Source: Myxococcota bacterium (lineage in GTDB: Bacteria > Myxococcota_A > UBA796 > CAJQPC01). From it: a stretch of 64,000 nt of DNA. Of the stretch, positions 1 to 64,000 are shown piece after piece. The stretch covers positions 1-64,000 of the forward strand of contig JAZAMN010000030.1 of the NCBI GenBank assembly GCA_036229005.1, written 5' to 3'. The notes under the pieces were generated by a model. That model was given only the letters and a program-made list of their open reading frames with translations, did not search any database and was not told the origin of the DNA. A program made the position numbers and the translations under genes. Each line of letters opens with the position of its first letter. The first letter of the stretch is position 1.

Positions 1-1451
1 GGTAGCGTCCCAGGAAGTGGTGTAGCAGCCCCCTCAGGTTGAAGAGGCGGTGGGGTTCTCCATAGACGTTGACTTGTCAACAACAACAACCTGGAGACCC
101 ACCGCTCATGGCCGACGTAGAAGATTTGACCGCACTCAGCAACACCCTTGTCCAGGCCCAGCCTGACTTCTTCCGGGAGCTCCTCAAGGAGGCGCTTCGG
201 GAGGTGATGGAGACCGAAGTCTCTGCCCTGACTGGCGCCACGCATGGAGAGCGCAGCGAGGCTCGCCTGAACCAGCGCAACGGGTACCGCTCTCGGGCAC
301 TCGAGACGCGAATGGGGACCGTAAATCTTGAGATTCCGCGCCTCCGAAAGGGAAGCTACTACCCAAGCTTTCTGGCTCCGCGTCGGCGTTGGGAGAAGGC
401 CTTTGTCAACGTGGTCAGCGAGGCCTACGTCCTGGGCGTCTCCACGCGCAAGGTGGAGGACTTGATGGAGGCGATGGGGGCCCAGGGGGTCAAGCGCAGC
501 GAGGTCTCGCGCATGGCCCAGGTCCTGGACCGCGAGGTCGACCTCTTCCGAAACAGGCACCTGGGGAAGAAGGCCCACCCCTACGTGTGGCTCGACGCCA
601 TCCACATCAAGACTCGGGACCACGGCCGCGTGGTCTCCAAGGCCGTCCTCATCGCCATCGGCGTGACGGAGACGGGCGAACGTCAGGTCCTCGGGATCGA
701 GGTCGCGCAGAAGGAGATGGCCAGCTCCTGGTCCCACTTCCTCGAAGGTTTGGTCACCCGCGGCCTGCGCGGGGTGCAGCTTGTGATCAGCGACGCCCAC
801 GCCGGCCTTCGCGCCGCGATTCCACGCGTGATGAACGGCTGCACATGGCAGCGCTGCAGCGTGCACTTCCTCCGCAACGTCCTCAGCGTGATCCCTCGCA
901 AGGCCCAGCAACTGGCCAGCGCCAGCATTCGCCACATCTTCCACCAGGCCTCCATCGAGGACGCCAAGCAAGCGCTCGGACGCGCAGTTGAGCTCCTCGA
1001 GCCCAAGTGGCCGCGCGCCGCCGAGCTGCTGCTTGAGGCCGAGGAGGACGTGCTTGCCTACATGCACTTCCCCGAGGCCCACTGGAGACAGCTCAAGTCC
1101 ACCAACCCGCTGGAGCGCCTGAACAAAGAGATCCGTCGCCGCACGGACGTGGTTGGCATCTTCCCCACCGACGCCTCCATCCTTCGGCTGGTCGGCATGC
1201 TGATGGTGGAGCACAGCGACGAATGGGAGGTCGGTCGTCGCTACTTCAGCCTGGCGAGCATGGCCAAGGTCACTGGCGCCGACCAGGTCCCTCCCCGAGC
1301 GCTGGAGCGGCTGTGACCGCCCCTCTACCCTGAACCTCCTTCCACTTCAGCGAGAGGGGACACCCCTCTCGCGCTCACCCCGATGAACCCAACGGAGTCA
1401 ACGGACTCGAAGAACCCCATCGACTCGTACACCACTTGACGGGACACACCT
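1..1451 (+). mobile_element. IS256-family insertion sequence
   Basis: Single transposase flanked by imperfect terminal inverted repeats: 1-25 ggtagcgtcccaggaagtggtgtag versus reverse complement of ~1427-1451 aggtgtgtcccgtcaagtggtgtac (shared gtccc-N3-aagtggtgta). Target duplication cannot be assessed because the window starts at the left end. Confidence 0.92.
108..1316 (+). CDS. IS256-family (Mutator-type) DDE transposase
   Basis: Motifs RNGYR, IPRLRKGSYYP, VWLDA, LVISDAHAGL, WQRCSVHF, STNPLERLNKEIRRRT. ATG 108 follows ggag. Confidence 0.95.
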   Translation: MADVEDLTALSNTLVQAQPDFFRELLKEALREVMETEVSALTGATHGERSEARLNQRNGYRSRALETRMGTVNLEIPRLRKGSYYPSFLAPRRRWEKAFVNVVSEAYVLGVSTRKVEDLMEAMGAQGVKRSEVSRMAQVLDREVDLFRNRHLGKKAHPYVWLDAIHIKTRDHGRVVSKAVLIAIGVTETGERQVLGIEVAQKEMASSWSHFLEGLVTRGLRGVQLVISDAHAGLRAAIPRVMNGCTWQRCSVHFLRNVLSVIPRKAQQLASASIRHIFHQASIEDAKQALGRAVELLEPKWPRAAELLLEAEEDVLAYMHFPEAHWRQLKSTNPLERLNKEIRRRTDVVGIFPTDASILRLVGMLMVEHSDEWEVGRRYFSLASMAKVTGADQVPPRALERL

Positions 1452-1601
1452 CGCTGCCCTTCTGCTTTGGAGCCGTTCCAAAGCAGGTGCTTCCTCTTGT
1501 TTCGCCGAGTCCCCGATTGGGTGAGGGGGCGATGTCAGACACGTGAAATGCGATGAAAGAGGGGGTCGCGGTACAAGTCAAATGCAAGTCGGGAAGAACC
1601 C

Positions 1602-2501
1602 ATGGTGCCTACAGCTCCCAACGCATACTCCGCGCAGAACGACACGCTTTCCCTGGCCGCGCTGGCCTGGCGAGAGCGGTGGACCGGGACCCTGGAGATC
1701 CAGGTCGGAGAGTCCACCCGGTCGGTATGTTTCAGGAATGGCGGGCCGGTGAAACCATCTGATTTCACCCTGCTGAACGCCTACGCCCTGCGGGACGCGG
1801 AGTTTCGCTTCGTCGAGAGTGCCGGACCCAAGGGCCTTCACGAGAGCTTGGGGCAGCTCCTGCTGCGCCTGGCCTCCAAGAAGGCGCTGGAGCTGAGCGG
1901 TGGACGGGTTCAGCTCGGGATCAACGCCGGCGACGCTGAGCTGCTGGAGCTCCCGGAGCCCTTGCTCACCCTGAGCTGCCGCCCCGGAGCCCGGCCCCAG
2001 GTCAGCGATCTGGCCGAGGATCTGGAGGCGCCCGAGCTGCTCGGGGCCCTGCTGCGCCTCGGCTTCCTGACCCACCACAAGGAGCAGGAGGTCACGCCCT
2101 TCGCGGATCCCTCCGTCGGCAACCTGCTCTCGGGCATGGTCGACCTGAACGCGGTGCTGGGTGACCTGGAGATCCCCCTGGACGAGGCCATCGAGTTCGA
2201 CCCCGTCGACGACCTGCTGGACCGGGTGCGCGGCCTGGCCGACCTGGGCCGCTGGGAGGAGGCCGATGGGCATCTGCGCAACTACGTGGGCTCGGTGGAT
2301 CGCTCGGAGCTGGCGGCGTGGCGCGGTTGGGTCCGCTTGAACTGCGGCTCCGTCCCGGTGCAAGAGAGAGTGCAAGGGGCGCTCAAGTGGGCGCGGCTCT
2401 CGGAGAAGCTACCCTTCGATCCGGAGGCTCAACTCTTGGGCCTGCGAATCCGTCATGAGGCTGACCGGCTGCTCAGGTCCCAGGAGGGTGAATGCGCATA
2501 A
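1602..2501 (+). CDS. Hypothetical protein with DUF4388/PATAN-like N-terminus and helical (TPR-like) C-terminus; paralog of 5236-6111
   Basis: N-terminal RWTGTLEIQVG...VCFRNGGPV resembles the DUF4388/PATAN TGxL...FxxG pattern. Overlaps the mglA start. Confidence 0.6.
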   Translation: MVPTAPNAYSAQNDTLSLAALAWRERWTGTLEIQVGESTRSVCFRNGGPVKPSDFTLLNAYALRDAEFRFVESAGPKGLHESLGQLLLRLASKKALELSGGRVQLGINAGDAELLELPEPLLTLSCRPGARPQVSDLAEDLEAPELLGALLRLGFLTHHKEQEVTPFADPSVGNLLSGMVDLNAVLGDLEIPLDEAIEFDPVDDLLDRVRGLADLGRWEEADGHLRNYVGSVDRSELAAWRGWVRLNCGSVPVQERVQGALKWARLSEKLPFDPEAQLLGLRIRHEADRLLRSQEGECA

Positions 2502-3088
2502 ACGCACGGAAGCGGGAGATCTCGCTCAAGATCGTCTACTACGGCCCCGGTCTGAGCGGGAAGACCACCAACCTCAAGTCCATCCACCGCTCCGCCCCCG
2601 ACAGCAACCGCGGCGAGCTGCTCGTGCTGGACACCGAGACCGAGCGCACCCTCTTCTTTGACTACTTCCCCCTCACCCTGGGGGAGCTGGACGGCTTCCG
2701 CGTCAAGCTGGACTTCTTCACGGTCCCCGGCCAGTCCTTCTACCAGCGCACCCGCGGTCTGGTGCTCAACGGTGCCGACGGCGCCGTGTTCGTCGCGGAC
2801 TCCAACCCCCGCCGCGAGCAGGCCAACCTCCTGAGCATGGAGGACCTGGTGGCCTCGCTCAAGGAAGAGGGCAAGGACCCGGCGAGCTTCCCCCTGGTGT
2901 TCCAGTGGAACAAACAGGACATGCGCGGCGCCGCCAAGCCCGCCACCCTCAACAAGCTCCTCAACCCCTACGGGCACCCGGCGTTCTCCGCCGTCGCCAT
3001 CCGGGGGGAGGGGGTCTCTGAGACCCAGCAGGCCATCGTCAAGGGGGTGCTCGACTCGCTGCGGAACCGCAAGAAGGCCTCCGCATGA
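2492..3088 (+). CDS. mglA: MglA-family small Ras-like GTPase
   Basis: KIVYYGPGLSGKTTNL (G1), TETERTLFFD (G2 with intrinsic Arg), TVPGQ (MglA-type G3), NKQD (G4). Probably a paralog rather than the main motility mglA. Confidence 0.9.
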   Translation: MRINARKREISLKIVYYGPGLSGKTTNLKSIHRSAPDSNRGELLVLDTETERTLFFDYFPLTLGELDGFRVKLDFFTVPGQSFYQRTRGLVLNGADGAVFVADSNPRREQANLLSMEDLVASLKEEGKDPASFPLVFQWNKQDMRGAAKPATLNKLLNPYGHPAFSAVAIRGEGVSETQQAIVKGVLDSLRNRKKASA

Positions 3089-3867
3089 GCACCGACACCC
3101 TTGGGGGGGCGCTCTCCGGGCTGGACCTCGCCTCGCTGCTCACCCAACAGGATGTGCAGACGGAGGAGTCCGCGCTGGAGGCCGTCTCTCGGGACATCGC
3201 CCGGGATCTGGTCGAGGTCGTCGCGCTCTCCGGCTCCCAGCTCCTCTCCGGTCGGGACGAGGGGCGGGTGCTCGAGCAGCTCGCTGACGGCCTGGGATCC
3301 CTGATGCGCCTCGCCCGTGCCTCGCAGGACCCAGAGCACATCGCGCTGCTCGAAGGCCTGGATGGGGCGTTGGTGAGCTACCGGGGGAAGAGGGGCAAGA
3401 GTGGCCCTCGACATGCCTTCCTCAACACCCTCAGGGACTGGCTGCCCCGCTACGGTAGCTACCTTGGGGGTGACAGCGAGGAGCGGCTGACCGCGCTCGT
3501 GGAGTTCAACAGCGATGAGCTGCCCCTGTTCGCTGAACTCGCCAACATCCGGGGGATCGGTCCCCGTCGCCTGCGGCGGCTTCATGGCGCGGGCTTCTAC
3601 CAGGCGGCCAGCCTGAGCCACGCCGACCCCGAAGAGCTCGCGGCCGTGACCGGCCTGCCCCGGAAGCTGGCGGCCGACGTGATCGCCGAGAGCGCGGCCT
3701 GGCAGGAAGAGCAGCGGCGCCGCGCTGTCGTGGACATGAACCGCCGGCTGCAGGACTTCCAGCGCGCTGTGTCCGCCCTCAAGCAGGAGGGGAACGGTGA
3801 GCTGCTGTCTGCGGCGCAAGAGGCGATGAACAGCATGCGGGCGATGCTCGCCGACCTGGAGGGCTGA
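3085..3867 (+). CDS. Helix-hairpin-helix domain protein with C-terminal coiled coil
   Basis: LANIRGIGPRRLRRLHGAGF...ADPEELAAVTGL tandem HhH. ATGA overlap with mglA. Confidence 0.75.
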   Translation: MSTDTLGGALSGLDLASLLTQQDVQTEESALEAVSRDIARDLVEVVALSGSQLLSGRDEGRVLEQLADGLGSLMRLARASQDPEHIALLEGLDGALVSYRGKRGKSGPRHAFLNTLRDWLPRYGSYLGGDSEERLTALVEFNSDELPLFAELANIRGIGPRRLRRLHGAGFYQAASLSHADPEELAAVTGLPRKLAADVIAESAAWQEEQRRRAVVDMNRRLQDFQRAVSALKQEGNGELLSAAQEAMNSMRAMLADLEG

Positions 3868-4398
3868 GTGACGTTCAAGGAACTGCGAGAGCGCGTGGCT
3901 GCACGCACCGGTCTGCCCCAGGCGACCGTCGACAAGGTGGTGCGGGCGCTGCTCGCCGAGATCCAGGAGGCCATCATCGACGGGAAGCGCATCCCCTTGC
4001 CTGGGGTGGGCACCCTGGAGCGGAGCTGGCGGCCCGAGCGGGTGGTGCGCTCCATCCAGAGCGCGCGCCGCATGCCGGTGGACGCCCGCTGGTCGCCGCG
4101 CTTTCGGCCGGCGAAGGCCCTCAAGGAGGGGCTGCTGGCCCTGACCACGCAGTACTACGGGGACCCCGCGCACCAGGCGGCCTGGGCGGTGGCGGAGACC
4201 CTGGTCGGCGACCTGGAGCTGTACCACTCCGATCAGATCCCCGCGGACCTGGCGGGGCTCGACCTTGAGCAGGTCTCCGCGCGCTGCGAGCGGGCCTTTG
4301 GGGAGTCCTGGACCCGCGCTGTGGAGTCCTACCGGGCGAAAGCCAAGGTCGACCGGGACCACCTGTCCGCCGCAGCGCAGCGGGCCTGGGCGAGCTAG
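3868..4398 (+). CDS. HU/IHF-family DNA-binding protein with ~85-aa C-terminal extension
   Basis: TFKELRERVAARTGL...LPGVGTL...PRFRPAKALKE is HU-fold. Starts immediately after the upstream stop codon. Confidence 0.8.
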   Translation: MTFKELRERVAARTGLPQATVDKVVRALLAEIQEAIIDGKRIPLPGVGTLERSWRPERVVRSIQSARRMPVDARWSPRFRPAKALKEGLLALTTQYYGDPAHQAAWAVAETLVGDLELYHSDQIPADLAGLDLEQVSARCERAFGESWTRAVESYRAKAKVDRDHLSAAAQRAWAS

Positions 4399-4410
4399 TT
4401 CTCCGAATCG

Positions 4411-4441
4411 CAAGTCCCAACACCCTTGGTGTCGGGACTTG
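4411..4441 (+). terminator. Stem-loop after the HU-like gene
   Basis: caagtcccaacacc-ctt-ggtgtcgggacttg inverted repeat; no poly-U tail. Confidence 0.5.
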
Positions 4442-4634
4442 CGGCTCAGAGAACTATTGTCTTCTCCGGGGGACACCCCCGGAATGCGCCTCCGGCGCAC
4501 CCCCGCGGGCCCACTTGGGCCCGGCGTTCTGCCGGACTCTCCATATTGTGACTTCGGACCGGCAGAACTAGAAGGCGCTCGCGAGCCTGTACCCGGCCGC
4601 CGCGTGGGTTAGGGCTCCTGCACCAAGCAGGAGC

Positions 4635-5090
4635 GTGCTCGTGAGCCTCTTTGACGACGTGGTGGCCTTCTTCGACTCGGACGACTGGAAGACCCAGCGG
4701 ATGGACGACCCCTCGGCCCTGGTGATGGGCTTCGTGGGCGACTCGGCGCGGTGGCAGTGCTACTGCAAGGTGCGCGAAGAGCAGCACCAGATCCTCTTCT
4801 ACAGCATCGCGCCCGTCGCGGTCCCCGAGGAGCAGCGCGCGCAGGTGAGCGAGTTCATCACCCGCGCCAACTACGGCTTGATCGTGGGGAACCTGGAGAT
4901 GGACTTTGTGGACGGCGAGGTCCGCTACAAGTCTGCCATCGACGTGGAGGGCGCCGAGTTCTCTCCGGCCCTGGTGCGCAACCTGGTCTACGCCAACGTG
5001 CTGACCATGGACCGCTACCTGCCGGGCCTGCTGGCCATGATCCACGGCGACGCGAGCGCGAGCGATGCGATCGCCAAGGTCGAGGGCTGA
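4635..5090 (+). CDS. YbjN-domain (T3SS-chaperone-like fold) protein
   Basis: EFITRANYGLIVGNLEMDFVDGEVRYKSAID is typical of the YbjN family. Confidence 0.8.
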   Translation: MLVSLFDDVVAFFDSDDWKTQRMDDPSALVMGFVGDSARWQCYCKVREEQHQILFYSIAPVAVPEEQRAQVSEFITRANYGLIVGNLEMDFVDGEVRYKSAIDVEGAEFSPALVRNLVYANVLTMDRYLPGLLAMIHGDASASDAIAKVEG

Positions 5091-5235
5091 GGCGAGATTC
5101 GGGGCTGAATCCCGACTTCTGTGCGCAAAACAGGGGGCCCACGTACGGGGTTTCCTGTAATCGGGATGCAAGCGCCTCAGAGGGCATCTACAGGATGAAT
5201 GCGGTCGTCAGACTTCCATTCTCTGGTGGTGCCCT

Positions 5236-6111
5236 ATGGTTGACGACATCGACTCCGGATCTGCGCTCTCTGTTGCCGCCCTCGCCTGGCGGGAACGCTG
5301 GACGGGCCGACTCCAGATCCAGGTTGGACAGCGCTTGGTGGACATGCCCTTTCGCCAGGGTAGCCCCTCCAACGCCTCCCAGTTCAGCCTGCTCAACGCC
5401 TACTGGCGCAAGCCGGCGCAGTTCACCTTCGAGGAGCGCTCGGGGCCCCGGAGCTTCCGCGCCAGCCTCGGTCAGCTCCTGATCCGTCTGGGCAAGCGCA
5501 CGGCCAGCCCGCTGGAAGGGGGCCAGGTGCGCCTGCTCATCCAGCGGGAAGACGTGGATGGGTTGGCGCTTCCCGAGGCGTTCGAGCAGCTCCTCGCCAA
5601 GCCCGGCGGACGCGCCTGCACCCAGGATCTGAGTGAGGCGCTGGAAGACCCCAAGCTGCTTGGAGCGATGGCCGCGCTCGGGATGCTCGAGCACAGCACG
5701 GCCCCGGTCGTCCAGCCCTCGGAGCCCTGCGTCAAGCAGCTCCTGGACGGCGAGAGCAGCCTGGATCTCTTCCTGGGGGACCTGTCCCTGGAGGATCTGG
5801 TCACCCCGGAACGCGACCCCACCGACCAGCTCCTGGGAGATGTCCGGGCCCTGACCGAGCAGGGGCAGTGGCGCGAGGCCAACCGCCTGATGCGCGACTT
5901 TGTGGGCAGCGTCGAGCGCTCCGCCCTGGCCGCCTGGCGCGCCTGGGTCGCCCTCAACGACGACAGCGTCGCCGAGCGCGAGCGGGTCGTGGAGGCGCTG
6001 CGCTGGGCACGGCTGGCCGAGCGACTGCCTCCGGAGGACGAGGCCGGCTGGCTGTGTCAGCAGGTGTTCGCCGCCTCCGAGGGCGCTGGCCAGACGCTGC
6101 GCTGTGCGTGA
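5236..6111 (+). CDS. Paralog of 1602-2501 (DUF4388/PATAN-like)
   Basis: Shares AALAWRERWTG, LLNAY, SLGQLLxRL, VGSVxRSxLAAWRxWV and ALxWARL with 1602-2501. Confidence 0.7.
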   Translation: MVDDIDSGSALSVAALAWRERWTGRLQIQVGQRLVDMPFRQGSPSNASQFSLLNAYWRKPAQFTFEERSGPRSFRASLGQLLIRLGKRTASPLEGGQVRLLIQREDVDGLALPEAFEQLLAKPGGRACTQDLSEALEDPKLLGAMAALGMLEHSTAPVVQPSEPCVKQLLDGESSLDLFLGDLSLEDLVTPERDPTDQLLGDVRALTEQGQWREANRLMRDFVGSVERSALAAWRAWVALNDDSVAERERVVEALRWARLAERLPPEDEAGWLCQQVFAASEGAGQTLRCA

Positions 6112-6138
6112 GCCGACTGCGGGTGACCTCGCCTGCGG

Positions 6139-6666
6139 CTAGGTGAGCTCGATGCGCTGGAGGGTCGTGAGCTCCAGGCGGAGGGCCCCGTCGCCGGAGA
6201 GCACACAAGCCCCTCCCTCATCCAGCCCCTCGATGCCGCCCTCCTTCTCCAAGGTGCACTCCGCCACGCCGCTGTCGGACCAGGGGATCTGCACGCGGGG
6301 GACCAGGCGGATGTCGCTGACGGCGGGGCCGGCCTCCAGCACCCAGAGCTCCAGGTGGAAGCTGTCGGGCAAGGGGCTGTCGCCGACCACGCCCAGGCTG
6401 GGGCGCTTGACGATGAGCTCGAAGGCGCCGTTGTCGCAGGAGATGGTGGGGGTGGCCTCCCAGAGCACGGTGCGGCCCATGCCCTGGTCGAATGCGGCCA
6501 GGCGCAGCTTGACCTTGTCGCGGTGCACCGGCATCTCGCGGTGGGTCAGAGTCCCGGCGAGCTTGAGGGCCAGCTTGGGGGGCTTGTCGCCCTTGGCCCA
6601 GGCGCGGGGGGAGGCGAGCAGGAGGGTGGCGGTCAGACCGCCCAGCAGGTGTCGGCGCGTGATCAT
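6139..6666 (-). CDS. Tat-exported hypothetical protein
   Basis: MITRRHLLGG...ASPRAWA twin-arginine signal peptide. Confidence 0.65.
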   Translation of the reverse strand: MITRRHLLGGLTATLLLASPRAWAKGDKPPKLALKLAGTLTHREMPVHRDKVKLRLAAFDQGMGRTVLWEATPTISCDNGAFELIVKRPSLGVVGDSPLPDSFHLELWVLEAGPAVSDIRLVPRVQIPWSDSGVAECTLEKEGGIEGLDEGGACVLSGDGALRLELTTLQRIELT

Positions 6667-6715
6667 GCGGGGATCATAGACCCCGCGGGCTCCGGTCCCG
6701 CGATAGCCTGCCGGA

Positions 6716-7609
6716 ATGCTGCTCTTGCTCATCTCCTGCTACAAGCCGCCCGCCGCGCCCACCCCCTCCGCCGAGTCGCTGGGTTCCCCGTCCCGCGCCG
6801 GGCTCCCGGAGACCAGCCTGCGGGCCATGCATGTGGCCAGCATCACGCTGCCGCAGAACCAGGCGCTCAAGGGGGGCTCCCGCAAGGTCGACGTGCCGGG
6901 GGTGGTCAGCAGCTTCCTTGTCGAGCACCCCCAGGGCGACGTGCTGGTGGACACGGCCTTTGGTCGGCGCACCGCCATGGACCACAAGGACTACCCGGGG
7001 CCCTTCTGGATGATCGGCCTGCCGGACTTCGAGATGCACACCCCGCCGGTGCAGATGCTGCCGGAGATCGGCAAGTCGGCCGGGGACGTCGCGCACATCC
7101 TGCTCACCCACAGCCACCACGACCACATCGGCGGGCTGGAGGACTTCCCGGACGCCAAGGTGCACCTGGACGCGGTGGAGTGGGAGCACGTCCAGGGCGG
7201 CGGGCCGGTGCTCGCGCCGCTGCTGGAGCACAAGCACGTCGAGCCCCTGGTCCTGGATCAGGGCCCCTACGGCCCCTTCGCCCAGCACCGGGACTTCTCC
7301 GGGGACGGCAGCATCATCCTGCTCCCTTCGCCGGGGCACACGCCGGGCAGCATCATGGTCTTGGTGAACCTGCCCCAGAGCTCCGTGCTGCTGATGGGCG
7401 ACGCCGCCTGGATCGACGACAACTGGACCCAGACCCTGCCCAAGGGCGGCTTCGTGCGGCGGCGCTTCGAGTACGACTGGGTCTCGGGGATGCGACCCTT
7501 GTACCTGGTCTCTGCTTGGAAGGAGGCCTGGCCTGAGCTGGTCGTGGTCAGCGGCCACGACGCCTCCACCCGCGAGCTGCTCCCCAGTTGGCCGGAGCCG
7601 CTGCGATGA
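6716..7609 (+). CDS. MBL-fold metallohydrolase (AHL-lactonase-like), probable lipoprotein
   Basis: THSHHDHIGG, PGHTPG, GDAA and GHD motifs. Confidence 0.85.
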   Translation: MLLLLISCYKPPAAPTPSAESLGSPSRAGLPETSLRAMHVASITLPQNQALKGGSRKVDVPGVVSSFLVEHPQGDVLVDTAFGRRTAMDHKDYPGPFWMIGLPDFEMHTPPVQMLPEIGKSAGDVAHILLTHSHHDHIGGLEDFPDAKVHLDAVEWEHVQGGGPVLAPLLEHKHVEPLVLDQGPYGPFAQHRDFSGDGSIILLPSPGHTPGSIMVLVNLPQSSVLLMGDAAWIDDNWTQTLPKGGFVRRRFEYDWVSGMRPLYLVSAWKEAWPELVVVSGHDASTRELLPSWPEPLR

Positions 7610-8172
7610 CCGCGCTGCTGCTTGCGGCCCTGACCGGCGTGGTCGGCGTCGGCATCAACTCCAACGGCATGCCCCTGGTCTCGGACCAGACGGTGGAGTG
7701 CCCGAACGAGGCCAAGGACGGCCGCTACCGCAAGGCCTACGAGCAGGGTGGGCGCTTCCTCAAGGGCGAGTGCCAAGGCGGCCTGGCCACGGGCGACTGG
7801 CGGGCCTGGCACGCCAACGGCGAGAAGATGTGGAAGGGCACGCTGGACCACGGCAAGCTCCAGGGCAGCTTCAAGAGCTGGCACGACACCGGCAAGCTGC
7901 GGGCCCGCGGGCGCTTCAAGGACGGCGAGCCCGTCGGGTTCTGGATCTACTTCCACCGCGACGGCAGCCTGGCCGCCCGGGGACGCTGGGTGGAGGGAGA
8001 AGAGGCCGGCTGCTGGAAGACCCGCTACGCCGACGGCCGCCGCCGCGAGAAGGGCGCCTACGTGGACGGCGACAAGGTCAAGAACTGGTACCGCTGGGGC
8101 CCCTCGGGGCGGGACAAGGAGAGCTTCGGCGGCAGCACGGAGCAGGGGCGCTGCTGGTGGCCGCTGCTCTGA
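7606..8172 (+). CDS. MORN-variant repeat (YwqK-like) secreted protein
   Basis: Repeated GxWxxWHxNG/GxxxxG units after a signal peptide. Confidence 0.8.
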   Translation: MTALLLAALTGVVGVGINSNGMPLVSDQTVECPNEAKDGRYRKAYEQGGRFLKGECQGGLATGDWRAWHANGEKMWKGTLDHGKLQGSFKSWHDTGKLRARGRFKDGEPVGFWIYFHRDGSLAARGRWVEGEEAGCWKTRYADGRRREKGAYVDGDKVKNWYRWGPSGRDKESFGGSTEQGRCWWPLL

Positions 8173-8182
8173 AGTCCTCCGC

Positions 8183-10399
8183 GTGACGCCGCTGCTCGCT
8201 GGACTGGCCGCCCTGCTGCTGGGGATCGGTGCGCTGCTGCGCTCTCCCTGGGCGCGCGCGCCGCTGTCTCTGGGGTTGCTCGCCGTGTTGGGGCTGCAGC
8301 TCGCCCGCGAAGCCTGGCTGCTGCCGGGGATCCTGGCGGCCCTCGGGGCGGGGCTGTTGTGGCTGCCCCGAGAGCGCCTCCGCCTCTATGGCGCCGCGCT
8401 GGCCTCCCTGCTCTGTCTGGGGACCAGCCTCGCCCACGGGCGCCTGCGCCACGACACCCAGGCCTGCACGCTCCAGCCACCCGCGCCCCGCGCGCCCACC
8501 CAGCCCCTCCCAGAGAGCGCGCCCCCGGGCGGCCGGGTCGACCTCTTCACGCAGCCCGCCCAGGTCTCCGGCCAGGCCCAGGCCCCCCGCAGCCTCGCGG
8601 TGGAGCAGAGCTGGGGTCAGGGCGCCCAGGTCGCGGTGCAGGCGCCCTTCCCGGTGGCCTTTGTCGAGATCCAGGTCCAGGCCGCCGAGCCCACCACCCT
8701 GCGCGTGTTTCCCTCCGGCAGCGGCGACTTCACCGAGGTCGAGCGCGGTCAGGCGGAGCTCCAGCTCGCGGTCTCCGCAGGCCCGCAGACCCTGCGCGCG
8801 GACATCGAGGAGATCCTGCTCGGCGGCTGGAACGGGGCCCAGGCCCTCTCCGGACTGTCCCTGCAGTTGGAGGGCCCCGGCGAGATCGGCGAGGTCCGGC
8901 TGCTGGCCCCAGAGGCGCGCCTGGAGCAGCCCGTCTCCCAGGTGCAGGCGCAGGTCCAGGGGGTGCTGCGGCCTTCGTGGGCGGTGCAGGCGGGGGCTGA
9001 GGTGAGGCTCGTGGCCCCCAGCACGGGTGTGCTCACCTTCTACACAGCCAGTCCGGGTGGGGGATCGGCTCAGCTTGTCCTCGCCGGCGAGGAGATCGTC
9101 AGGCGCTCGGGACCGGGCTGGTCCCGGCACGAAGTGCCGGTCGTGGTGGGCCAAGAGCTGGTGTTCCGCAGCGAGGCCTCCTCCTCCTTCTTCGGGAGCC
9201 CGCAGATCCTGTCCCCGGCGAAGGCGGCGCCCAACGTGGTGGTCTACCTGGTGGACACCCTGCGGGCCGACCACGTGGGCTTCTGGGGCGGGGCGGCCAC
9301 CCCGAACATGGACCGGCTGGCGCAGGAGGGCGCGGTGTTCTCGTGGGCCCTGAGCACCGGGAGCTGGACCAAGCCGACCATCCCGACCCTGATGAGCGGG
9401 GTGCACCCAGGGACCCACCAGGTGGGCGCCCTCAGCAACACCGACCGCGTGCCCCCGGACCTGCTGCTGATGCAGGAGCGCTTTGCGCAGGGTGGCTGGG
9501 CGACGGCGAGCTTCTCGGCCAGCCCGCTGGGGAGCACGCTGTCGGGGCTGGACCGGGGCTTCGATGTGGCCTTGCCGCCCGCCTACTGGGAGGTGGACCG
9601 CAGCGCCGCCCAGACCCCGCCGGACAGCGCGCTGATCCAGGAGCTGCTGGACTGGCTGGACGCGCAGCAGCGGCCGGGCTTTGCCTACGTGCACACCCTG
9701 GACGTGCACCAGTACTACCTGCGCGGCGGGGTGGAAGACCGCAGCCACGCCAACTACCTGGACGCCATCCAGCAGGCCGACGCGCAGCTCGGGGCGCTGA
9801 TCTCGGCGCTGGAGGCCCGCCCGGAGCCCACGCTGCTGGTGCTGGTCTCGGACCACGGGGAGAGCTTCCACGACCACGGGCTCTGGTCGCACGGGACGGG
9901 ATTGGCGCTGTCCCAGACCCATGTGCCCTGGGTGTTCTGGCGCTCCGACGGCGCGCTGGTCCCCCAGACCCACACCCAGCCGGTGAGCCTGATGGACCTG
10001 GCGCCCACGCTGCTGGACTGGATGGGCCTGCCGCCCCTGCCCGAGGCCGAGGGGGTGAGCCGCGTGCCGCTGATGCAGGGCCTGGGGATGGAGCAGCAGG
10101 CCCAGGTCAGCTCGCTGTTCCGCTTCACCTGGAAGCCCGACGCGCCGCAGCAGCACACCCTGGTCGGGCCCGGGGGCCGCAAGCTCTGGTGGACCGGGGA
10201 GCGGCTGCTGGCCTTCGACCTGGAGGCGGACCCCTGCGAGGCGCGAAGTCGGGTGCTTCAGGAGGACCCCGCGCTCCAGGCCTGGCTGGCGCGGCAGCCC
10301 CAAGACGCCCAACGCTTCACGGAGCGGCACGGTCAGGTGGCGGGGACGCTGAGCCCCCAGGAGGAGGAGCGGCTGCGGCTGCTCGGCTACATCGAATAG
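8183..10399 (+). CDS. Membrane-anchored sulfatase-like (alkaline phosphatase superfamily) protein
   Basis: PNVVVYLVDTLRADH, SWTKPT, VSDHGE..DHG, C-terminal LRLLGYIE. GTG start inferred. Confidence 0.8.
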   Translation: MTPLLAGLAALLLGIGALLRSPWARAPLSLGLLAVLGLQLAREAWLLPGILAALGAGLLWLPRERLRLYGAALASLLCLGTSLAHGRLRHDTQACTLQPPAPRAPTQPLPESAPPGGRVDLFTQPAQVSGQAQAPRSLAVEQSWGQGAQVAVQAPFPVAFVEIQVQAAEPTTLRVFPSGSGDFTEVERGQAELQLAVSAGPQTLRADIEEILLGGWNGAQALSGLSLQLEGPGEIGEVRLLAPEARLEQPVSQVQAQVQGVLRPSWAVQAGAEVRLVAPSTGVLTFYTASPGGGSAQLVLAGEEIVRRSGPGWSRHEVPVVVGQELVFRSEASSSFFGSPQILSPAKAAPNVVVYLVDTLRADHVGFWGGAATPNMDRLAQEGAVFSWALSTGSWTKPTIPTLMSGVHPGTHQVGALSNTDRVPPDLLLMQERFAQGGWATASFSASPLGSTLSGLDRGFDVALPPAYWEVDRSAAQTPPDSALIQELLDWLDAQQRPGFAYVHTLDVHQYYLRGGVEDRSHANYLDAIQQADAQLGALISALEARPEPTLLVLVSDHGESFHDHGLWSHGTGLALSQTHVPWVFWRSDGALVPQTHTQPVSLMDLAPTLLDWMGLPPLPEAEGVSRVPLMQGLGMEQQAQVSSLFRFTWKPDAPQQHTLVGPGGRKLWWTGERLLAFDLEADPCEARSRVLQEDPALQAWLARQPQDAQRFTERHGQVAGTLSPQEEERLRLLGYIE

Positions 10400-10405
10400 G
10401 GCCGG

Positions 10406-10882
10406 TCAGCCCTCCAGAGCCGTCCGCACGCGCTGCTCCAGGGCCGCGCGGTTCCGCAGCGACAGGGTCATCAGGAAGGCGACCAGGCCGCCGCCCAGGG
10501 CGAGCTCGCCCCCGATCAGCAGGGCCATCTGCGCGGGCCGGTCCGAGAACATCCCGCCCATCACGATGGCGTGGATGGGGAGCACGAACACAGTCGCCAC
10601 CAGGGGCAGGAACCAGGTCAGCGCGTGCACCGAGACCGTGCCCTGGACCCGGGTGCCGCTGTCCTGGGGGTGCAGCGCGCACTCGGCGACGGCGATCAGG
10701 TTGCGGCCCGCGTGGCGCTTGAGGGTGAAGCGGTCGGGCCCGCTGCGCTCGACACCCAGGTGGTGGTGCATGCGCCAGAAGCCCTCGCTGGGTTGGGCCA
10801 GGGCCTCCAGGCGGGCCGCGCAGTCCTCCATTGAGAGGGGAGAGTGGAGGGAGAGGGGGAGGGTTCGCTTGGGCAGGGCCAT
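10406..10882 (-). CDS. Hypothetical membrane protein (2 TM)
   Basis: ORF downstream of the MFS gene with two hydrophobic C-terminal helices. Confidence 0.55.
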   Translation of the reverse strand: MALPKRTLPLSLHSPLSMEDCAARLEALAQPSEGFWRMHHHLGVERSGPDRFTLKRHAGRNLIAVAECALHPQDSGTRVQGTVSVHALTWFLPLVATVFVLPIHAIVMGGMFSDRPAQMALLIGGELALGGGLVAFLMTLSLRNRAALEQRVRTALEG

Positions 10883-10890
10883 GGGCTCAC

Positions 10891-12138
10891 CTACTCCCCT
10901 GCGTTGGCCCCCGCACGGGCTGGGACCTCTGCGCGCCGACGAGGCATCCGGTAGGCGACCCGCACCCCCGAGGCCAGGGTGAGCGCGGCGACCGACCAGA
11001 GCGCGGCCTTGACCCCGAAGGCGTCCGCGATCCCGCCGGCGAGCAGGGCCCCGGCCGCGTACCCGGAGTCCCGCCACAACCGGTAGGTCCCCACGGCTTT
11101 GGCGCGCCAGCTCGGGTGGGCGGCGTCCCCGACGGCGGCGAGCAGGGTGGGGTAGACCAGCGCGGTGCCCAGCCCGAGCAGGGCCGCGGACAGGGCGAAG
11201 CCGGGGAAGGCCGCGCTCAGGGCGACGCCGGCGATGCCGAGCGCCTGTACCGCCATGCCGGCCACGATGAAGGGCTTGCGGCCCCAGCGGTCGGAGGCCG
11301 CCCCGGTCCAGAGCTGGCCCAGGCCCCACACGGCGGGCGTCAGGGCCACCAGCCAGCCGATGCGGCCCAGGGAGAGGCCGGCGGCGGCGAACACCAGGGG
11401 GAAGAGGCCCCAGGCCAGGCCGTCGTTGAGGTTGTTGAAGAAGCCGGCCTGGCAAGCCGAGGCCAGGGTGGGGTCCCGGAAGGAGGTGCGCAGGAAGGGG
11501 CTGTCCGGTGGCGGGGAGGGGGCCTCGCTGGCCTCCAGGGCGGCGTGGGTGTGGGTCTCCCGCACCAGGAGCACGGACAGCAGGGTCCCCGCCGCAGCGA
11601 AACCCAACCCCAGCGCGAAGGGCTCCGGGCCCAGGCCCCAGCGGGTGGCCGCGTAGCCGGTGAGCAGGGCGGCGCCGGCGACCGCCAGGTAGCCAGCGAA
11701 CTCGTTCAGGCCCATCGCGAGGCCGCGGCGGGCCGGCCCGGCCAGGTCGATCTTCATGATCACGGTGGTGGACCAGGTCAGGCCCTGGGAGAGCCCCAGC
11801 AGGGCGTTCGCAGCCACCACCCAGCCCCAGCTCTTGGCGGTCATGAGCAGCACCGGGACCGGCAGGGCCAGCAGCCAGCCCAGGACCAGGACGGGCTTGC
11901 GGCCCCAGCGCTCACCCAGGGAGCCAGCCAGGGCGTTGCTGGCCGCCTTGCTCAGTCCAAAGACGGCGATGAAGCTCAGGACCGCCGTGGTCGCCCCCAG
12001 CCCGAAGCGCTGCTCGCCCAGCAGGGGGAGCAGGGTGCGCTCCAGGCCCACCATCGCGCCCACGAAGGCGTTGACCAGCACCAGCAGGGAGAACTGGGCC
12101 CAGTTGGCGCGCAGTCCCAGCCGGGGCGTGGCGTTCAC
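10891..12138 (-). CDS. MFS transporter
   Basis: About 12 TM helices, GERWGRK and SDRWGRK motif A. GTGA overlap with the upstream gene. Confidence 0.9.
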   Translation of the reverse strand: MNATPRLGLRANWAQFSLLVLVNAFVGAMVGLERTLLPLLGEQRFGLGATTAVLSFIAVFGLSKAASNALAGSLGERWGRKPVLVLGWLLALPVPVLLMTAKSWGWVVAANALLGLSQGLTWSTTVIMKIDLAGPARRGLAMGLNEFAGYLAVAGAALLTGYAATRWGLGPEPFALGLGFAAAGTLLSVLLVRETHTHAALEASEAPSPPPDSPFLRTSFRDPTLASACQAGFFNNLNDGLAWGLFPLVFAAAGLSLGRIGWLVALTPAVWGLGQLWTGAASDRWGRKPFIVAGMAVQALGIAGVALSAAFPGFALSAALLGLGTALVYPTLLAAVGDAAHPSWRAKAVGTYRLWRDSGYAAGALLAGGIADAFGVKAALWSVAALTLASGVRVAYRMPRRRAEVPARAGANAGE

Positions 12139-12812
12139 CGGCCGGACTCGATGGCGCCGCCCGCGAGCCGCCACTCGGCGATGCAGGCCTCCAGGCGCAC
12201 GGCCCGAAAGCCCTCGGCGCGCAGCAGCTCGACGGCCTGGGGGGCGAAGGTGCACTGGGGCCCGCGGCAGGTGGCCACCAGCAGGCGGTCGCGGGGGAGC
12301 TCGTCCAGGCGGTGGGGGAGTTGGTCGATGGGCAGGCTCAGGGCGCCGGCGATGTGGGCGTGCTCGAACTCGGGGGCCGGGCGCAGGTCCAGCAGCAGGG
12401 CGCGGCCCTGGGCCAGCTCGGTCTGCAGGGTCTGCGGGCTGATGTCCTCGCTGGCGCCGTGGGTCTCAAAGAAGCTGCGGCGGGTCTCGCGCAGGGTCGG
12501 TGAGCAGGAGGTGGCGAGGGCCCGGATCTGCACCATCGCTTGATCCACCCCCGGGACCAGGGAGTAGACGATCCGCTTGCCCCGCCTCTGGGTGCGCACG
12601 AGGCCACCGCGCTTGAGCACCTGCAGGTGCTGGGAGGCGCTCGCGATCGGCTGGCCGCTGCCCCCAGCCAGGCTGTCCACGGAGCGGGGTCCCTGGATCA
12701 GCAGCTCCAGCAGCTCCAGACGCTTGGGGTTTGCGAAGGCCTTGGAGACCTCCGCCATGGCCAGGTACGCGCTGTCCTTGAACGCGCGGTCCGTAAGTCT
12801 ATCATTCAACAT
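12135..12812 (-). CDS. ArsR/SmtB regulator fused to a rhodanese domain
   Basis: KAFANPKRLELL..ASQHLQVL wHTH; DLRPAPEFEHAHIAGA and CRGPQC rhodanese. Confidence 0.9.
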   Translation of the reverse strand: MLNDRLTDRAFKDSAYLAMAEVSKAFANPKRLELLELLIQGPRSVDSLAGGSGQPIASASQHLQVLKRGGLVRTQRRGKRIVYSLVPGVDQAMVQIRALATSCSPTLRETRRSFFETHGASEDISPQTLQTELAQGRALLLDLRPAPEFEHAHIAGALSLPIDQLPHRLDELPRDRLLVATCRGPQCTFAPQAVELLRAEGFRAVRLEACIAEWRLAGGAIESGR

Positions 12813-12880
12813 AAGTGTAGAGTGACATCCTCTGACACCATGGTCAAGCTCTGTCCCCGGAGTCCGTACAGGGATTGCGC

Positions 12881-14542
12881 ATGGACAGCCCAAAGCTATC
12901 GACGGAGCCCTTGGAACAGGGCCGCGAGCGACTCCACGCGGAGTGGGTCGGCTGGCTGAACTACGTCCTGCCCCCACCGGGGCTGGCCCTGGGCTTCCTG
13001 GCGGTCAGCCAAAGCGAGCATCGGCTGCTCAGCGGCGGGGTGATGACCGCCTACTTCATGCTGAACATCGGCATGTCGCAGCTCACCCGCTGGGGCTTCC
13101 GCATCGACGCGGTGGGGTGGGAGCGCTTCCTGCTGAACGCGGGCTTCCTGCTGATCTTCTCGTGGGTCTGCGGGCCGGACACCCACGCCTGGACCATCGG
13201 CGCGGTGCCCATCTTCGCGGGGCTGGCCTCGGACATCCGGGCGCGGCGGCTGCGGGCCATGATCGGCTTCACGATCGCCCCCGTGCTCGGGGCCTGGCTG
13301 GGCGGAGACTCCCTGGGCGAGCTCGCGATGGCGGCCGTCGTCCTGAGCTCCGTGGCCTGGCTGGCCTGGCACTTCCACGAGAGCCTGGGCGGGGTCTGGC
13401 GCCGCGCGATGGACCGGGAGCTCGCGCTGGCCGCCAAGGCCGAGCAGCTTGAGCAGGCGCTGGACTCCCGGCGCAGCTTCCTGGCGACCATGTCGCATGA
13501 GATCCGCACCCCCCTCAACGGCATCCTGGGCATGGGCGAGCTGCTGCGCATGAGCCGCTTGGACGGGGAGCAGCGGCAGATGGTGGACAGCCTGGTGGGC
13601 TCCGGACAGGGCCTGCTCCAGGTGCTCAACGACATCCTGGACACCTCCAAGCTCGAGGCGGGCAAGGTGGAGCTGGTGGAGGAGGCCTTTGACCCCTCGG
13701 AGCTCGCGCGGTCCACCGTCCAGCTCCTGGGCAGCCGCGCGGGCCCGGAGCTCAGCCTCGAAGTCGAGGTGGACATGTTGCCGCCGGCGCTGCTTGGGGA
13801 CGCCGGGCGGCTCCGGCAGGTGCTCCTGAACCTGGTGGGCAACGCGCTCAAGTTCACCTCGCAGGGGCGGGTGCTTCTGCGGATGCGCTGGGAGGCCGAC
13901 CAGCTCCACGTGGCGGTGGAAGACACCGGCATCGGCATCGCCCCCGAGCATCAACATCGGCTCATGGAGCCCTTCGAGCAGGCCGAGGCGGGGACCACCC
14001 GCAGCTACGGCGGAACGGGCCTGGGCCTGAGCATCAGCCGGCGGCTGGTGGAGCTCATGGGCGGCGAGCTGCGCCTGGAGTCCGAGCTGGGGAAGGGGAG
14101 CTGCTTCTGCTTCACGATCGCGGCCCCCAAGACAGATGCGCCCACCGCTCTGGCCCAAGAGGAGTGGCGCCTCTCGGGGCGCGTGCTGGTCGTCGAGGAC
14201 AACCCGGTCAACATGATGGTGACCTCGCGCTTGCTCGAGAGCATGGGGTGTGAGGTGCTGCAGGCTGTGAATGGGGTGCAGGCCCTCGCGGCGATCAAGC
14301 AGAGCCCCTCCGTCAGCCTGCTCCACATGGACTGTCGCATGCCGGAGATGGACGGCCTGGAGGCCACCCGCCGCCTCCGGGCGCAGGGGTTGGAGACCCC
14401 CATCCTGGCCTTGACCGCGGGCGTCACGGAGGAGGAGCGGAGGGCCTGCGCGGAGGCCGGAATGGACGGGGTCCTGCCCAAGCCGTTGGCCAGACAGGAC
14501 CTCTTCCAGGCGCTCGCCCCCCGACTCAGCCGGGCGGCATAG
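12881..14542 (+). CDS. Membrane hybrid histidine kinase/response regulator
   Basis: MSHEIRTPLNG H-box, NALKFT, DTGIG, GGTGLGL; receiver VVEDN..MDCRMP..KP. Confidence 0.92.
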   Translation: MDSPKLSTEPLEQGRERLHAEWVGWLNYVLPPPGLALGFLAVSQSEHRLLSGGVMTAYFMLNIGMSQLTRWGFRIDAVGWERFLLNAGFLLIFSWVCGPDTHAWTIGAVPIFAGLASDIRARRLRAMIGFTIAPVLGAWLGGDSLGELAMAAVVLSSVAWLAWHFHESLGGVWRRAMDRELALAAKAEQLEQALDSRRSFLATMSHEIRTPLNGILGMGELLRMSRLDGEQRQMVDSLVGSGQGLLQVLNDILDTSKLEAGKVELVEEAFDPSELARSTVQLLGSRAGPELSLEVEVDMLPPALLGDAGRLRQVLLNLVGNALKFTSQGRVLLRMRWEADQLHVAVEDTGIGIAPEHQHRLMEPFEQAEAGTTRSYGGTGLGLSISRRLVELMGGELRLESELGKGSCFCFTIAAPKTDAPTALAQEEWRLSGRVLVVEDNPVNMMVTSRLLESMGCEVLQAVNGVQALAAIKQSPSVSLLHMDCRMPEMDGLEATRRLRAQGLETPILALTAGVTEEERRACAEAGMDGVLPKPLARQDLFQALAPRLSRAA

Positions 14543-14576
14543 GCGCCCTCAGTACGGAGTGTTCAGTACTGGGTCT

Positions 14577-14996
14577 TCAGTACTGGGCGACCAGGTAGCG
14601 CAGCAGGTCGGTGCTGGTGACCATGCCCTTGAGCACGCCGGCCTTGTCGACCACGGGGAGGGCGTGGAAGGGGCCCTCGGCCAGCAGCTCGGCGGACTTG
14701 CGGATGGTGTCGTGGTCGTTCACGCACACCGGCTCCGGGGTCATGAGCTGGTTCAGGGTGAACTCGGCGTCCAGGTGGGCGTCGACGCTGCGCTTGTCGT
14801 GGACGTAGGCGTCCAGGCTGAGCTTGGCGATGTCCTTGGCGGAGATGATGCCCACCAGCTTGTCGCCGTCGGTGACCGGGATGTGCTGGAAGGGGTTCTC
14901 GTCCAGCATCCGCCGCACGGTGGAGGGCTTCTGGCCCAGGTGCACGGACTTCACGTCGGCGGTCATGATGTGGTGGATGGGCTCGTTGCGGCGCAT
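14577..14996 (-). CDS. CBS-domain pair protein
   Basis: HIPVTDGDKLVGII and LPVVDKAGVLKGMVT. Confidence 0.9.
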   Translation of the reverse strand: MRRNEPIHHIMTADVKSVHLGQKPSTVRRMLDENPFQHIPVTDGDKLVGIISAKDIAKLSLDAYVHDKRSVDAHLDAEFTLNQLMTPEPVCVNDHDTIRKSAELLAEGPFHALPVVDKAGVLKGMVTSTDLLRYLVAQY

Positions 14997-15028
14997 TCCT
15001 GCCTCCTCTTTGTTGGATGGAGAGGAGA

Positions 15029-15043
15029 GCAAGGGGCGTGCCA
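15029..15043 (-). promoter_or_regulatory. Sigma54 (-24/-12) promoter for the CBS gene
   Basis: TGGCACGCCCCTTGC on the minus strand fits TGGCAC-N5-TTGC. Confidence 0.8.
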
Positions 15044-15177
15044 GCGCCAAGGTGCTGAGATCGCGTGGTCCGCGCGGGGAGCGATGTGGGATTTGGCCCA
15101 TCCGAGGCCGCTGTCCTGGGCGATACGCCCACCGCGGCTTGATTAGGCTGCTCGCCGATCCGTCCAGCAGGCCAAGG

Positions 15178-16815
15178 ATGGGAAGCTACATGGGTCGTTC
15201 GACGAGGCGCTGGGGGGCTGTGGGGGCCGCATTTGGGGCATGTTTTCCGCTGATGGCGCTGGGGATCCGCTGCTCGCAGGTGGGGGCCGCGGGCGTGTCC
15301 GAGCTGGTCCAGAGCGACCCGCTGCTGTGGATCATCGGGACCGCGCCGCTGTTCCTGGGGGCCTTCGCTGCCCTGGGCGGGCGACAGCAGGACAAGGTCA
15401 GCGCCCTGAACGAGGGCCTGGAGGCGCAGGTCGCCGAGCGCACCGGTGAGCTCCGGGAGAGCGTGGAGGCCCTCGCGGATCGGGCCGCCGAGCAGAGCAG
15501 CCTGTTGGCCGGGCTGGAGCTTGGTCTGGTCTGTTTCTGCCGGGACGGGACGCTCTCCTCCGTGCGCTCCCAGGCCTTTGACGCGCTCTTCGAGGGGGCC
15601 GGGGACTGCCCCAGCATCGACCAGCTCCTGGCGCGCTTCGCGGGGCTTGAGCCGGAGGATGTGGCCTGGGTGCGCGAGATGCTCTGGGACCCGGAGTTCC
15701 ACAGCCCCTTCCAGGACACCGTGGCCATGATCCAGGGGCGCTCGGTCTGGCAGGGGCGCACCCTGGAGCGCCGCTTCGCCCCGATCCATGACGCCGAAGG
15801 GCAGCTCTCCATGGTCCTGCTCCAGGTGCTGGACATCAGCGAGCAGCTCGCCGCTCTGGAGGCGCAGGCCGAAGCCACCGCGCGCATGGAGCGCCTGGGC
15901 ACCGCCTCCCGCTCCGTCGACGCCTTCCGCCGCTTCGTGCGCGAGAGCGAGGCGCTGTTCCAGAGCTGCGGGGAGGGCTGCTCGAGCGTGGAGCGGGCCC
16001 GGGCCATGCACACCCTCAAGGGCAACGCCCGCAGCTTCGGCTTCCACGAGGTCGCCCACAGGGTGCACCTGGCCGAAGACCTCATGGCCGCCGGCGGGGT
16101 CCCCGACCCCGGGCCTGTCTCCGACGTGTTCCACCGTCAGGTGCAGGAGGTCTGCGACGTCCTGGGGCTGAACCTGGAAGGCGACCAGATCATGGTCTCC
16201 GCCGGCCAGCTCGACGCCCTGACCGCCATCGCCCCGCCCGCCCTCAAGCGCCGCCTGGAGCGCCTGAGCTGGCAGTCTCCCCACCAGCAGCTCTCCCAGC
16301 ATCTGGGGGCGGTGCGGCGATTGGCCCGGCAGCGCGGGGTGGAGCTGGACTTGGGGGTCGAGGGGCCCCGCCTGCCCGTGGGGACGCTCGCGGTCTTTGA
16401 CGTGGCGCTCACCCACATCCTCACCAACGGGGTGGTGCACGCGGCCCGTCCGGATCGGCCCCTGCGCGTGTTGATCCGGGTGCTCGGGTCTCCCCAGGAG
16501 CTGGTGATCGAGGTGAAGGATGATGGCAAGGGCATCGACCACCACCGCCTGGCTGCCAAGGCTGTCCAGAGCGGTCTCTGGACCCCTGGTGAAGCCGAGG
16601 TCGCCTCGGTGACGGCCTGCCAGGACCTGGTGTTCGCCGCCGGGCTCTCCTCCCGCGACAAAGTCGATGAGGCCGCTGGGCGCGGCGTAGGTCTGGACGC
16701 TGTCCGCGCCGACCTGGAGGCCCTGGGAGGCAGCGCCCAGGTGCGCTCCGTGCTGGGTGAGGGGACCCGCTTCCTGCTGTCCGTGCCGCGAGCCACCCTG
16801 CGCGAGGCCGCGTGA
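15178..16815 (+). CDS. Membrane-anchored CheA-like kinase (TM-PAS-like-Hpt-HATPase, no CheW domain)
   Basis: MHTLKGNAR Hpt, DDGKGID, AGRGVGLDAV. Start could be 15190. Confidence 0.8.
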   Translation: MGSYMGRSTRRWGAVGAAFGACFPLMALGIRCSQVGAAGVSELVQSDPLLWIIGTAPLFLGAFAALGGRQQDKVSALNEGLEAQVAERTGELRESVEALADRAAEQSSLLAGLELGLVCFCRDGTLSSVRSQAFDALFEGAGDCPSIDQLLARFAGLEPEDVAWVREMLWDPEFHSPFQDTVAMIQGRSVWQGRTLERRFAPIHDAEGQLSMVLLQVLDISEQLAALEAQAEATARMERLGTASRSVDAFRRFVRESEALFQSCGEGCSSVERARAMHTLKGNARSFGFHEVAHRVHLAEDLMAAGGVPDPGPVSDVFHRQVQEVCDVLGLNLEGDQIMVSAGQLDALTAIAPPALKRRLERLSWQSPHQQLSQHLGAVRRLARQRGVELDLGVEGPRLPVGTLAVFDVALTHILTNGVVHAARPDRPLRVLIRVLGSPQELVIEVKDDGKGIDHHRLAAKAVQSGLWTPGEAEVASVTACQDLVFAAGLSSRDKVDEAAGRGVGLDAVRADLEALGGSAQVRSVLGEGTRFLLSVPRATLREAA

Positions 16816-16837
16816 GCGCTCAGGGCCTGGGGCTCGC

Positions 16838-17818
16838 TCAGAACCCCACCTGCGTCTGCAGGTACAGCGTGTGGTGCATCGCCTGGTCGTGCTCGCCCTC
16901 GTAGGCCAGGGTCTGCACCATGTGCCAGTTGTCCAGGTGCAGGTTCGCGCCGACGCCCACCCGGTGCAGCAGGGCGTCGTCCTGCTGGATGGTGTCCCAG
17001 GCCAGCACGGGCTCCAGGTCGAAGTTCTCGTGGAAGCTGAAGCGGTGGGCCGCCATCGCGCCGACCGCCCCGTCCCAGCCGCTGTCGTCCAGGCGGTGGC
17101 TGCCGATGAGCTCGGTGTGCAGCGTCCAGCCATGCGCGTGCCAGGTGGCCGCCACGTCGCCGGTGCGGTCGCCAACGGGGGCGTCCTCTCCGAGCACCTT
17201 GACGGAGACCTCGTCGTGGATCCAGGTCCCTGCCGCAGCGTGGAAGGTCCAGCCCCCCGGGTGGTAGTCCACGGCCAGTATGGTGGTGGTCCCCACCCCT
17301 TGGATCGGCTTGCTCCCGGAGGGGTTGTAGACGCCCCCGCGGATCAGCAGCTCGGGCCGGACGTGGTGGGAGAGCTGGACGCCCGTCGCGCGCCGGGTGG
17401 AGAGCCAGGAGGTGGCCGAGCGGGTGGGCAGCAGGAGCTGTCCGGCGGGCACCAGGAACTCGGAGCTCAGGGGGGTCTTGAAGCGGCCGACGATGAGCTG
17501 GGTGGACTCCTTGCGGCCGATCATCGCGGTGGCGTCCAGCAGGACCAGGGTGCCGCTCGCGGCCTCGATCTGCAGGACGGAGCCGAAGCCGTCGGGGTGG
17601 GTGTAGACCGTCTGCAGCCGGGCGAAGTGCAGGTAGGCGCCGGTCTCGTGCTCGTCGAAGTCGTCCTCGGGACCCAGGTAGGAGCGGAAGCCACCCTCGG
17701 CGAGCCCGTGGACCTTGAAGTCTCCGTCCGTGATGGGCTCGTGGGGCAGAGGGCCGGTCTGGATGGGGGGCGGCGACGCCAGGGCTGCGCTGAGCCCCAG
17801 CACCGCGAGCGCCGTCAC
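16838..17818 (-). CDS. Outer-membrane porin-like (OprO/P-like) beta-barrel
   Basis: Signal peptide, VGRFKTPLS motif, C-terminal YLQTQVGF. Overlaps the sulP stop. Confidence 0.65.
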   Translation of the reverse strand: MTALAVLGLSAALASPPPIQTGPLPHEPITDGDFKVHGLAEGGFRSYLGPEDDFDEHETGAYLHFARLQTVYTHPDGFGSVLQIEAASGTLVLLDATAMIGRKESTQLIVGRFKTPLSSEFLVPAGQLLLPTRSATSWLSTRRATGVQLSHHVRPELLIRGGVYNPSGSKPIQGVGTTTILAVDYHPGGWTFHAAAGTWIHDEVSVKVLGEDAPVGDRTGDVAATWHAHGWTLHTELIGSHRLDDSGWDGAVGAMAAHRFSFHENFDLEPVLAWDTIQQDDALLHRVGVGANLHLDNWHMVQTLAYEGEHDQAMHHTLYLQTQVGF

Positions 17819-19521
17819 GCCTCACCTCCGACCACGGACAGCTTGGGGGGCTTTCCGGTGGCCCGGTCGACGGCCTCGTGGACGCGCTGGACCAGGTGCT
17901 GTTCGCCGACCTGTTCGATGATGTGGGCGGAGCGCAGGCGGTCCAACACGGGGCCGCGCACGCCAGCCAGCCACACCTGGATGTCGCGGCTCTTGAGGTC
18001 GGCGCAGATCTCCTCGAAGGCGCTCAGGCCGGAGGAGTCGATGCTGCCGATGACCTTGGCGTCCAGGACGATGTGGTGGATGGGCTCGGTCTGCTTCTCC
18101 AGCAGGTCGTTGACGGTCTGCTTGAGGAAGAGGCTGTTGGCGAAGTAGAGGGGCGCGTCCACGCGCACACACAGCACGCCGGGGGTGACGATGGCGTCGT
18201 CGTTGCGCTCCACGTTGCGGTAGACGTCCGAGTCGGGCAGGCGGCCGAGCACGGCCACGTGGGGGGAGGAGGTCAGCCACACAAATCGGATGAGGCTGGC
18301 GGCCACACCCACCAGGATGCCCTGCTCGATGCCCAAGCCCAGGGTGGCAACGAAGGTCAGGCCCATCAGGGCGAGGTCACCGCGGTCCACCTGCCAGAGG
18401 TGCTTGGCCTCCTTGATGTCGACCAGGCCGAACACGGCGGTCATGATGATGGCGGCCAGCACAGCCTTGGGCAGGAAGTGGAACAGGGGGGTGAGGAAGA
18501 GCAGGGTGGCGATGACGACCACGCCGGTGATGATGCCGGCCAGCCCGGTCTTGGCGCCGGCCTGGGCGTTGACCGCGGTGCGGGAGAAGCCGCCGGTGAC
18601 CGCGTAGCCGCCAAAGAAGAAGGCGCCGATGTTGGCCAGGCCCAGCCCCTTGAGCTCTTGGTTGGCGTCGACCTCGTACCCGTTCTTGCGGGCGAAGGCC
18701 TTGGCCACGGAGATGGACTCCATGAAGCTCACCAGGGAGATGGTGATGGCGATGGGGAGCAGCTCGCTGAGCACGCCAGCGTCCAGGGAGGGGAGCCCCG
18801 GGGCGGGCAGGCCGGCGGGCACGTCACCGACGATGGCCACGTTCAGGCCCAGGCCCCAGACGGCCAGGGTGCCCCCGACCACGACCAGCAGGAAGCGCGG
18901 GAAGCGAGGGGCGAACTTCTTGAGCACCATCAGGGTCACGATGCTGGCGGCGGCGATGCCCAGGGCGACCAGGTTGGTCTCGGGCGCCCGCTCGATGGCC
19001 TGCAGCAGGATCTCGTGCACGTGGTGGCTGCGCTTGATGTCCACGCCCAGCACGTGCTTGAGCTGGGAGAGCCCGATGATGATGGCGGCGGCGCTGGAGA
19101 AGCCGGCGATGACCGGGTGGGAGAGGAACTTGACCAGGAAGCCCAAGCGCACGACGCCCATGGCCAGCTGCATCACACCGACCATGCCGGCGAGGATGGT
19201 GGAGTAGAGGAGGTAGGAGGCGGCGTCGCCTTCGGCCACCAGCGGGGTCACGCCCGAGGCCACCAGCAGGGAGACCATGGCCACCGGGCCCACCGCGAGC
19301 TGCCGGCTGGTGCCGAACAGGCTGTAGAGGATGATGGGGATGGTCGAGGCGTAGAGGCCGACGATGGGGTCCAGCCCGGCGAGCATGGCGTAGGCCATCG
19401 CCTGCGGGATCAGCATGATGGCCGTGGTCAGGCCAGCGATCAGGTCGCTCTTGAAGAGCTCGCCGTCGTAGGACTTGAGCTGTCCGAGCAGCGGCAGGTT
19501 CTTGGTCAGGAACTGGGGCAT
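17815..19521 (-). CDS. SulP/SLC26 anion transporter with STAS domain
   Basis: DLIAGLT..PQAMAYA..GLY, GGFSRTAVN, STAS LYFAN...IDSSG. Confidence 0.95.
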   Translation of the reverse strand: MPQFLTKNLPLLGQLKSYDGELFKSDLIAGLTTAIMLIPQAMAYAMLAGLDPIVGLYASTIPIILYSLFGTSRQLAVGPVAMVSLLVASGVTPLVAEGDAASYLLYSTILAGMVGVMQLAMGVVRLGFLVKFLSHPVIAGFSSAAAIIIGLSQLKHVLGVDIKRSHHVHEILLQAIERAPETNLVALGIAAASIVTLMVLKKFAPRFPRFLLVVVGGTLAVWGLGLNVAIVGDVPAGLPAPGLPSLDAGVLSELLPIAITISLVSFMESISVAKAFARKNGYEVDANQELKGLGLANIGAFFFGGYAVTGGFSRTAVNAQAGAKTGLAGIITGVVVIATLLFLTPLFHFLPKAVLAAIIMTAVFGLVDIKEAKHLWQVDRGDLALMGLTFVATLGLGIEQGILVGVAASLIRFVWLTSSPHVAVLGRLPDSDVYRNVERNDDAIVTPGVLCVRVDAPLYFANSLFLKQTVNDLLEKQTEPIHHIVLDAKVIGSIDSSGLSAFEEICADLKSRDIQVWLAGVRGPVLDRLRSAHIIEQVGEQHLVQRVHEAVDRATGKPPKLSVVGGEA

Positions 19522-19559
19522 CGGGAGGGCTCCGGCTTGTGCGTTTGCCGGGGCATGGA

Positions 19560-19574
19560 GCAAGGTCTGTGCCA
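19560..19574 (-). promoter_or_regulatory. Sigma54 promoter for sulP-porin
   Basis: TGGCACAGACCTTGC on the minus strand, ~40 bp upstream of the ATG. Confidence 0.85.
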
Positions 19575-19640
19575 CCGGAAATCGGCTCGACCGAGGCATG
19601 GTGTTCCATTATGGTTCAAGGCCTCGCCAGGAGCTGTGTC

Positions 19641-20657
19641 ATGTCGGGTCGTAGGCGTCGTCCAGAGCGGAGCCCCCGCATCTTCCACGGGATGGTCAGC
19701 GGGGACCCCCGCATGTTCGCCCTCTTCCAGAAGATCCAGAAGGCGGCCAACTCCGACGCGACCGTGCTGGTCCGCGGCGAGTCGGGCACCGGAAAGGAGC
19801 TGGTGGCGCACGCCATCCACGCGGAGTCCCCCCGGCAGGCCAAGGCCTTTCGCGGCGTGAACTGCGCGACCTTCACCCCCGAGCTGCTGGCCTCCGAGCT
19901 CTTTGGCCACACCAAGGGCGCCTTCACGGGCGCGGTCCGGGACAAGGCGGGGCTGCTTGTGCAGGCGGACGGGGGCACCCTCTTCCTGGACGAGGTCGCG
20001 GAGATGCCCGTGGACCTGCAGGCCCGGCTGCTCCGCGTGCTCCAGCTCCAGCGCTTCACCCCCGTGGGCGGCACCTCCCCGGTCGAGGTCGACGTGCGCT
20101 TCATCTCGGCGACCAACGCGCCCCTGCGCCGCATGGTGGCCAAGGGCCGCTTCCGCGAGGACCTGATGTACCGGCTCCGCGTGGTGGTGCTCTACCTGCC
20201 GCGTCTGGCGGAGCGGGAAGGGGACCTGGAGCTCTTGACCTGGCACTTCATCGACCAGTTCTCCCAGCGCAGCGAGCGCCGCATCCACGCCATCGACGAG
20301 CGCGCCTGGCAGGCGATGATGGCCTACCCCTGGCCCGGCAACATCCGGGAGCTGCGCAACAACCTGGAGTCCGCGTTCGTCCTGGGCGAAGGCCCGGTCC
20401 TCCACCTGGACGAGCTCGCCCCCGAGGTGCAGGGCCTGGGCGCGGTCCCCGGGGATGACCACTGGTCCTCCGCGAGCCAGCCGGTCCCCCTCGCCCCCAT
20501 CGCGCCCGAGCCGATCAACCTGGAGCAGCTCGAGCGGGAGCGGATCCTGGAGGCCTGGCACACCCACAGGGGCCGCCGCTCAAAGATGGCGGAGGCGCTG
20601 GGGATGAGCCGCTCCACCCTCTACCGGAAGATGAAGAAGCTGGGCCTGGACCCCTGA
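19641..20657 (+). CDS. Sigma54-dependent activator (AAA+ and Fis HTH, no N-terminal sensor)
   Basis: GESGTGKE, GAFTGA, LFLDEV, WPGNIREL, ALGMSRSTLYRK. Confidence 0.92.
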   Translation: MSGRRRRPERSPRIFHGMVSGDPRMFALFQKIQKAANSDATVLVRGESGTGKELVAHAIHAESPRQAKAFRGVNCATFTPELLASELFGHTKGAFTGAVRDKAGLLVQADGGTLFLDEVAEMPVDLQARLLRVLQLQRFTPVGGTSPVEVDVRFISATNAPLRRMVAKGRFREDLMYRLRVVVLYLPRLAEREGDLELLTWHFIDQFSQRSERRIHAIDERAWQAMMAYPWPGNIRELRNNLESAFVLGEGPVLHLDELAPEVQGLGAVPGDDHWSSASQPVPLAPIAPEPINLEQLERERILEAWHTHRGRRSKMAEALGMSRSTLYRKMKKLGLDP

Positions 20658-20668
20658 AGGGACCACCG

Positions 20669-21145
20669 CTACCAGTCCTGCTGTCCGGTCCCCGGGCTGC
20701 ACTCCAGGCCAAAGCGAGGTGCGTCTGAGCCCGCGCGCATCAGGCCCCTCCCGTACCAGGCCTCGACCTCGGGGCTGGGGGAGGTGGCGTGGGGCGTCAG
20801 GCTCAGGCGCAGCCAGTCGCCGCCGTCCACCAGGCAGGTGAACGCCCCCACCAGCCCCTCGTCGTGGACCACGATGGTGTAGGTCCCTCGGCGGGCATCG
20901 CGGTCGTAGGCCACCGAGCAGTGGGCCTTCCGCCGGGGGACGGCCTCGCTGGTGACCGCGTCGAAGAGCCGCCCCTGGGCCTGGCATTCGCCGCCGACGC
21001 CGCAGCTTGACACGCCACGGACGGGCACTTTGGCCACCAGCGCGCAGCCACGCGGGGGGCCGGGGATCTCAGGCACCCTGGCCTGGGACAGCTCCGAGGG
21101 GGGAGCCCCGTGCAGGCAGGCGAGCAAGGTCAGCAGAGGGGTCAT
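20669..21145 (-). CDS. Hypothetical Cys-rich secreted protein or lipoprotein
   Basis: LLTLLAC N-terminus, several Cys. Confidence 0.45.
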   Translation of the reverse strand: MTPLLTLLACLHGAPPSELSQARVPEIPGPPRGCALVAKVPVRGVSSCGVGGECQAQGRLFDAVTSEAVPRRKAHCSVAYDRDARRGTYTIVVHDEGLVGAFTCLVDGGDWLRLSLTPHATSPSPEVEAWYGRGLMRAGSDAPRFGLECSPGTGQQDW

Positions 21146-21228
21146 GGTCCTTCCATCGACACCATGCTCCCACGACTTGATGCTCTCGGGGCTGGTGTAG
21201 ACTGCGCGTCGGCAAAAGAGGTGACTCC

Positions 21229-22953
<1,725 letters not shown>

Positions 22954-23014
22954 TTCTACCGGCCCGGGTTTCGGAACTTGTGATTCGGAGAACGGGTCGC
23001 GTTAGCTGGCGCGG

Positions 23015-24265
23015 GTGAACCGCAAGCTCCTACAACTCCTGCTCGGCGCGCTCCTGATGGGGGGCGTGCTGGGCGGAATCGCGTGGTACCGCCACCCCGA
23101 CCGCGTCGCCCTCCAGCCTCACCTGGTCGACGAAGAGGTGCGCGCGGACGACCTCGCGCAGCTCCAGCAGGCCCTCGCTGGCGCCCAGAGCTCCGAGGTT
23201 GAGGGGCCGGACCTGTTGGTCGTGGTTGTGGACGGCCTGGGCGCGCAGGACCCCAGCCTCTCCTCCCTGGAGGGCTTCCAGCGCAGCGATCTGCTTGCCT
23301 GCAGCGAACACCCCGTCTCCGCCCAGGCCTGCCTGCTGACCGGGCTGCCCCCCAGCGGCCACGGCGCGTATATGAATCAAGGCCTCAACGGGCTCCGGCG
23401 GCAGGTGCCCACGCTGGTCACGCGGGCGCACGATGCGGGCTGGACCACCCTGGGGTTCACCGGAGAGCGCAAGCTGCGCAGCGCCCGGACCGGCTTGGGG
23501 CGCGGCTTTGACGTCTACCTGGGCGAGGACCTGGCCCGCGGCTCCGAGAAGTTCCCCTATGCCCAGGCCGACCGGGTGGTGGACCTGGCGCTGGAGGGCC
23601 TGCATCGAAGCTCGGGCCGGCGCCTGATCTGGGTGCAGCTCGCCGATGGGCGCCCCCCCTGGATCCCGCGGCGTGGCTACGTCGATCCCCAGGGGAGCTT
23701 GGATGCCTACTACCTGCCAGAGGGGGGTACACGGCCTCGGGATCTGGGCTTCCGGGAGGCCCACAGAGCGCTGATGGATGACGGCGAGGTCCCCCCGGCG
23801 GCGATCCAGACCTGGGAGACCTCCCGGGCCGCGGAGTTCGCGTTCATCGATGCGGAGCTGAGTCGGCTGCTCGCGGGCCTGGAGCCGGACACGCAGGTGG
23901 TGGTCGTGGGCTCCGTGGGGACCGAGTTCCCCGGGCACCTGGAGCTGGGTGGCGTGCTCTCGGACTCCGTTTTGCGCGTCCCCCTCTACACCCGCAACCT
24001 GAGCCTGGACGCCCACACCCAGATCGAGCTGGCCCAGGCCCTGTCGGCGGAGCTGGCCCTGGTCCCGCTGTGGCGCTGGTCGGTGGACGACCCGGGCATC
24101 GCCGAAGAGCACCGCGGCGGCAAGCTGCGCCTGTGGATCGACGGGCAGATCGATGACCCCCACGCGCCCCTGACCGACCCCGAGCTGGCGGCGCGGGCTG
24201 CGGCCTGGCGCGCCGGTGTGTCCTCGCAGGCGGACGCGCGCGCTGAGATGGAGGAGAGCCCGTGA
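23015..24265 (+). CDS. Degenerate sulfatase-like protein
   Basis: VVVVDGL, LLTGLPPSGHG, GLGRGFD. The SDHGE motif is replaced by GSVG. Confidence 0.6.
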   Translation: MNRKLLQLLLGALLMGGVLGGIAWYRHPDRVALQPHLVDEEVRADDLAQLQQALAGAQSSEVEGPDLLVVVVDGLGAQDPSLSSLEGFQRSDLLACSEHPVSAQACLLTGLPPSGHGAYMNQGLNGLRRQVPTLVTRAHDAGWTTLGFTGERKLRSARTGLGRGFDVYLGEDLARGSEKFPYAQADRVVDLALEGLHRSSGRRLIWVQLADGRPPWIPRRGYVDPQGSLDAYYLPEGGTRPRDLGFREAHRALMDDGEVPPAAIQTWETSRAAEFAFIDAELSRLLAGLEPDTQVVVVGSVGTEFPGHLELGGVLSDSVLRVPLYTRNLSLDAHTQIELAQALSAELALVPLWRWSVDDPGIAEEHRGGKLRLWIDGQIDDPHAPLTDPELAARAAAWRAGVSSQADARAEMEESP

Positions 24266-25707
24266 GTGTGCTTTGGTGGGCCCTGCTGGCTTGCGGCCCC
24301 GTTCAGCCTGTTGACCCGGTGACCGAGGCTGTCGCGGCGGATCGCGCCCTGCTGGACGCCGCGCTGGAGGAGCTGCCGCCCACCCAGGACGGCGGGCCCA
24401 GCGTGGTGATCATCGTCCTGGACACCCTGCGCGCGGACCACCTGGGTGCCTACGGCGATGACCGGGGGCTGATGCCCACCCTGGACGCCTTCGCGTCGGA
24501 GGGGCGGGTCTACAGCGAGATGCAGTCGGTCGCGCCCTGGACGCTGCCCAGCCACGCCAGCCTCTTCACGGGCGTGTGGCCCATCCACCACGGCGCGCAC
24601 GGCGCTCCGCCTGACTCCAAGGCCAAGGCGCTGGGCCTGGGCAAGCAGCTCCCCACCCTGGCCGAGCGGATGCAGGAGGCCGGCTACACCACGGTCGGCG
24701 TCGCCGCGAACAAGGCCTTCCTGGACAAGCGCTGGGGCCTCTCGCGGGGCTTCCAGCTCTGGCTCTGCACCGAGCTGACCTCGGCGGGGAACATCAGCTA
24801 CACCCAGGGGAACCGCATCTCGGCGTTGGGCGGTGCGGTCGCGCAGGCGCGGGGGCAGGGCAAGCTGCTCCTCTTCCTCAACTACATGGAGGCGCACTCC
24901 CCCTGGGTGGCGCGCGAAGGCTACGTGCAGGACCCCTCCCGGCTGCACCGGGAGTACATGTCCAAGGCCGGCTCTCTGCGGGGGCGGCGCTACGAGTTCG
25001 GCGACTACAGCCACGGGGTGAACGCGGGGCGGTACCCGGCCAGCCCCGAGGCGCTCGAGACCTGGGAGGAGGTCTACGCGGCCGAGCTCCGCTACCTGGA
25101 CGACCAGCTCGCGGCGCTGTTCACGGAGCTGGAGGCGGGCGGCCACGACTTCGAGCAGGACTACACCATCATCCTGAGCGATCACGGCGAGTTCCTGGGG
25201 GAGATGGATCGGGTCGAGCACTCCAAGGGGCTCTACGAGATCGGCGTCCGCGTGCCGCTGATCGTGCGCGGGCCGGGCATCCAGGCCGGGGTGGACCCCA
25301 CGCCCATCCAGACCGCCCAGGTGCCCGACCTGCTGCTGGGGTTGCTGGGCCTGCCGCTGCTCAACCCGGACAGCCAGGCCGATGCCCTGTTGGTCAGCGA
25401 GCAGTACTGGGCGCGCAGCAAGGCCCGCAAGCGCAAGGGCCAGCGCAAGCGCTTCGACCACCTCTTCCGCAGCTACACCCTGGATGGGCACAAGCTGCTG
25501 CTGCGCGACGATGGCCCCCCCGAGGCCTATGACCTGCGCGCAGACCCCGCTGAGGAGCAGAACCTGTACCCGAGCGCCCCCTGGATCCCGGAGCTGCAGA
25601 GTCAGGCCGACGCCTGGCTGAGCGCCCAGACCGTGGGGGAGGGAACAGAGACCGCTCTGGACGCCGAGGCCGAGGAGGCGCTGCGCGCGCTCGGCTACAT
25701 CGAGTGA
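24262..25707 (+). CDS. Sulfatase-like lipoprotein
   Basis: IVLDTLRADH, PWTLPSHASLFTG, LSDHGE, LRALGYIE. Confidence 0.85.
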   Translation: MSVLWWALLACGPVQPVDPVTEAVAADRALLDAALEELPPTQDGGPSVVIIVLDTLRADHLGAYGDDRGLMPTLDAFASEGRVYSEMQSVAPWTLPSHASLFTGVWPIHHGAHGAPPDSKAKALGLGKQLPTLAERMQEAGYTTVGVAANKAFLDKRWGLSRGFQLWLCTELTSAGNISYTQGNRISALGGAVAQARGQGKLLLFLNYMEAHSPWVAREGYVQDPSRLHREYMSKAGSLRGRRYEFGDYSHGVNAGRYPASPEALETWEEVYAAELRYLDDQLAALFTELEAGGHDFEQDYTIILSDHGEFLGEMDRVEHSKGLYEIGVRVPLIVRGPGIQAGVDPTPIQTAQVPDLLLGLLGLPLLNPDSQADALLVSEQYWARSKARKRKGQRKRFDHLFRSYTLDGHKLLLRDDGPPEAYDLRADPAEEQNLYPSAPWIPELQSQADAWLSAQTVGEGTETALDAEAEEALRALGYIE

Positions 25708-26372
25708 GCCGGGTCAGCCTGCATGTGCACCACTTTCGGGGTCAGCGGATGTGGTCGCTGCTGCAGATGCAGACCGCCCACCGCGGGCTGGCGGCCACCC
25801 CCGGGCTCTCCTTCTACAAGCTGCTGGGGACCGGCCAGGGCGCCTTCTCCGTCTGGCCCGATTTGGACACCTACGCGCTGCTCACCGTCTGGGACAGCGA
25901 CGCCGATCGCCAGCGCTTCGAGGCCCAGAGCCCCCTGCTCGCCGAGCGCCGCGAGCGGGCTGAGCATGAAGACCGCTTTTTGCTGGAGCCCCTGCACTGC
26001 CACGGCGCCTGGGACGGCCAGCAGCCCTTCCCGGAGCCCTCCCGCAAGCAGAGCCCGCACCCCGTCGGCGTGATCACCCGGGCCACCATCCGCGCCCGGC
26101 GCCTGCGGGAGTTCTGGGAGCACGTGCCCCAGGCCGCCGCCGCCATCCAGTCCGCCCAGGGCGTGCGCTGGTTCAAGGGCATCGGCGAGCTCCCCTGGAT
26201 CCAGCAGGCCACCTTCTCGGTCTGGGAGGACATGGAGGCCGTGCGCACCTTCGCCTACAAGCACCGCGTGCACGCGGAGATCGTCAAGAAGACGCGCCAG
26301 CGCCAGTGGTACAGCGAGGACCTCTTCGCCCGCTTCGCCGTGCTGGAGCACGCCCAGGAGACTCTGCGATGA
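25704..26372 (+). CDS. crtA: CrtA-like carotenoid monooxygenase/hydroxylase
   Basis: FYKLLGTG, HGAWDG, ITRATIR, GIGELPWIQQATFSVW, WYSEDLFARF. Confidence 0.8.
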   Translation: MSRVSLHVHHFRGQRMWSLLQMQTAHRGLAATPGLSFYKLLGTGQGAFSVWPDLDTYALLTVWDSDADRQRFEAQSPLLAERRERAEHEDRFLLEPLHCHGAWDGQQPFPEPSRKQSPHPVGVITRATIRARRLREFWEHVPQAAAAIQSAQGVRWFKGIGELPWIQQATFSVWEDMEAVRTFAYKHRVHAEIVKKTRQRQWYSEDLFARFAVLEHAQETLR

Positions 26373-27832
26373 ACTGCATCGTCGTCGGCGGGGGAGTGGG
26401 TGGCCTGGCCTCTGCGATCCGCCTGGCAGCCGCCGGCCACCAGGTCCAGCTCTTCGAGGCCAACGCCTATCTGGGCGGCAAGCTCTCCACCTTCGAGTTG
26501 GGCCCCTACCGCTTCGACGCCGGCCCCAGCCTCTTCACCATGCCCCAGCTCGTCACCGAGCTCTACGCCCTCTGCGGCCAGGACCCCGCGGAGTTCCCCT
26601 ACAGCCGCAAGGACATCGGCTGCCACTACTTCTGGGAGGACGGCACCCGCCTGCAGGCCCACGCCGACCGCCAGCAGTACCTCGACCATGTGCAGCAGGT
26701 GCTGGGGGTGGAGCCGCGAGTCCTGGGCGCGTACCTGGACCAGGCCGCCCAGAAATACCAGCTCACCGCCTCCCTCTTCCTGGAGCAGAGCCTCCACCGC
26801 CTGGACACCTGGCTCTCCGGCGACACCCTGCGCGCCATGGCCCGCCTGGGCAGCCTGGAGCTCTTCTCCAGCCTCCACCAGGTCAACGAGCGCCACCTGC
26901 GCGAGCCCCACCTGGTCCAGCTCTACGACCGCTTCGCCACCTACAACGGCTCGGACCCCTACCGCACGCCGGGCATCATGAGCCTCATCCAGCACCTGGA
27001 GAGCCACTACGGCACCTTCATCCCGCGACACGGAATGGGACAGATCCGGGACGCTCTGGAACAGCTCGCCCGCCAGCAGGGCGTCCAGATCCACCTCAGC
27101 GCCCCCGTCGAGCGCATCGTCATCGAGTCCGGCCGCGCCGTCGGGGTCCAGGTCGGAGGGGAGCGCGTGGCGGCCGAAGCCGTCGTCTCCAACATGGACA
27201 TCGTGCCCACCTACCGACGCCTGTTGCCGGATCAGCCCGCCCCCGAGGCCACCCTGAGCCAGGAGCGCAGCAGCTCCGCGCTGATCTTCTACTGGGGGAT
27301 GGACCGCAGCTACCCCCAGCTCGGCCTGCACAACATCCTGTTCTCCGACGACTACCGCGGCGAGTTCGAGGCCCTGTTCTCCGGCCGCATGCACCCCGAT
27401 CCCACCGTCTACGTCAACATCACCAGCAAGGACGTCCCCCAGGACGCGCCCCCCGGGCACGAGAACTGGTTCGTGATGGTGAACGCCCCCCACGACAAGG
27501 GGCAGGACTGGGAGGGGATGCGTGAGCAGACGCGCGAGCGGACCCTCACCAAGCTGGAGCGGGTGTTGGACGCACCCATCAGGGATCACATCGCCGTCGA
27601 GGACACGCTGGACCCGCCCACCATCCAGAGCCGCACCGGCAGCCACCTGGGCGCGCTCTATGGCGCCGCCAGCAACGACCAGAGCGCCGCCTTCCTGCGG
27701 CACCCCAACTTCTCCCGCCGGCTGGATGGCCTCTACTTTGTCGGGGGCAGCGTCCACCCCGGCGGGGGGCTGCCCCTGTGTCTGCTCAGTGCGCGGATCG
27801 TCGCGGAGCTGGTGGGCCCCGCGCGGCCCTGA
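26369..27832 (+). CDS. crtD: CrtI-family desaturase, 1-hydroxycarotenoid 3,4-desaturase-like
   Basis: GGGVGG FAD motif, FDAGPSLFTMP, GGSVHPGGGLPLC. Confidence 0.8.
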   Translation: MNCIVVGGGVGGLASAIRLAAAGHQVQLFEANAYLGGKLSTFELGPYRFDAGPSLFTMPQLVTELYALCGQDPAEFPYSRKDIGCHYFWEDGTRLQAHADRQQYLDHVQQVLGVEPRVLGAYLDQAAQKYQLTASLFLEQSLHRLDTWLSGDTLRAMARLGSLELFSSLHQVNERHLREPHLVQLYDRFATYNGSDPYRTPGIMSLIQHLESHYGTFIPRHGMGQIRDALEQLARQQGVQIHLSAPVERIVIESGRAVGVQVGGERVAAEAVVSNMDIVPTYRRLLPDQPAPEATLSQERSSSALIFYWGMDRSYPQLGLHNILFSDDYRGEFEALFSGRMHPDPTVYVNITSKDVPQDAPPGHENWFVMVNAPHDKGQDWEGMREQTRERTLTKLERVLDAPIRDHIAVEDTLDPPTIQSRTGSHLGALYGAASNDQSAAFLRHPNFSRRLDGLYFVGGSVHPGGGLPLCLLSARIVAELVGPARP

Positions 27833-27925
27833 GAGCGGCGGGGTGTTCGCCCTCACCCAGCCGAACTGGGGCTTTTCACACACCCCCTGGGGTGCCCCAA
27901 AGTCGGCCTCCACCCCGGAGAGCGA

Positions 27926-28714
27926 TCAGGCCTTGGCGGGCAGGGCCAGCAGCGGCTGGCGCAGGTTGCGCATCACCTGGTGGGTCTTGGAGCCCGTCAG
28001 CACGTCGCGCAGGGAGTCCTGGCCCTCGGTGCCCATGACCACCAGATCCACCTTGAGGCGGGCCGCCATGCCCACGATGGCCTCGACCACCTTGCCCTCC
28101 ATGCGGTCCTGGGTCCACTTGACCCCGGGCAGGTCGGGCAGTTCGACGGTCGCCGGGCTGGTGCCGACGCTCAGCAGGTGCACCTCGACCTGGTGCTGCT
28201 CGGTCAGCGCGCCGATCAGCGCCGCCGTCTTGTCCACCGCCAACTGGTTCAGGGCGGCGTCCCGCGAGCAGGGGATCAGCACGCGCTTGAGCCGCAGCGT
28301 GCCCGTGGCCGGCTCCACGAATCCCTTGGCCTGGGTGGGCACGAACAGGGTGGGCAGCCCGCTGGAGAGCGCCACCGACTCGGACACGCTGCCCTGCGCC
28401 AGGCGGGAGAGCCCTTGGCGCTGGTGGGTGCCGACGACCAGCAGCTCCACGTCCTCGCGGGAGAGGGCGTCCAGCAGCGTGTCGACGGGATCCTCGCAGC
28501 AGGAGTGCACCTTGCGGCTGTTCTGGACGCGCTGGGTCCAGTTCCACTGCTGGAGCAGCCCGTTGGCCTCGGGCAGCATGTTCGGGGTCGCCGTGTCGGA
28601 GGCGTGCAGGGTCAGCAGGGGGGCCTTCTTGCGGGCGGCGAGGGCCACCGCGTAGGCGAATGCGTGCTCGGACTCGGGGGAGAGATCGGTCGCGTAGCAG
28701 ATCTGGGCGCTCAT
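27926..28714 (-). CDS. Universal stress protein (tandem USP)
   Basis: ATDLSPES, LLVVGTH..GSVSESV, LVVMGT..GSKT. Confidence 0.9.
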   Translation of the reverse strand: MSAQICYATDLSPESEHAFAYAVALAARKKAPLLTLHASDTATPNMLPEANGLLQQWNWTQRVQNSRKVHSCCEDPVDTLLDALSREDVELLVVGTHQRQGLSRLAQGSVSESVALSSGLPTLFVPTQAKGFVEPATGTLRLKRVLIPCSRDAALNQLAVDKTAALIGALTEQHQVEVHLLSVGTSPATVELPDLPGVKWTQDRMEGKVVEAIVGMAARLKVDLVVMGTEGQDSLRDVLTGSKTHQVMRNLRQPLLALPAKA

Positions 28715-28745
28715 GGGTGCAGCTCCTTGGTTGCCCAGAGCTCAA

Positions 28746-28760
28746 GCAAGGCCCGTGCCA
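28746..28760 (-). promoter_or_regulatory. Sigma54 promoter for the USP gene
   Basis: TGGCACGGGCCTTGC on the minus strand. Confidence 0.8.
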
Positions 28761-28779
28761 GGATCCCCGGCGCGCCGCC

Positions 28780-29604
28780 TCAGCTCCAGCGCGCGTAGGC
28801 CGCCGCGGCTCTGAGGGCGGGACCCGAGGGGCTGGAGGGTGTCCCCGCCGCGGGATCCCCACCCTCTGCACCCCCGGAGCCCACACCACCCTCTGCACCC
28901 CCGTCCACCCGCGAGGTCCCCTCGGCGCCCTCCACCCCGCTGGGGTGTTCCTCCCCAGTGTCCCGGGATGACTCACCAAGCGGGGAGACGTCAGTCTCCT
29001 CCGCCGGGGAGGTCTTCGCCTCCTCCGAGGCTCCGGCCTCCCCGGCCTCCTCCGAGGCTCCGGCCTCCCCGGCCTCCCCGGCCTCCTCCGCCGCGGCCTC
29101 GGCCTCCTCCGCCTGCTCGGCCACCATCTGGGCCCGCGCCTCGGACGCCATCTGGGCCGCCTTGGAGGCCACCGACTTGTCCGCCGCGGAGGGCTGGGCG
29201 GGGGCCAGGGCCGCCGCCCGGATCCGGGCCGCCTTCTGGACCGTCTCTTCGGGCGTCGAGCCCGGCGAGGTGTCGATGGGGACGTGCCCGCCGATCGCGT
29301 AGTCCTTGCCGTCAGGGCCCTTCTCGGTGGTGTAGTGGATCGAGCCCGTCAGGCCGCCGCCGACCGCCTTGTGGGCCTGCTCGTGGGCGCGGACCTCGGC
29401 GTCGCGCGCCTTCATGGCCTTGATCTGCGCCTTGGCCTCCTCGGAGAGCTCGACGCGGGCGGCGGGCGCCTCTTCGCCGTTGCGTTCCGTGGCGGAGGCG
29501 GAGCCGGACCCGGTGTCCTCGCCTGCAGACTGAGGGCCGCTGGCTGGGGTGGGGGAGGGATCCGAGGCGGTGGGCCACGGTGTGGGGCTCGCGCTGATCT
29601 CCAT
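28780..29604 (-). CDS. SprA/SrpA-related protein with acidic low-complexity tail
   Basis: RDAEVRAHEQAH, GPDGKDYAIGGHV, AALAPAQPSAAD; EEAGEAGAS repeats. Confidence 0.8.
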   Translation of the reverse strand: MEISASPTPWPTASDPSPTPASGPQSAGEDTGSGSASATERNGEEAPAARVELSEEAKAQIKAMKARDAEVRAHEQAHKAVGGGLTGSIHYTTEKGPDGKDYAIGGHVPIDTSPGSTPEETVQKAARIRAAALAPAQPSAADKSVASKAAQMASEARAQMVAEQAEEAEAAAEEAGEAGEAGASEEAGEAGASEEAKTSPAEETDVSPLGESSRDTGEEHPSGVEGAEGTSRVDGGAEGGVGSGGAEGGDPAAGTPSSPSGPALRAAAAYARWS

Positions 29605-29722
29605 TCTCAGGACAACGGATCAAGGCTGGCGGCGTTGAGTGCAAGGGGGCGCGCCTTGCTTCCGGTCGGGCTGGACCTGTACACTCGGTCCCATTCCGGT
29701 CTCTGTTCCCAAGGAGCGCGAG

Positions 29723-30943
29723 ATGCCGACCTTTGCATATGAGGGCCGTGGTGCTGACGGCTCGGCCAAGAAGGGCAAGATCGAGGCCTCCGACATGGAG
29801 TCCGCGCGCGCTCGGCTGCGCCTGATGAAGATCCAGCCCTCCAATGTCAAGGAAGCCAGCGTCCTGGACATGGAGATCAAGCTCCCTGAGTGGGACTTCC
29901 TCAAGCCCAAGGTGACCACCAAGGACCTGGTGGTGTTCGTCCGGCAGTTCGCGACCATGATCGACTCCGGCCTCCCCCTGGTGCAGTGCCTGGAGATCCA
30001 GTCCAAGCAGGCCGGCAACCCCACCCTGCGCGAGCAGCTCACCAGCATCAAGGGCTCCGTCGAGTCCGGCACCACCTTCGCCGAGGCCCTCAAGAAGTAC
30101 CCGGACACCTTCGACTCGCTCTTCCGCAACCTGGTCGCGGCCGGCGAGATCGGCGGCATCCTGGACACCATCCTCAACCGCCTCGCGGCCTTCATGGAGA
30201 AGAACGAGAAGCTGGCGCGGAAGGTGAAGGGCGCGATGACCTACCCGGCCATCGTCATGACCGTGGCGCTGATCGTCGTGGTCGTCCTGCTGCTGTTCGT
30301 GGTGCCCACCTTCGAGTCGATGTTCGCCGAGTTCGGCGGCGCGCTGCCCGGGCCCACCCAGGTCGTCATCTCGCTGTCCAAGTTCATGCAGAGCAACTGG
30401 TACATCCTGCTGGCGGTGCTGCTCTCCACCTTCTTCGGCATCCGCTGGAGCTACAAGCAGCCCAAGGGCCGCAAGGTCATCGACGCCTTCCTGCTCAAGC
30501 TCCCGGTGTTCGGTGACCTGCTCCGCAAGGTGGCCGTGGCCCGCTTCTGCCGGACCCTGGGCACCATGGTCGCCTCCGGTGTGCCCATCCTGGACGCGCT
30601 CGACATCTGCGCCAAGACCGCCGGCAACGTGATCGTCGAAGAGGCGGTCATGCAGGCGCGGCAGAGCATCTCCGAGGGCCGCACCATCGCGGAGCCCATC
30701 CAGGAGTCCGGCGTGTTCCCGGACATGGTGTGCCAGATGATCGCGGTCGGTGAGAGCACCGGCGCCCTGGACATCATGCTCACCAAGATCGCCGACTTCT
30801 ACGACGACGAGGTCGACCAGGCGGTGGAGAACCTCACCTCCATGATGGAGCCGATGATCATGCTCTTCCTGGGTGTGGTCGTGGGTGGCTTCGTGATCGC
30901 CATGTACATGCCCATCTTCTCGATGGCCTCCGCCATCGGCTGA
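29723..30943 (+). CDS. pilC: Type IV pilus inner-membrane platform protein PilC
   Basis: RQFATMIDSGLPL, AGEIGGILD, VGESTGALD, MYMPIF. Confidence 0.95.
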   Translation: MPTFAYEGRGADGSAKKGKIEASDMESARARLRLMKIQPSNVKEASVLDMEIKLPEWDFLKPKVTTKDLVVFVRQFATMIDSGLPLVQCLEIQSKQAGNPTLREQLTSIKGSVESGTTFAEALKKYPDTFDSLFRNLVAAGEIGGILDTILNRLAAFMEKNEKLARKVKGAMTYPAIVMTVALIVVVVLLLFVVPTFESMFAEFGGALPGPTQVVISLSKFMQSNWYILLAVLLSTFFGIRWSYKQPKGRKVIDAFLLKLPVFGDLLRKVAVARFCRTLGTMVASGVPILDALDICAKTAGNVIVEEAVMQARQSISEGRTIAEPIQESGVFPDMVCQMIAVGESTGALDIMLTKIADFYDDEVDQAVENLTSMMEPMIMLFLGVVVGGFVIAMYMPIFSMASAIG

Positions 30944-30947
30944 TGCA

Positions 30948-32466
30948 ATGAGCGCCCCCGTCGGCGGCGATGAGCTCCGGCAGCGCCTGGTCCAGTACAT
31001 CGGCTTCCGGCTGCTGCTGGCCACGGCCCTGTTGATCTACGCCAGCCTGCTCTACGGCGCGGACGTGGGACAGCAGGGCATCGACCCCACCCTGGCGCTC
31101 GCCGTCGTCGCGGTGACCTACGCCGGGCTGGGGACCTCCGCGTACCTGGTCCGCCGCATGGAGCGGCCCGGTCGCCTGGTGCTGCTGCAGCTCTCCATGG
31201 ACAGCCTGGCCATCTACAGCCTGGTCTTCCTCTTTGGCGGCACCAGCAGCCCATTTGTGCCGCTCTTCCCCGCGGCCGTGCTGGGTGCGGCCTACCTTGA
31301 CGCCCGCCGGGGGGCGCTGCTCTCTGCCTTCATCAACGCGGCGCTGCTCGTGCTGCTGGCCGTGCTCGCCAGCTCCGGAGTGGACCCGGTGCGGGCCGCT
31401 GCCGTGGTCCTGACCGAGGTCTTTGGGGTGTTCTTGGTGGGCCTTCTCGCCGGGGAGCTCGCCTCCAAGCTGACGGCGCAGACCCGGGAGCGGGCGGCCG
31501 TCGAGAAGGACCTGGCGCAGGTCCTGGAGCACCTGCGGGTGGGGCTCGTGCTGGTGGACGCGCGCGGCGAGGTGCGCGCCTCGAACCCGGCAGCGCAGGC
31601 GCTCTTTCCTCAGATTCAGGGTGACCTCGTCGGCGCCATCCCGGGCTATGAGGTGGGGGAGGGCCCCACAGCCTGGGAGGTGGACGGCGCCGGTCCCGAG
31701 CAGGATCGCACCCTCCTCCTCTCCCGCAGCCCCACGGACGAGGGCGGGAGCGTGCTGGTCATCGAGGACGTCACCCAGCTCCGGCGTACCCAGCGCCTCA
31801 GCGCCCGCGAGGAGAGGTTGAGCGCCGTGGGCCGCTTCTCCCAGGGCATCGCGCACGAGATCAAGAACCCTCTGGCCTCCTTGTCCGGGGCGCTGCGGCT
31901 GATGGACCTGAGCGACTCGGACAAGCGCCTCCGCAACATCGTCCTGCGCGAAGTGGACCGCTTGGACCGGCTGGTCACCGACTTCCGCGACGCCGGACAG
32001 CCCGCGCCCATTCGCCGGGGCCCGGTGGATATCTGCGGGCTGCTGCGGGAGGTGAGCGAGGCCTTCTCCCACGACACCCGCTATGTCACCGCCCGGGTCG
32101 TGACGGTGGGGCTCACAGGGGAGCACACCCTGTCCGCAGACGAGGACAAGCTCAAGCAGGCGCTGTGGAACCTGTTGCTGAACGCCGCCCAGCACATGCC
32201 CCAGGGGGGCACCATCACCCTGAGCCTGGAGATCGGTGAGTGCGTGGAGATCGGCGTCGAGGACCAGGGGGTGGGCATCCCGGTGGAGCAGCTCCCGCTG
32301 ATCTTCGACCCCTTCTTCACCCGCCGCAGCGGGGGCACTGGGCTGGGGCTCTCGGTGGTCGAGCGGGTCGTCCGCGAACACGGGGGCGAGATCGGCGTGA
32401 AGAGCCAGGTGGGCGAGGGGACGCGCTTCTGGCTACGCCTGCCCGTGGACGGACTGGAGGCCGCGA

Positions 32467-32474
<8 letters not shown>
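30948..32474 (+). CDS. pilS: Sensor histidine kinase PilS
   Basis: About 6 TM, PAS-like region, AHEIKNPL, GTGLGL; lies between pilC and pilR. Confidence 0.85.
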
Positions 32475-33858
<1,384 letters not shown>

Positions 33859-33860
33859 AG

Positions 33861-33917
33861 TGACGCTCAGCGTCACCTGACAGATTTTGTCACCCCGAGA
33901 GCTGACGCTCAGCGTCA
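33861..33917. promoter_or_regulatory. Three TGAC-N7-GTCA palindromes, putative PilR enhancer
   Basis: TGACGCTCAGCGTCA (33861-33875), TGACAGATTTTGTCA (33878-33892), TGACGCTCAGCGTCA (33903-33917), upstream of the sigma54 promoter. Confidence 0.75.
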
Positions 33918-33958
33918 CCTGCGGCACATAGAGGCCCGTATACGGGGGATCGGAAAGT

Positions 33959-33973
33959 TGGCACGGACCTTGA
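33959..33973 (+). promoter_or_regulatory. Sigma54 promoter of pilA
   Basis: TGGCACGGACCTTGA (one mismatch at -12). Confidence 0.8.
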
Positions 33974-34024
33974 ATCGTTTCCTGGCGTCAACAAAGACTG
34001 CGAACCCCCACCGGAGTACCTGCC

Positions 34025-34483
34025 ATGTTCAAGAAGGGCTTTACCCTCGTCGAGCTGATGATCGTCGTCGCCATCATCGGCATCCTGGCCGCAATCGCCA
34101 TCCCGAACTTCATCGAGATGCAGTACCGCGCCAAGCGCTCCGAGGTCCCCTCCAACGTGAAGGGCATCAAGACCGCCGAGCTCGGCTACGACGCCGCGTT
34201 CGACACCTTCGTGCAGGCGACCGCGCACCCCACCTCCACCGCCTCCAAGCAGCAGGTGGACTGGGCCGGCGGCAACGCTGACTTCCAGAAGCTGGGCTGG
34301 GCTCCCGACGGCAAGGTGCGCGGTGTGTACACCGTGACCACCACCGCCGCTGGTGGCGGCTCCGCGGGTGGTGACTTCACCGTCACCGGTACCTGCGACG
34401 TCGACGGTGACGGCGTGATCGCACAGTACACCGCCACCAAGTCGGTGAACGCCACCTTCAACAACAACAACGACACCTACTGA
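34025..34483 (+). CDS. pilA: Type IV major pilin
   Basis: KKG|FTLVELMIVVAIIGILAAIAIPNF prepilin motif; lies downstream of pilR. Confidence 0.93.
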   Translation: MFKKGFTLVELMIVVAIIGILAAIAIPNFIEMQYRAKRSEVPSNVKGIKTAELGYDAAFDTFVQATAHPTSTASKQQVDWAGGNADFQKLGWAPDGKVRGVYTVTTTAAGGGSAGGDFTVTGTCDVDGDGVIAQYTATKSVNATFNNNNDTY

Positions 34484-34517
34484 GTCGTTGCGGTTGACCC
34501 CCTCGGGGGTGCAGAAA

Positions 34518-34543
34518 AGGGCAGGCCTTCGGGTCTGCCCTTC
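34518..34543 (+). terminator. Hairpin terminator after pilA
   Basis: agggcaggcc-ttcg-ggtctgccct (cUUCGg loop). Confidence 0.7.
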
Positions 34544-34585
34544 CTGCTCTGGGGCCCGAGACCCCGCCTGCTGTAGGCTGCCCGG

Positions 34586-36250
34586 ATGAAGCGAGACCGG
34601 ACCCTGTGGGCCTTCGGGGCCATCTGCCTGCTCCTGAGCGTCAGCTACGGCTCGCTGGCCTGGGCGGGCTTTGTGTTCGACGACTTCCCGCTGGTCGTCA
34701 ACAACACGATGATCCGGGACCTGGGCAACCTGGGCCTCTTCTTCCGCACCGACCTCTGGGCCGGCGCCGACGTCGAGGTGGCCTCCGGCTACTACAGGCC
34801 CCTGGTGATCACCTCGCTGGCTGTGGACTACGCCCTCTTCGGCGATTGGGCCGGCGGATACCACCTGCAGTCCCTGTTCTGGCACCTCTGCGGCTGCGTG
34901 CTGCTCCTGGCGCTGCTGCGCCGCTGGGTCCACCCGCTGGCCGCTTTGGTCGGCGCCGCACTCTTCGCCCTCCACCCCCTGCAATCCGAGGCGGTGGCCT
35001 GGATCGCCGCCCGCAACGACGTCATGGTCGCCGCGTTCGCCCTGGGGAGTCTGCTGGCCCTCGAAGGGGAGCGCCCCGGCCCCTGGCGCCTCGCGCTCGG
35101 TGGCACACTGGGCCTGTGCGCGCTGCTCAGCAAGGAGAGCGCGGTCCTGCTGCCGCTGATGGTCCTGGGCGCCGATCTGGCCTTCCACCGGCGCTTCTCC
35201 CACTGGAGCAAGTGGGTGGCCTTGGGGGGCGCCGCTGCGGTCTACCTGCTCTTGCGCAGTCAGGCGGAGCTCAGCCTGGAGGCCGGCCCCGACCGGGCGC
35301 TCATCCTGGCCGCCATCCAGAGCGCCCCCCGGATCGCTGGGCACTACGGCCTGCGCGTGCTCAGCCCCTACCCGCTCAGCGTCGGCGCAACCTTGGAGTA
35401 CCTGCGGCCTTGGGTCTCCATCTCCAGCATCGCCGTGCTCGGCGTCTCGGGGCTGCTGCTCTGGCGCGGCGGGCGCAAGGCCGCCTACGGCCTGGGCTGG
35501 ATGCTGCTCTTCTTCGCCCCCGCCGTCCTGGCCATCTCCTTCCGGGCCCAGCTCGGCGAGCGCTACATGTACCTGCCGCTGGCCGGTCTGGGGGTGGCGC
35601 TGGCCGCCGTGCTCCCCCAGGACAGGCGCCTCTGGCTGGCGGTGGGCGCCCTGGTCCTCCTGCACTTGGCCATCGTCCCCATGCGCCTTCTGGACTGGCG
35701 GGACAACGAGGCGCTCTGGGGGGCCGCCGTTCGCAGCGACCCCAACGGCTACAGCTACGCCGGGCTGGCCCACGTCTACAACCACCAGGGGCGGGTGGAC
35801 GAGGCCGCGCACTACTTCCACGCCGCCCTGGAAGAGGAGCCTCCCTACACCGAGTTCTGCAACAACGCGGTCAGCCTGGGGCTCAACAACGGACGCCTGG
35901 ACATCGCCTACCGGGGGGCCTTTCTGGTCGGTCAGAACTGCCCGGACAGCATCGAGAACCTGGGCCTGGTGGCCACTGCCCGGCTCATGGCTGGGGACAT
36001 CGCCGGGGCCGACTCCGCGCTGGACCGCTGGGGGGGCAGCGAGCCCGACGAGCGCCTGGAGCTCGCCGCAGCGGCCAGGGCCTTGATGGAGGGGGAGGCG
36101 GCGCGCTACGACGCACTGGTCGGGGCCAACCCCCAGGACCCCGCGTTCGCCGACAAGGCCCAGGAGCTGGCGTCCATGGCCGAGGACAACCGGGATCAGG
36201 ACGCCTACCGCGCGCAGCTTCGGGGTGAGCCGACGCCGGGGGTGCCGTGA
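34586..36250 (+). CDS. TMTC-like GT-C membrane glycosyltransferase with C-terminal TPR
   Basis: FVFDD, YYRPL, LHPLQSEAVAWIAAR and ERYMYLP motifs; multiple TM helices. Confidence 0.75.
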   Translation: MKRDRTLWAFGAICLLLSVSYGSLAWAGFVFDDFPLVVNNTMIRDLGNLGLFFRTDLWAGADVEVASGYYRPLVITSLAVDYALFGDWAGGYHLQSLFWHLCGCVLLLALLRRWVHPLAALVGAALFALHPLQSEAVAWIAARNDVMVAAFALGSLLALEGERPGPWRLALGGTLGLCALLSKESAVLLPLMVLGADLAFHRRFSHWSKWVALGGAAAVYLLLRSQAELSLEAGPDRALILAAIQSAPRIAGHYGLRVLSPYPLSVGATLEYLRPWVSISSIAVLGVSGLLLWRGGRKAAYGLGWMLLFFAPAVLAISFRAQLGERYMYLPLAGLGVALAAVLPQDRRLWLAVGALVLLHLAIVPMRLLDWRDNEALWGAAVRSDPNGYSYAGLAHVYNHQGRVDEAAHYFHAALEEEPPYTEFCNNAVSLGLNNGRLDIAYRGAFLVGQNCPDSIENLGLVATARLMAGDIAGADSALDRWGGSEPDERLELAAAARALMEGEAARYDALVGANPQDPAFADKAQELASMAEDNRDQDAYRAQLRGEPTPGVP

Positions 36251-37155
36251 AGACCCAGGCGCTCGCGCTCGCGATCGCGGTGTCTGCGGCTAGCCTCGCG
36301 CACCTCGCCCAGCGCCGCATCGATCCGCTGCGACGACAGGCCCAGGACCGCAGCGACAGGGACGCGGTGGCCTCGGGGGAGCTCGTGCGGGTCGCCGCCT
36401 CGGGCTCGGAGCTGCTGGTCGCGGACGTCATGTGGGTGCGCGCGGTCCTGGCCTTCGGAGAGGGCTTCCAGGAGCAGGGCCTGAGCGCCCCCGGCTGGTC
36501 CACCTGGTTCGCGGGGACCCTCGACGCTGTCACCACCCTCGATCCCACCTGGGCCACCCCCTACATCTGGGGCGGCATGATGCTCGAGGTCGCCGAAGAC
36601 CCCCGCGCCGCCGCCGGGATCTACCGCCGCGGCGCCGCCAACCTGCCCGACGACTACCGCTTCTGGTTCAACCTGGGCATGCTCGAGTACTTCCAGTTCG
36701 ACGATCCCCAGGCGGCCGCCGGCTACATGAAGCGGGCCTCCGAGTGTCCGGGCGCACCCGGCTGGTTCGCCAACGCCGCGGTGGCCTACGGCTCCGAGCG
36801 GGAGACCCGGCAGGCCGCCCTGACCTACCTGCGGCAGGAGCTGGAGAGCACCGCCGACCCTGACCTGCGCTCCGACATCCAGGCCCGCATCGCCAAGCTG
36901 GAGCACGAGATCCTGGCCGCGGACATCAACCAGGTGCGCGCACAACTCGAGGCACAGCTCGGCCGCAGCCTGAGCTCGCCCCAGGAGCTCGTCGACCGCA
37001 CCGGGACACCCCTCCCGCCGGACCCCTTGGAGGGGGAGTGGATCCTCGACGTGGACGGCGAGATCCGCTCCTCTGTGCACGCCGAACTCCTGCGCGATGC
37101 GGCGCTCAAGGGCGCGCGCGGCATCCTCACCAGCCCCCGGATCCAGGCCCGGTGA
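36247..37155 (+). CDS. PilG-like (myxobacterial) TPR pilus-associated protein
   Basis: [20 protein letters not shown] segment, [10 protein letters not shown]; position after pilA. Confidence 0.6.
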
Positions 37156-37706
37156 GCAGCCGCCTGGTCGTCGTCGGTCTGGGCTCCAGCAGCGCCCGCG
37201 GGGAGGAGATCCTGCGCCTCGCTGTGCGGGTCCTGGACGCCCGGGTCGGGGTGGAGGCCTGCTCGCGCATCTACAGGTCTCCGCCCGCCGGGGGCGTCGC
37301 CCAGCGCTGGTTCTGGAATGCGGCGGTGCTCGTGCGGGCGCCGGTACACCCCCTGCTCACCCTGGTGCAGTCCATCGAGCGGGACTTTGGGCGCCGGCGA
37401 GGTCCCCGGTTTGGCGATCGCGTCCTGGACCTGGACCTGCTGTGGAGCCCGGGCCTGGTCTGCGAGCACCCCGATCTCAGCCTGCCTCACCCGCGCCTCG
37501 CCGAGCGGGATTTTGCTCTGGGGCCCCTGCTGGATCTGGTGCCCAAGGCGGTGGATCCCAGGACCTCCCAGCGCTACGCAGCCCTCCCTCGACCCCTCCC
37601 CAGAGCGCTGCCTGTGGGCGTGCTGCCAAAGGCCGGGATCCCCCTTGCCCGGGGCATGGGTGCGGCATACGCGCACACCACCTTGCCAGAGAGAGGCCCG
37701 GCCACC
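37152..37706 (+). CDS. folK: FolK/HPPK domain, in frame with transaldolase with no stop codon
   Basis: [32 protein letters not shown]. Confidence 0.8.
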
Positions 37707-38402
37707 ATGAAGTTCTTCATCGATACCGCGAACCTGGACGAGATCCGCACCGCAGCCCGCTGGGGGATCATCGACGGCGTGACCACCAACCCCTCGCTGA
37801 TCGCAAAGGAGGGGCGGGACTTCATCGAGACCATCGCCGAGATCTGCGAGCTCGTGGACGGCCCTGTCTCCGCTGAGGTCGTCGCTGACCACGCCGACGA
37901 CATGGTCAAGCAGGGTGAGCTGCTCGCCCGCGTGCACGACAACGTCGTGGTCAAGGTCCCCCTGACCCAGGAGGGCATCGTCGCGACCTCCCGCCTCAGC
38001 GCCCAGGGCATCAAGACCAACGTCACCCTCTGCTTCCAGCCCGTGCAGGCCCTGCTGGCCGCCAAGGCCGGCGCCACGTACATCTCGCCCTTCATCGGCC
38101 GCATCGACGATGTGGGTCGCGACGGCATGTCCATGATCGAGGAGATCGTGGCCATCTACGACAACTACCCGGACCTGGAGACCCAGATCCTGGCCGCGTC
38201 CGTGCGCCACCCCCAGCACGTCCTGCAGGCCGCACTGGCCGGCGCTCACGTCGCCACCATCCCCTTCGGCGTGCTCAGCAAGCTCTTCGGTCACCCCCTG
38301 ACCGACAAGGGCAACGCCGCCTTCAACCAGGCCTGGGAGGGGGTGCCCGATCGGGACATCGTCAAGCAGGTCAGCGCCTGGCTGGAGAAGAACGAGCGCT
38401 GA
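37707..38402 (+). CDS. tal: Transaldolase (TalC/Fsa family)
   Basis: [33 protein letters not shown]; own RBS gagagg. Confidence 0.92.
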
Positions 38403-38434
38403 GCTTGCCGCCCCAGCGGCTCCCCCTTAGTCAA

Positions 38435-38452
38435 TGAATGAATACTCATTCA
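38435..38452. promoter_or_regulatory. FadR(YsiA)-type TetR operator palindrome
   Basis: TGAATGAATACTCATTCA, immediately upstream of the tetR start. Confidence 0.85.
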
Positions 38453-38466
38453 GAGGTCTGGAGTCT

Positions 38467-39075
38467 GTGGGTAGGGCCGAAGCCAGGAAGAGTGAAAAGC
38501 GCGGTCGCATCACCGAGGCCGCCATCGCCGTGTTCGCCGAGCGGGGCTTCCACGTCGCTCGCGTGAGCGACATCGCCAGGCGCGCGGGCGTCGCCGACGG
38601 CACCATCTACCTGTACTTCAAGAACAAGGAGGATCTGCTCCTCTCCATCTTCGAGGAGCAGATGGACCGGCTCAGCTCTGGGCTGGCCGAGGTGCTGGAG
38701 GGCGTGGACGACCCCCGGGAGCGCATCCGCCGCTTCGCCAGCTACCACTTCGAGATGGTGCGTGAGCACCGCAACGTCGCCGAGGTCCTGCAGGTCGAGC
38801 TCCGGCTCTCGACCAAGTTCATCAAGGACTACCGGCCGCAGAAGCTCTGGGACTACCTCGGCGTGTTCGCTGACTGTGTGCGCCAGGGCCAGGAGCAGGG
38901 GCTCATCCGACCCGAGGTCGACCCCTTCTCCACCATGTGGGCCTTCTTCGGGGCCCTCGACCAGATCGGTATGCAGTGGGTCCTGGCCCGCAAGAAGCAA
39001 AAGTTCAACCTGGACAAAGCAGCCTTGGATGTCGCGGAGATCTTCATCCGTGGCATGGCCGTGGAGTCCACCTGA
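38467..39075 (+). CDS. fadR: TetR-family fatty-acid degradation repressor (FadR/YsiA-like)
   Basis: IARRAGVADGTIYLYFKNKEDLL, VLQVELR; GTG start after ggag. Confidence 0.85.
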   Translation: MGRAEARKSEKRGRITEAAIAVFAERGFHVARVSDIARRAGVADGTIYLYFKNKEDLLLSIFEEQMDRLSSGLAEVLEGVDDPRERIRRFASYHFEMVREHRNVAEVLQVELRLSTKFIKDYRPQKLWDYLGVFADCVRQGQEQGLIRPEVDPFSTMWAFFGALDQIGMQWVLARKKQKFNLDKAALDVAEIFIRGMAVEST

Positions 39076-39114
39076 GAGTGCGGCCTGTGGCCGCGACAAC
39101 CCAATGGAGGCACC

Positions 39115-39903
39115 GTGAAGATCGGCGTTCTGCTCAAGCAGGTCCCCGCCTCTGATTCCCGCATCAAGATCAACGGGGATCAGTCCGGCATCGTGACCGA
39201 CGACATCAAGTGGGAGATCAACCCCTACGACGAGTTCGCCCTGGAGGCCGGCATCCAGCTCAAGGAAGCCAAGGTCGCCGACAGCCTGGTCCTGATCACC
39301 ATGGGTGACAAGGACGCCGAGGCTCGGGTCAAGGACGGTCTGGCCCGCGCGGTCAAGGCCAAGCCCGAGGCCATCCGCGTGGACGCTGGCGACTTCGCCG
39401 GCGCCGACTCCCTGGGTGTCGCCAAGGCCCTGGCCGCTGCCATCAAGAAGGCCGGCATCGACCTGGTCCTCACCGGCAAGCAGGCCATCGACAACGACAA
39501 CGCCCAGGTGCCCGCGATGCTCGCGGAGCTGCTGGACCTCCCCCAGATCACCCAGGTCGAGAAGCTGGAGGTCACCGCTGACGGTGTGACCGCCCACCGC
39601 GTCATGGGTGGCGGCCAGGTCGACGTGGTCAAGGCGCCCGTGAACGCCGTCGTGACCTGCGACAAGGGCCTCAACGAGCCCCGCTTCGCCTCCCTGCCCG
39701 GCATCATGAAGGCCAAGCGCGCCAAGATCGCCGTCTGGGGCGCTGGCGACCTGGGCGTGGACGCTGGCGCTGCGCTGGTCACCGAGAGTGACTACCGCGA
39801 GCCCCCCGCCCGCCCCGCTGGTCAGATCATCGAGGGTGCCTCCGTCGCGGAGAAGGTCGACAAGCTCGTCAACCTGCTCCAGAACGAGGCCAAGGTTCTC
39901 TGA
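39115..39903 (+). CDS. etfB: Electron transfer flavoprotein beta subunit
   Basis: KQVP, INPYDEFALE, GKQAID, NEPRFASL. Confidence 0.95.
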   Translation: MKIGVLLKQVPASDSRIKINGDQSGIVTDDIKWEINPYDEFALEAGIQLKEAKVADSLVLITMGDKDAEARVKDGLARAVKAKPEAIRVDAGDFAGADSLGVAKALAAAIKKAGIDLVLTGKQAIDNDNAQVPAMLAELLDLPQITQVEKLEVTADGVTAHRVMGGGQVDVVKAPVNAVVTCDKGLNEPRFASLPGIMKAKRAKIAVWGAGDLGVDAGAALVTESDYREPPARPAGQIIEGASVAEKVDKLVNLLQNEAKVL

Positions 39904-39948
39904 ACCTGCCCACCCTTCAACGCACTTTCGTCCAAAGGACAAGAAATC

Positions 39949-40899
39949 ATGGCTGGAATTCTCGTTTTCAGTGAGCACGAGGGCGGGCAGATCAAGAAGA
40001 CCGCCTTCGAGCTGATCGCCAAGGCCGCCTCCCTGGGCATGGGCCCCGTGTCCGCCGTCGTCGTCGGCGATGTCGACACCGCCGCCCTGGGCACCTACGG
40101 CGCCACCACCGTGTACAAGGTGGCCGGCGACTTCTCGAGCTACACCACCGGTGCCTACGCCAAGGCCCTGGCGGCGGTCATCGAGAAGGCGGACCCCGCA
40201 GTGGTGCTCGGCGCCGCGAGCGCGGTGGGCAAGGACCTCTTCCCCCGCGTGGGTGCCCGCATCGGCGCCGGCGTCGTGACCGAGGCCACCGACCTGATCG
40301 CTCAGGACGGCGGGCTGGTCGCGCACCGCCCCATCTACGCCGGCAAGGCCTTCGTGACCGCCAAGGTCAACGGCCGCGCCCTGATCACCGTGCGTCCGAA
40401 CTCCTTCGGCGCTCCCGAGGCTGGCGCTGGCAGCGCTGAGGTCGTCGCTGTGGACGCTGGCATCAGCGCCGCCGACTCCAAGGTGCAGGTGGTGGAGTCC
40501 ATCAAGAGCACCGCCACCGTCGCCGACCTGACCGAGGCTGACCGCATCGTGTCCGCCGGCCGCTCCATCAAGAGCGCCGAGCAGTACGACGCCGTCGTGC
40601 GCCCCCTGGCCGCCACCATCGGCGCCACCCCCGGTGCCTCCCGTGCCGCCGTGGACGCTGGCTATGCGCCCCACAGCCACCAGGTCGGTCAGACCGGCAA
40701 GGTCGTCAACCCCAACCTCTACATCGCCCTGGGCATCAGCGGCGCCATCCAGCACCTCGCTGGCATGCGCACCTCCAAGGTCATCGTGGCGGTGAACAAG
40801 GACCCCGAGGCCCCCATCTTCGCCCACGCCACCTACGGCCTGGTCGACGATCTCTTCGAGGTCGCTCCCGCCCTCCAGGCCAAGCTCGCGTCTCTCTGA
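39949..40899 (+). CDS. etfA: Electron transfer flavoprotein alpha subunit
   Basis: [29 protein letters not shown]. Confidence 0.95.
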
Positions 40900-41021
40900 G
40901 ATTCGGCTTCGCCCGCGCAGGATCGTCCAGTAGGGCCATCCTGACGACAACTTCGCGCCCCGTGTCGCTCCAAGTGGCGGCCCGGGGCGCGTTGCTATAG
41001 TGGGGCGGCTCCGTTTCGCCC

Positions 41022-43892
41022 GTGAGCCGCACCATTTCCTCCTCCGATCCCAGCACTGACGCCTCCTGGTTGGACGCCTCCCTCGAGATCCTCATGGATC
41101 GCGGTGAGCCCCGCTCCGTGGTGCGGATCGTGGAGCGCTGGGCCACCTCGGGTGAGCCCACCACGCACGCGCTGCTGCTCCAGGCCCAGGCCTTCCTTCA
41201 GCTCAACCTGATGGACCGCGCCTGGGTGCGCCTCAAGGAGGTCGGCGAGCGCGAGCCTGAGAACGTCCAGGCCTTGTTGCTCACCGCCCAGATGTTCATC
41301 GAGCGCGGCTGGCCGCTGCGGGCGCGCAAGCTGTTGGCCCGGGTGGAGGACGACTCCGAGCTCGCCCAGCACCTGCGCGCCGCCGCCGAGCAACCGGCCC
41401 TGGCTCCCCCCAAGCAGGCCCGCGAGATCGAGGCTGAAGGCACCCCCCAGCAGCAGCTTGAGCTGGCCGAGCGCTTCATGGCCGCGGGCACCTTCCTGCG
41501 CGCCAAGTCCATCCTGGAGCGCCTGCGCCGCAAGGGAGGCCCCACCGAGCCCCGCGCGGAGCTCCTGCTCTGGGCGCTTGGCGGCGGCTTCGTCAACGAG
41601 GGCGGGGACCCTGGCGCGCTGCTCCTGGAGCTGGCCCCCGAGCTCGAGGGTGTGGACGAGTCCAACACCCTGGACCGCGAGTCCACCTTCGACGAGCCCT
41701 TCGGAGAGGGGGAGGTCACCTCCACCGGCCTCGCCCAGGAGGAGAGCGGCGGCTCCGACGAGGGCTTCCCGGCGCTCTTCCGGCGGGCGGAGCTCCCCCG
41801 GGACCACAACACCACCGAGGAGGTCACCGCGGTCAGCGGGTTGGCCTCGCCGGCGGAGCTCCAGCACAGAGATCCGACCGAGGAGACCTACTCCGGCGGT
41901 GGGGGAATCGTCTCCGGCGACACCCAGATCATGATGGTCATCCGCAAGGACGGCCAGCAGGAGGACGCCGAAGGCGAGCACCACACCCTGGGACAGGAGG
42001 ACGACGGACTGCGGGAGACCCTCAACCTGCGGGACTACCTCAGCCACATGGGCATGGACCCAGCGCTCTCCGATCTGGACGGCGACGAGGTCGACCTGGA
42101 GGAGGAGGACGATGACCTGATCGTCGTCACCCGCCGCGAGCGCCCCACCCGCGAGCCCACCGAGGAGCTCGATCTCGACCAGCCCGTACAGGTCGTCGAG
42201 AAGCCCCTGACCCCCATCCATCCCCCCGAGCTGCTTGAGGAGGATGAGGAGCGGACCATCGGCGCGCCGGCGCCGGCCATCCGGCCCCGGGATCCGGAGC
42301 CCACCTCCTCGGACCCCGTGGCTGACGCCCCCCTCGAGCCCCAGTCCGCCGACGAGGGCAGGCTGAGCCGCTGGCTGGGCCTGGCGATCATCGCGCTGGT
42401 GCTCCTGGTCGTGGCCGCCGTCACTGGCGTGTTCGTGAGCCAGCGGCTGGCGTCCAACGCGGTCGTCGACCACGCCCTCCAGGTCGTCGCCACCGCGGAT
42501 CAGCGCGCCCTCCAGGAGCTCGAGGCCAGCCTGGAGAGCCAGCTCGCCGAGCACCCCCAGGATGGGGCGCTGCAGGCCAGCTACGCGCTGGTGGAGCTGG
42601 TTCTGTGGCGCGAGTTCACCGGGGACCCGGTGCGGCTGGAGCAGGGCTCGGCCGCCGCCGCCGCAGCGGCCCAGCTCAAGGGCGGCGGCGAGCCGATGGC
42701 CCTGGCCTACGCCTACCGGGCCTTGGCGCAGGGCGACCTGGAGACCGCCGCACAGAACCTGGAGGCCGCCGGGGACTCGGCCGAGGCCAAGGCTGTCGCG
42801 GCCATGATCGCCTTGGAAGCGGACCAGCCTGCAGAGGCCGTCCAGCGCTCCCGCGAGGCCCTGGCCCTCTCGGACGCTCCCCGCTACCACCAGATGCTGG
42901 CCCAGAGCTGCCTTGAGGCTGGGGACCAGCCCTGCGCCCAGGCGCAGCTCGCGGGCATGGGGGAGGGCGCCTCGGCGCAGCTCATGGCCCTCCGCGTCCA
43001 GGACCAGGGCAGCGCGGAGCAGCGCCTGGAACAGGTCGAAGCGCTGCTCGAAGGTCCGCTCCCCTTGCGGGTCGCCAGCGACGCTCAGCTCCTGCGTAGC
43101 GAGCTCCTGGTCGAGCTGGACCGGCCCGAGGGTGCTCTGCTTGCCCTCCACGAGGCGCTGCGCGAGGACCTGGACAACCCCGAGCTCCTGCTGCATCGCG
43201 CCGCGCTGGAGGCCTCGCTGGGACGACAGCGCCGCGCACTGGCCGCGCTGGAGCGCGCCGCCCGGGTGCGCCCCCTGGACATGGAGCTGCACACCGCGCG
43301 GGTGGCGGTGCTCCTGGAGCTCGACCGGGTCGAGTCTGCGAGCGAGCTCGTCCAGGCCCTCCCGGAGGCCCCCCGAAAGCAGGTCCTGCAGGCCTGGGTG
43401 GCGCAGGCGGAGGGAGGGGAGCCCGCCGCAGATCTGCAGGATTCCACCGACCCTCTGGCTCAGTATGTCCTCGCTTGGGGGCAGGGGGCGCAGAGGGGGG
43501 AGTCGGCCAAGGAGCTGGAGGGTGTGGCCCAGCAGCTTCGGGCCAGCGACGAGCCCTTCCTCTCCCGCCTCGCAGGTCCGGTGGAGGCCCTCGCGGCCCT
43601 GCGCTCCGGGGGCGAGACCCAGCAGGCGATCCTGCGGGACAGCAGCGATCCCTTGGCCTTGCTCGCCTTGGCCCAGGCGGTGTCCGAGGACCAGCCCCAG
43701 CTCGCCGCAGGTCTGCTCGACCGCTGCACCGAGTCCGCCGGCGCGCTGGCCCGGGCGCACTACGAGCGGGGGCGGGTGTACAAGCTTCTGGGCAGGGAAT
43801 CGGAGTCCCGGGTCAGCCTGCGGGCCTACCTGGAGCTCTCGCCGGACGGCCCACGGGCGGTACAGGCCCGAGGCCAGTTGGCGCGTCGCTGA
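41022..43892 (+). CDS. Large TPR protein with acidic linker and single TM
   Basis: N-terminal TPRs, Asp/Glu-rich linker, TM WLGLAIIALVLLVVAAV, C-terminal TPRs. Confidence 0.75.
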   Translation: MSRTISSSDPSTDASWLDASLEILMDRGEPRSVVRIVERWATSGEPTTHALLLQAQAFLQLNLMDRAWVRLKEVGEREPENVQALLLTAQMFIERGWPLRARKLLARVEDDSELAQHLRAAAEQPALAPPKQAREIEAEGTPQQQLELAERFMAAGTFLRAKSILERLRRKGGPTEPRAELLLWALGGGFVNEGGDPGALLLELAPELEGVDESNTLDRESTFDEPFGEGEVTSTGLAQEESGGSDEGFPALFRRAELPRDHNTTEEVTAVSGLASPAELQHRDPTEETYSGGGGIVSGDTQIMMVIRKDGQQEDAEGEHHTLGQEDDGLRETLNLRDYLSHMGMDPALSDLDGDEVDLEEEDDDLIVVTRRERPTREPTEELDLDQPVQVVEKPLTPIHPPELLEEDEERTIGAPAPAIRPRDPEPTSSDPVADAPLEPQSADEGRLSRWLGLAIIALVLLVVAAVTGVFVSQRLASNAVVDHALQVVATADQRALQELEASLESQLAEHPQDGALQASYALVELVLWREFTGDPVRLEQGSAAAAAAAQLKGGGEPMALAYAYRALAQGDLETAAQNLEAAGDSAEAKAVAAMIALEADQPAEAVQRSREALALSDAPRYHQMLAQSCLEAGDQPCAQAQLAGMGEGASAQLMALRVQDQGSAEQRLEQVEALLEGPLPLRVASDAQLLRSELLVELDRPEGALLALHEALREDLDNPELLLHRAALEASLGRQRRALAALERAARVRPLDMELHTARVAVLLELDRVESASELVQALPEAPRKQVLQAWVAQAEGGEPAADLQDSTDPLAQYVLAWGQGAQRGESAKELEGVAQQLRASDEPFLSRLAGPVEALAALRSGGETQQAILRDSSDPLALLALAQAVSEDQPQLAAGLLDRCTESAGALARAHYERGRVYKLLGRESESRVSLRAYLELSPDGPRAVQARGQLARR

Positions 43893-44038
43893 TCGAGGTT
43901 TTGGGGCAAGCAACATTAGTCGCTTGCGAACTTGTCGCTTGAGTGACTAAGTTGGGTTGCTCGACGATCTCAGGCCTGCGCCGAAGGTCATCACACGACA
44001 AATCAACAGGGCCACCGGGCCCGTGATGGAGGAAAACA

Positions 44039-44899
44039 ATGACTACCCGCACGCTCGGCTTCGGCCTGCTCACGGCTGGGCTTCTCGTCTCCCTGTCCGC
44101 CTGCAAGGACGGCAACGACTGCGACACCGCCGCTGGCGAGGTCTGTGACACCGGCTCCGAGGGCGACGCTGACGCCGACTCGGACTCCGACTCCGACACC
44201 GACTCCGACGCAGACGCCGACTTCGACGACTACGCCGCCGCCTTCTCCTTCTACTCCGGCTACCAGGACGGCGCGCACGTCAACTGGACCGCGAGCGATG
44301 GCTCCGTCGGTGAGCCCTGGGTCTCCGTGACCATCTACGAGGAGGCCTACTTCGACGACGGCGACGACCGCTACTCCTGCACCTGGAACGCCTACATCAC
44401 CGAGGTTGCCACCGACAACCTGGGCGTGGACGGCCTGTGGTACGGCGCCGAGATGGCCTTCGAGGGCGTCGAGGGCGGCACCGACTGCGCCAACTTCAAC
44501 GAGGAGGCCTGGGGCTCCACCGATCCCACCGCCGCCTTCGAGGCCATGCGCTGGGGTCTGGGTTGGGGGCCCCTGGGTCCGAACGTCGGTCCCTCCCTGG
44601 AGGAGGCTGTCAACGGCTCCAGCTACGACTGGGCCACTGACTTCGAGCCCTACGTCTTCAGCTACTACCTGGGCTTCACCAGCGACACCAGCATGACCTT
44701 CGCTGACAGCGAGACCGTGAGCGACTACGGCTACGCCTTCGCCTACGAGGTCGATCCCAGCGACATGAGCATGGTGTTCGACTCCGACGAGGCCGCCATC
44801 CAGCTCGAGCTCGGCTCCGCTACCGAGATGCCCTCCGCCGCCTTCCTGCAGGGCGCCGGCTGGTACCTCCCCTACACCAGCAACTTCACCGGCGAGTGA
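44039..44899 (+). CDS. Acidic lipoprotein with DADADSDSD tract
   Basis: Lipobox LSAC; Asp-X repeat; strong codon bias. Confidence 0.8.
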   Translation: MTTRTLGFGLLTAGLLVSLSACKDGNDCDTAAGEVCDTGSEGDADADSDSDSDTDSDADADFDDYAAAFSFYSGYQDGAHVNWTASDGSVGEPWVSVTIYEEAYFDDGDDRYSCTWNAYITEVATDNLGVDGLWYGAEMAFEGVEGGTDCANFNEEAWGSTDPTAAFEAMRWGLGWGPLGPNVGPSLEEAVNGSSYDWATDFEPYVFSYYLGFTSDTSMTFADSETVSDYGYAFAYEVDPSDMSMVFDSDEAAIQLELGSATEMPSAAFLQGAGWYLPYTSNFTGE

Positions 44900-44907
44900 T
44901 TCGGTCT

Positions 44908-44977
44908 CCGCTGGGCCTTCGGGCTCGGCGGTGCCATCAGCGAGGGTGTCTCGGAGCGATCCGGGGCACCCTCGCTG
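44908..44977. repeat. Two adjacent tetraloop hairpins (terminator/REP-like)
   Basis: ccgctgggcc-ttcg-ggctcggcgg and cagcgagggtgtctcgga-gcga-tccggggcaccctcgctg. Confidence 0.6.
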
Positions 44978-45009
44978 CCTCTGGGCCTGCGTTGTGAGAG
45001 ACTGCCGCC

Positions 45010-45549
45010 ATGCTCCTGTCCCTACTCGTTGCTTGCGCCACCCCCTCGGGTGAGGGGCCTCCAGGCTGGGCCGTCGCCTACGCCAACGTGGTCCCGGAGG
45101 CGGAGGGTTCCTGGCGGGGACACCAGGTCTGGGTGTTCTACGAGGACGGGTGGAGCCGACAGCCCGGGGCGGAGTGGCACCTGTGCACCCTGCTCCAGGG
45201 CCTGGAGGGCAGCTCCCCGGGGCAGGCACTGGAGGGTTGTCCGGAGTGCATCTCCCTGGTGCAGGTCCAGGTCCAGAACATCGAGTCGGACTGTCCGGAG
45301 GCCTGGCTGCAGGATCCCGGCTTCGAGTCGGACCTGAACATGGCCGTGGGGCCGCTCCCAGATGACCTCGCTGTTGGGGCACCAGACAACAGCTCGCTGG
45401 GCTGGTACAGCTCCTACGGAGATGAGCCCCTGTCGCCCCAGGGCTACACAACCTCCGAGGCCGCCCTCTCTGGGAGGGAAGCCCCCCAGGGCTTCGCCGA
45501 AGAGCAGCCCTACACCCTGTGGCCCGCCTACGCCTGGTCGCTGCGTTGA
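45010..45549 (+). CDS. Hypothetical lipoprotein
   Basis: LLVAC lipobox; CPEC plus further Cys. Confidence 0.65.
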   Translation: MLLSLLVACATPSGEGPPGWAVAYANVVPEAEGSWRGHQVWVFYEDGWSRQPGAEWHLCTLLQGLEGSSPGQALEGCPECISLVQVQVQNIESDCPEAWLQDPGFESDLNMAVGPLPDDLAVGAPDNSSLGWYSSYGDEPLSPQGYTTSEAALSGREAPQGFAEEQPYTLWPAYAWSLR

Positions 45550-45619
45550 GCCCTCGACGCCAGGGGTCGCCGGCTCGGGATCTGGCGGCTATGCTCAGGG
45601 CAGGCAGGGTGGAGACACC

Positions 45620-46258
45620 ATGAAGCGCGCAGCTTGCACATCGCTGCTGATGGCGTTCGCCGTGGCGTGCACGCCTCGCGGGGTCGCGGACACTGCTGCC
45701 CAGGCAGACGACACCTCCTTCGCGGTGGACGACAGCGGGACGGACGACACCTCGCAGCCTGAGCCCGAGCGCTTTCGGGTCCTGGGCACGCTGACCGTTC
45801 AGGATGGCGAGTACGTCGCGGCCGAGGTCCAGTATCGCCTGCTCGCGGACGACGGCACCGAGATCTGCACGCAGACCCACGCCGCGGAGACGGTGACCAT
45901 GGCCCTGTCTCCGGAGCCCGAGTGGGTGTTCGACTGGGCCCGCTTGGACCTCGCCGACACCGACGAGTGGTGTCAGGCGAGCCTGCCCAGCAGCCTGGGG
46001 GTGGGGTTGGGTCTGTTGTACACCGAGGTCGTTCCTCACCTGGAGGCCAGCGGGGTGGCGGAGGTCCAGAGCTCGCTGCAGGGCTTCTACGCCAGCTTCG
46101 AGCAACCCTGGAGCGATGGGATCGAGCAGAGCACCCTGGCAATGGGCTACGCCGGGACCGAGCAGGCGCTCGCGGGTGAGGTCCAGGCCGCTGAGTCCGG
46201 CCCGCTCCCCGACGGCGTCTACAGCTTCCGGTCCGTGTTCACGCTGACCCTGGAGTAG
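45620..46258 (+). CDS. Hypothetical lipoprotein
   Basis: AVAC lipobox; RBS ggag. Confidence 0.65.
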   Translation: MKRAACTSLLMAFAVACTPRGVADTAAQADDTSFAVDDSGTDDTSQPEPERFRVLGTLTVQDGEYVAAEVQYRLLADDGTEICTQTHAAETVTMALSPEPEWVFDWARLDLADTDEWCQASLPSSLGVGLGLLYTEVVPHLEASGVAEVQSSLQGFYASFEQPWSDGIEQSTLAMGYAGTEQALAGEVQAAESGPLPDGVYSFRSVFTLTLE

Positions 46259-47077
46259 TCACCAGCTCAGCGTGGGCGCGTCCGTGAGCGCCGCCGAGGC
46301 GAACACCCGTCCGTTCTCCGGGCAGTAGTGCCAGTCGGTGTCGACCCCCGTCAGGGTGGCCTGGTCCGGGACCTCGTTGCAGTAGGGGAGAACGCTGCCC
46401 TCGGCGGCGCTGAGCAGGTTCCGCGGCAGCCCGCCGGGGACCAGGATCCCGAGCGCCTGGCCCGGTCCGTCCCCGTCCAGGTCGTAGTGGTTGGCCTGGA
46501 GCTCGTCCAGGGTGGGCCAGTGGCGACCGGGGTGACGTCTGAGCTGTTCGTGGGCCTCCGAGAGCCCCGCCCGAAGCCGCGCCAGGTTCTCCTGTGTGCG
46601 GGCCTCTGCGTCGGGGGGCGGCCGGTAGTTCTCGGGGTTGGGGCCGGGCGCGGCCTGCTTGGGGGGCAGCAGCGCCAGCAGGGTCAGGGGGAGGAGGAGC
46701 AGCGCAGCCCACCTCAGCCTTGGGGCCCACCGCCTGAGCCTCCCGTCCCCCTCGGCCACCTCTACACCCCCTCCACCGGCGAGGACATGCTGGCGCGCGC
46801 TGGGAGAGAGCACGCAGTCGCGCAGCGTGCAGCCCTGGGCCTGGACGCCGTCGAGCTGGCATGCCCGGAGCAGCGCGCCGTCCAGCCGGCACCCCCGAAG
46901 GTCCGCGCTCCGCAGGTCACAGCGCTCCAGGGTCGCTCCGCGCAGGTCGCAGTCCCGGAGGCTCAGGACCCGGACATCACGCAGGTGGGCCCGCTGCAGG
47001 GAGCAGTCCTCCAGGCGCCCGAGCTCGCCGCCCTGGATCTGGGCTCCATCCAGGTCCTTGCCCTCCAGGACCTTCAC
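46259..47077 (-). CDS. Pentapeptide-repeat protein with TM and pilin-like C-terminal domain
   Basis: DLRGA/DLRSA/RLDGA repeats, TM helix, then ENLARLR..WPTL..WHY. GTG start inferred. Confidence 0.65.
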   Translation of the reverse strand: MKVLEGKDLDGAQIQGGELGRLEDCSLQRAHLRDVRVLSLRDCDLRGATLERCDLRSADLRGCRLDGALLRACQLDGVQAQGCTLRDCVLSPSARQHVLAGGGGVEVAEGDGRLRRWAPRLRWAALLLLPLTLLALLPPKQAAPGPNPENYRPPPDAEARTQENLARLRAGLSEAHEQLRRHPGRHWPTLDELQANHYDLDGDGPGQALGILVPGGLPRNLLSAAEGSVLPYCNEVPDQATLTGVDTDWHYCPENGRVFASAALTDAPTLSW

Positions 47078-47424
47078 TCCTCTGGACGGGCCAGGCAGAC
47101 CTGCGTGTAGGAGACGGGGAATCCGGTGCCCTTGACGCCGATCTCGAAGTCCGCGCTGAAGGGCCGCCAGCCCTCCTTGCTCTGCTCGCTGGCCCACTGT
47201 CCGATGGGATCGTTGGGATCGGAGGTGGTGAAGATGCCGCCGTACTCATCGTCCGGCGTGACCCTGAAGGTCTTGCACATGAGCTCCGCGGGAGGCGGCG
47301 GGGTCAGGGTGGGGAGCGCCGGGGGGGCGTCCTGTGCTTGGGCCTGGGAGAGGCTGGTGCCGGCGATGGCGCCGATGGCGAGGGCGATCCCGGCGACGCC
47401 GAGCAGCTTGGGGGACAGACGCAT
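47074..47424 (-). CDS. Small secreted protein
   Basis: Signal peptide ending AQA; two Cys. Confidence 0.6.
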   Translation of the reverse strand: MRLSPKLLGVAGIALAIGAIAGTSLSQAQAQDAPPALPTLTPPPPAELMCKTFRVTPDDEYGGIFTTSDPNDPIGQWASEQSKEGWRPFSADFEIGVKGTGFPVSYTQVCLARPEE

Positions 47425-47495
47425 GAAACCTCCGGGGGCAACGCTACCCCGGTTTGCGGGCGCCGTCCCGTCCGGTCTGGGAGATCGGGTGGAGA

Positions 47496-47535
47496 CGGAC
47501 AAGCGGACAATTTTTGGCCCCGGACAATTTTTGGC
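47496..47535. repeat. Tandem operator-like direct repeats
   Basis: cggacaatttttggc at 47504-47518 and 47521-47535, plus a partial cggacaa at 47496-47502. Confidence 0.8.
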
Positions 47536-47592
47536 TCTCACCCCCTGGCTTTGTTCAGTATGTTGTTTGTGTCGATGACAGAGGAGTCGTCC

Positions 47593-48369
47593 ATGCAGCC
47601 CCAGCGAATCACCCCCTCTCCGGTCCCCGCCCCCCGCCTGGCCCTGGCGGAGTCGGAGCTCTGTGCCCGCTTCGGCGGTCCTGTGGTGCGCGTGCTCGCG
47701 GGGCTCTCGGTGGACGGCCACCGCATCGACATGGGCGACCTGCTGCTCCTGGATCCCGGCGCGGTCGCGGGGGACCTGGTGGTGGTCGTCGCGCGGGGCC
47801 GGGGGCGTCCGATGCTCGCCCGCATGAGCGAAGCGGGTCCTCTCGGCGTGCCCAGCGGCGTGCCCTGCTCTCGCAGCCGCTGGCGGGTGCTGGGCCGGGT
47901 CATCGCGCAGGTCCGCCCCTCCACGCCCGCTCAGGACAAGGTGCTGACCTTCCCGGCCGCGCGCGCTCAGGGCATGCTGCCTCTGGCCCCCAGCTCCCTT
48001 GCGCAGGGCGTCGCGGTGCTGCGTCTGGAGCGGGCCCCGACCCCGGAGATGGTGGAGCTGGTCGCGGAGCGTCAGGGCGCGCTGCGTGTCCGGGGCTCCG
48101 AGCTGCATCTGCCCCTGGGGGAGCTGTCTCTGGAGTCCCTGGGGGCCCTGGTTCGGGACCTGGGCCTGCGCTTCGGGGTGCGGGTCCGGGGTGCCCTCGC
48201 GATGGAGCTGGAGCACGCTCAGGCGGCCTGTGCGCTGATGTCCTCGGGCCAGGTCGCTCGGGTGCTCCCGGGTCAGGAGCTGCTCCCCTCTGCGGTGGAG
48301 CGTGAGCTCGCCCAGGTCCAGGAGGAGGAGCGCATGGTGGCTCAGGCTGCGCAGCTCACCCTCTTCTAG
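47593..48369 (+). CDS. Hypothetical: degenerate S24 (UmuD/LexA-like) domain, Y-family palm-like region and beta-clamp motif
   Basis: RBS gaggag; GLSVDGHRIDMGDLLLLD..GDLVVV..VLGRVI; C-terminal QLTLF. Confidence 0.6.
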   Translation: MQPQRITPSPVPAPRLALAESELCARFGGPVVRVLAGLSVDGHRIDMGDLLLLDPGAVAGDLVVVVARGRGRPMLARMSEAGPLGVPSGVPCSRSRWRVLGRVIAQVRPSTPAQDKVLTFPAARAQGMLPLAPSSLAQGVAVLRLERAPTPEMVELVAERQGALRVRGSELHLPLGELSLESLGALVRDLGLRFGVRVRGALAMELEHAQAACALMSSGQVARVLPGQELLPSAVERELAQVQEEERMVAQAAQLTLF

Positions 48370-48437
48370 GGCTGGGCACACAAGCTGGGGACACACACCG
48401 TCCCCAAGCGAGGACAGGGGGGGATAGACCATGGTCC

Positions 48438-49241
48438 ATGCAGGACTTCAAGACACTGATCGCGCACGACCGGCCCTTGATCGGCGTGCTCCATCTGCCC
48501 CCCTTGCCGGGGGCTCCGCGGCCCTCTCCGGGCCTGGACTCCGTGATCCGGACTGCGCTCCGGGACGCCGAGGCGCTCGCGGAGGGCGGAGCTCAAGGGC
48601 TGATCGTGGAGAACCTGGGGGATGCGCCCTTCGAGCCGCTGGTCGAGCCGCATGTGTGCGCCATGCTGGGGGTGATCGCCCACCAGGTGGTGCAGCGCTT
48701 TGGGGATGCGCTGGTGGTCGGGGTGAACGCCCTGCGGAACGACGCGGCCTCGGCGCTGGGGGCGGCGGCCGCCGCTCAGGCGGGCTTTGTGCGGATCAAC
48801 GTGCACACCGGCGCCATGGTGACCGACCAGGGCCTCATCCAGGGGCAGGCCCGTCAGACCCTGCTCTACCGTCAGCGGCTGGCCCCTTCGCTGGGCATCG
48901 CGGCGGACGTCATGGTCAAGCACGCCGCGCCGCTGGGTGTGGGGACCGACCTGGCCCAGAGCGCGGCGGACTGCTTCCACCGCGGGGGAGCGGACGCCCT
49001 CATCATCTCGGGGAGCGGCACGGGTCAGCCCACCTCATCCCAGGACCTGCAGGTGGTCCGGGAGGCTGTCCCGACCGCGCCGCTGTGGATCGGCTCGGGC
49101 TTCAGCCTCGAGACCGCAGCGAGCCTGCGGCCCCACTGCACGGGAGCCATCGTAGGCACCGCGCTGCACCAGGACGGCAAGTTGGCCGCCCCCCTGGACG
49201 TACAGCGGGTGCGGGACATCCGGAGCGCCCTGGACGGCTGA
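48438..49241 (+). CDS. BtpA/SgcQ family protein
   Basis: IGVLHLPPLPG, VENLGDAPF, GVNALRND, ADVMVKH. Confidence 0.92.
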   Translation: MQDFKTLIAHDRPLIGVLHLPPLPGAPRPSPGLDSVIRTALRDAEALAEGGAQGLIVENLGDAPFEPLVEPHVCAMLGVIAHQVVQRFGDALVVGVNALRNDAASALGAAAAAQAGFVRINVHTGAMVTDQGLIQGQARQTLLYRQRLAPSLGIAADVMVKHAAPLGVGTDLAQSAADCFHRGGADALIISGSGTGQPTSSQDLQVVREAVPTAPLWIGSGFSLETAASLRPHCTGAIVGTALHQDGKLAAPLDVQRVRDIRSALDG

Positions 49242-49264
49242 GGCCGGCTGTTGCCGCCTGGGGC

Positions 49265-51079
49265 TCAGCCTCCAAAGAAGCTCAGCAGCAGGTAGGCGCT
49301 GAGCACCACCGTGGCCCAGAGGGCGGTCTCGCCGCTGGGCCAGGGCTCGCCGAAGCTGCTGTCGCCCGGCTTGAACATCTGTCCGAAGCGGTCCGCCGCG
49401 CCCTGCACCGCGCCGCCCACGACGTCCTTGGTCTTCTCGGCCGCGCGGTCGATCGCGTGCACCACCTTGGACAGGCCGCCGGGCAGCCACTTGCGGTAGA
49501 CCACGTCGACGTCCAGCACCGTGGAGCGCAGCTCGGGCGGGTACCAGCCCATCTTCTGCAGGAACACGAACGCCGCAGCGGAGCCCAGCAGGAGCTGCAT
49601 CTGGGTGACCACGTGGGTCAGGTCGTAGGCGCTGTAGTCACCCACGTCGTAGGGCAGGATGGCGTAGAGGGGGGCGGGGAACACGCCCACGGCGATGCAC
49701 AGGAAGGCCGCGATGGCCATGGCCACCAGCATGTTGCGGGGGGCCTCTCCGGTGACCTCGCGGGCCTTCTTGGAGTCGTGGGCAAAGAACGCAAAGTAGG
49801 GGATCTTGATGCCCGAGTGGTGGAACACACCCGCGCTGGCGAACAGCAGGATCAGGAAGGCCCAGGTGTAGCCCTGGTCGGCGGCCGCGGTCAGGATCAT
49901 GGACTTGGTGACAAAGCCCGAGAACAGCGGGAAGGCGGAGATGGCCATCGCGCCGACCACGGTGAACCCGGTGGTCCAGGGCATCTTGCGCCACAGGCCG
50001 CCCAGCTCGGAGCCGTTGACGGTGCCTGCGCGCAGCAGCACGGCGCCCATGCCCATGAACAGCAGGCCCTTGTACAGGATGTGGGCGAACGCGTGGGCCG
50101 CTGCGCCGTTGATGGCGAGCTCGGTGCCCACGCCCACGCCCACGACCATGTAGCCGAGCTGGTTGTTGAGGCTGTAGGCCAACACCCGCCGCAGGTCGTT
50201 CTCGATGACCGCGTAGAAGATGGGGAACGCGGTCATCGTGGCGCCGATGGGCACCAGGATCTCGGTCCCGGCAAAGCCCCGCGCCAGCGCGTAGATCGCC
50301 ATCTTGGTGGTGAAGGCGCTCATCCACACGGTGCCGGTGATGGTGGCCTCGGGGTAGGCGTCCTCCAGCCAGCTGTGCAGCATCGGGAAGGCGGCCTTGA
50401 TGCCAAAGGCCAAGAAGATCAGCAGGTTGCCCAGGCTGCCGTCCAGCCCCATCAGGTCGAAGGCCAGGGAGTCGGTCTCGGCGTAGCGGAACAGGGCGCC
50501 GGCCAGCAGCAGCACGCCCGACAGCACCTGGATCACCAGGTAGCGCATGCCCACGCGGGCAGCGCGGTTGGTTCCGCGCACCCAGATCAGGAACACGCTG
50601 GTGAGCGCGGTGAGCTCCCAGTACACGAACAGCGTGACCAGGTCGCCGGCGAACACGGCTCCGATGGCGCCGCCTGCGTAGCTGAGCCCGGCCAGGTGCT
50701 GCAGGTCATCCCGGACGCGCAGGGCGTAGATCACCGAGAGGAACGCGGCGATGTGGAAGATGGTCCCGAAGATGCGGGCCAGGCGGTCGGCGCGCACCGG
50801 CTGGAGCGCGTAGCCGAACAGCTCGGTGTCCAGCGTGAAGCCCTCAGGGAGCAGCCAGATCTGCAGCAGCCCCAGCAGGGGGAGCAGCAGCATGAAGCCG
50901 CCCTTGAGGCCAACGGGGGAGCGGCCGCGCAGGGGCCAGATGCCATCCACCGGACCCTTCTCGGGGGTGGGCACACCTGGAAACAGTGGGACGAGCAGGG
51001 CGCCCAGGATCAGCAGCAGGCCAGGGGGGAGGCTGGCCGCGATATCGCCAGCCAGGCCGGCGGACAGGGTCTCAAGCAT
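49265..51079 (-). CDS. Mrp/Mnh Na+/H+ antiporter subunit (MrpA/D-like)
   Basis: FVYWEL, HSWLEDAYPE, RRVLAYS, HILYKGLLFM. Confidence 0.88.
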   Translation of the reverse strand: MLETLSAGLAGDIAASLPPGLLLILGALLVPLFPGVPTPEKGPVDGIWPLRGRSPVGLKGGFMLLLPLLGLLQIWLLPEGFTLDTELFGYALQPVRADRLARIFGTIFHIAAFLSVIYALRVRDDLQHLAGLSYAGGAIGAVFAGDLVTLFVYWELTALTSVFLIWVRGTNRAARVGMRYLVIQVLSGVLLLAGALFRYAETDSLAFDLMGLDGSLGNLLIFLAFGIKAAFPMLHSWLEDAYPEATITGTVWMSAFTTKMAIYALARGFAGTEILVPIGATMTAFPIFYAVIENDLRRVLAYSLNNQLGYMVVGVGVGTELAINGAAAHAFAHILYKGLLFMGMGAVLLRAGTVNGSELGGLWRKMPWTTGFTVVGAMAISAFPLFSGFVTKSMILTAAADQGYTWAFLILLFASAGVFHHSGIKIPYFAFFAHDSKKAREVTGEAPRNMLVAMAIAAFLCIAVGVFPAPLYAILPYDVGDYSAYDLTHVVTQMQLLLGSAAAFVFLQKMGWYPPELRSTVLDVDVVYRKWLPGGLSKVVHAIDRAAEKTKDVVGGAVQGAADRFGQMFKPGDSSFGEPWPSGETALWATVVLSAYLLLSFFGG

Positions 51080-51545
51080 GGTGGCCCTCCTGGTCCGCGG
51101 GCTCGCTGGGCGGCTGGAAGGGGGCGTCGTCCCCGTAGTAGTCCTCGTCGCGCATCACCAGCATGCGGAGCACGCGGGCGGCCAGCACCAGGCCCACGCA
51201 GCCAGCGAACCCGTAGACCGCGTGGAAGGCCGGGACCATCTCGAATGCGTAGTGTCCGTGCTTGTGGCCGCCAAAGCCACTGTGGTCCTCGCTTGCGCTG
51301 GGATCTCCGTGGTGCTCGGCGGGCTGCTCGGGGGTGGGGTGGGCCCCGGTGTGGGAGGGCTCAGAGTGCTCCTCGCCTGCCGTCTGATGGGTCTCGGCCT
51401 CATGGCTGCCCAGGGAGGACAGCCAGCTTGGCCCGAACCACACCGCGTCGATCAGCACAAAGCCCAGGACAAGGGCCCACAGACCCCGGACGATCCACCT
51501 TACGGTGCCCAGGTCGACGCTGGGGGGGCCGTGCTCGTGGCTCAT
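51072..51545 (-). CDS. Small 2-TM His-rich Mrp-associated protein
   Basis: PAFHAVYGFAGC...MRDEDYY; overlaps both neighbours. Confidence 0.7.
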   Translation of the reverse strand: MSHEHGPPSVDLGTVRWIVRGLWALVLGFVLIDAVWFGPSWLSSLGSHEAETHQTAGEEHSEPSHTGAHPTPEQPAEHHGDPSASEDHSGFGGHKHGHYAFEMVPAFHAVYGFAGCVGLVLAARVLRMLVMRDEDYYGDDAPFQPPSEPADQEGHHA

Positions 51546-53143
51546 GGCAGGCCTCCGTTCTGGACGATGGGGCGAATGAAGGCCTCCAGCTGGGGGGCGA
51601 GCACAAAGAGCGCCACGCAGCCCAGGGCCGTGAACACGATGGGACCGAGCATCAGCAGGTGGGTCTCCCGGATGCGCGCGCCGATGGGCAGGATGGGGAC
51701 CAGGGCGGGGTCCTCGATGGACTTCTCGTCGGGGTAGCCGTGGCCGTGATGGTCGTCGGCGTGGTGGGCGTCCCCGTGGTCGTCGTGGTGGGCGTGGTCG
51801 TCGTGGTGGTGGGCCTGGGCGTCCTCGGGCAGGAAGAAGGCTCGGACCACGATGGGCATCAGGTAGCCGATGGCCAGCAGCGAGCTGAGCATGTAGACGC
51901 CGACGAAGATGTAGTCCTGGGGCTGAGTCGTGGCGCCGATGGCCATGAACCACTTGGCCCAGGAGCCGCCTCCGGGGGGCAGGCCGATGATCGAGAAGCT
52001 GGCGATGGTGAACGCCGTGAACATCACGGGCATCTTGCGGCCCAGGCCGTTGAGCTCACTGACCTTGGACTTGTGCACCGAGACCAGGCAGGCGCCGGCG
52101 ACAAAGAACAGGGTGATCTTGCCCATCGCGTGCATGGCGATGTGCATGCTGGCGCCGACCACGCTGTCCGGGGTGACCAGCATCGCGCCGAGCACGATGT
52201 AGGCGAGCTGGGAGATGGTGGAGTACGCCAGCCGGGCCTTGAAGTTGTCCAGGGTCAGCGCGACGACGCTGGAGATCAGGATGGTGCCGGCGGCCACCCA
52301 CTTGAGGATGTCGCTGCCGCCGGTGCTGTAGAGCAACTCCAGCCCGAAGATGTAGATGACCACCTTGAGGATGGTGAACACGCCGGCCTTGACCACCGCG
52401 ACGGCGTGGAGCAGCGCGGAGACCGGCGTGGGGGCCACCATGGCGTTGGGGAGCCAGCGGTGGAAGGGCATCAGGGCGGCCTTGCCGGCGCCGAACGCGA
52501 AGAGCCCCAGCAGGATGGGGATCATCGGGCCGTCGACCTTGGAGGCCAGGATGCCGCCCGGGGTGAAGTCGAGCGTGCCCGTGAGGCTGTAGGTCCACAG
52601 CACACCCAGCAGGAGCAGCCCCACCGAGGTGCTGACCAGGATGCCCAGGTAGATGCGCCCGGCGCGGCGGGCGGCCTCGTTCCCGGCGTGGGTGACCAGC
52701 GGGTAGGTCGAGAAGGTCAGCACTTCGTAGAACAGGAAGAGCGTGAACAGGTTGGCCGACATCGCGATGCCCAGCGCAGCGAAGATGGCCAGCGCGAAGC
52801 TGATGTAGAAGCGGGTCTGGTTGGTCTCGCCGTGGCCCCGCATGTAGCCGAAGGCGTACAGGGAGGTGGGCCCCCACAGGCCAGAGGCCACCAGCGCATA
52901 CAGCAGGCCCAGGGGCTCGAGCTTGAAGGCCAGGGGCACGTTCTCGAACACGTGGAAGAACACGACCTCCGGGCGGGCGCCGGCGGAGATCTCGGGGACC
53001 ATGGCCACCACGCAGCCAAAGGTCAGCAGCGCGGCCATCACCATCAACGCGTCGCGCAGATCCGGGATCTTGCGCGCGAAGAACATCAGGGGCACCACCC
53101 CCAAGGGGATGAAGAAGGCCACCATCATCAAGGTGCCAGCCAT
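51542..53143 (-). CDS. Mrp antiporter subunit D-family
   Basis: HRWLPNAMVAPTPVSALLHAVAVVKAG; His/Asp-rich loop. Confidence 0.88.
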   Translation of the reverse strand: MAGTLMMVAFFIPLGVVPLMFFARKIPDLRDALMVMAALLTFGCVVAMVPEISAGARPEVVFFHVFENVPLAFKLEPLGLLYALVASGLWGPTSLYAFGYMRGHGETNQTRFYISFALAIFAALGIAMSANLFTLFLFYEVLTFSTYPLVTHAGNEAARRAGRIYLGILVSTSVGLLLLGVLWTYSLTGTLDFTPGGILASKVDGPMIPILLGLFAFGAGKAALMPFHRWLPNAMVAPTPVSALLHAVAVVKAGVFTILKVVIYIFGLELLYSTGGSDILKWVAAGTILISSVVALTLDNFKARLAYSTISQLAYIVLGAMLVTPDSVVGASMHIAMHAMGKITLFFVAGACLVSVHKSKVSELNGLGRKMPVMFTAFTIASFSIIGLPPGGGSWAKWFMAIGATTQPQDYIFVGVYMLSSLLAIGYLMPIVVRAFFLPEDAQAHHHDDHAHHDDHGDAHHADDHHGHGYPDEKSIEDPALVPILPIGARIRETHLLMLGPIVFTALGCVALFVLAPQLEAFIRPIVQNGGLP

Positions 53144-54622
53144 CTACTCAACCCCCATCAGGCTCGCGGCGGCCTTCATGGCGACCTGTCCGGTCCACTC
53201 GGTCCACAGGCCGAACACCACCGTGGCGCCGACCATCACGTAGGTGGGCCACAGCATGGAGAAGGGGGCCTCGCGGGCATCCTCCACTTCTGCGGAGGGC
53301 TCCTTGAGGTAGGCGACCTCGACCACCTTCCAGACGTAGCCCACGGCCAGCAGGCTGGAGCCCAGAGTCAGGGCGGCGAGCCACCACTGGCCGGCGTCCA
53401 GGGAGGCCTGGACCAGGTACCACTTGGAGATGAAGCCAGCGGTGCCGGGCACACCGATGAGCGAGAGGCCGCCCACGACAAAGGCCAGCATGGTCCAGGG
53501 CATCTTGCGGCCCAGGCCGGCCATGTCCTCGATCCTGGAGGAGTTCAGCCGGTAGGTGATGTTGGCCACCACCAGGAACAGGGCGCCCTTCATCAGGCCG
53601 TGATTGAAGAGGTGGACCAGACCGCCTGCCAGACCAAGCTGGCTGTTCATGCTCAGGCCCAGGGTCATGTACCCGATCTGGGCCATGGAGCTGTAGGCGA
53701 GCAGCCGCTTGATGTGGGTCTGGTACATCGCGGCGATGGAGCCCACGAACATGGCGACCACGGACAGGGGCAGCAGCAGCCACTCCAGGTGCACCGTGCC
53801 GAACACGAAGGCGGCGCCGAAGATGGTGAACACCACCCGGACCAGCACGAAGTAGCTGACCTTGGTCGCCGTCGCGCTCAGGAAGGCGCTGACCACGCTG
53901 GGGGCGTAGGTGTAGGCGTTGGGCATCCACTGGTGCAGCGGGAACACCGCCAGCTTGATGGAGCTGCCGACCACCAGGAAGCCAAAGGCCAGCAGCACCG
54001 TGCGGGTGTGCATGACCGGCTCCAGGCGCTGGGCCAGATCCGACATGTTGAGCGTGCCGGTCATCTGGTAGAGAAGGCCGACACCGAGCAGGATGAAGGT
54101 GCCGCCGATGGTGCCCATCACCAGGTAGGAGAAGGCCGCCGTCAGGGCCCTGCGGCCCTTGCCCAGAGCGATCAGCGTGTACGAGGACAGCGAGGTGATC
54201 TCGACGAACACGAACACGTTGAAGGCGTCCCCGGTGACCGAGATGCCCAGCAGGCCGGTCATGCAGAGCAGGAACGCCGTGTAGAACAGGTACTGGCGCG
54301 ACTCCGGGATGGCCAGGCTCGCGGAGCCGGGGCCATAGGGGAGCACCAGCGAGGCGATGCCGGTGACGATCACCGCCAGGAAGGCGTTGGCGATGTCGAC
54401 CCGCAGCTCGATGCCCAGGGGCTGCTCCCAGCCGCCCAGGGCGTAGGAGATCGCACCGGTCTCCAGGGTCGTGGAGAGCAGGGTGATGGCGATGGCCAGG
54501 GAGACCCAAGCGATGCCGGTGGCCCACACCCGCACGACGCCAGGGCGCCGAAGGAAGAGGGAGAGGGGGGCCGCCAGCAGGGGAATCGCCACTTGCAGGG
54601 CGGGGAGGTGGTCGCGGATCAC
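53144..54622 (-). CDS. mrpD: Mrp antiporter subunit D
   Basis: DAFNVFVFVEI, PLHQWMPNAY, KRLLAYSS. Confidence 0.9.
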   Translation of the reverse strand: MIRDHLPALQVAIPLLAAPLSLFLRRPGVVRVWATGIAWVSLAIAITLLSTTLETGAISYALGGWEQPLGIELRVDIANAFLAVIVTGIASLVLPYGPGSASLAIPESRQYLFYTAFLLCMTGLLGISVTGDAFNVFVFVEITSLSSYTLIALGKGRRALTAAFSYLVMGTIGGTFILLGVGLLYQMTGTLNMSDLAQRLEPVMHTRTVLLAFGFLVVGSSIKLAVFPLHQWMPNAYTYAPSVVSAFLSATATKVSYFVLVRVVFTIFGAAFVFGTVHLEWLLLPLSVVAMFVGSIAAMYQTHIKRLLAYSSMAQIGYMTLGLSMNSQLGLAGGLVHLFNHGLMKGALFLVVANITYRLNSSRIEDMAGLGRKMPWTMLAFVVGGLSLIGVPGTAGFISKWYLVQASLDAGQWWLAALTLGSSLLAVGYVWKVVEVAYLKEPSAEVEDAREAPFSMLWPTYVMVGATVVFGLWTEWTGQVAMKAAASLMGVE

Positions 54623-55011
54623 GCGTCCTCCCGCGCGTCGATGGCCACGAGCTCGTCCTCTTCCACCGTTCCGTATGCCTCCTGGATCCGGACCACGAGG
54701 GCCAGACCCAGCGCCGTCGTCGCGATGCCGACCACGATGGCCGTGAGCATCAACACGTGGGGGATGGGGTTGGAGAACACCTGCTCAGCGTGCTCTGCGC
54801 CGTGCTCGCCGTGCATGTCCTCGAAGATGGGGGCGGTGCCGCCCAGGACCTTGCCGAGCGCCACGTAGAACATGATGACGCTGACCTGGAAGATGTTCAG
54901 GCCCATCACCTTCTTCACCAGGTTCTCCCGGGAGATCACGGTGTAGAGCCCGATCATCATCAACAAGATGACCACCACGTAGATCCACAGGCCGGCTGCG
55001 GATTCCATCAT
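54619..55011 (-). CDS. mrpC: Mrp antiporter subunit C
   Basis: NLVKKVMGL, NPIPHVLMLTAIVVG. Confidence 0.9.
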   Translation of the reverse strand: MMESAAGLWIYVVVILLMMIGLYTVISRENLVKKVMGLNIFQVSVIMFYVALGKVLGGTAPIFEDMHGEHGAEHAEQVFSNPIPHVLMLTAIVVGIATTALGLALVVRIQEAYGTVEEDELVAIDAREDA

Positions 55012-55475
55012 CGAGAGCTCCTCTGGGGAGGCAGGGGCTTGACCCGCTCCCGGCCGGCGAAGGCGTAGAAGATGGTGGTCATGGCCGCGGTCACGGTGAT
55101 GCCCACGCCCCCCTCGATGAGCAGCAGTCCGTAGTGCTCGCCGTGGTGGGGGTCGATGGCCTTGTACTCCAGGAACTGGCCGCCCAGGAAGAGGGTCCAG
55201 ATGCCCACGCCGCCGTAGAGCAGCACGCCCAGGGCGGTCAGGATCTCCACCAGGCGGGGGGGGACGGCGCGCTTGAGCGCGTCCAGCCCTTCGACCAGCC
55301 CATAGAGCACCAGGCCCGCGGCGAAGATCACGCCAGCCTGGAAGCCACCGCCTGGGCCAAAGTCACCGTGGAACTGCACGTAGAGCGCAAAGAGCAGGAT
55401 GAAGGGGAGCAGGTGGCGCGAGACCTCCCGCAGGATCACCATCTCGGACATGCGCATGGGGGCCTTGGAGCTCAC
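55008..55475 (-). CDS. mrpB: Mrp antiporter subunit B (MnhB domain)
   Basis: HGDFGPGGGFQAG. Confidence 0.9.
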   Translation of the reverse strand: MSSKAPMRMSEMVILREVSRHLLPFILLFALYVQFHGDFGPGGGFQAGVIFAAGLVLYGLVEGLDALKRAVPPRLVEILTALGVLLYGGVGIWTLFLGGQFLEYKAIDPHHGEHYGLLLIEGGVGITVTAAMTTIFYAFAGRERVKPLPPQRSSR

Positions 55476-56059
55476 TCCTCACCTCCGTGCGCGGCGTCGT
55501 CGCCGGCCTCTTGAGCGGCGTCCTCCAGGGGGAGCGCGTCCTCGTCCTGTCGGCGGTGGGCCAGCAGCAGCATCACGCCGGTCGCGGCGGTGAAGATCAC
55601 CGTGGTCTCACCGAAGGTGTCGTAGCCACGGTAGGAGCCCAGCACCGCGGTCACGATGTTGGGGATGTGGAAGTGCTCCAGGGTGCCTTCGATGTAGGCC
55701 GGCGCCAGGTAGTGGTGGATGGGCGCGCCCGGATCCGAGTAGTGCGGCATGTCCGCGATGCCCCAGAGCAGGACTAGGCCCATCAGCACGACCACCGCAA
55801 GGGGCAGGACCTTGAAGCGCCCCTGCCGCTCGTGGGTGGGCGTCAGCGCGAGGGTCCCCAGGAAGAGCACCGTCGAGATGCCCGCGCCGACGGCCGCCTC
55901 GGTGAACGCGACGTCCACCGCGTCCATCAGGGTGAACAGCCCAGCCGAGATCAGCGAGAAGATGCCGGAGAGCATCGCAGCCGCCAGCAGGCTTCGGGTG
56001 CGGATGATGACCACCGCCATGGCCAGCAGGAAGGCGAACAGGATGGGTTCGACGGTCAC
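55472..56059 (-). CDS. Mrp subunit B N-terminal part (DUF4040)
   Basis: DVAFTEAAVGAG, NIVTAVLGSYRGYDTFGE. Confidence 0.88.
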   Translation of the reverse strand: MTVEPILFAFLLAMAVVIIRTRSLLAAAMLSGIFSLISAGLFTLMDAVDVAFTEAAVGAGISTVLFLGTLALTPTHERQGRFKVLPLAVVVLMGLVLLWGIADMPHYSDPGAPIHHYLAPAYIEGTLEHFHIPNIVTAVLGSYRGYDTFGETTVIFTAATGVMLLLAHRRQDEDALPLEDAAQEAGDDAAHGGEE

Positions 56060-56415
56060 TGGGGCGCCTCTTCGTTCTCGTCCACCGCCTGGGCCTTGTC
56101 ATCGTCCCAGCGCAGCCCGCGGGCGTAGGCCGCCTTGACCAGGGCGTGGCCGCTGGTGGGGCTGGAGATCAGCAGGAAGACCCCGATGGCGAAGAGCTTG
56201 ACCAGCACAAGCCAGTCGCCCTCCAGGAAGTGCGGGAGGGTCTGCACGCCCAGCCCGGCCAACATCAGGCTGGCGCCCAGGGTGTCCGTCAGGGAGGCCC
56301 CGTGGGTGCGCGTGTAGAAGTCGGGGAGGCGGAGGATGCCGATTCCGCCGATGACACAGAAGATGCCGCCGCTCACCAGCAGCACCCAGGAGACGATGTC
56401 CAGGGCCAGGATCAC
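56056..56415 (-). CDS. mrpG: Mrp antiporter subunit G
   Basis: RLPDFYTRTHG, PTSGHAL. Confidence 0.9.
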   Translation of the reverse strand: MILALDIVSWVLLVSGGIFCVIGGIGILRLPDFYTRTHGASLTDTLGASLMLAGLGVQTLPHFLEGDWLVLVKLFAIGVFLLISSPTSGHALVKAAYARGLRWDDDKAQAVDENEEAPQ

Positions 56416-56696
56416 AGGCGCCTCCGGGGCCGCTGGTCGTCGCGGGCCAGGCTGCCGAAGCGGGCGTACTTGAGGATGGCGACCGTGCCGATGAAGTTCA
56501 TCAGCGCGTAGATCAGCGCCAGGTCCAGGAAGTCGGGCCGGCCGACCAGGAAGCCCGCGACCGCGATCAGCAGGACCGTCTTGGTCCCGAACATGTTGAG
56601 CGCCAGGATCCGGTCGAACACCGTCGGGCCCAGCACCGCGCGGGTGAAGGCCAACGCCATGGTGACCAGCACCGCGCTCATCGCCGCCCAGAACAT
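56412..56696 (-). CDS. mrpF: Mrp antiporter subunit F
   Basis: GPTVFDRILA. Confidence 0.9.
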   Translation of the reverse strand: MFWAAMSAVLVTMALAFTRAVLGPTVFDRILALNMFGTKTVLLIAVAGFLVGRPDFLDLALIYALMNFIGTVAILKYARFGSLARDDQRPRRRL

Positions 56697-57184
56697 CAGG
56701 CCTTCCCCGGGGCGCTCTGCCCCTCGACCCGCTGGCACTTGCGGTCCATGGTCCCTTCCTGCACGCCCTCGGCGGTGTCCTGGGTCAGCGCGTGCACCAG
56801 CAAGCTCCCGTCCCGCAGGTCCAGCGTGATGGTGCCCGGGGTCAGGGTGATGCTGTTTGCGTAGAGCGTCTGGCCCAGGGGGGTCTTGGGGCCGCAGGGC
56901 ACGCGGATGAGCTGCGGCTTGATCGGCATCTTGGGCGAGAGGATGACCCGCGCCACGTGCAGGTTGGAGAGCAGGATCTCCTTGAACAGGTAGGGCAGGT
57001 ACAGCAGCAGCCGCAGCCAGAACCCACTGTTCGACCCCTTCTCGTCCGCCCCCAGGCGGCGGGTCAGCAGCGCGACGAAGGCGCTGGAGGCCACCCCGAA
57101 GCCGATGGTGAGCGGCTCGTACACCCCGGACCACGAGAGCCAGGTGGCCAGCAGGACGACGAAGATGATCAGAGTGCGCGCCAA
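56696..57184 (-). CDS. mrpE: Mrp antiporter subunit E
   Basis: ANSITLTPGT. TTG start inferred. Confidence 0.88.
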   Translation of the reverse strand: MARTLIIFVVLLATWLSWSGVYEPLTIGFGVASSAFVALLTRRLGADEKGSNSGFWLRLLLYLPYLFKEILLSNLHVARVILSPKMPIKPQLIRVPCGPKTPLGQTLYANSITLTPGTITLDLRDGSLLVHALTQDTAEGVQEGTMDRKCQRVEGQSAPGKA

Positions 57185-57275
57185 GAGCGAAGAGGCTCCC
57201 AATGAGGGCGCGATTAAAGCACGAAGGCGGGGCCTGACCCCCGGACTGCACAGTCCGTTGACACCCCGACGATCC

Positions 57276-58832
57276 TCAATGGATCCCGCCATCGGCCTGA
57301 AACAGAGGAGGGGCCGCCAGGAGACTCGGGCCGCACTGGAGGGGTGCTTCGGCGTCAGAATCCTGTTTCGCCCGTTGTTTCAAGAGTTCTTCAAGCGGTG
57401 CCCCGGCCTCCTGGGCCAGGCGATCCGCCAGCTCAGGGTGCCCACAGCCCGATGCCCACGCCGCCGCGTGTCCGGGGAGGGGTTGGGCCGATGCGCGGAT
57501 CCCCTGACAAGCCAGCAGATCCGCCCGCAACGCCAGCGACTCCGGGAGCGGAGCGAGATCCCGGCTGCGCTCCATGGCTGTCCCCACCGCTCCGGCCTGT
57601 GCCAGGCCGGCCACCTCCTCCCACCCAGCCCACAGCAGGATCTCGTCCTCGGCGAGGACAGACTGGGGCGTCCCCGCCAGCGCCCCAGGACCGCAGTCCC
57701 CGATGCTCGCCGTGCGCCCCCCCGCGCTCAGGGTCCAGGCACCGGAGCTGCTGCGGGTGACCTCGACGGGGACGCCAGCCAGTTGCCCGATGGTGTGCGC
57801 CGCAAGGGCGGTAGCGGCGGGAGGACCTCCTCCGTAGCGCAAGGCCACCGCTGGATCCCCCCGTTGACCGGCCCCATGCGCCAGAGGCCCGTAGCTGTGG
57901 CCCGGATGCGCGACCAAGCCCAGCAGGCGGCCCGCCGGATCGGGGGCCTGGGCGACGCTCTCGGCCAGTGCGTGGAACAGCGGCAGATCGCCCTCGTGGA
58001 CGCCCGGCAGCGGGGGGAGGGGAGCCGGTGCCAGCTCGGGCTCCAGCAGCGCCAACAGCATCGCCATACACGCAGGATCGGGGCTCGAGCAGTCGCTGTC
58101 GTGGTCCTGCAGCGCCAGCAGCGCCGGGGTGTCCAGCTCCTGGATGGGGCGGCCGTCCTGCAGGCGTGTCCGGGCCTCGCTGATCTCCGCGGGCGTCAGA
58201 CCGAGCCCGTCCAGCGCCCCCGCCACCAGCAGCTCGGGCAGGCCGTTCAGCGGGTCGTTCTCGGGGACCAAGGTCGGCCACCGAAGCTCCCGCTCCAAGG
58301 CCGCAGCCAGCTCTCCAGCCGCTTGGGGGTTGCCCTGAGCGAATGCCAGCGCCGCATGCAGCCCCGTGGGATCCGGGGGAATCGCACCCTCGAGCTCCAG
58401 GAACATCGTCTGGGTAAGCGCCTGGCGGCTCCCGGGACCCAGGCGACCGCGCTGCAGCTCTTCGGCCACACGGGGCCGGTACTGGGACGGCTCCTCGCGC
58501 AGCAGGACCCGCGCCCCTCGGAGCTGCAGGCTCTCCGGGCCCACGACATCGGTCAGCGCGTTGTCTGCGAGCCATGTCAGGACCGCCGGGTGTTCACGGG
58601 AGAGCGCCTCAAGGTGGCCGCAGGGGTCCATCGACTCCCGATCCAGCAGCGCGATGAGCTCCGCGTCGGTGAGGGAGGGGAGCTGGGTGCACGGAGCGCT
58701 CGTGAGCACCGCCTGGGCTCGGTCCCCCACCCAAGGCAGCTTGGCTCTGCGCGCCGGCGAGGACATCAGCAGCGCGACCCCGCCGAGCACGGCGGCGGAG
58801 ATCAGGCCCAGGAGCTGTCCTTTGCTTGGCAC
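57276..58832 (-). CDS. Hypothetical protein with N-terminal anchor
   Basis: 518-aa ORF with N-terminal hydrophobic helix; no family recognised. Confidence 0.55.
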   Translation of the reverse strand: MPSKGQLLGLISAAVLGGVALLMSSPARRAKLPWVGDRAQAVLTSAPCTQLPSLTDAELIALLDRESMDPCGHLEALSREHPAVLTWLADNALTDVVGPESLQLRGARVLLREEPSQYRPRVAEELQRGRLGPGSRQALTQTMFLELEGAIPPDPTGLHAALAFAQGNPQAAGELAAALERELRWPTLVPENDPLNGLPELLVAGALDGLGLTPAEISEARTRLQDGRPIQELDTPALLALQDHDSDCSSPDPACMAMLLALLEPELAPAPLPPLPGVHEGDLPLFHALAESVAQAPDPAGRLLGLVAHPGHSYGPLAHGAGQRGDPAVALRYGGGPPAATALAAHTIGQLAGVPVEVTRSSSGAWTLSAGGRTASIGDCGPGALAGTPQSVLAEDEILLWAGWEEVAGLAQAGAVGTAMERSRDLAPLPESLALRADLLACQGIRASAQPLPGHAAAWASGCGHPELADRLAQEAGAPLEELLKQRAKQDSDAEAPLQCGPSLLAAPPLFQADGGIH

Positions 58833-59448
58833 CCCTTCAAGCTAACCGCCCTCTGGAGGCCGTCAGGTCCCCACGCACGAAGAGGGTGGGCGAAGGGGCT
58901 CGCCCACCCTGTCCGTCGTGCTGAATCCTGCCCGCCGGATCTCCCGCGGCGCATCGGCACCCGTTTGGCTGGGCGCGACCCGGAGGACCCGGGCTGGGGC
59001 GGAGCGGCCCCGAGGCGTGGACGCTGGTGCCTGAACAGGCTGCGCTGCGGTCGTGAAAGGAAGGATTGGCCCCGCCCCGCGGCCCTTGGGGGGCTGCGGA
59101 GCGGGAGGGTCGGTCTGAGCGCGCGCCCCGAAGCGAGGCGGATTCTCAGGGGCCGGGCTGCCGGTCTCCCAGGGGGGAGGGGGAGGTGGGGGCAGCGGTG
59201 TGAGGGCGGGGTCCGGTGTGGCCTGGCGGGTCAGCGGGAGGGACTGCGGCAACGGGAGATCAGGCACATCGGAGCCGGGCGCAGGAGAGGCGATGAGCCT
59301 TCCAGCGGGGGGAGCTGGGAGTCTCGGATTCGCGCTTGGGTTCCCCTGTGCGGCGACCTGATGTTTGTACCGGTTCATGGGGGCAGGGTCAACGCGAAGA
59401 ACTCCGATGACAGGCCGATCTACGGGCGCTAAGGGGCCTCGCTTGGGC

Positions 59449-59588
59449 TGTGGACAACTCTGGTCGAAGGGCCCTGGATCCGCGCCCTGATCGGGGTCCT
59501 CGATCCGGACCCGGGGTGTGGAAATCGGGGGCTGATTTCGGACCCTTTCACCCTCCCTGGCAAGGATCTGTGGACAACCTGTGGGGAA
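59449..59588. promoter_or_regulatory. Cluster of DnaA-box-like 9-mers
   Basis: TGTGGACAA (59449 and 59569), TGTGGAAAT (59517), TGTGGGGAA (59580), all in the same orientation. Confidence 0.6.
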
Positions 59589-59629
59589 GGGGAGTGAAGG
59601 CCCTGACTCTGGCGTGATAGGACCCAACC

Positions 59630-60595
59630 GTGGCTGTACTCCCCCACCGGCTGCGCCCAAGGATCGCCTCCTTGCCCCCCCGAGCGCTGCGCTCCTTGCT
59701 GCGCTTCGGGCCGCGCTCCCGCAGACTCAGCGCTGCCCGCCGTCTGGCCGAGCTCGGAGACCCGGAGAGCGCGCTCCCAGCGCTGCTGAGTGCCCCCGAG
59801 CCCGGCCTGCGGCGCGTCGCTGCGGCCTGCAGTCCTCCCGACCAGGTCCGCGACGCCTTGGAGCGGGAACGAAGCACCTCGGTGGCGGTCGCGATGTCTC
59901 TGCGGTGTCTACAGGCCGGCCAACCTCAGGCGGTGATCCACGGGCTGCTCCGGCGCCGCTGTCTGGTCCCTGTCCCCCTCCCCGAAGGCTCCCGGGTCCC
60001 AGAGTCTGCCCTGGGGATGGGCCTCGCGAGCCCGGAGCGCCTGCTGGACGAGCGCCTGGACGGCAGCACCCGGGGCTGGGAGGCTTGGCAGGAGGCGTGG
60101 CGGCAGGCCGGAAAGCGGGAGCAGAACCGGCTGCTGGTGGAGCTGGGGTGGATCGGGGACCCCCGGGCGCTCGGGCTCCTGGAGGGACTGCTCGTCAGCA
60201 TGGACGTGGACCCCGGGCGGGGCTTTGCGTGGCGTCGCCTGTCTGCGCTGGCGATCGGCCGCATCGGGGACCCGGGCGCGACCCCCGCACTCATCCGCGC
60301 GATCGAGGTCGAGGCCGCGGAGCACGAGGGCCGCCCCGGCGCAGGGCTGGGCATCCAGTTCCCCGTGCGGGCGGTGCTCCTGTGGGCGCTGGGTGAGCTG
60401 CAGGACCCCGCGAGCCTCCCGACCCTGCTCGGCCACCTGGACCAGGACGCAGGCAGCGCGCTGGGGGGACTCCACCTGCCGGCGCTGGGGGCGCTCTACA
60501 AGCTGGGTGAGGCCGCGCGGGAGCCTCTGGAGCGGGTCGCGTCGGGGCAGTCCAAGGCCTCGGCCCGGGCGGCTGCGCTGCTGCAGGTCCTCTGA
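59630..60595 (+). CDS. HEAT-repeat protein
   Basis: Repeated LGWIGDPRA / AIGRIGDPGA / ALGELQDPAS units. Confidence 0.75.
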   Translation: MAVLPHRLRPRIASLPPRALRSLLRFGPRSRRLSAARRLAELGDPESALPALLSAPEPGLRRVAAACSPPDQVRDALERERSTSVAVAMSLRCLQAGQPQAVIHGLLRRRCLVPVPLPEGSRVPESALGMGLASPERLLDERLDGSTRGWEAWQEAWRQAGKREQNRLLVELGWIGDPRALGLLEGLLVSMDVDPGRGFAWRRLSALAIGRIGDPGATPALIRAIEVEAAEHEGRPGAGLGIQFPVRAVLLWALGELQDPASLPTLLGHLDQDAGSALGGLHLPALGALYKLGEAAREPLERVASGQSKASARAAALLQVL

Positions 60596-60616
60596 GGCCT
60601 GGGCCTCAAGGCCGAC

Positions 60617-61276
60617 TCAGGGGCGGGAGCTGGTGCTCGCGGTGCCGCCCTCGTGGGCCTCGTACTGGTCGCCGAAGCCGGCCTCGATGCGGACCATGCC
60701 GCCGCGGAAGACCTTGACCGTGTAGATGTCGTGGTCGGTGCCCTTCTGCGCCTTGTTCGCGAACACGTAGTCGATGCTGGACGCATTGCTGCTGTAGCCG
60801 AAGTCGGAGGCGTCGTTGGTGACCCAGCCGCGGGGGTTGAACACGATGGCCGTCACGTCCGGCTCGACCAGGCCCACGTTCTTGACTTTGTAGGTGCCCG
60901 TGGACAGGTCCCGCACGCCCTCTCCGCTGTAGGCGTCCGTGCTCTTGGAGGCCTCGTAGGGGAGTTGGTCCCAGAAGGTGGAGTTCAGGTTCTTGTTGCC
61001 GACGTAGAGCGACCACGCGCCCGCACCCGCGCCGGGGTTGTAGGGGTCGGTGTCGTAGTCGGTGACCACCAGCCGCGTCTCCTTGTCGTTCATGATCGCC
61101 ATCATGCGGAGCTCTTCCACGTCGGCGGCGAACTGCTCGGCGGCGTCCCGGGCCTTGTAGCGGGGGATCAGCTCAGTGAGCGCGCCCACGCCCAGCGCAG
61201 CGAGCACGACGATGAGGCTGATGACGATCATCAGCTCGATCAGGGTGAACGCAGCGCGGGCTCGACGGTGCAGCAT
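60617..61276 (-). CDS. Minor pilin/pseudopilin (FimT/GspH-like)
   Basis: RAA|FTLIELMIVI; IVFNPRGW. Confidence 0.8.
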   Translation of the reverse strand: MLHRRARAAFTLIELMIVISLIVVLAALGVGALTELIPRYKARDAAEQFAADVEELRMMAIMNDKETRLVVTDYDTDPYNPGAGAGAWSLYVGNKNLNSTFWDQLPYEASKSTDAYSGEGVRDLSTGTYKVKNVGLVEPDVTAIVFNPRGWVTNDASDFGYSSNASSIDYVFANKAQKGTDHDIYTVKVFRGGMVRIEAGFGDQYEAHEGGTASTSSRP

Positions 61277-61317
61277 GGGGGGATTGTGGCAGGGGCTGGG
61301 GCGGCTGTCCATGGGGA

Positions 61318-61776
61318 TCAGCCCAGCAACTCGCGCAGCGCCTTGTCGGAGGCCCCTGCGTACTCCTGCGCGCGGCGGGTGTTCAGGCGGGCCAGGAGCT
61401 TGTGGGGGTCGCCGCCCTCTTGCTTGAGGCGGCGGTAGCTCTTCTCGGGCAGCTCCAGCTCCTTGAAGCGGGCCTTGACCTGCGCCCAGGCGGCCTTGTC
61501 GAGCTTGGCCACCGCGTCCTTGTGCAGCCGCTGCAGCTCCTTGGCGCCGCGCTTGTCCCCTCTGGCCTTGAGGGCCTTCTGGATCTTGAAGGAGAGGTCG
61601 ATGAGCTTGGGGAGGCTCGCGTCCTCTGGGACCACCTCCTGGTCCTGCAGGGCGCGCAGCCACGGGCTGTCCGACAGCGACTCCACCAGCGAGGACTGGC
61701 TGGGTGCGGGCGCCTGCTCCCGCGCCTGAAGGTCCTGGGTTCCGGACAGAGCTCCCTTGAGGGCATCCTTGAGCAC
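61318..61776 (-). CDS. Hypothetical basic helical protein
   Basis: GTG start after ggag; Lys/Arg-rich. Confidence 0.55.
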   Translation of the reverse strand: MLKDALKGALSGTQDLQAREQAPAPSQSSLVESLSDSPWLRALQDQEVVPEDASLPKLIDLSFKIQKALKARGDKRGAKELQRLHKDAVAKLDKAAWAQVKARFKELELPEKSYRRLKQEGGDPHKLLARLNTRRAQEYAGASDKALRELLG

Positions 61777-61822
61777 CGCGTCCTCCTGGCTGTGACGGCT
61801 GATCCTGAGCGCCCCTATCCCC

Positions 61823-61851
61823 TTGACGGGCCCCCCGCGATCGCCTAATAG
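61823..61851 (+). promoter_or_regulatory. Sigma70 promoter for rpsD
   Basis: TTGACG-N17-TAATAG. Confidence 0.7.
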
Positions 61852-61963
61852 CGCGGGGTTGTCGCCAGGCTCATCTGACGGCAGCGCGCCCTGCGGGCCC
61901 ACGGTCTCCGACCGAAACCCCTCGCAGGGCTGTACTTGCACCAAGAAGAATGGAGCGTGCCAC

Positions 61964-62581
61964 ATGGCTCGTTATCGTGGACCCCGGCTCAAGAAGTGCC
62001 GGGCTGTGGGTGTGGTGCTTCCCGGTCTGACGACCGCCCGTACCCTGGAGCGTCCGACGCCTCCGGGTGTGCACGGCGCTCGTCGTCGCGGCAAGCCCTC
62101 CGACTACAAGGTTCGTCTGATCGAGAAGCAGAAGCTTCGCTTTCACTACGGCATCCTGGAGAAGCAGTTCCGCCGCTACGTCAAGGAGGCCTCCCGCCGC
62201 AAGGGCGCTACCGGTCAGGTCCTCGTGACCCTGCTCGAGAGCCGCCTGGACAACGTGGTCTGGCGCCTCGGTCTGGCCCCCACCATCCCCGCCGCTCGGC
62301 AGATGGTTGTGCACGGCCACATCAAGATCAACGGCAAGCGCGTCGACCGCCCCAGCTACGCCGTGAAGCCCGGCATGCAGATCACCGTGCGTGAGAAGAG
62401 CATGTCCAAGAGCTTCGTGCAGGCACGCCTGGAGCAGTCCGCTGCCAACGTCACCCCCCAGTACCTCGAGTTCGACCCTGCAAAGGCCACCGGATCCATG
62501 ATCCAGGCCCCTGGAATGGACGACCTGCCCTTCCAGTGCAACATGCAGGCCATCATCGAGTTCTACTCCCAGACCCTGTAA
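61964..62581 (+). CDS. rpsD: 30S ribosomal protein S4
   Basis: MARYRGP, EKQKLRFHYG, LESRLDNVV, ARQMVVHGH, IIEFYS. Confidence 0.97.
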   Translation: MARYRGPRLKKCRAVGVVLPGLTTARTLERPTPPGVHGARRRGKPSDYKVRLIEKQKLRFHYGILEKQFRRYVKEASRRKGATGQVLVTLLESRLDNVVWRLGLAPTIPAARQMVVHGHIKINGKRVDRPSYAVKPGMQITVREKSMSKSFVQARLEQSAANVTPQYLEFDPAKATGSMIQAPGMDDLPFQCNMQAIIEFYSQTL

Positions 62582-62596
62582 GGATAGGAGACTCCC

Positions 62597-62791
62597 ATGG
62601 CTAAGAAGGGCCAGGGTCGCGTCATCGTGACCCTCGAGTGCACCGAGTCCCGTCAGGCCGGTGTGAAGGTGCGCGGTGTCAGCCGCTACACCACCACCAA
62701 GAACAAGAAGAACACTCCCGGTCGCCTGGAGCTGATGAAGTACAACCCCTTCCTTCGTCGGCACACCTTGCACCGCGAGATCAAGAAGTAG
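62597..62791 (+). CDS. rpmG: 50S ribosomal protein L33
   Basis: [29 protein letters not shown]. Confidence 0.95.
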
Positions 62792-62797
62792 GTGGGT

Positions 62798-63286
62798 ATG
62801 GGGCGCAATCGCCGCGCCCCTCCTTCCGCAAAGGCCCGCGCCGTGGACCTCCTCTCCAGGAGGGAACACGGGCGGGCCGAGCTTCTCTGGAAGCTGCTCC
62901 AGAAGGAGCACCCCCGGGGGGAGGCTGAGGCCGCGCTGGATGCCCTGGAGGACCTGGGGCTGCTGAACGATCTGCGCGCCGCGCAAGGTCTGGCCCGCTA
63001 CTACGCCGAGCTGCGGGGCTATGGTCCCCGTCGCCTCCAGCAGGTGCTCACGCGCGAGCGCCGGTTGCCCTCGGACCTGGTGGATCAAGCCATCGAAGCG
63101 CTGGAGCGGGACTTCTCCGAGGCCTGCCTGGACGCCGCCCGACGCAAGGGGCTCAAGGGCAGCGAGCGCAAGGATGAGCAGCGGCTCCTGCGGTATCTGG
63201 TGGGGCGTGGGTACACCCCCTCACAAGCCTATGCCGCCCTGGACATCGTGCGGGCCGAGCGCGCAGACGAGGACACCGGGGCCTGA
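62798..63286 (+). CDS. recX: Regulatory protein RecX
   Basis: LLSRREHGRAEL, LLNDLR, YGPRRL, RYLVGRGY. Confidence 0.85.
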   Translation: MGRNRRAPPSAKARAVDLLSRREHGRAELLWKLLQKEHPRGEAEAALDALEDLGLLNDLRAAQGLARYYAELRGYGPRRLQQVLTRERRLPSDLVDQAIEALERDFSEACLDAARRKGLKGSERKDEQRLLRYLVGRGYTPSQAYAALDIVRAERADEDTGA

Positions 63287-63291
63287 TCCGC

Positions 63292-63897
63292 TCAGCGGGG
63301 TCGGCGCCCCTTCCTGCCCTTGCCTTTGCGGCGCCCCCGACCTCCCTTGGGCGGCGGCGGGCCCTGTTGACCGCGCGTCTGCTTTGTGGGGGCGGGCACC
63401 CCGGCCTGCTCCTGGCGAACACCCGGCAGCAGGTCCCCGCCGGGGGCCGGATCCAAGGAGAAGGCGCTGCCCGTGGTGAGCAGGTTGCGCGCCAGCACCG
63501 CGAGCACCACCCCCAACAGCGGCAGAATCAGCGCAGCCGGCTGCAGGGTGCTCACCTTACGGTTGTCTACAGACACCGCGAAGGAGAAGGGGTCTTTGTG
63601 GACCACCGGGGCGTCTACGGGGACCTCCATCGGGGGCAGCGCCTGGCGCTCCAGGGGCAGCCCCTTGGTGGTGGAGGCGGGCAGCACCCGCTCCTCGAGC
63701 TGCTGCCCAGGCCGCACGATGAGCACCTTTCGGTCGCCGTCCTCGCTGACCTCCTGGTCCAGCGGGCGCCAGCTCACGGCCTGGCCGTGGTAGCTGTCGA
63801 ACCAGCCGCCCAGGGCCAGGAAGGCCAGGATGGCGATGGGGACTGCGACTGCAATCAGCTTGATGGTGGACCGTAGGCCCGGAGAATGGTCTCGCAT
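63292..63897 (-). CDS. Hypothetical 2-TM protein with basic tail
   Basis: Two hydrophobic segments; GRGRRKGKGRK tail. Confidence 0.6.
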   Translation of the reverse strand: MRDHSPGLRSTIKLIAVAVPIAILAFLALGGWFDSYHGQAVSWRPLDQEVSEDGDRKVLIVRPGQQLEERVLPASTTKGLPLERQALPPMEVPVDAPVVHKDPFSFAVSVDNRKVSTLQPAALILPLLGVVLAVLARNLLTTGSAFSLDPAPGGDLLPGVRQEQAGVPAPTKQTRGQQGPPPPKGGRGRRKGKGRKGRRPR

Positions 63898-63941
63898 CGG
63901 GATACGCTAACAGGAGGCCACAGCAAGGGAGGCCCGACCTC

Positions 63942-64000
63942 ATGCTCTGGATCCTCGCCCTGATGGCCTGGCTGCTGTCTGCACCGGCCCAGGCGGCCGA
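63942..64000 (+). CDS. Partial CDS (signal peptide) truncated by the window end
   Basis: gggagg RBS, then MLWILALMAWLLSAPAQAA. Confidence 0.5.
   Translation, partial: MLWILALMAWLLSAPAQAA

Follow-up and report, generated by a model that had tools for sequence, protein, structure and literature searches.

The question raised by this locus is what an MglA-type small GTPase does in an operon with DNA-binding proteins. The Group 1 MglA GTPases characterised so far govern motility and polarity (PMC4316618; papers are cited here for the portions of their text that were available). The operon lies in the window, i.e. the whole stretch of 64,000 nucleotides analysed, which belongs to a Myxococcota bacterium (GCA_036229005.1, contig JAZAMN010000030.1). 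A first-pass annotation, made from the sequence alone, had described four tightly coupled genes with an 'MglB-less' MglA and had proposed a GTPase switch linked to nucleoid or DNA-binding effectors. A conserved gene cassette occurs in uncultured, myxobacteria-like marine cells, and the analysis indicates that the operon is a trimmed version of it.

The four reading frames on the + strand overlap or abut as described (Table 1): genes 1 and 2 share 10 nt, genes 2 and 3 share ATGA, and genes 3 and 4 abut as TGA/GTG. The span 1452-4424 was found without gaps in single contigs of two marine metagenomes from independent studies, hence the gene order is not a misassembly. Among the variants listed between strains, 16 of 19 changed codons were synonymous, against 26% expected. 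The four genes are real and under purifying selection, and a pseudogene reading is ruled out by the intact frames and the synonymous changes. No σ70 promoter or terminator beyond chance was found at 1300-5300. Contigs of one metatranscriptome covered only 4682-5126 and 5251-5485 and none covered the four genes, which says nothing on expression.

Table 1. Genes of the operon and the nearby paralogue of gene 1 (positions in the window).
Gene	Position	Strand	Description
Gene 1	1602..2501	+	Divergent PATAN (DUF4388/PatA_N)-like protein, 299 aa
Gene 2	2492..3088	+	Group 1 MglA small GTPase, cassette clade, 198 aa
Gene 3	3085..3867	+	HhH protein
Gene 4	3868..4398	+	HU–RomX fusion
Gene 1 paralogue	5236..6111	+	Stand-alone, outside operon, 49% identical to gene 1

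Gene 2 matched M. xanthus MglA in the PDB with an e-value of 9e-53. Group 1 MglA proteins are defined by an intrinsic Arg beside the G2 Thr, TVPGQ, NKxD and a length of 150-240 aa (PMC4316618). The window protein agrees in all of these (R52-T53, G3 TVPGQ at 77-81, G4 NKQD at 140-143, 198 aa) and its G1 is GPGLSGKT, which bears out the intact G motifs and the intrinsic Arg noted in the first pass. It also retains the hydrophobic β2 strand facing MglB (facing side taken from PMC11016934). A quick IQ-TREE analysis covered 67 MglA rows, M. xanthus MglA itself not among them; in this tree the cassette MglA copies formed a clade of 43 (SH-aLRT 97) apart from the five mglB-mglA rows. The window MglA was sister to the MglA of a second cassette in the same genome (C24, see below; SH-aLRT 97-98). 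A clade of the window MglA and the five mglB-mglA rows was rejected by an AU test (p 2.3e-6; 33 of the 67 rows, quick tree). The clustering with canonical mglB-mglA rows which the first-pass annotation had allowed for was thus not found, and the separate clade and the AU test rule out a canonical motility MglA as far as a tree without M. xanthus MglA extends.

No mglB was found directly upstream of the window MglA, and no roadblock gene was found in the window, on its contig (C30) or on the upstream contig C4, which joins C30 across an insertion sequence by an 8-bp target duplication. Using tblastn and profile searches, three MglA genes were found in the genome. The C18 cassette comprises MglA, PATAN/TPR, roadblock B, HhH, extended HU, roadblock A, ODP and a second HhH gene. 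The C24 cassette comprises MglA, PATAN/TPR, roadblock B, HhH and the first half of roadblock A; contig C69 starts with the second half of roadblock A, followed by two genes which we take to be V4R-like. From the split roadblock gene we infer that C24 joins C69, and the absence of HU–RomX from the C24 cassette rests on this join. The label 'MglB-less' therefore stands for the window and for C30 and C4, but not for the genome: four roadblock genes lie in these two paralogous cassettes, both on contigs other than C30, so that there are candidates for the mglB encoded elsewhere which the first-pass annotation had named as an argument against its own reading. Neither a stand-alone RomX nor a canonical mglB-mglA pair was found in the genome, which is 94% complete. 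Roadblock A matched Robl_LC7 (E 3e-15) and MglB (E 8e-4). Roadblock B gave weak matches, and all 21 PDB matches at E ≤ 1 were to the roadblock family (best 0.016). GAP activity is predicted for both. The sensor genes of the cassettes were assigned by Pfam for protoglobin (E 4e-33) and ODP (E 2e-66), whereas the V4R-like genes had no match in Pfam, NCBIfam or PDB sequence searches. ODP proteins sense oxygen and iron.

Across genomes, the conserved unit consists of MglA, PATAN/TPR, two roadblocks, the HhH protein and the extended HU; a protoglobin, ODP or V4R-like gene is often present as well. Within 5 kb of 36 distinct extended-HU genes, MglA was present at 34, HhH at 32, a roadblock at 29 and PATAN at 28. 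Ten of the 36 rows came from loci picked by MglA; the other 26 were found without using MglA, and among these MglA was within 5 kb in 24 and a roadblock in 21, the two MglA misses having less than 1.6 kb of upstream contig. Sensor genes were located within 5 kb in 20/36 loci (protoglobin in 10, V4R-like in 6, ODP in 5), and none is part of the window operon. A roadblock was absent within 5 kb at seven loci (window, L027, L035, L039, L077, L115 and L121). Five of the seven sit in genomes with a roadblock-bearing cassette elsewhere, including L027, L035, L039 and L115, where MglA is directly followed by HU–RomX; at L077 a PATAN-roadblock fusion lies about 6 kb upstream; contig ends truncate L027, L035 and L121. 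Of the 36 loci, one showed the exact gene order of the window with this gene 1. The HhH gene was found in 9/60 relatives and in 0/3 genomes of the same genus, and full-length in 11 of the 301 genomes of a phylum sample, all in the class of the window.

Gene 1 is the least typical member of the operon. Its best matches in the Atlas feature comparison all belonged to the PatA_N family or clan (10/10; score 0.91 to PatA_N clusters), but the match to Pfam DUF4388 (PF14332; E 0.028, 14.9 bits) is below the cut-off of 25, and the assignment as DUF4388/PATAN-like therefore stands in a weak form only. The profile probability with the cassette's own PATAN gene was 2% and not significant, and only two homologues were found outside the genome, which makes it a near-orphan family. 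By analogy with the cassette PATAN/TPR gene, its C-terminus is probably TPR-like helical. For the suggested role as replacement GAP or GEF no evidence was found.

Gene 3 is an HhH protein as annotated (Pfam HHH_5, E 5e-12). It consists of an acidic N-terminal peptide, a four-helix bundle (about 26-130), the HhH_5 domain (149-202), which is RadA/Rad51-N-like, and a C-terminal helical hairpin (model pLDDT 86.7). With Foldseek no match reached E ≤ 0.001, and the rows obtained were HhH domains of the RadA/Rad51-N and NusA-AR2-like types. The bundle matched CheA P1 (Z 11.8, rmsd 2.8, 102 aligned), designed four-helix bundles scored equally well, and no conserved phospho-accepting His of the HPt type was found in a 19-row alignment. 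The HhH family comprises 103 clusters at E ≤ 1e-30. Fusions to a Ser/Thr kinase or a zinc ribbon were each present in 2/13 members scanned, and fusions to other cassette domains in 0/150. The window protein departs from a Gln conserved in the family. DNA binding is inferred from the HhH family and would apply to gene 3 by analogy. A link to RomY was considered and found no support in the available text of PMC9481161.

In gene 4, residues 1-87 matched Pfam Bac_DNA_binding (E 3e-18) and are followed by about 85 further residues, in agreement with the annotation as HU with an extra domain. The protein is built of an HU/IHF domain (1-90) and a helical, RomX-like domain (97-176). Its AlphaFold model has a pLDDT of 94.5; in this model, residues 1-93 matched HU/IHF proteins (Z 10.7 to Hbb; Foldseek E 3e-7), and the best match of residues 97-176 was RomX 8ZNA (Z 7.5, rmsd 2.9, 69 aligned; next unrelated match 5.1), a Z-score within the range of common helical arrangements. 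RomX 8ZNA was also the top PDB sequence match of a profile of this domain, weakly when compared directly (E 0.21). Stand-alone RomX proteins provide a third link: six of them matched 8ZNA at E 1.4e-32, and the profile of the HU C-terminal domain matched the stand-alone proteins with a profile-profile probability of 96.7%, a comparison which is partly circular because those rows were found with the same profile. By these three routes (sequence profile, structural match and profile link), the extra domain is a RomX homologue. When run over 301 genomes, the profile gave strong matches to HUs of the cassette type in 12, and weaker ones to larger fusions and stand-alone RomX proteins. In the window's own genome, a weak third match of the profile, on contig C8 (E 0.77), was an unrelated frame.

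The arm tip of HU/IHF proteins normally bears an intercalating proline. At this position the window protein has Ile63, and among 56 homologues Val (34), Ile (14), Pro (7) and Leu (1) were found. With Val or Ile in 48/56, DNA bending may differ. The arm arginines are kept (R58 in 52/56, R61 in 56/56, R67 in 50/56). Two loci from two other families (L057 and L064) have intermediate HU–RomX proteins in the same gene context which keep both the arm proline and the arginines equivalent to RomX Arg11 and Arg14.

These two arginines matter for the contact with MglA. In M. xanthus, RomX Arg11, Arg14 and Asp19 face MglA Glu108, Glu111 and Glu115, RomX binds MglA-GTP, and the R11A,R14A mutant does not (10.1101/2024.02.20.581209). 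The three positions are Ala, Glu and Asp in the window protein. The Arg11 position has Arg in 55/57 (in the second comparison, 54/56 homologues), with Ala in the window protein alone. The Arg14 position has Glu in 52/57 (Glu or Asp in 54/56), and the Asp19 position is invariant (57/57). The window copy thus has neither of the MglA-binding arginines, and R173 (Arg in 52/56 homologues) is also gone, whereas RomX Asp19 and the Trp and Tyr core positions are kept. On the side of the GTPase, the cassette MglAs do not have the equivalent of Glu115, which is Glu in 5/5 canonical rows, and a Glu was gained one turn earlier in 40/41. Judged from the aligned residues, the MglA–RomX interface may have been rewired in the cassette clade, which is only suggestive and concerns a single evolutionary event. 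The RomRX complex is described as an effector of MglA-GTP and not as a GEF (PMC13408092), which fits an output role for the RomX-like domain.

We consider it somewhat better than even (about 0.55) that the operon represents a cassette copy, reduced but still under selection, in which the RomX-like domain binds MglA-GTP, the GTPase controls the HU-type protein and the roadblocks act in trans. With a RomX-type domain carried by an HU protein, the likely target of the MglA switch is a chromosome-binding protein and not motility. As in the M. xanthus pair, MglA-GTP would contact the RomX-like domain at its helix 1. The HU domain would dimerise and bind DNA through its arms, so that MglA-GTP would be tethered to the nucleoid or would alter HU binding. 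The two roadblocks could form a GAP, either as a heterodimer or as a pair, and those of C18 or C24 would reset the window MglA in trans. The protoglobin, ODP or V4R-like proteins may provide the input (gas, iron or a ligand) at the roadblock level, and the PATAN and HhH proteins may be scaffolds or second DNA contacts. The gene sets of the window and of C24 are complementary; after a duplication, HU–RomX would have been lost from C24, where the roadblocks and V4R-like genes were retained, while the window copy would have retained HU–RomX but not the roadblocks.

A wider form of this reading is put forward tentatively, as we hold it to be more likely false than true. Here, MglA-GTP would remodel or read the chromosome via HU–RomX, while the protoglobin, ODP or V4R-like proteins would sense oxygen or iron and set MglA-GTP through the two-roadblock GAP. 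The charge-changed interface would insulate the system from motility MglA, and reduced copies with MglA and HU–RomX would share regulators in trans.

The family could work as described with the window copy being an exception. After the duplication, its HU–RomX would then have become uncoupled from MglA, either to play a plain accessory role on the nucleoid or to form heterodimers that tune the intact C18 HU–RomX. The loss of two otherwise conserved RomX-like arginines points in this direction, as do the departure of the HhH protein from the family Gln, the near-orphan gene 1 and the lack of a roadblock or sensor gene in cis. However, all four frames are intact and changes between strains are mostly synonymous, the Asp19, Trp and Tyr core is kept, and the acidic partner positions in MglA have changed as well, which allows a rewired interface. 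We regard uncoupling as improbable, at perhaps one chance in several.

Slightly less probable still is a spatial module for polarity or cell division, in which the HU domain either anchors MglA on the nucleoid or no longer binds DNA, and the PATAN/TPR protein positions pili or another machine. Every Group 1 MglA, RomX or roadblock protein characterised so far has a role in polarity (PMC4316618, PMC13408092, 10.1101/2024.02.20.581209), divergent HU domains can lose their DNA roles (HU-CCDC81, PMC5499826), and with no canonical mglB-mglA pair or stand-alone RomX in the genome the cassette copies could fill that role. Against this, no motility genes were recognised beside the cassette in the loci inspected (not a systematic scan), the patchy distribution given above is unlike that of a core motility gene, and the HU arm arginines are conserved. 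A roadblock-independent switch, with gene 1 or the HhH protein standing in for the GAP, is quite unlikely: seven of 36 loci have no roadblock within 5 kb, orphan MglAs such as SofG and Bdellovibrio MglA are functional (PMC4316618) and gene 1 is unusual and translationally coupled, but five of the seven loci are in genomes with roadblock cassettes, one has the PATAN-roadblock fusion, three are cut by contig ends, and the MglB-facing strand is conserved in the window MglA.

Returning to the proposed control of an HU-type protein by a reduced cassette copy, the nearest characterised system is the MglA/MglB/RomR-RomX module of M. xanthus (PMC13408092; 10.1101/2024.02.20.581209). Both systems have a Group 1 MglA that carries the intrinsic Arg and a domain of the RomX fold, and both have roadblock partners when the full cassette is considered. 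They differ in that the cassette RomX is fused to HU and not stand-alone or joined to a receiver domain, has Glu for Arg14 and pairs with an MglA without Glu115. The cassette MglA falls in a separate clade, no RomR-type receiver gene was recognised, and two dissimilar roadblocks, HhH and PATAN genes are present.

Wuichet and Sogaard-Andersen (PMC4316618) likewise describe PATAN-associated neighbourhoods of Group 1/5 MglA, Group 3 MglA systems, and systems with two MglB per MglA. For Group 3, a DNA-binding (wHTH) output was proposed, and orphan MglAs arise by loss. In contrast to the cassette, no HU, HhH or RomX partner is described in the available text, and Group 3 MglAs have GTPGQ without the Arg, whereas the window MglA has TVPGQ with it. 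HGbRL of Methylacidiphilum likewise connects haem sensing with a roadblock, and the genome encoding it also has an MglA/MglB-like pair, but there the globin is fused to the roadblock outside the GTPase operon (PMC4476040), while the cassette sensors are separate, interchangeable and absent from the window copy. Gene 4 shares the fold and the basic arms of the HU/IHF superfamily (PMC5499826) and differs in the C-terminal RomX-like domain and the mostly replaced arm proline. The available text of PMC5499826 has no mention of roadblocks or myxobacteria and one unrelated mention of a GTPase. No description of the cassette was found in the available text of PMC2253512, PMC4476040, PMC11016934, PMC9481161 and 10.64898/2026.10.19.760177. 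In the literature covered, neither HU–RomX nor this cassette was found described; such proteins could be listed in the supplements to the RomX preprint and to PMC4316618.

The proposed link between a GTPase and a nucleoid protein has thus gained substance, as a non-motility MglA clade occurs with HU and HhH genes across many genomes and the HU protein carries a RomX homologue. For the DNA-uptake role also suggested in the first pass, no evidence was found. The interest lies in the conserved MglA cassette with its HU–RomX fusion, and being 'MglB-less' is a property of one reduced copy. The fusion would be a direct physical route from the MglA switch to DNA, in a small four-protein system which is testable in vitro, and it suggests RomX as a portable module reading MglA-GTP which can be attached to new outputs. 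If the wider form of the reading is true, evolution would have turned the Myxococcus polarity switch into a chromatin switch that senses gas, in which a bacterial Ras-like GTPase directly controls a nucleoid protein.

The IS256/Mutator-family element is inserted some 150 bp before the start of the operon, and its 8-bp target duplication connects C30, the contig of the window, with the upstream contig C4. Since the contigs of two other strains depart from the window at position 1452, this insertion looks strain-specific. On the other side of the operon, the intergenic repeat gave 24 BLAST matches within the genome when its own copy is counted (79-97% among the matches listed), and several copies sit at contig ends. 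The YbjN-family gene was absent from the cassette in the related loci examined; a second copy of it was observed in the same genome on contig C54.

Features flanking the operon and the tandem genes of a probable sister-cassette contig in the same genome
Feature	Location	Position	Remarks	Pfam E-value
IS256/Mutator-family transposase	window	69-1316	element about 1-1451	3e-128
Intergenic repeat, roughly 175 bp	window	4399-4572	immediately 3' of the HU stop codon
YbjN-family gene	window	4635-5090	between operon and gene 1 paralogue	4e-10
Two V4R-like genes	L132 (contig C69)	175-1197	tandem, 91% identical

The two tandem genes, which we take to be V4R-like, gave no match in sequence searches of Pfam, NCBIfam and the PDB; the family is present in 6 of the 36 cassettes compared. 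Of four proteins remotely related to the HhH protein (P0220, P0223, P0267 and P0273) and belonging to its family, two are fused to a Ser/Thr kinase, and in the other two the HhH part is preceded by a zinc ribbon and a long linker.

Degenerate HU–RomX genes stand alone, without cassette neighbours, at loci L078 and L079, and the L078 gene lacks the motif equivalent to Asp19, the RomX helix-1 residue of the MglA-binding site in Myxococcus xanthus. In another genome, G371 (loci L123 and L115), the HU of the roadblock-bearing cassette is seen only over the first 45 profile positions, whereas MglA paired with a whole HU–RomX is found separately on a different contig, the same split as in the genome studied here.

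An identical 20-nt sequence was found at window positions 3080-3099 and at about 9899-9918 of L002, the sister cassette on contig C18, with no other occurrence in the genome. It covers a stop/start overlap in both places, namely the MglA/HhH junction in the window and the PATAN/roadblock-B junction on C18, and may be the scar of a deletion which removed the roadblock, or may stem from gene conversion.

Follow-up and report, generated by a model that had tools for sequence, protein, structure and literature searches.

What role might P0001, a gene for a protein of 258 aa lying in a window of 64 kb that represents contig C30 of the source genome (G000), play in the response of its host to DNA damage (Table 1)? 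The product was proposed by the initial annotation to join a UmuD-like half to the remains of a Y-family polymerase and to end in a β-clamp-binding motif. Domains of the UmuD family are known as RecA-triggered, self-cleaving switches.

Table 1. Features of the P0001 locus, with positions in the 64-kb window.
Feature	Position	Strand	Basis or remark
Upstream palindrome copy 1, GGACA-N5-TGGCC, at which a damage activator of the WYL type is predicted to bind	47505..47519	+	Sequence; regulator assignment inferred
Upstream palindrome copy 2, GGACA-N5-TGGCT	47522..47536	+	Sequence
TGTTCAG, LexA-type right half-site; left half unmatched (5 mismatches to full palindrome)	47552..47558	+	Sequence; M. xanthus box (PMC9705874)
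TATGTT, possible -10 element directly 3′ of the half-site	47559..47564	+	Inferred from sequence
Ribosome-binding site AGAGGAG	47580..47586	+	Read from sequence
Gene P0001	47593..48369	+	258 aa, C-terminal end QLTLF
S24-fold domain without Ser-Lys dyad, residues ~14-108, conserved family core	47632..47916	+	AlphaFold models, fold searches, alignment
Basic hairpin, residues 67-73, family consensus PRGxGRP, at the place of the LexA acidic RecA-facing patch	47791..47811	+	Alignment
Y-family palm, fingers deleted, catalytic carboxylates absent, residues ~134-231	47992..48285	+	AlphaFold model, fold searches, IMS matches in long homologs
QLTLF, predicted β-clamp-binding motif	48352..48366	+	Sequence, conservation
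btpA-family gene, conserved neighbour, possibly co-transcribed	48438..49241	+	PF03437

The open reading frame and its good ribosome-binding site, as originally described, can be read directly from the sequence. The GC content by codon position is 0.84/0.51/0.88 and, between copies from the same genus (e.g., G003 and G002), changes at third positions prevail (90, against 19 at first and 15 at second positions), with 76 synonymous and 29 replacement codons; this codon-position composition and synonymous excess indicate that the gene is under selection. A search of Pfam and NCBIfam with P0001 returned no family match, and a sequence search of the PDB returned no meaningful one. As a single-protein query P0001 matched 42 of 61 related genomes, and an unindexed search gave 72 matches; a family profile detected the gene in 125 of the 154 genomes of the order, including 58 of the 61 of good quality, in single copy in every genome but one. 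In a sample of the phylum, the same profile matched 41/43 genomes of the order and none of 257 outside it, the latter figure referring to the best nine candidates per genome, scored with a profile built from the order itself, which remote relatives may escape. The gene is order-specific, conserved and mostly single-copy.

The N-terminal half (residues ~14-108) is predicted to adopt the S24 fold of LexA, UmuD and CI. The S24 β fold was recovered in AlphaFold models and fold searches, in agreement with the earlier proposal, and is invisible to sequence comparison: none of 71 aligned family members gave an S24 match, and hhalign of the family against 31 LexA C-domains gave a probability of 1.1%. 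By fold search the domain could not be assigned to UmuD over LexA or CI. Since F32, V34 and G38 of the family align with positions S-8, S-6 and S-2 of LexA (an F-x-V-x-x-x-G register), the column of the nucleophile is 40. This column, occupied by V40 in P0001, contains Ser in 0/70 members, and the Ser that had been regarded as the retained catalytic residue, S39, lies one position ahead of it and is itself Ser in only 8/70. The proposed loss of the catalytic Lys was correct, as the corresponding column (A76) is Gly in 65/70, Ala in 5/70 and Lys in none; the dyad is present at the aligned columns in 31/31 LexA proteins. Judged from this alignment, both catalytic residues have been lost from the S24 domain. 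No N-terminal HTH of the LexA or phage-repressor type was found, as had been noted, ~30 residues preceding the first S24 strand, and no conserved column for an Ala/Cys-Gly cleavage site exists in the N-terminal arm, where any AG or CG occurs in 16/64 members. S24 domains are described as contacting RecA filaments at two places, a hydrophobic pocket and an acidic patch immediately ahead of the Lys (PMC9926225). In place of this patch the family carries a basic hairpin, with a net charge of at least +1 in 67/70 members, against -1 or lower in 31/31 LexA proteins of the order. The first two positions of the pocket for RecA F203 are retained (F in 46/70, V in 63/70) and the third is Pro.

The C-terminal half (residues ~134-231) is predicted, from the modelled structure, to adopt a palm fold, which is assigned to the Y-family polymerases because long homologs carry Pfam IMS; the cut-off was passed by six of these (3 of 30 scanned in one set and 4 of 8 in another, with one shared) and missed by four. 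The palm likeness of P0001 itself is invisible to sequence search. Alignment to the host DinB identified none of the catalytic carboxylates, either in P0001 or in the long forms, so that the Y-family palm with degraded acidic residues that had been claimed is borne out by predicted fold, IMS matches and alignment alike. Fingers, thumb and little finger were not found in P0001, whose ~92 modelled palm residues cover ~170 template residues and which ends 27 residues past the palm. Across the order the family occurs in three lengths: a short form (~105-200 aa) composed of the S24 domain and the clamp motif (family f3 and one genus of f1), a middle form (~215-280 aa) with a reduced palm between the two (f1, f5, f6 and P0001), and a long form (~300-400 aa; f2 and f7). 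Because a Y-family polymerase has the full set of domains, the forms with a palm only or with none are most readily interpreted as having lost parts of an ancestral fusion of S24 domain and polymerase, in a family tree whose backbone is without resolution. On this reading the polymerase part shrinks from palm, fingers and tail to palm and then to nothing, while the S24 part and the clamp motif are retained; this series points to a minimal module made up of these two elements.

The terminal motif of P0001 had been claimed to bind the clamp, and its conservation has now been checked. QLxLF is found within the last 40 residues of 57/74 family proteins, against 2/4592 control ORFs, and a relaxed clamp-motif pattern in 66/74 against 33/4592 (the family count excludes P0017 and P0002). 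The commonest variant, QLSLF, and the QLTLF of P0001 both fit the β-clamp consensus QL(S/D)LF, which tolerates other residues at the third position (PMC11139829). The host genome contains dnaN. It is likely, from this conserved and terminal motif, that P0001 docks on the β clamp.

An SOS-accessory context had also been suggested for the gene, and its promoter supports this. The element GGACAATTTTTGG occurs twice upstream, at 47505 and 47522; a scan for sigma-70 promoters upstream of the gene found none. The strict palindrome occurs 13 times in the G000 genome, two of them at this gene, and also precedes imuB, recA, ssb, a recN-like gene and recC; the other sites lie at genes for a topoisomerase A subunit and a metallophosphoesterase, at a divergent WYL gene with an 82-aa ORF, and at three family-less ORFs. 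Among 29 homolog promoters (one further locus had no upstream DNA), GGACA-N5-TGTCC with at most two mismatches, a consensus picked after the promoters had been inspected, is found in 28, against 19/366 control windows and 9% of shuffles. The LexA-type half-site TGTTCAG is present in 22/29 of the same promoters and in 7/366 control windows, and GTTCAG, which forms the end of the M. xanthus SOS box (PMC9705874), in 21/30 lexA promoters. Expression of the gene is therefore likely to be switched on by DNA damage.

LexA-independent induction in Myxococcota is explained in part only, and the promoter analysis suggests a candidate damage regulon activated by a WYL protein in this phylum. A WYL+WCX gene is present in 61/61 genomes, with the motif in 19/30 of its promoters, so that the palindrome is common to repair genes and to the regulator gene. 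G000 has three WYL matches; the WYL+WCX regulator gene at G000:C36:89754-90725 (-) (L117/L173), which has a GGACA palindrome upstream, is the best candidate for activating, in this order, a damage regulon of the DdaA/DriD kind, and its product may bind the palindrome. The geometry of the palindrome is that of the DdaA and DriD sites (PMC12392091, PMC10853764), with an AT-rich spacer of the same length and with copies ahead of recA, ssb, genes of the gyrase type and the gene of the regulator itself; unlike in those regulons, the half-site here is GGACA and LexA-type sites occur at the same promoters. Two WYL regulators are listed for M. xanthus, the site not being given in the text consulted of PMC12288472, and our literature search found no description of such a regulon in this lineage. 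Four small Pfam-less ORFs behind the strict palindrome (G000:C49:46403-46873, C52:12840-13178, C54:~53052-53560 and C36:~90925-91170; L168, L169, L170 and L172), two of them also with LexA-type boxes, are further candidate damage-response genes, and a gene for a DEDD-type exonuclease (G000:C71:69786, L171) has a near-match of the palindrome upstream.

P0001 probably works like UmuD or ImuB yet belongs to neither. It shares with E. coli UmuD and UmuD′ an S24 fold without HTH, an SOS context and, presumably, a clamp-related role, and differs in the absence of the Ser-Lys dyad and of a conserved cleavage site, in its reversed RecA-facing patch, and in having its own QLxLF and a fused palm; neither umuC nor umuD was found in G000, the two IMS genes of which, encoding DinB and ImuB, lie on other contigs. 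The dead palm, the clamp motif and the promoter elements recall the host imuB, whereas P0001 has an N-terminal S24 domain, stops at the clamp motif without RecA-NT or ImuB-C, lacks fingers, thumb and little finger, and is unlinked to imuA and dnaE2, which are on other contigs of a host that has a true ImuB. The palm fold and C-terminal clamp motif are also those of DinB/Pol IV, and long homologs score higher against the host DinB than against the host ImuB in most pairs; in contrast to DinB, however, the catalytic carboxylates are absent and, by alignment, the thumb is missing even in the longest forms. Finally, YolD/YqjX, the UmuD analogues of Bacillota, are likewise non-catalytic β-barrel SOS accessories, YolD being encoded by a gene of its own next to an active polymerase (PMC6511836), whereas P0001 has an S24-like barrel that is joined in one chain to a dead palm and a clamp motif. 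A literature search in which subscription journals were thinly covered found no paper on an S24-Y-family palm fusion with a clamp motif, and none is mentioned in the available portions of three surveys (PMC6511836, PMC12926913, PMC11791011).

The explanation that we favour, and consider on balance to be probably right, is that P0001, a predicted enzymatically dead S24 domain with a predicted dead Y-family palm and QLxLF, is induced by damage and, where forks stall, manages the clamp or acts as a brake on the access of polymerases to it. The gene, its conservation, both catalytic losses, the motif and the promoter motifs are observed and the two folds predicted; the following steps are ones that we infer. 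The WYL activator and LexA would hold the gene off until single-stranded DNA appears; this DNA would then activate the WYL protein while RecA inactivates LexA, and P0001 would be made. Its QLxLF may fill the clamp pocket in competition with DnaE1 and other partners. The S24 domain would have ceased to act as a switch that is cleaved through RecA; possibly in dimeric form, it may hold on to DNA, or to an acidic partner, by its basic hairpin where the fork is damaged. Docked on the clamp, P0001 would restrain DnaE1 or order polymerase exchange, a role that uncleaved UmuD is described as achieving by other means (PMC3384344), and the palm would be a dispensable remnant of the ancestral fusion. 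A UmuD-type domain deprived of catalysis and of its RecA-facing charge, provided with a clamp motif and kept order-wide, bears on replication pausing and on clamp hand-over between polymerases in bacteria without Pol V. It is also tempting to speculate, with a good deal of doubt, that P0001 is a replication checkpoint whose charge-reversed, formerly RecA-binding face, with its Phe pocket and basic rim, grips single-stranded DNA or the acidic tail of SSB, bridging SSB-coated gaps to the clamp without a translesion polymerase, under a WYL and LexA regulon not previously described. The host SSB ends in DDIPF, and ssb belongs to the same palindrome regulon.

Alternatively, P0001 may be a subunit of a mutasome, which we regard as unlikely. 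The host imuB has both promoter elements at a similar spacing, and small β-barrel subunits are described for known mutasomes (PMC6511836, PMC12926913). Furthermore, the two genes tend to occur together: imuB is present in 54/61 genomes, 49 containing both genes and 4 neither, and one genome in which neither was found (G037, 88% complete) contains a umuDC operon (L203, G037:C448). On the contrary, five genomes have imuB without a match to the P0001 family, and P0001 is unlinked to imuA, imuB and dnaE2 in G000. Three genomes have the family without imuB; two of these (G010, 90% complete, and G053, 92%) keep the gene with one dnaE and with no separate IMS gene, imuA, imuB or dnaE2 found, and the third (G016), in which no dnaE at all was detected, is uninformative. 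These data also bear on the initial view of P0001 as a dead, clamp-docking scaffold that merges UmuD-like and ImuB-like roles. The dead domains, the conserved clamp motif and the SOS-accessory context are supported, and the absence of adjacent imuA, dnaE2 and umuC was correctly noted, no imuA, Y-family or dnaE gene being found on the contig of the window. The merger of roles is weakened: G000 encodes lexA, dinB, imuB, imuA, dnaE1, dnaE2 and two recA on other contigs, and since imuA, imuB, dnaE2 and dinB are separate there, P0001 does not replace ImuB. The missing fingers, thumb, little finger and post-motif extension, the many homologs without palm, an S24 domain that could not be assigned to UmuD over LexA or CI, and the two relatives that keep the gene and in which no separate Y-family gene or second dnaE was found weaken it further. 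In G000, the last genes of contig C2 are imuA and imuB, and dnaE2 is the first of C12, behind short repeats; the three may form one cassette split by the assembly. In family f7, imuB matches fall within ORFs 1600-1750 aa long (G038:C18, G033:C73, G027:C5 and G043:C336), which may be ImuB fusions or overlapping frames.

It is improbable that P0001 is a mimic resistant to cleavage that occupies the groove of the RecA filament, or forms pairs with LexA, and in this way adjusts the timing of SOS or ties RecA filaments to the clamp. The predicted S24 fold and the two retained positions of the F203 pocket, a determinant described in PMC9926225, would suit such a mimic, but the groove-binding acidic patch is reversed, the third pocket position is Pro, and G010 retains the gene while no S24 match was found there. 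A growth-arrest factor induced by damage that merely sequesters or removes the clamp, with an S24 domain that only dimerises or sets the half-life, has a similarly small chance of being correct: minimal forms of ~105-180 aa consist of the S24 domain and motif alone, a harmful product would suit double promoter control, and DriD is described as activating the arrest factor DidA (PMC10853764), yet the strict basic hairpin and the conservation of R96 (invariant, 70/70) and W97 (69/70) suggest a specific binding surface, and an antidote gene is not evident. That P0001 is a decaying relic, or its palm a GGDEF/cyclase-type remnant unrelated to repair, is very improbable and largely refuted by its presence in 58/61 good genomes, the synonymous excess, the conserved clamp motif and promoter, and the IMS matches of the long forms.

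With regard to neighbouring genes, the btpA-family gene lies within the locus in 23/30 genomes (L001-L030), across families. A gene for a stand-alone PD-(D/E)XK nuclease with a terminal Cys cluster adjoins the P0001 homolog in 12/30 genomes (e.g., L102:5127-6050), and the search of G000 with that query gave no match. A dnaE2-like gene occurs ~2.7 kb upstream of a short-form homolog in G194 only (L112:8109-10001). In the window, P0001 is preceded by a pentapeptide-repeat gene (46262-47197, -) and by a divergent, family-less ORF of 116 aa (47074-47424, -), look-alikes of which adjoin the homologous gene in some relatives, and is followed by a run of membrane-protein genes (49265-57250, -), which by eye we take to resemble an Mrp-type antiporter operon.
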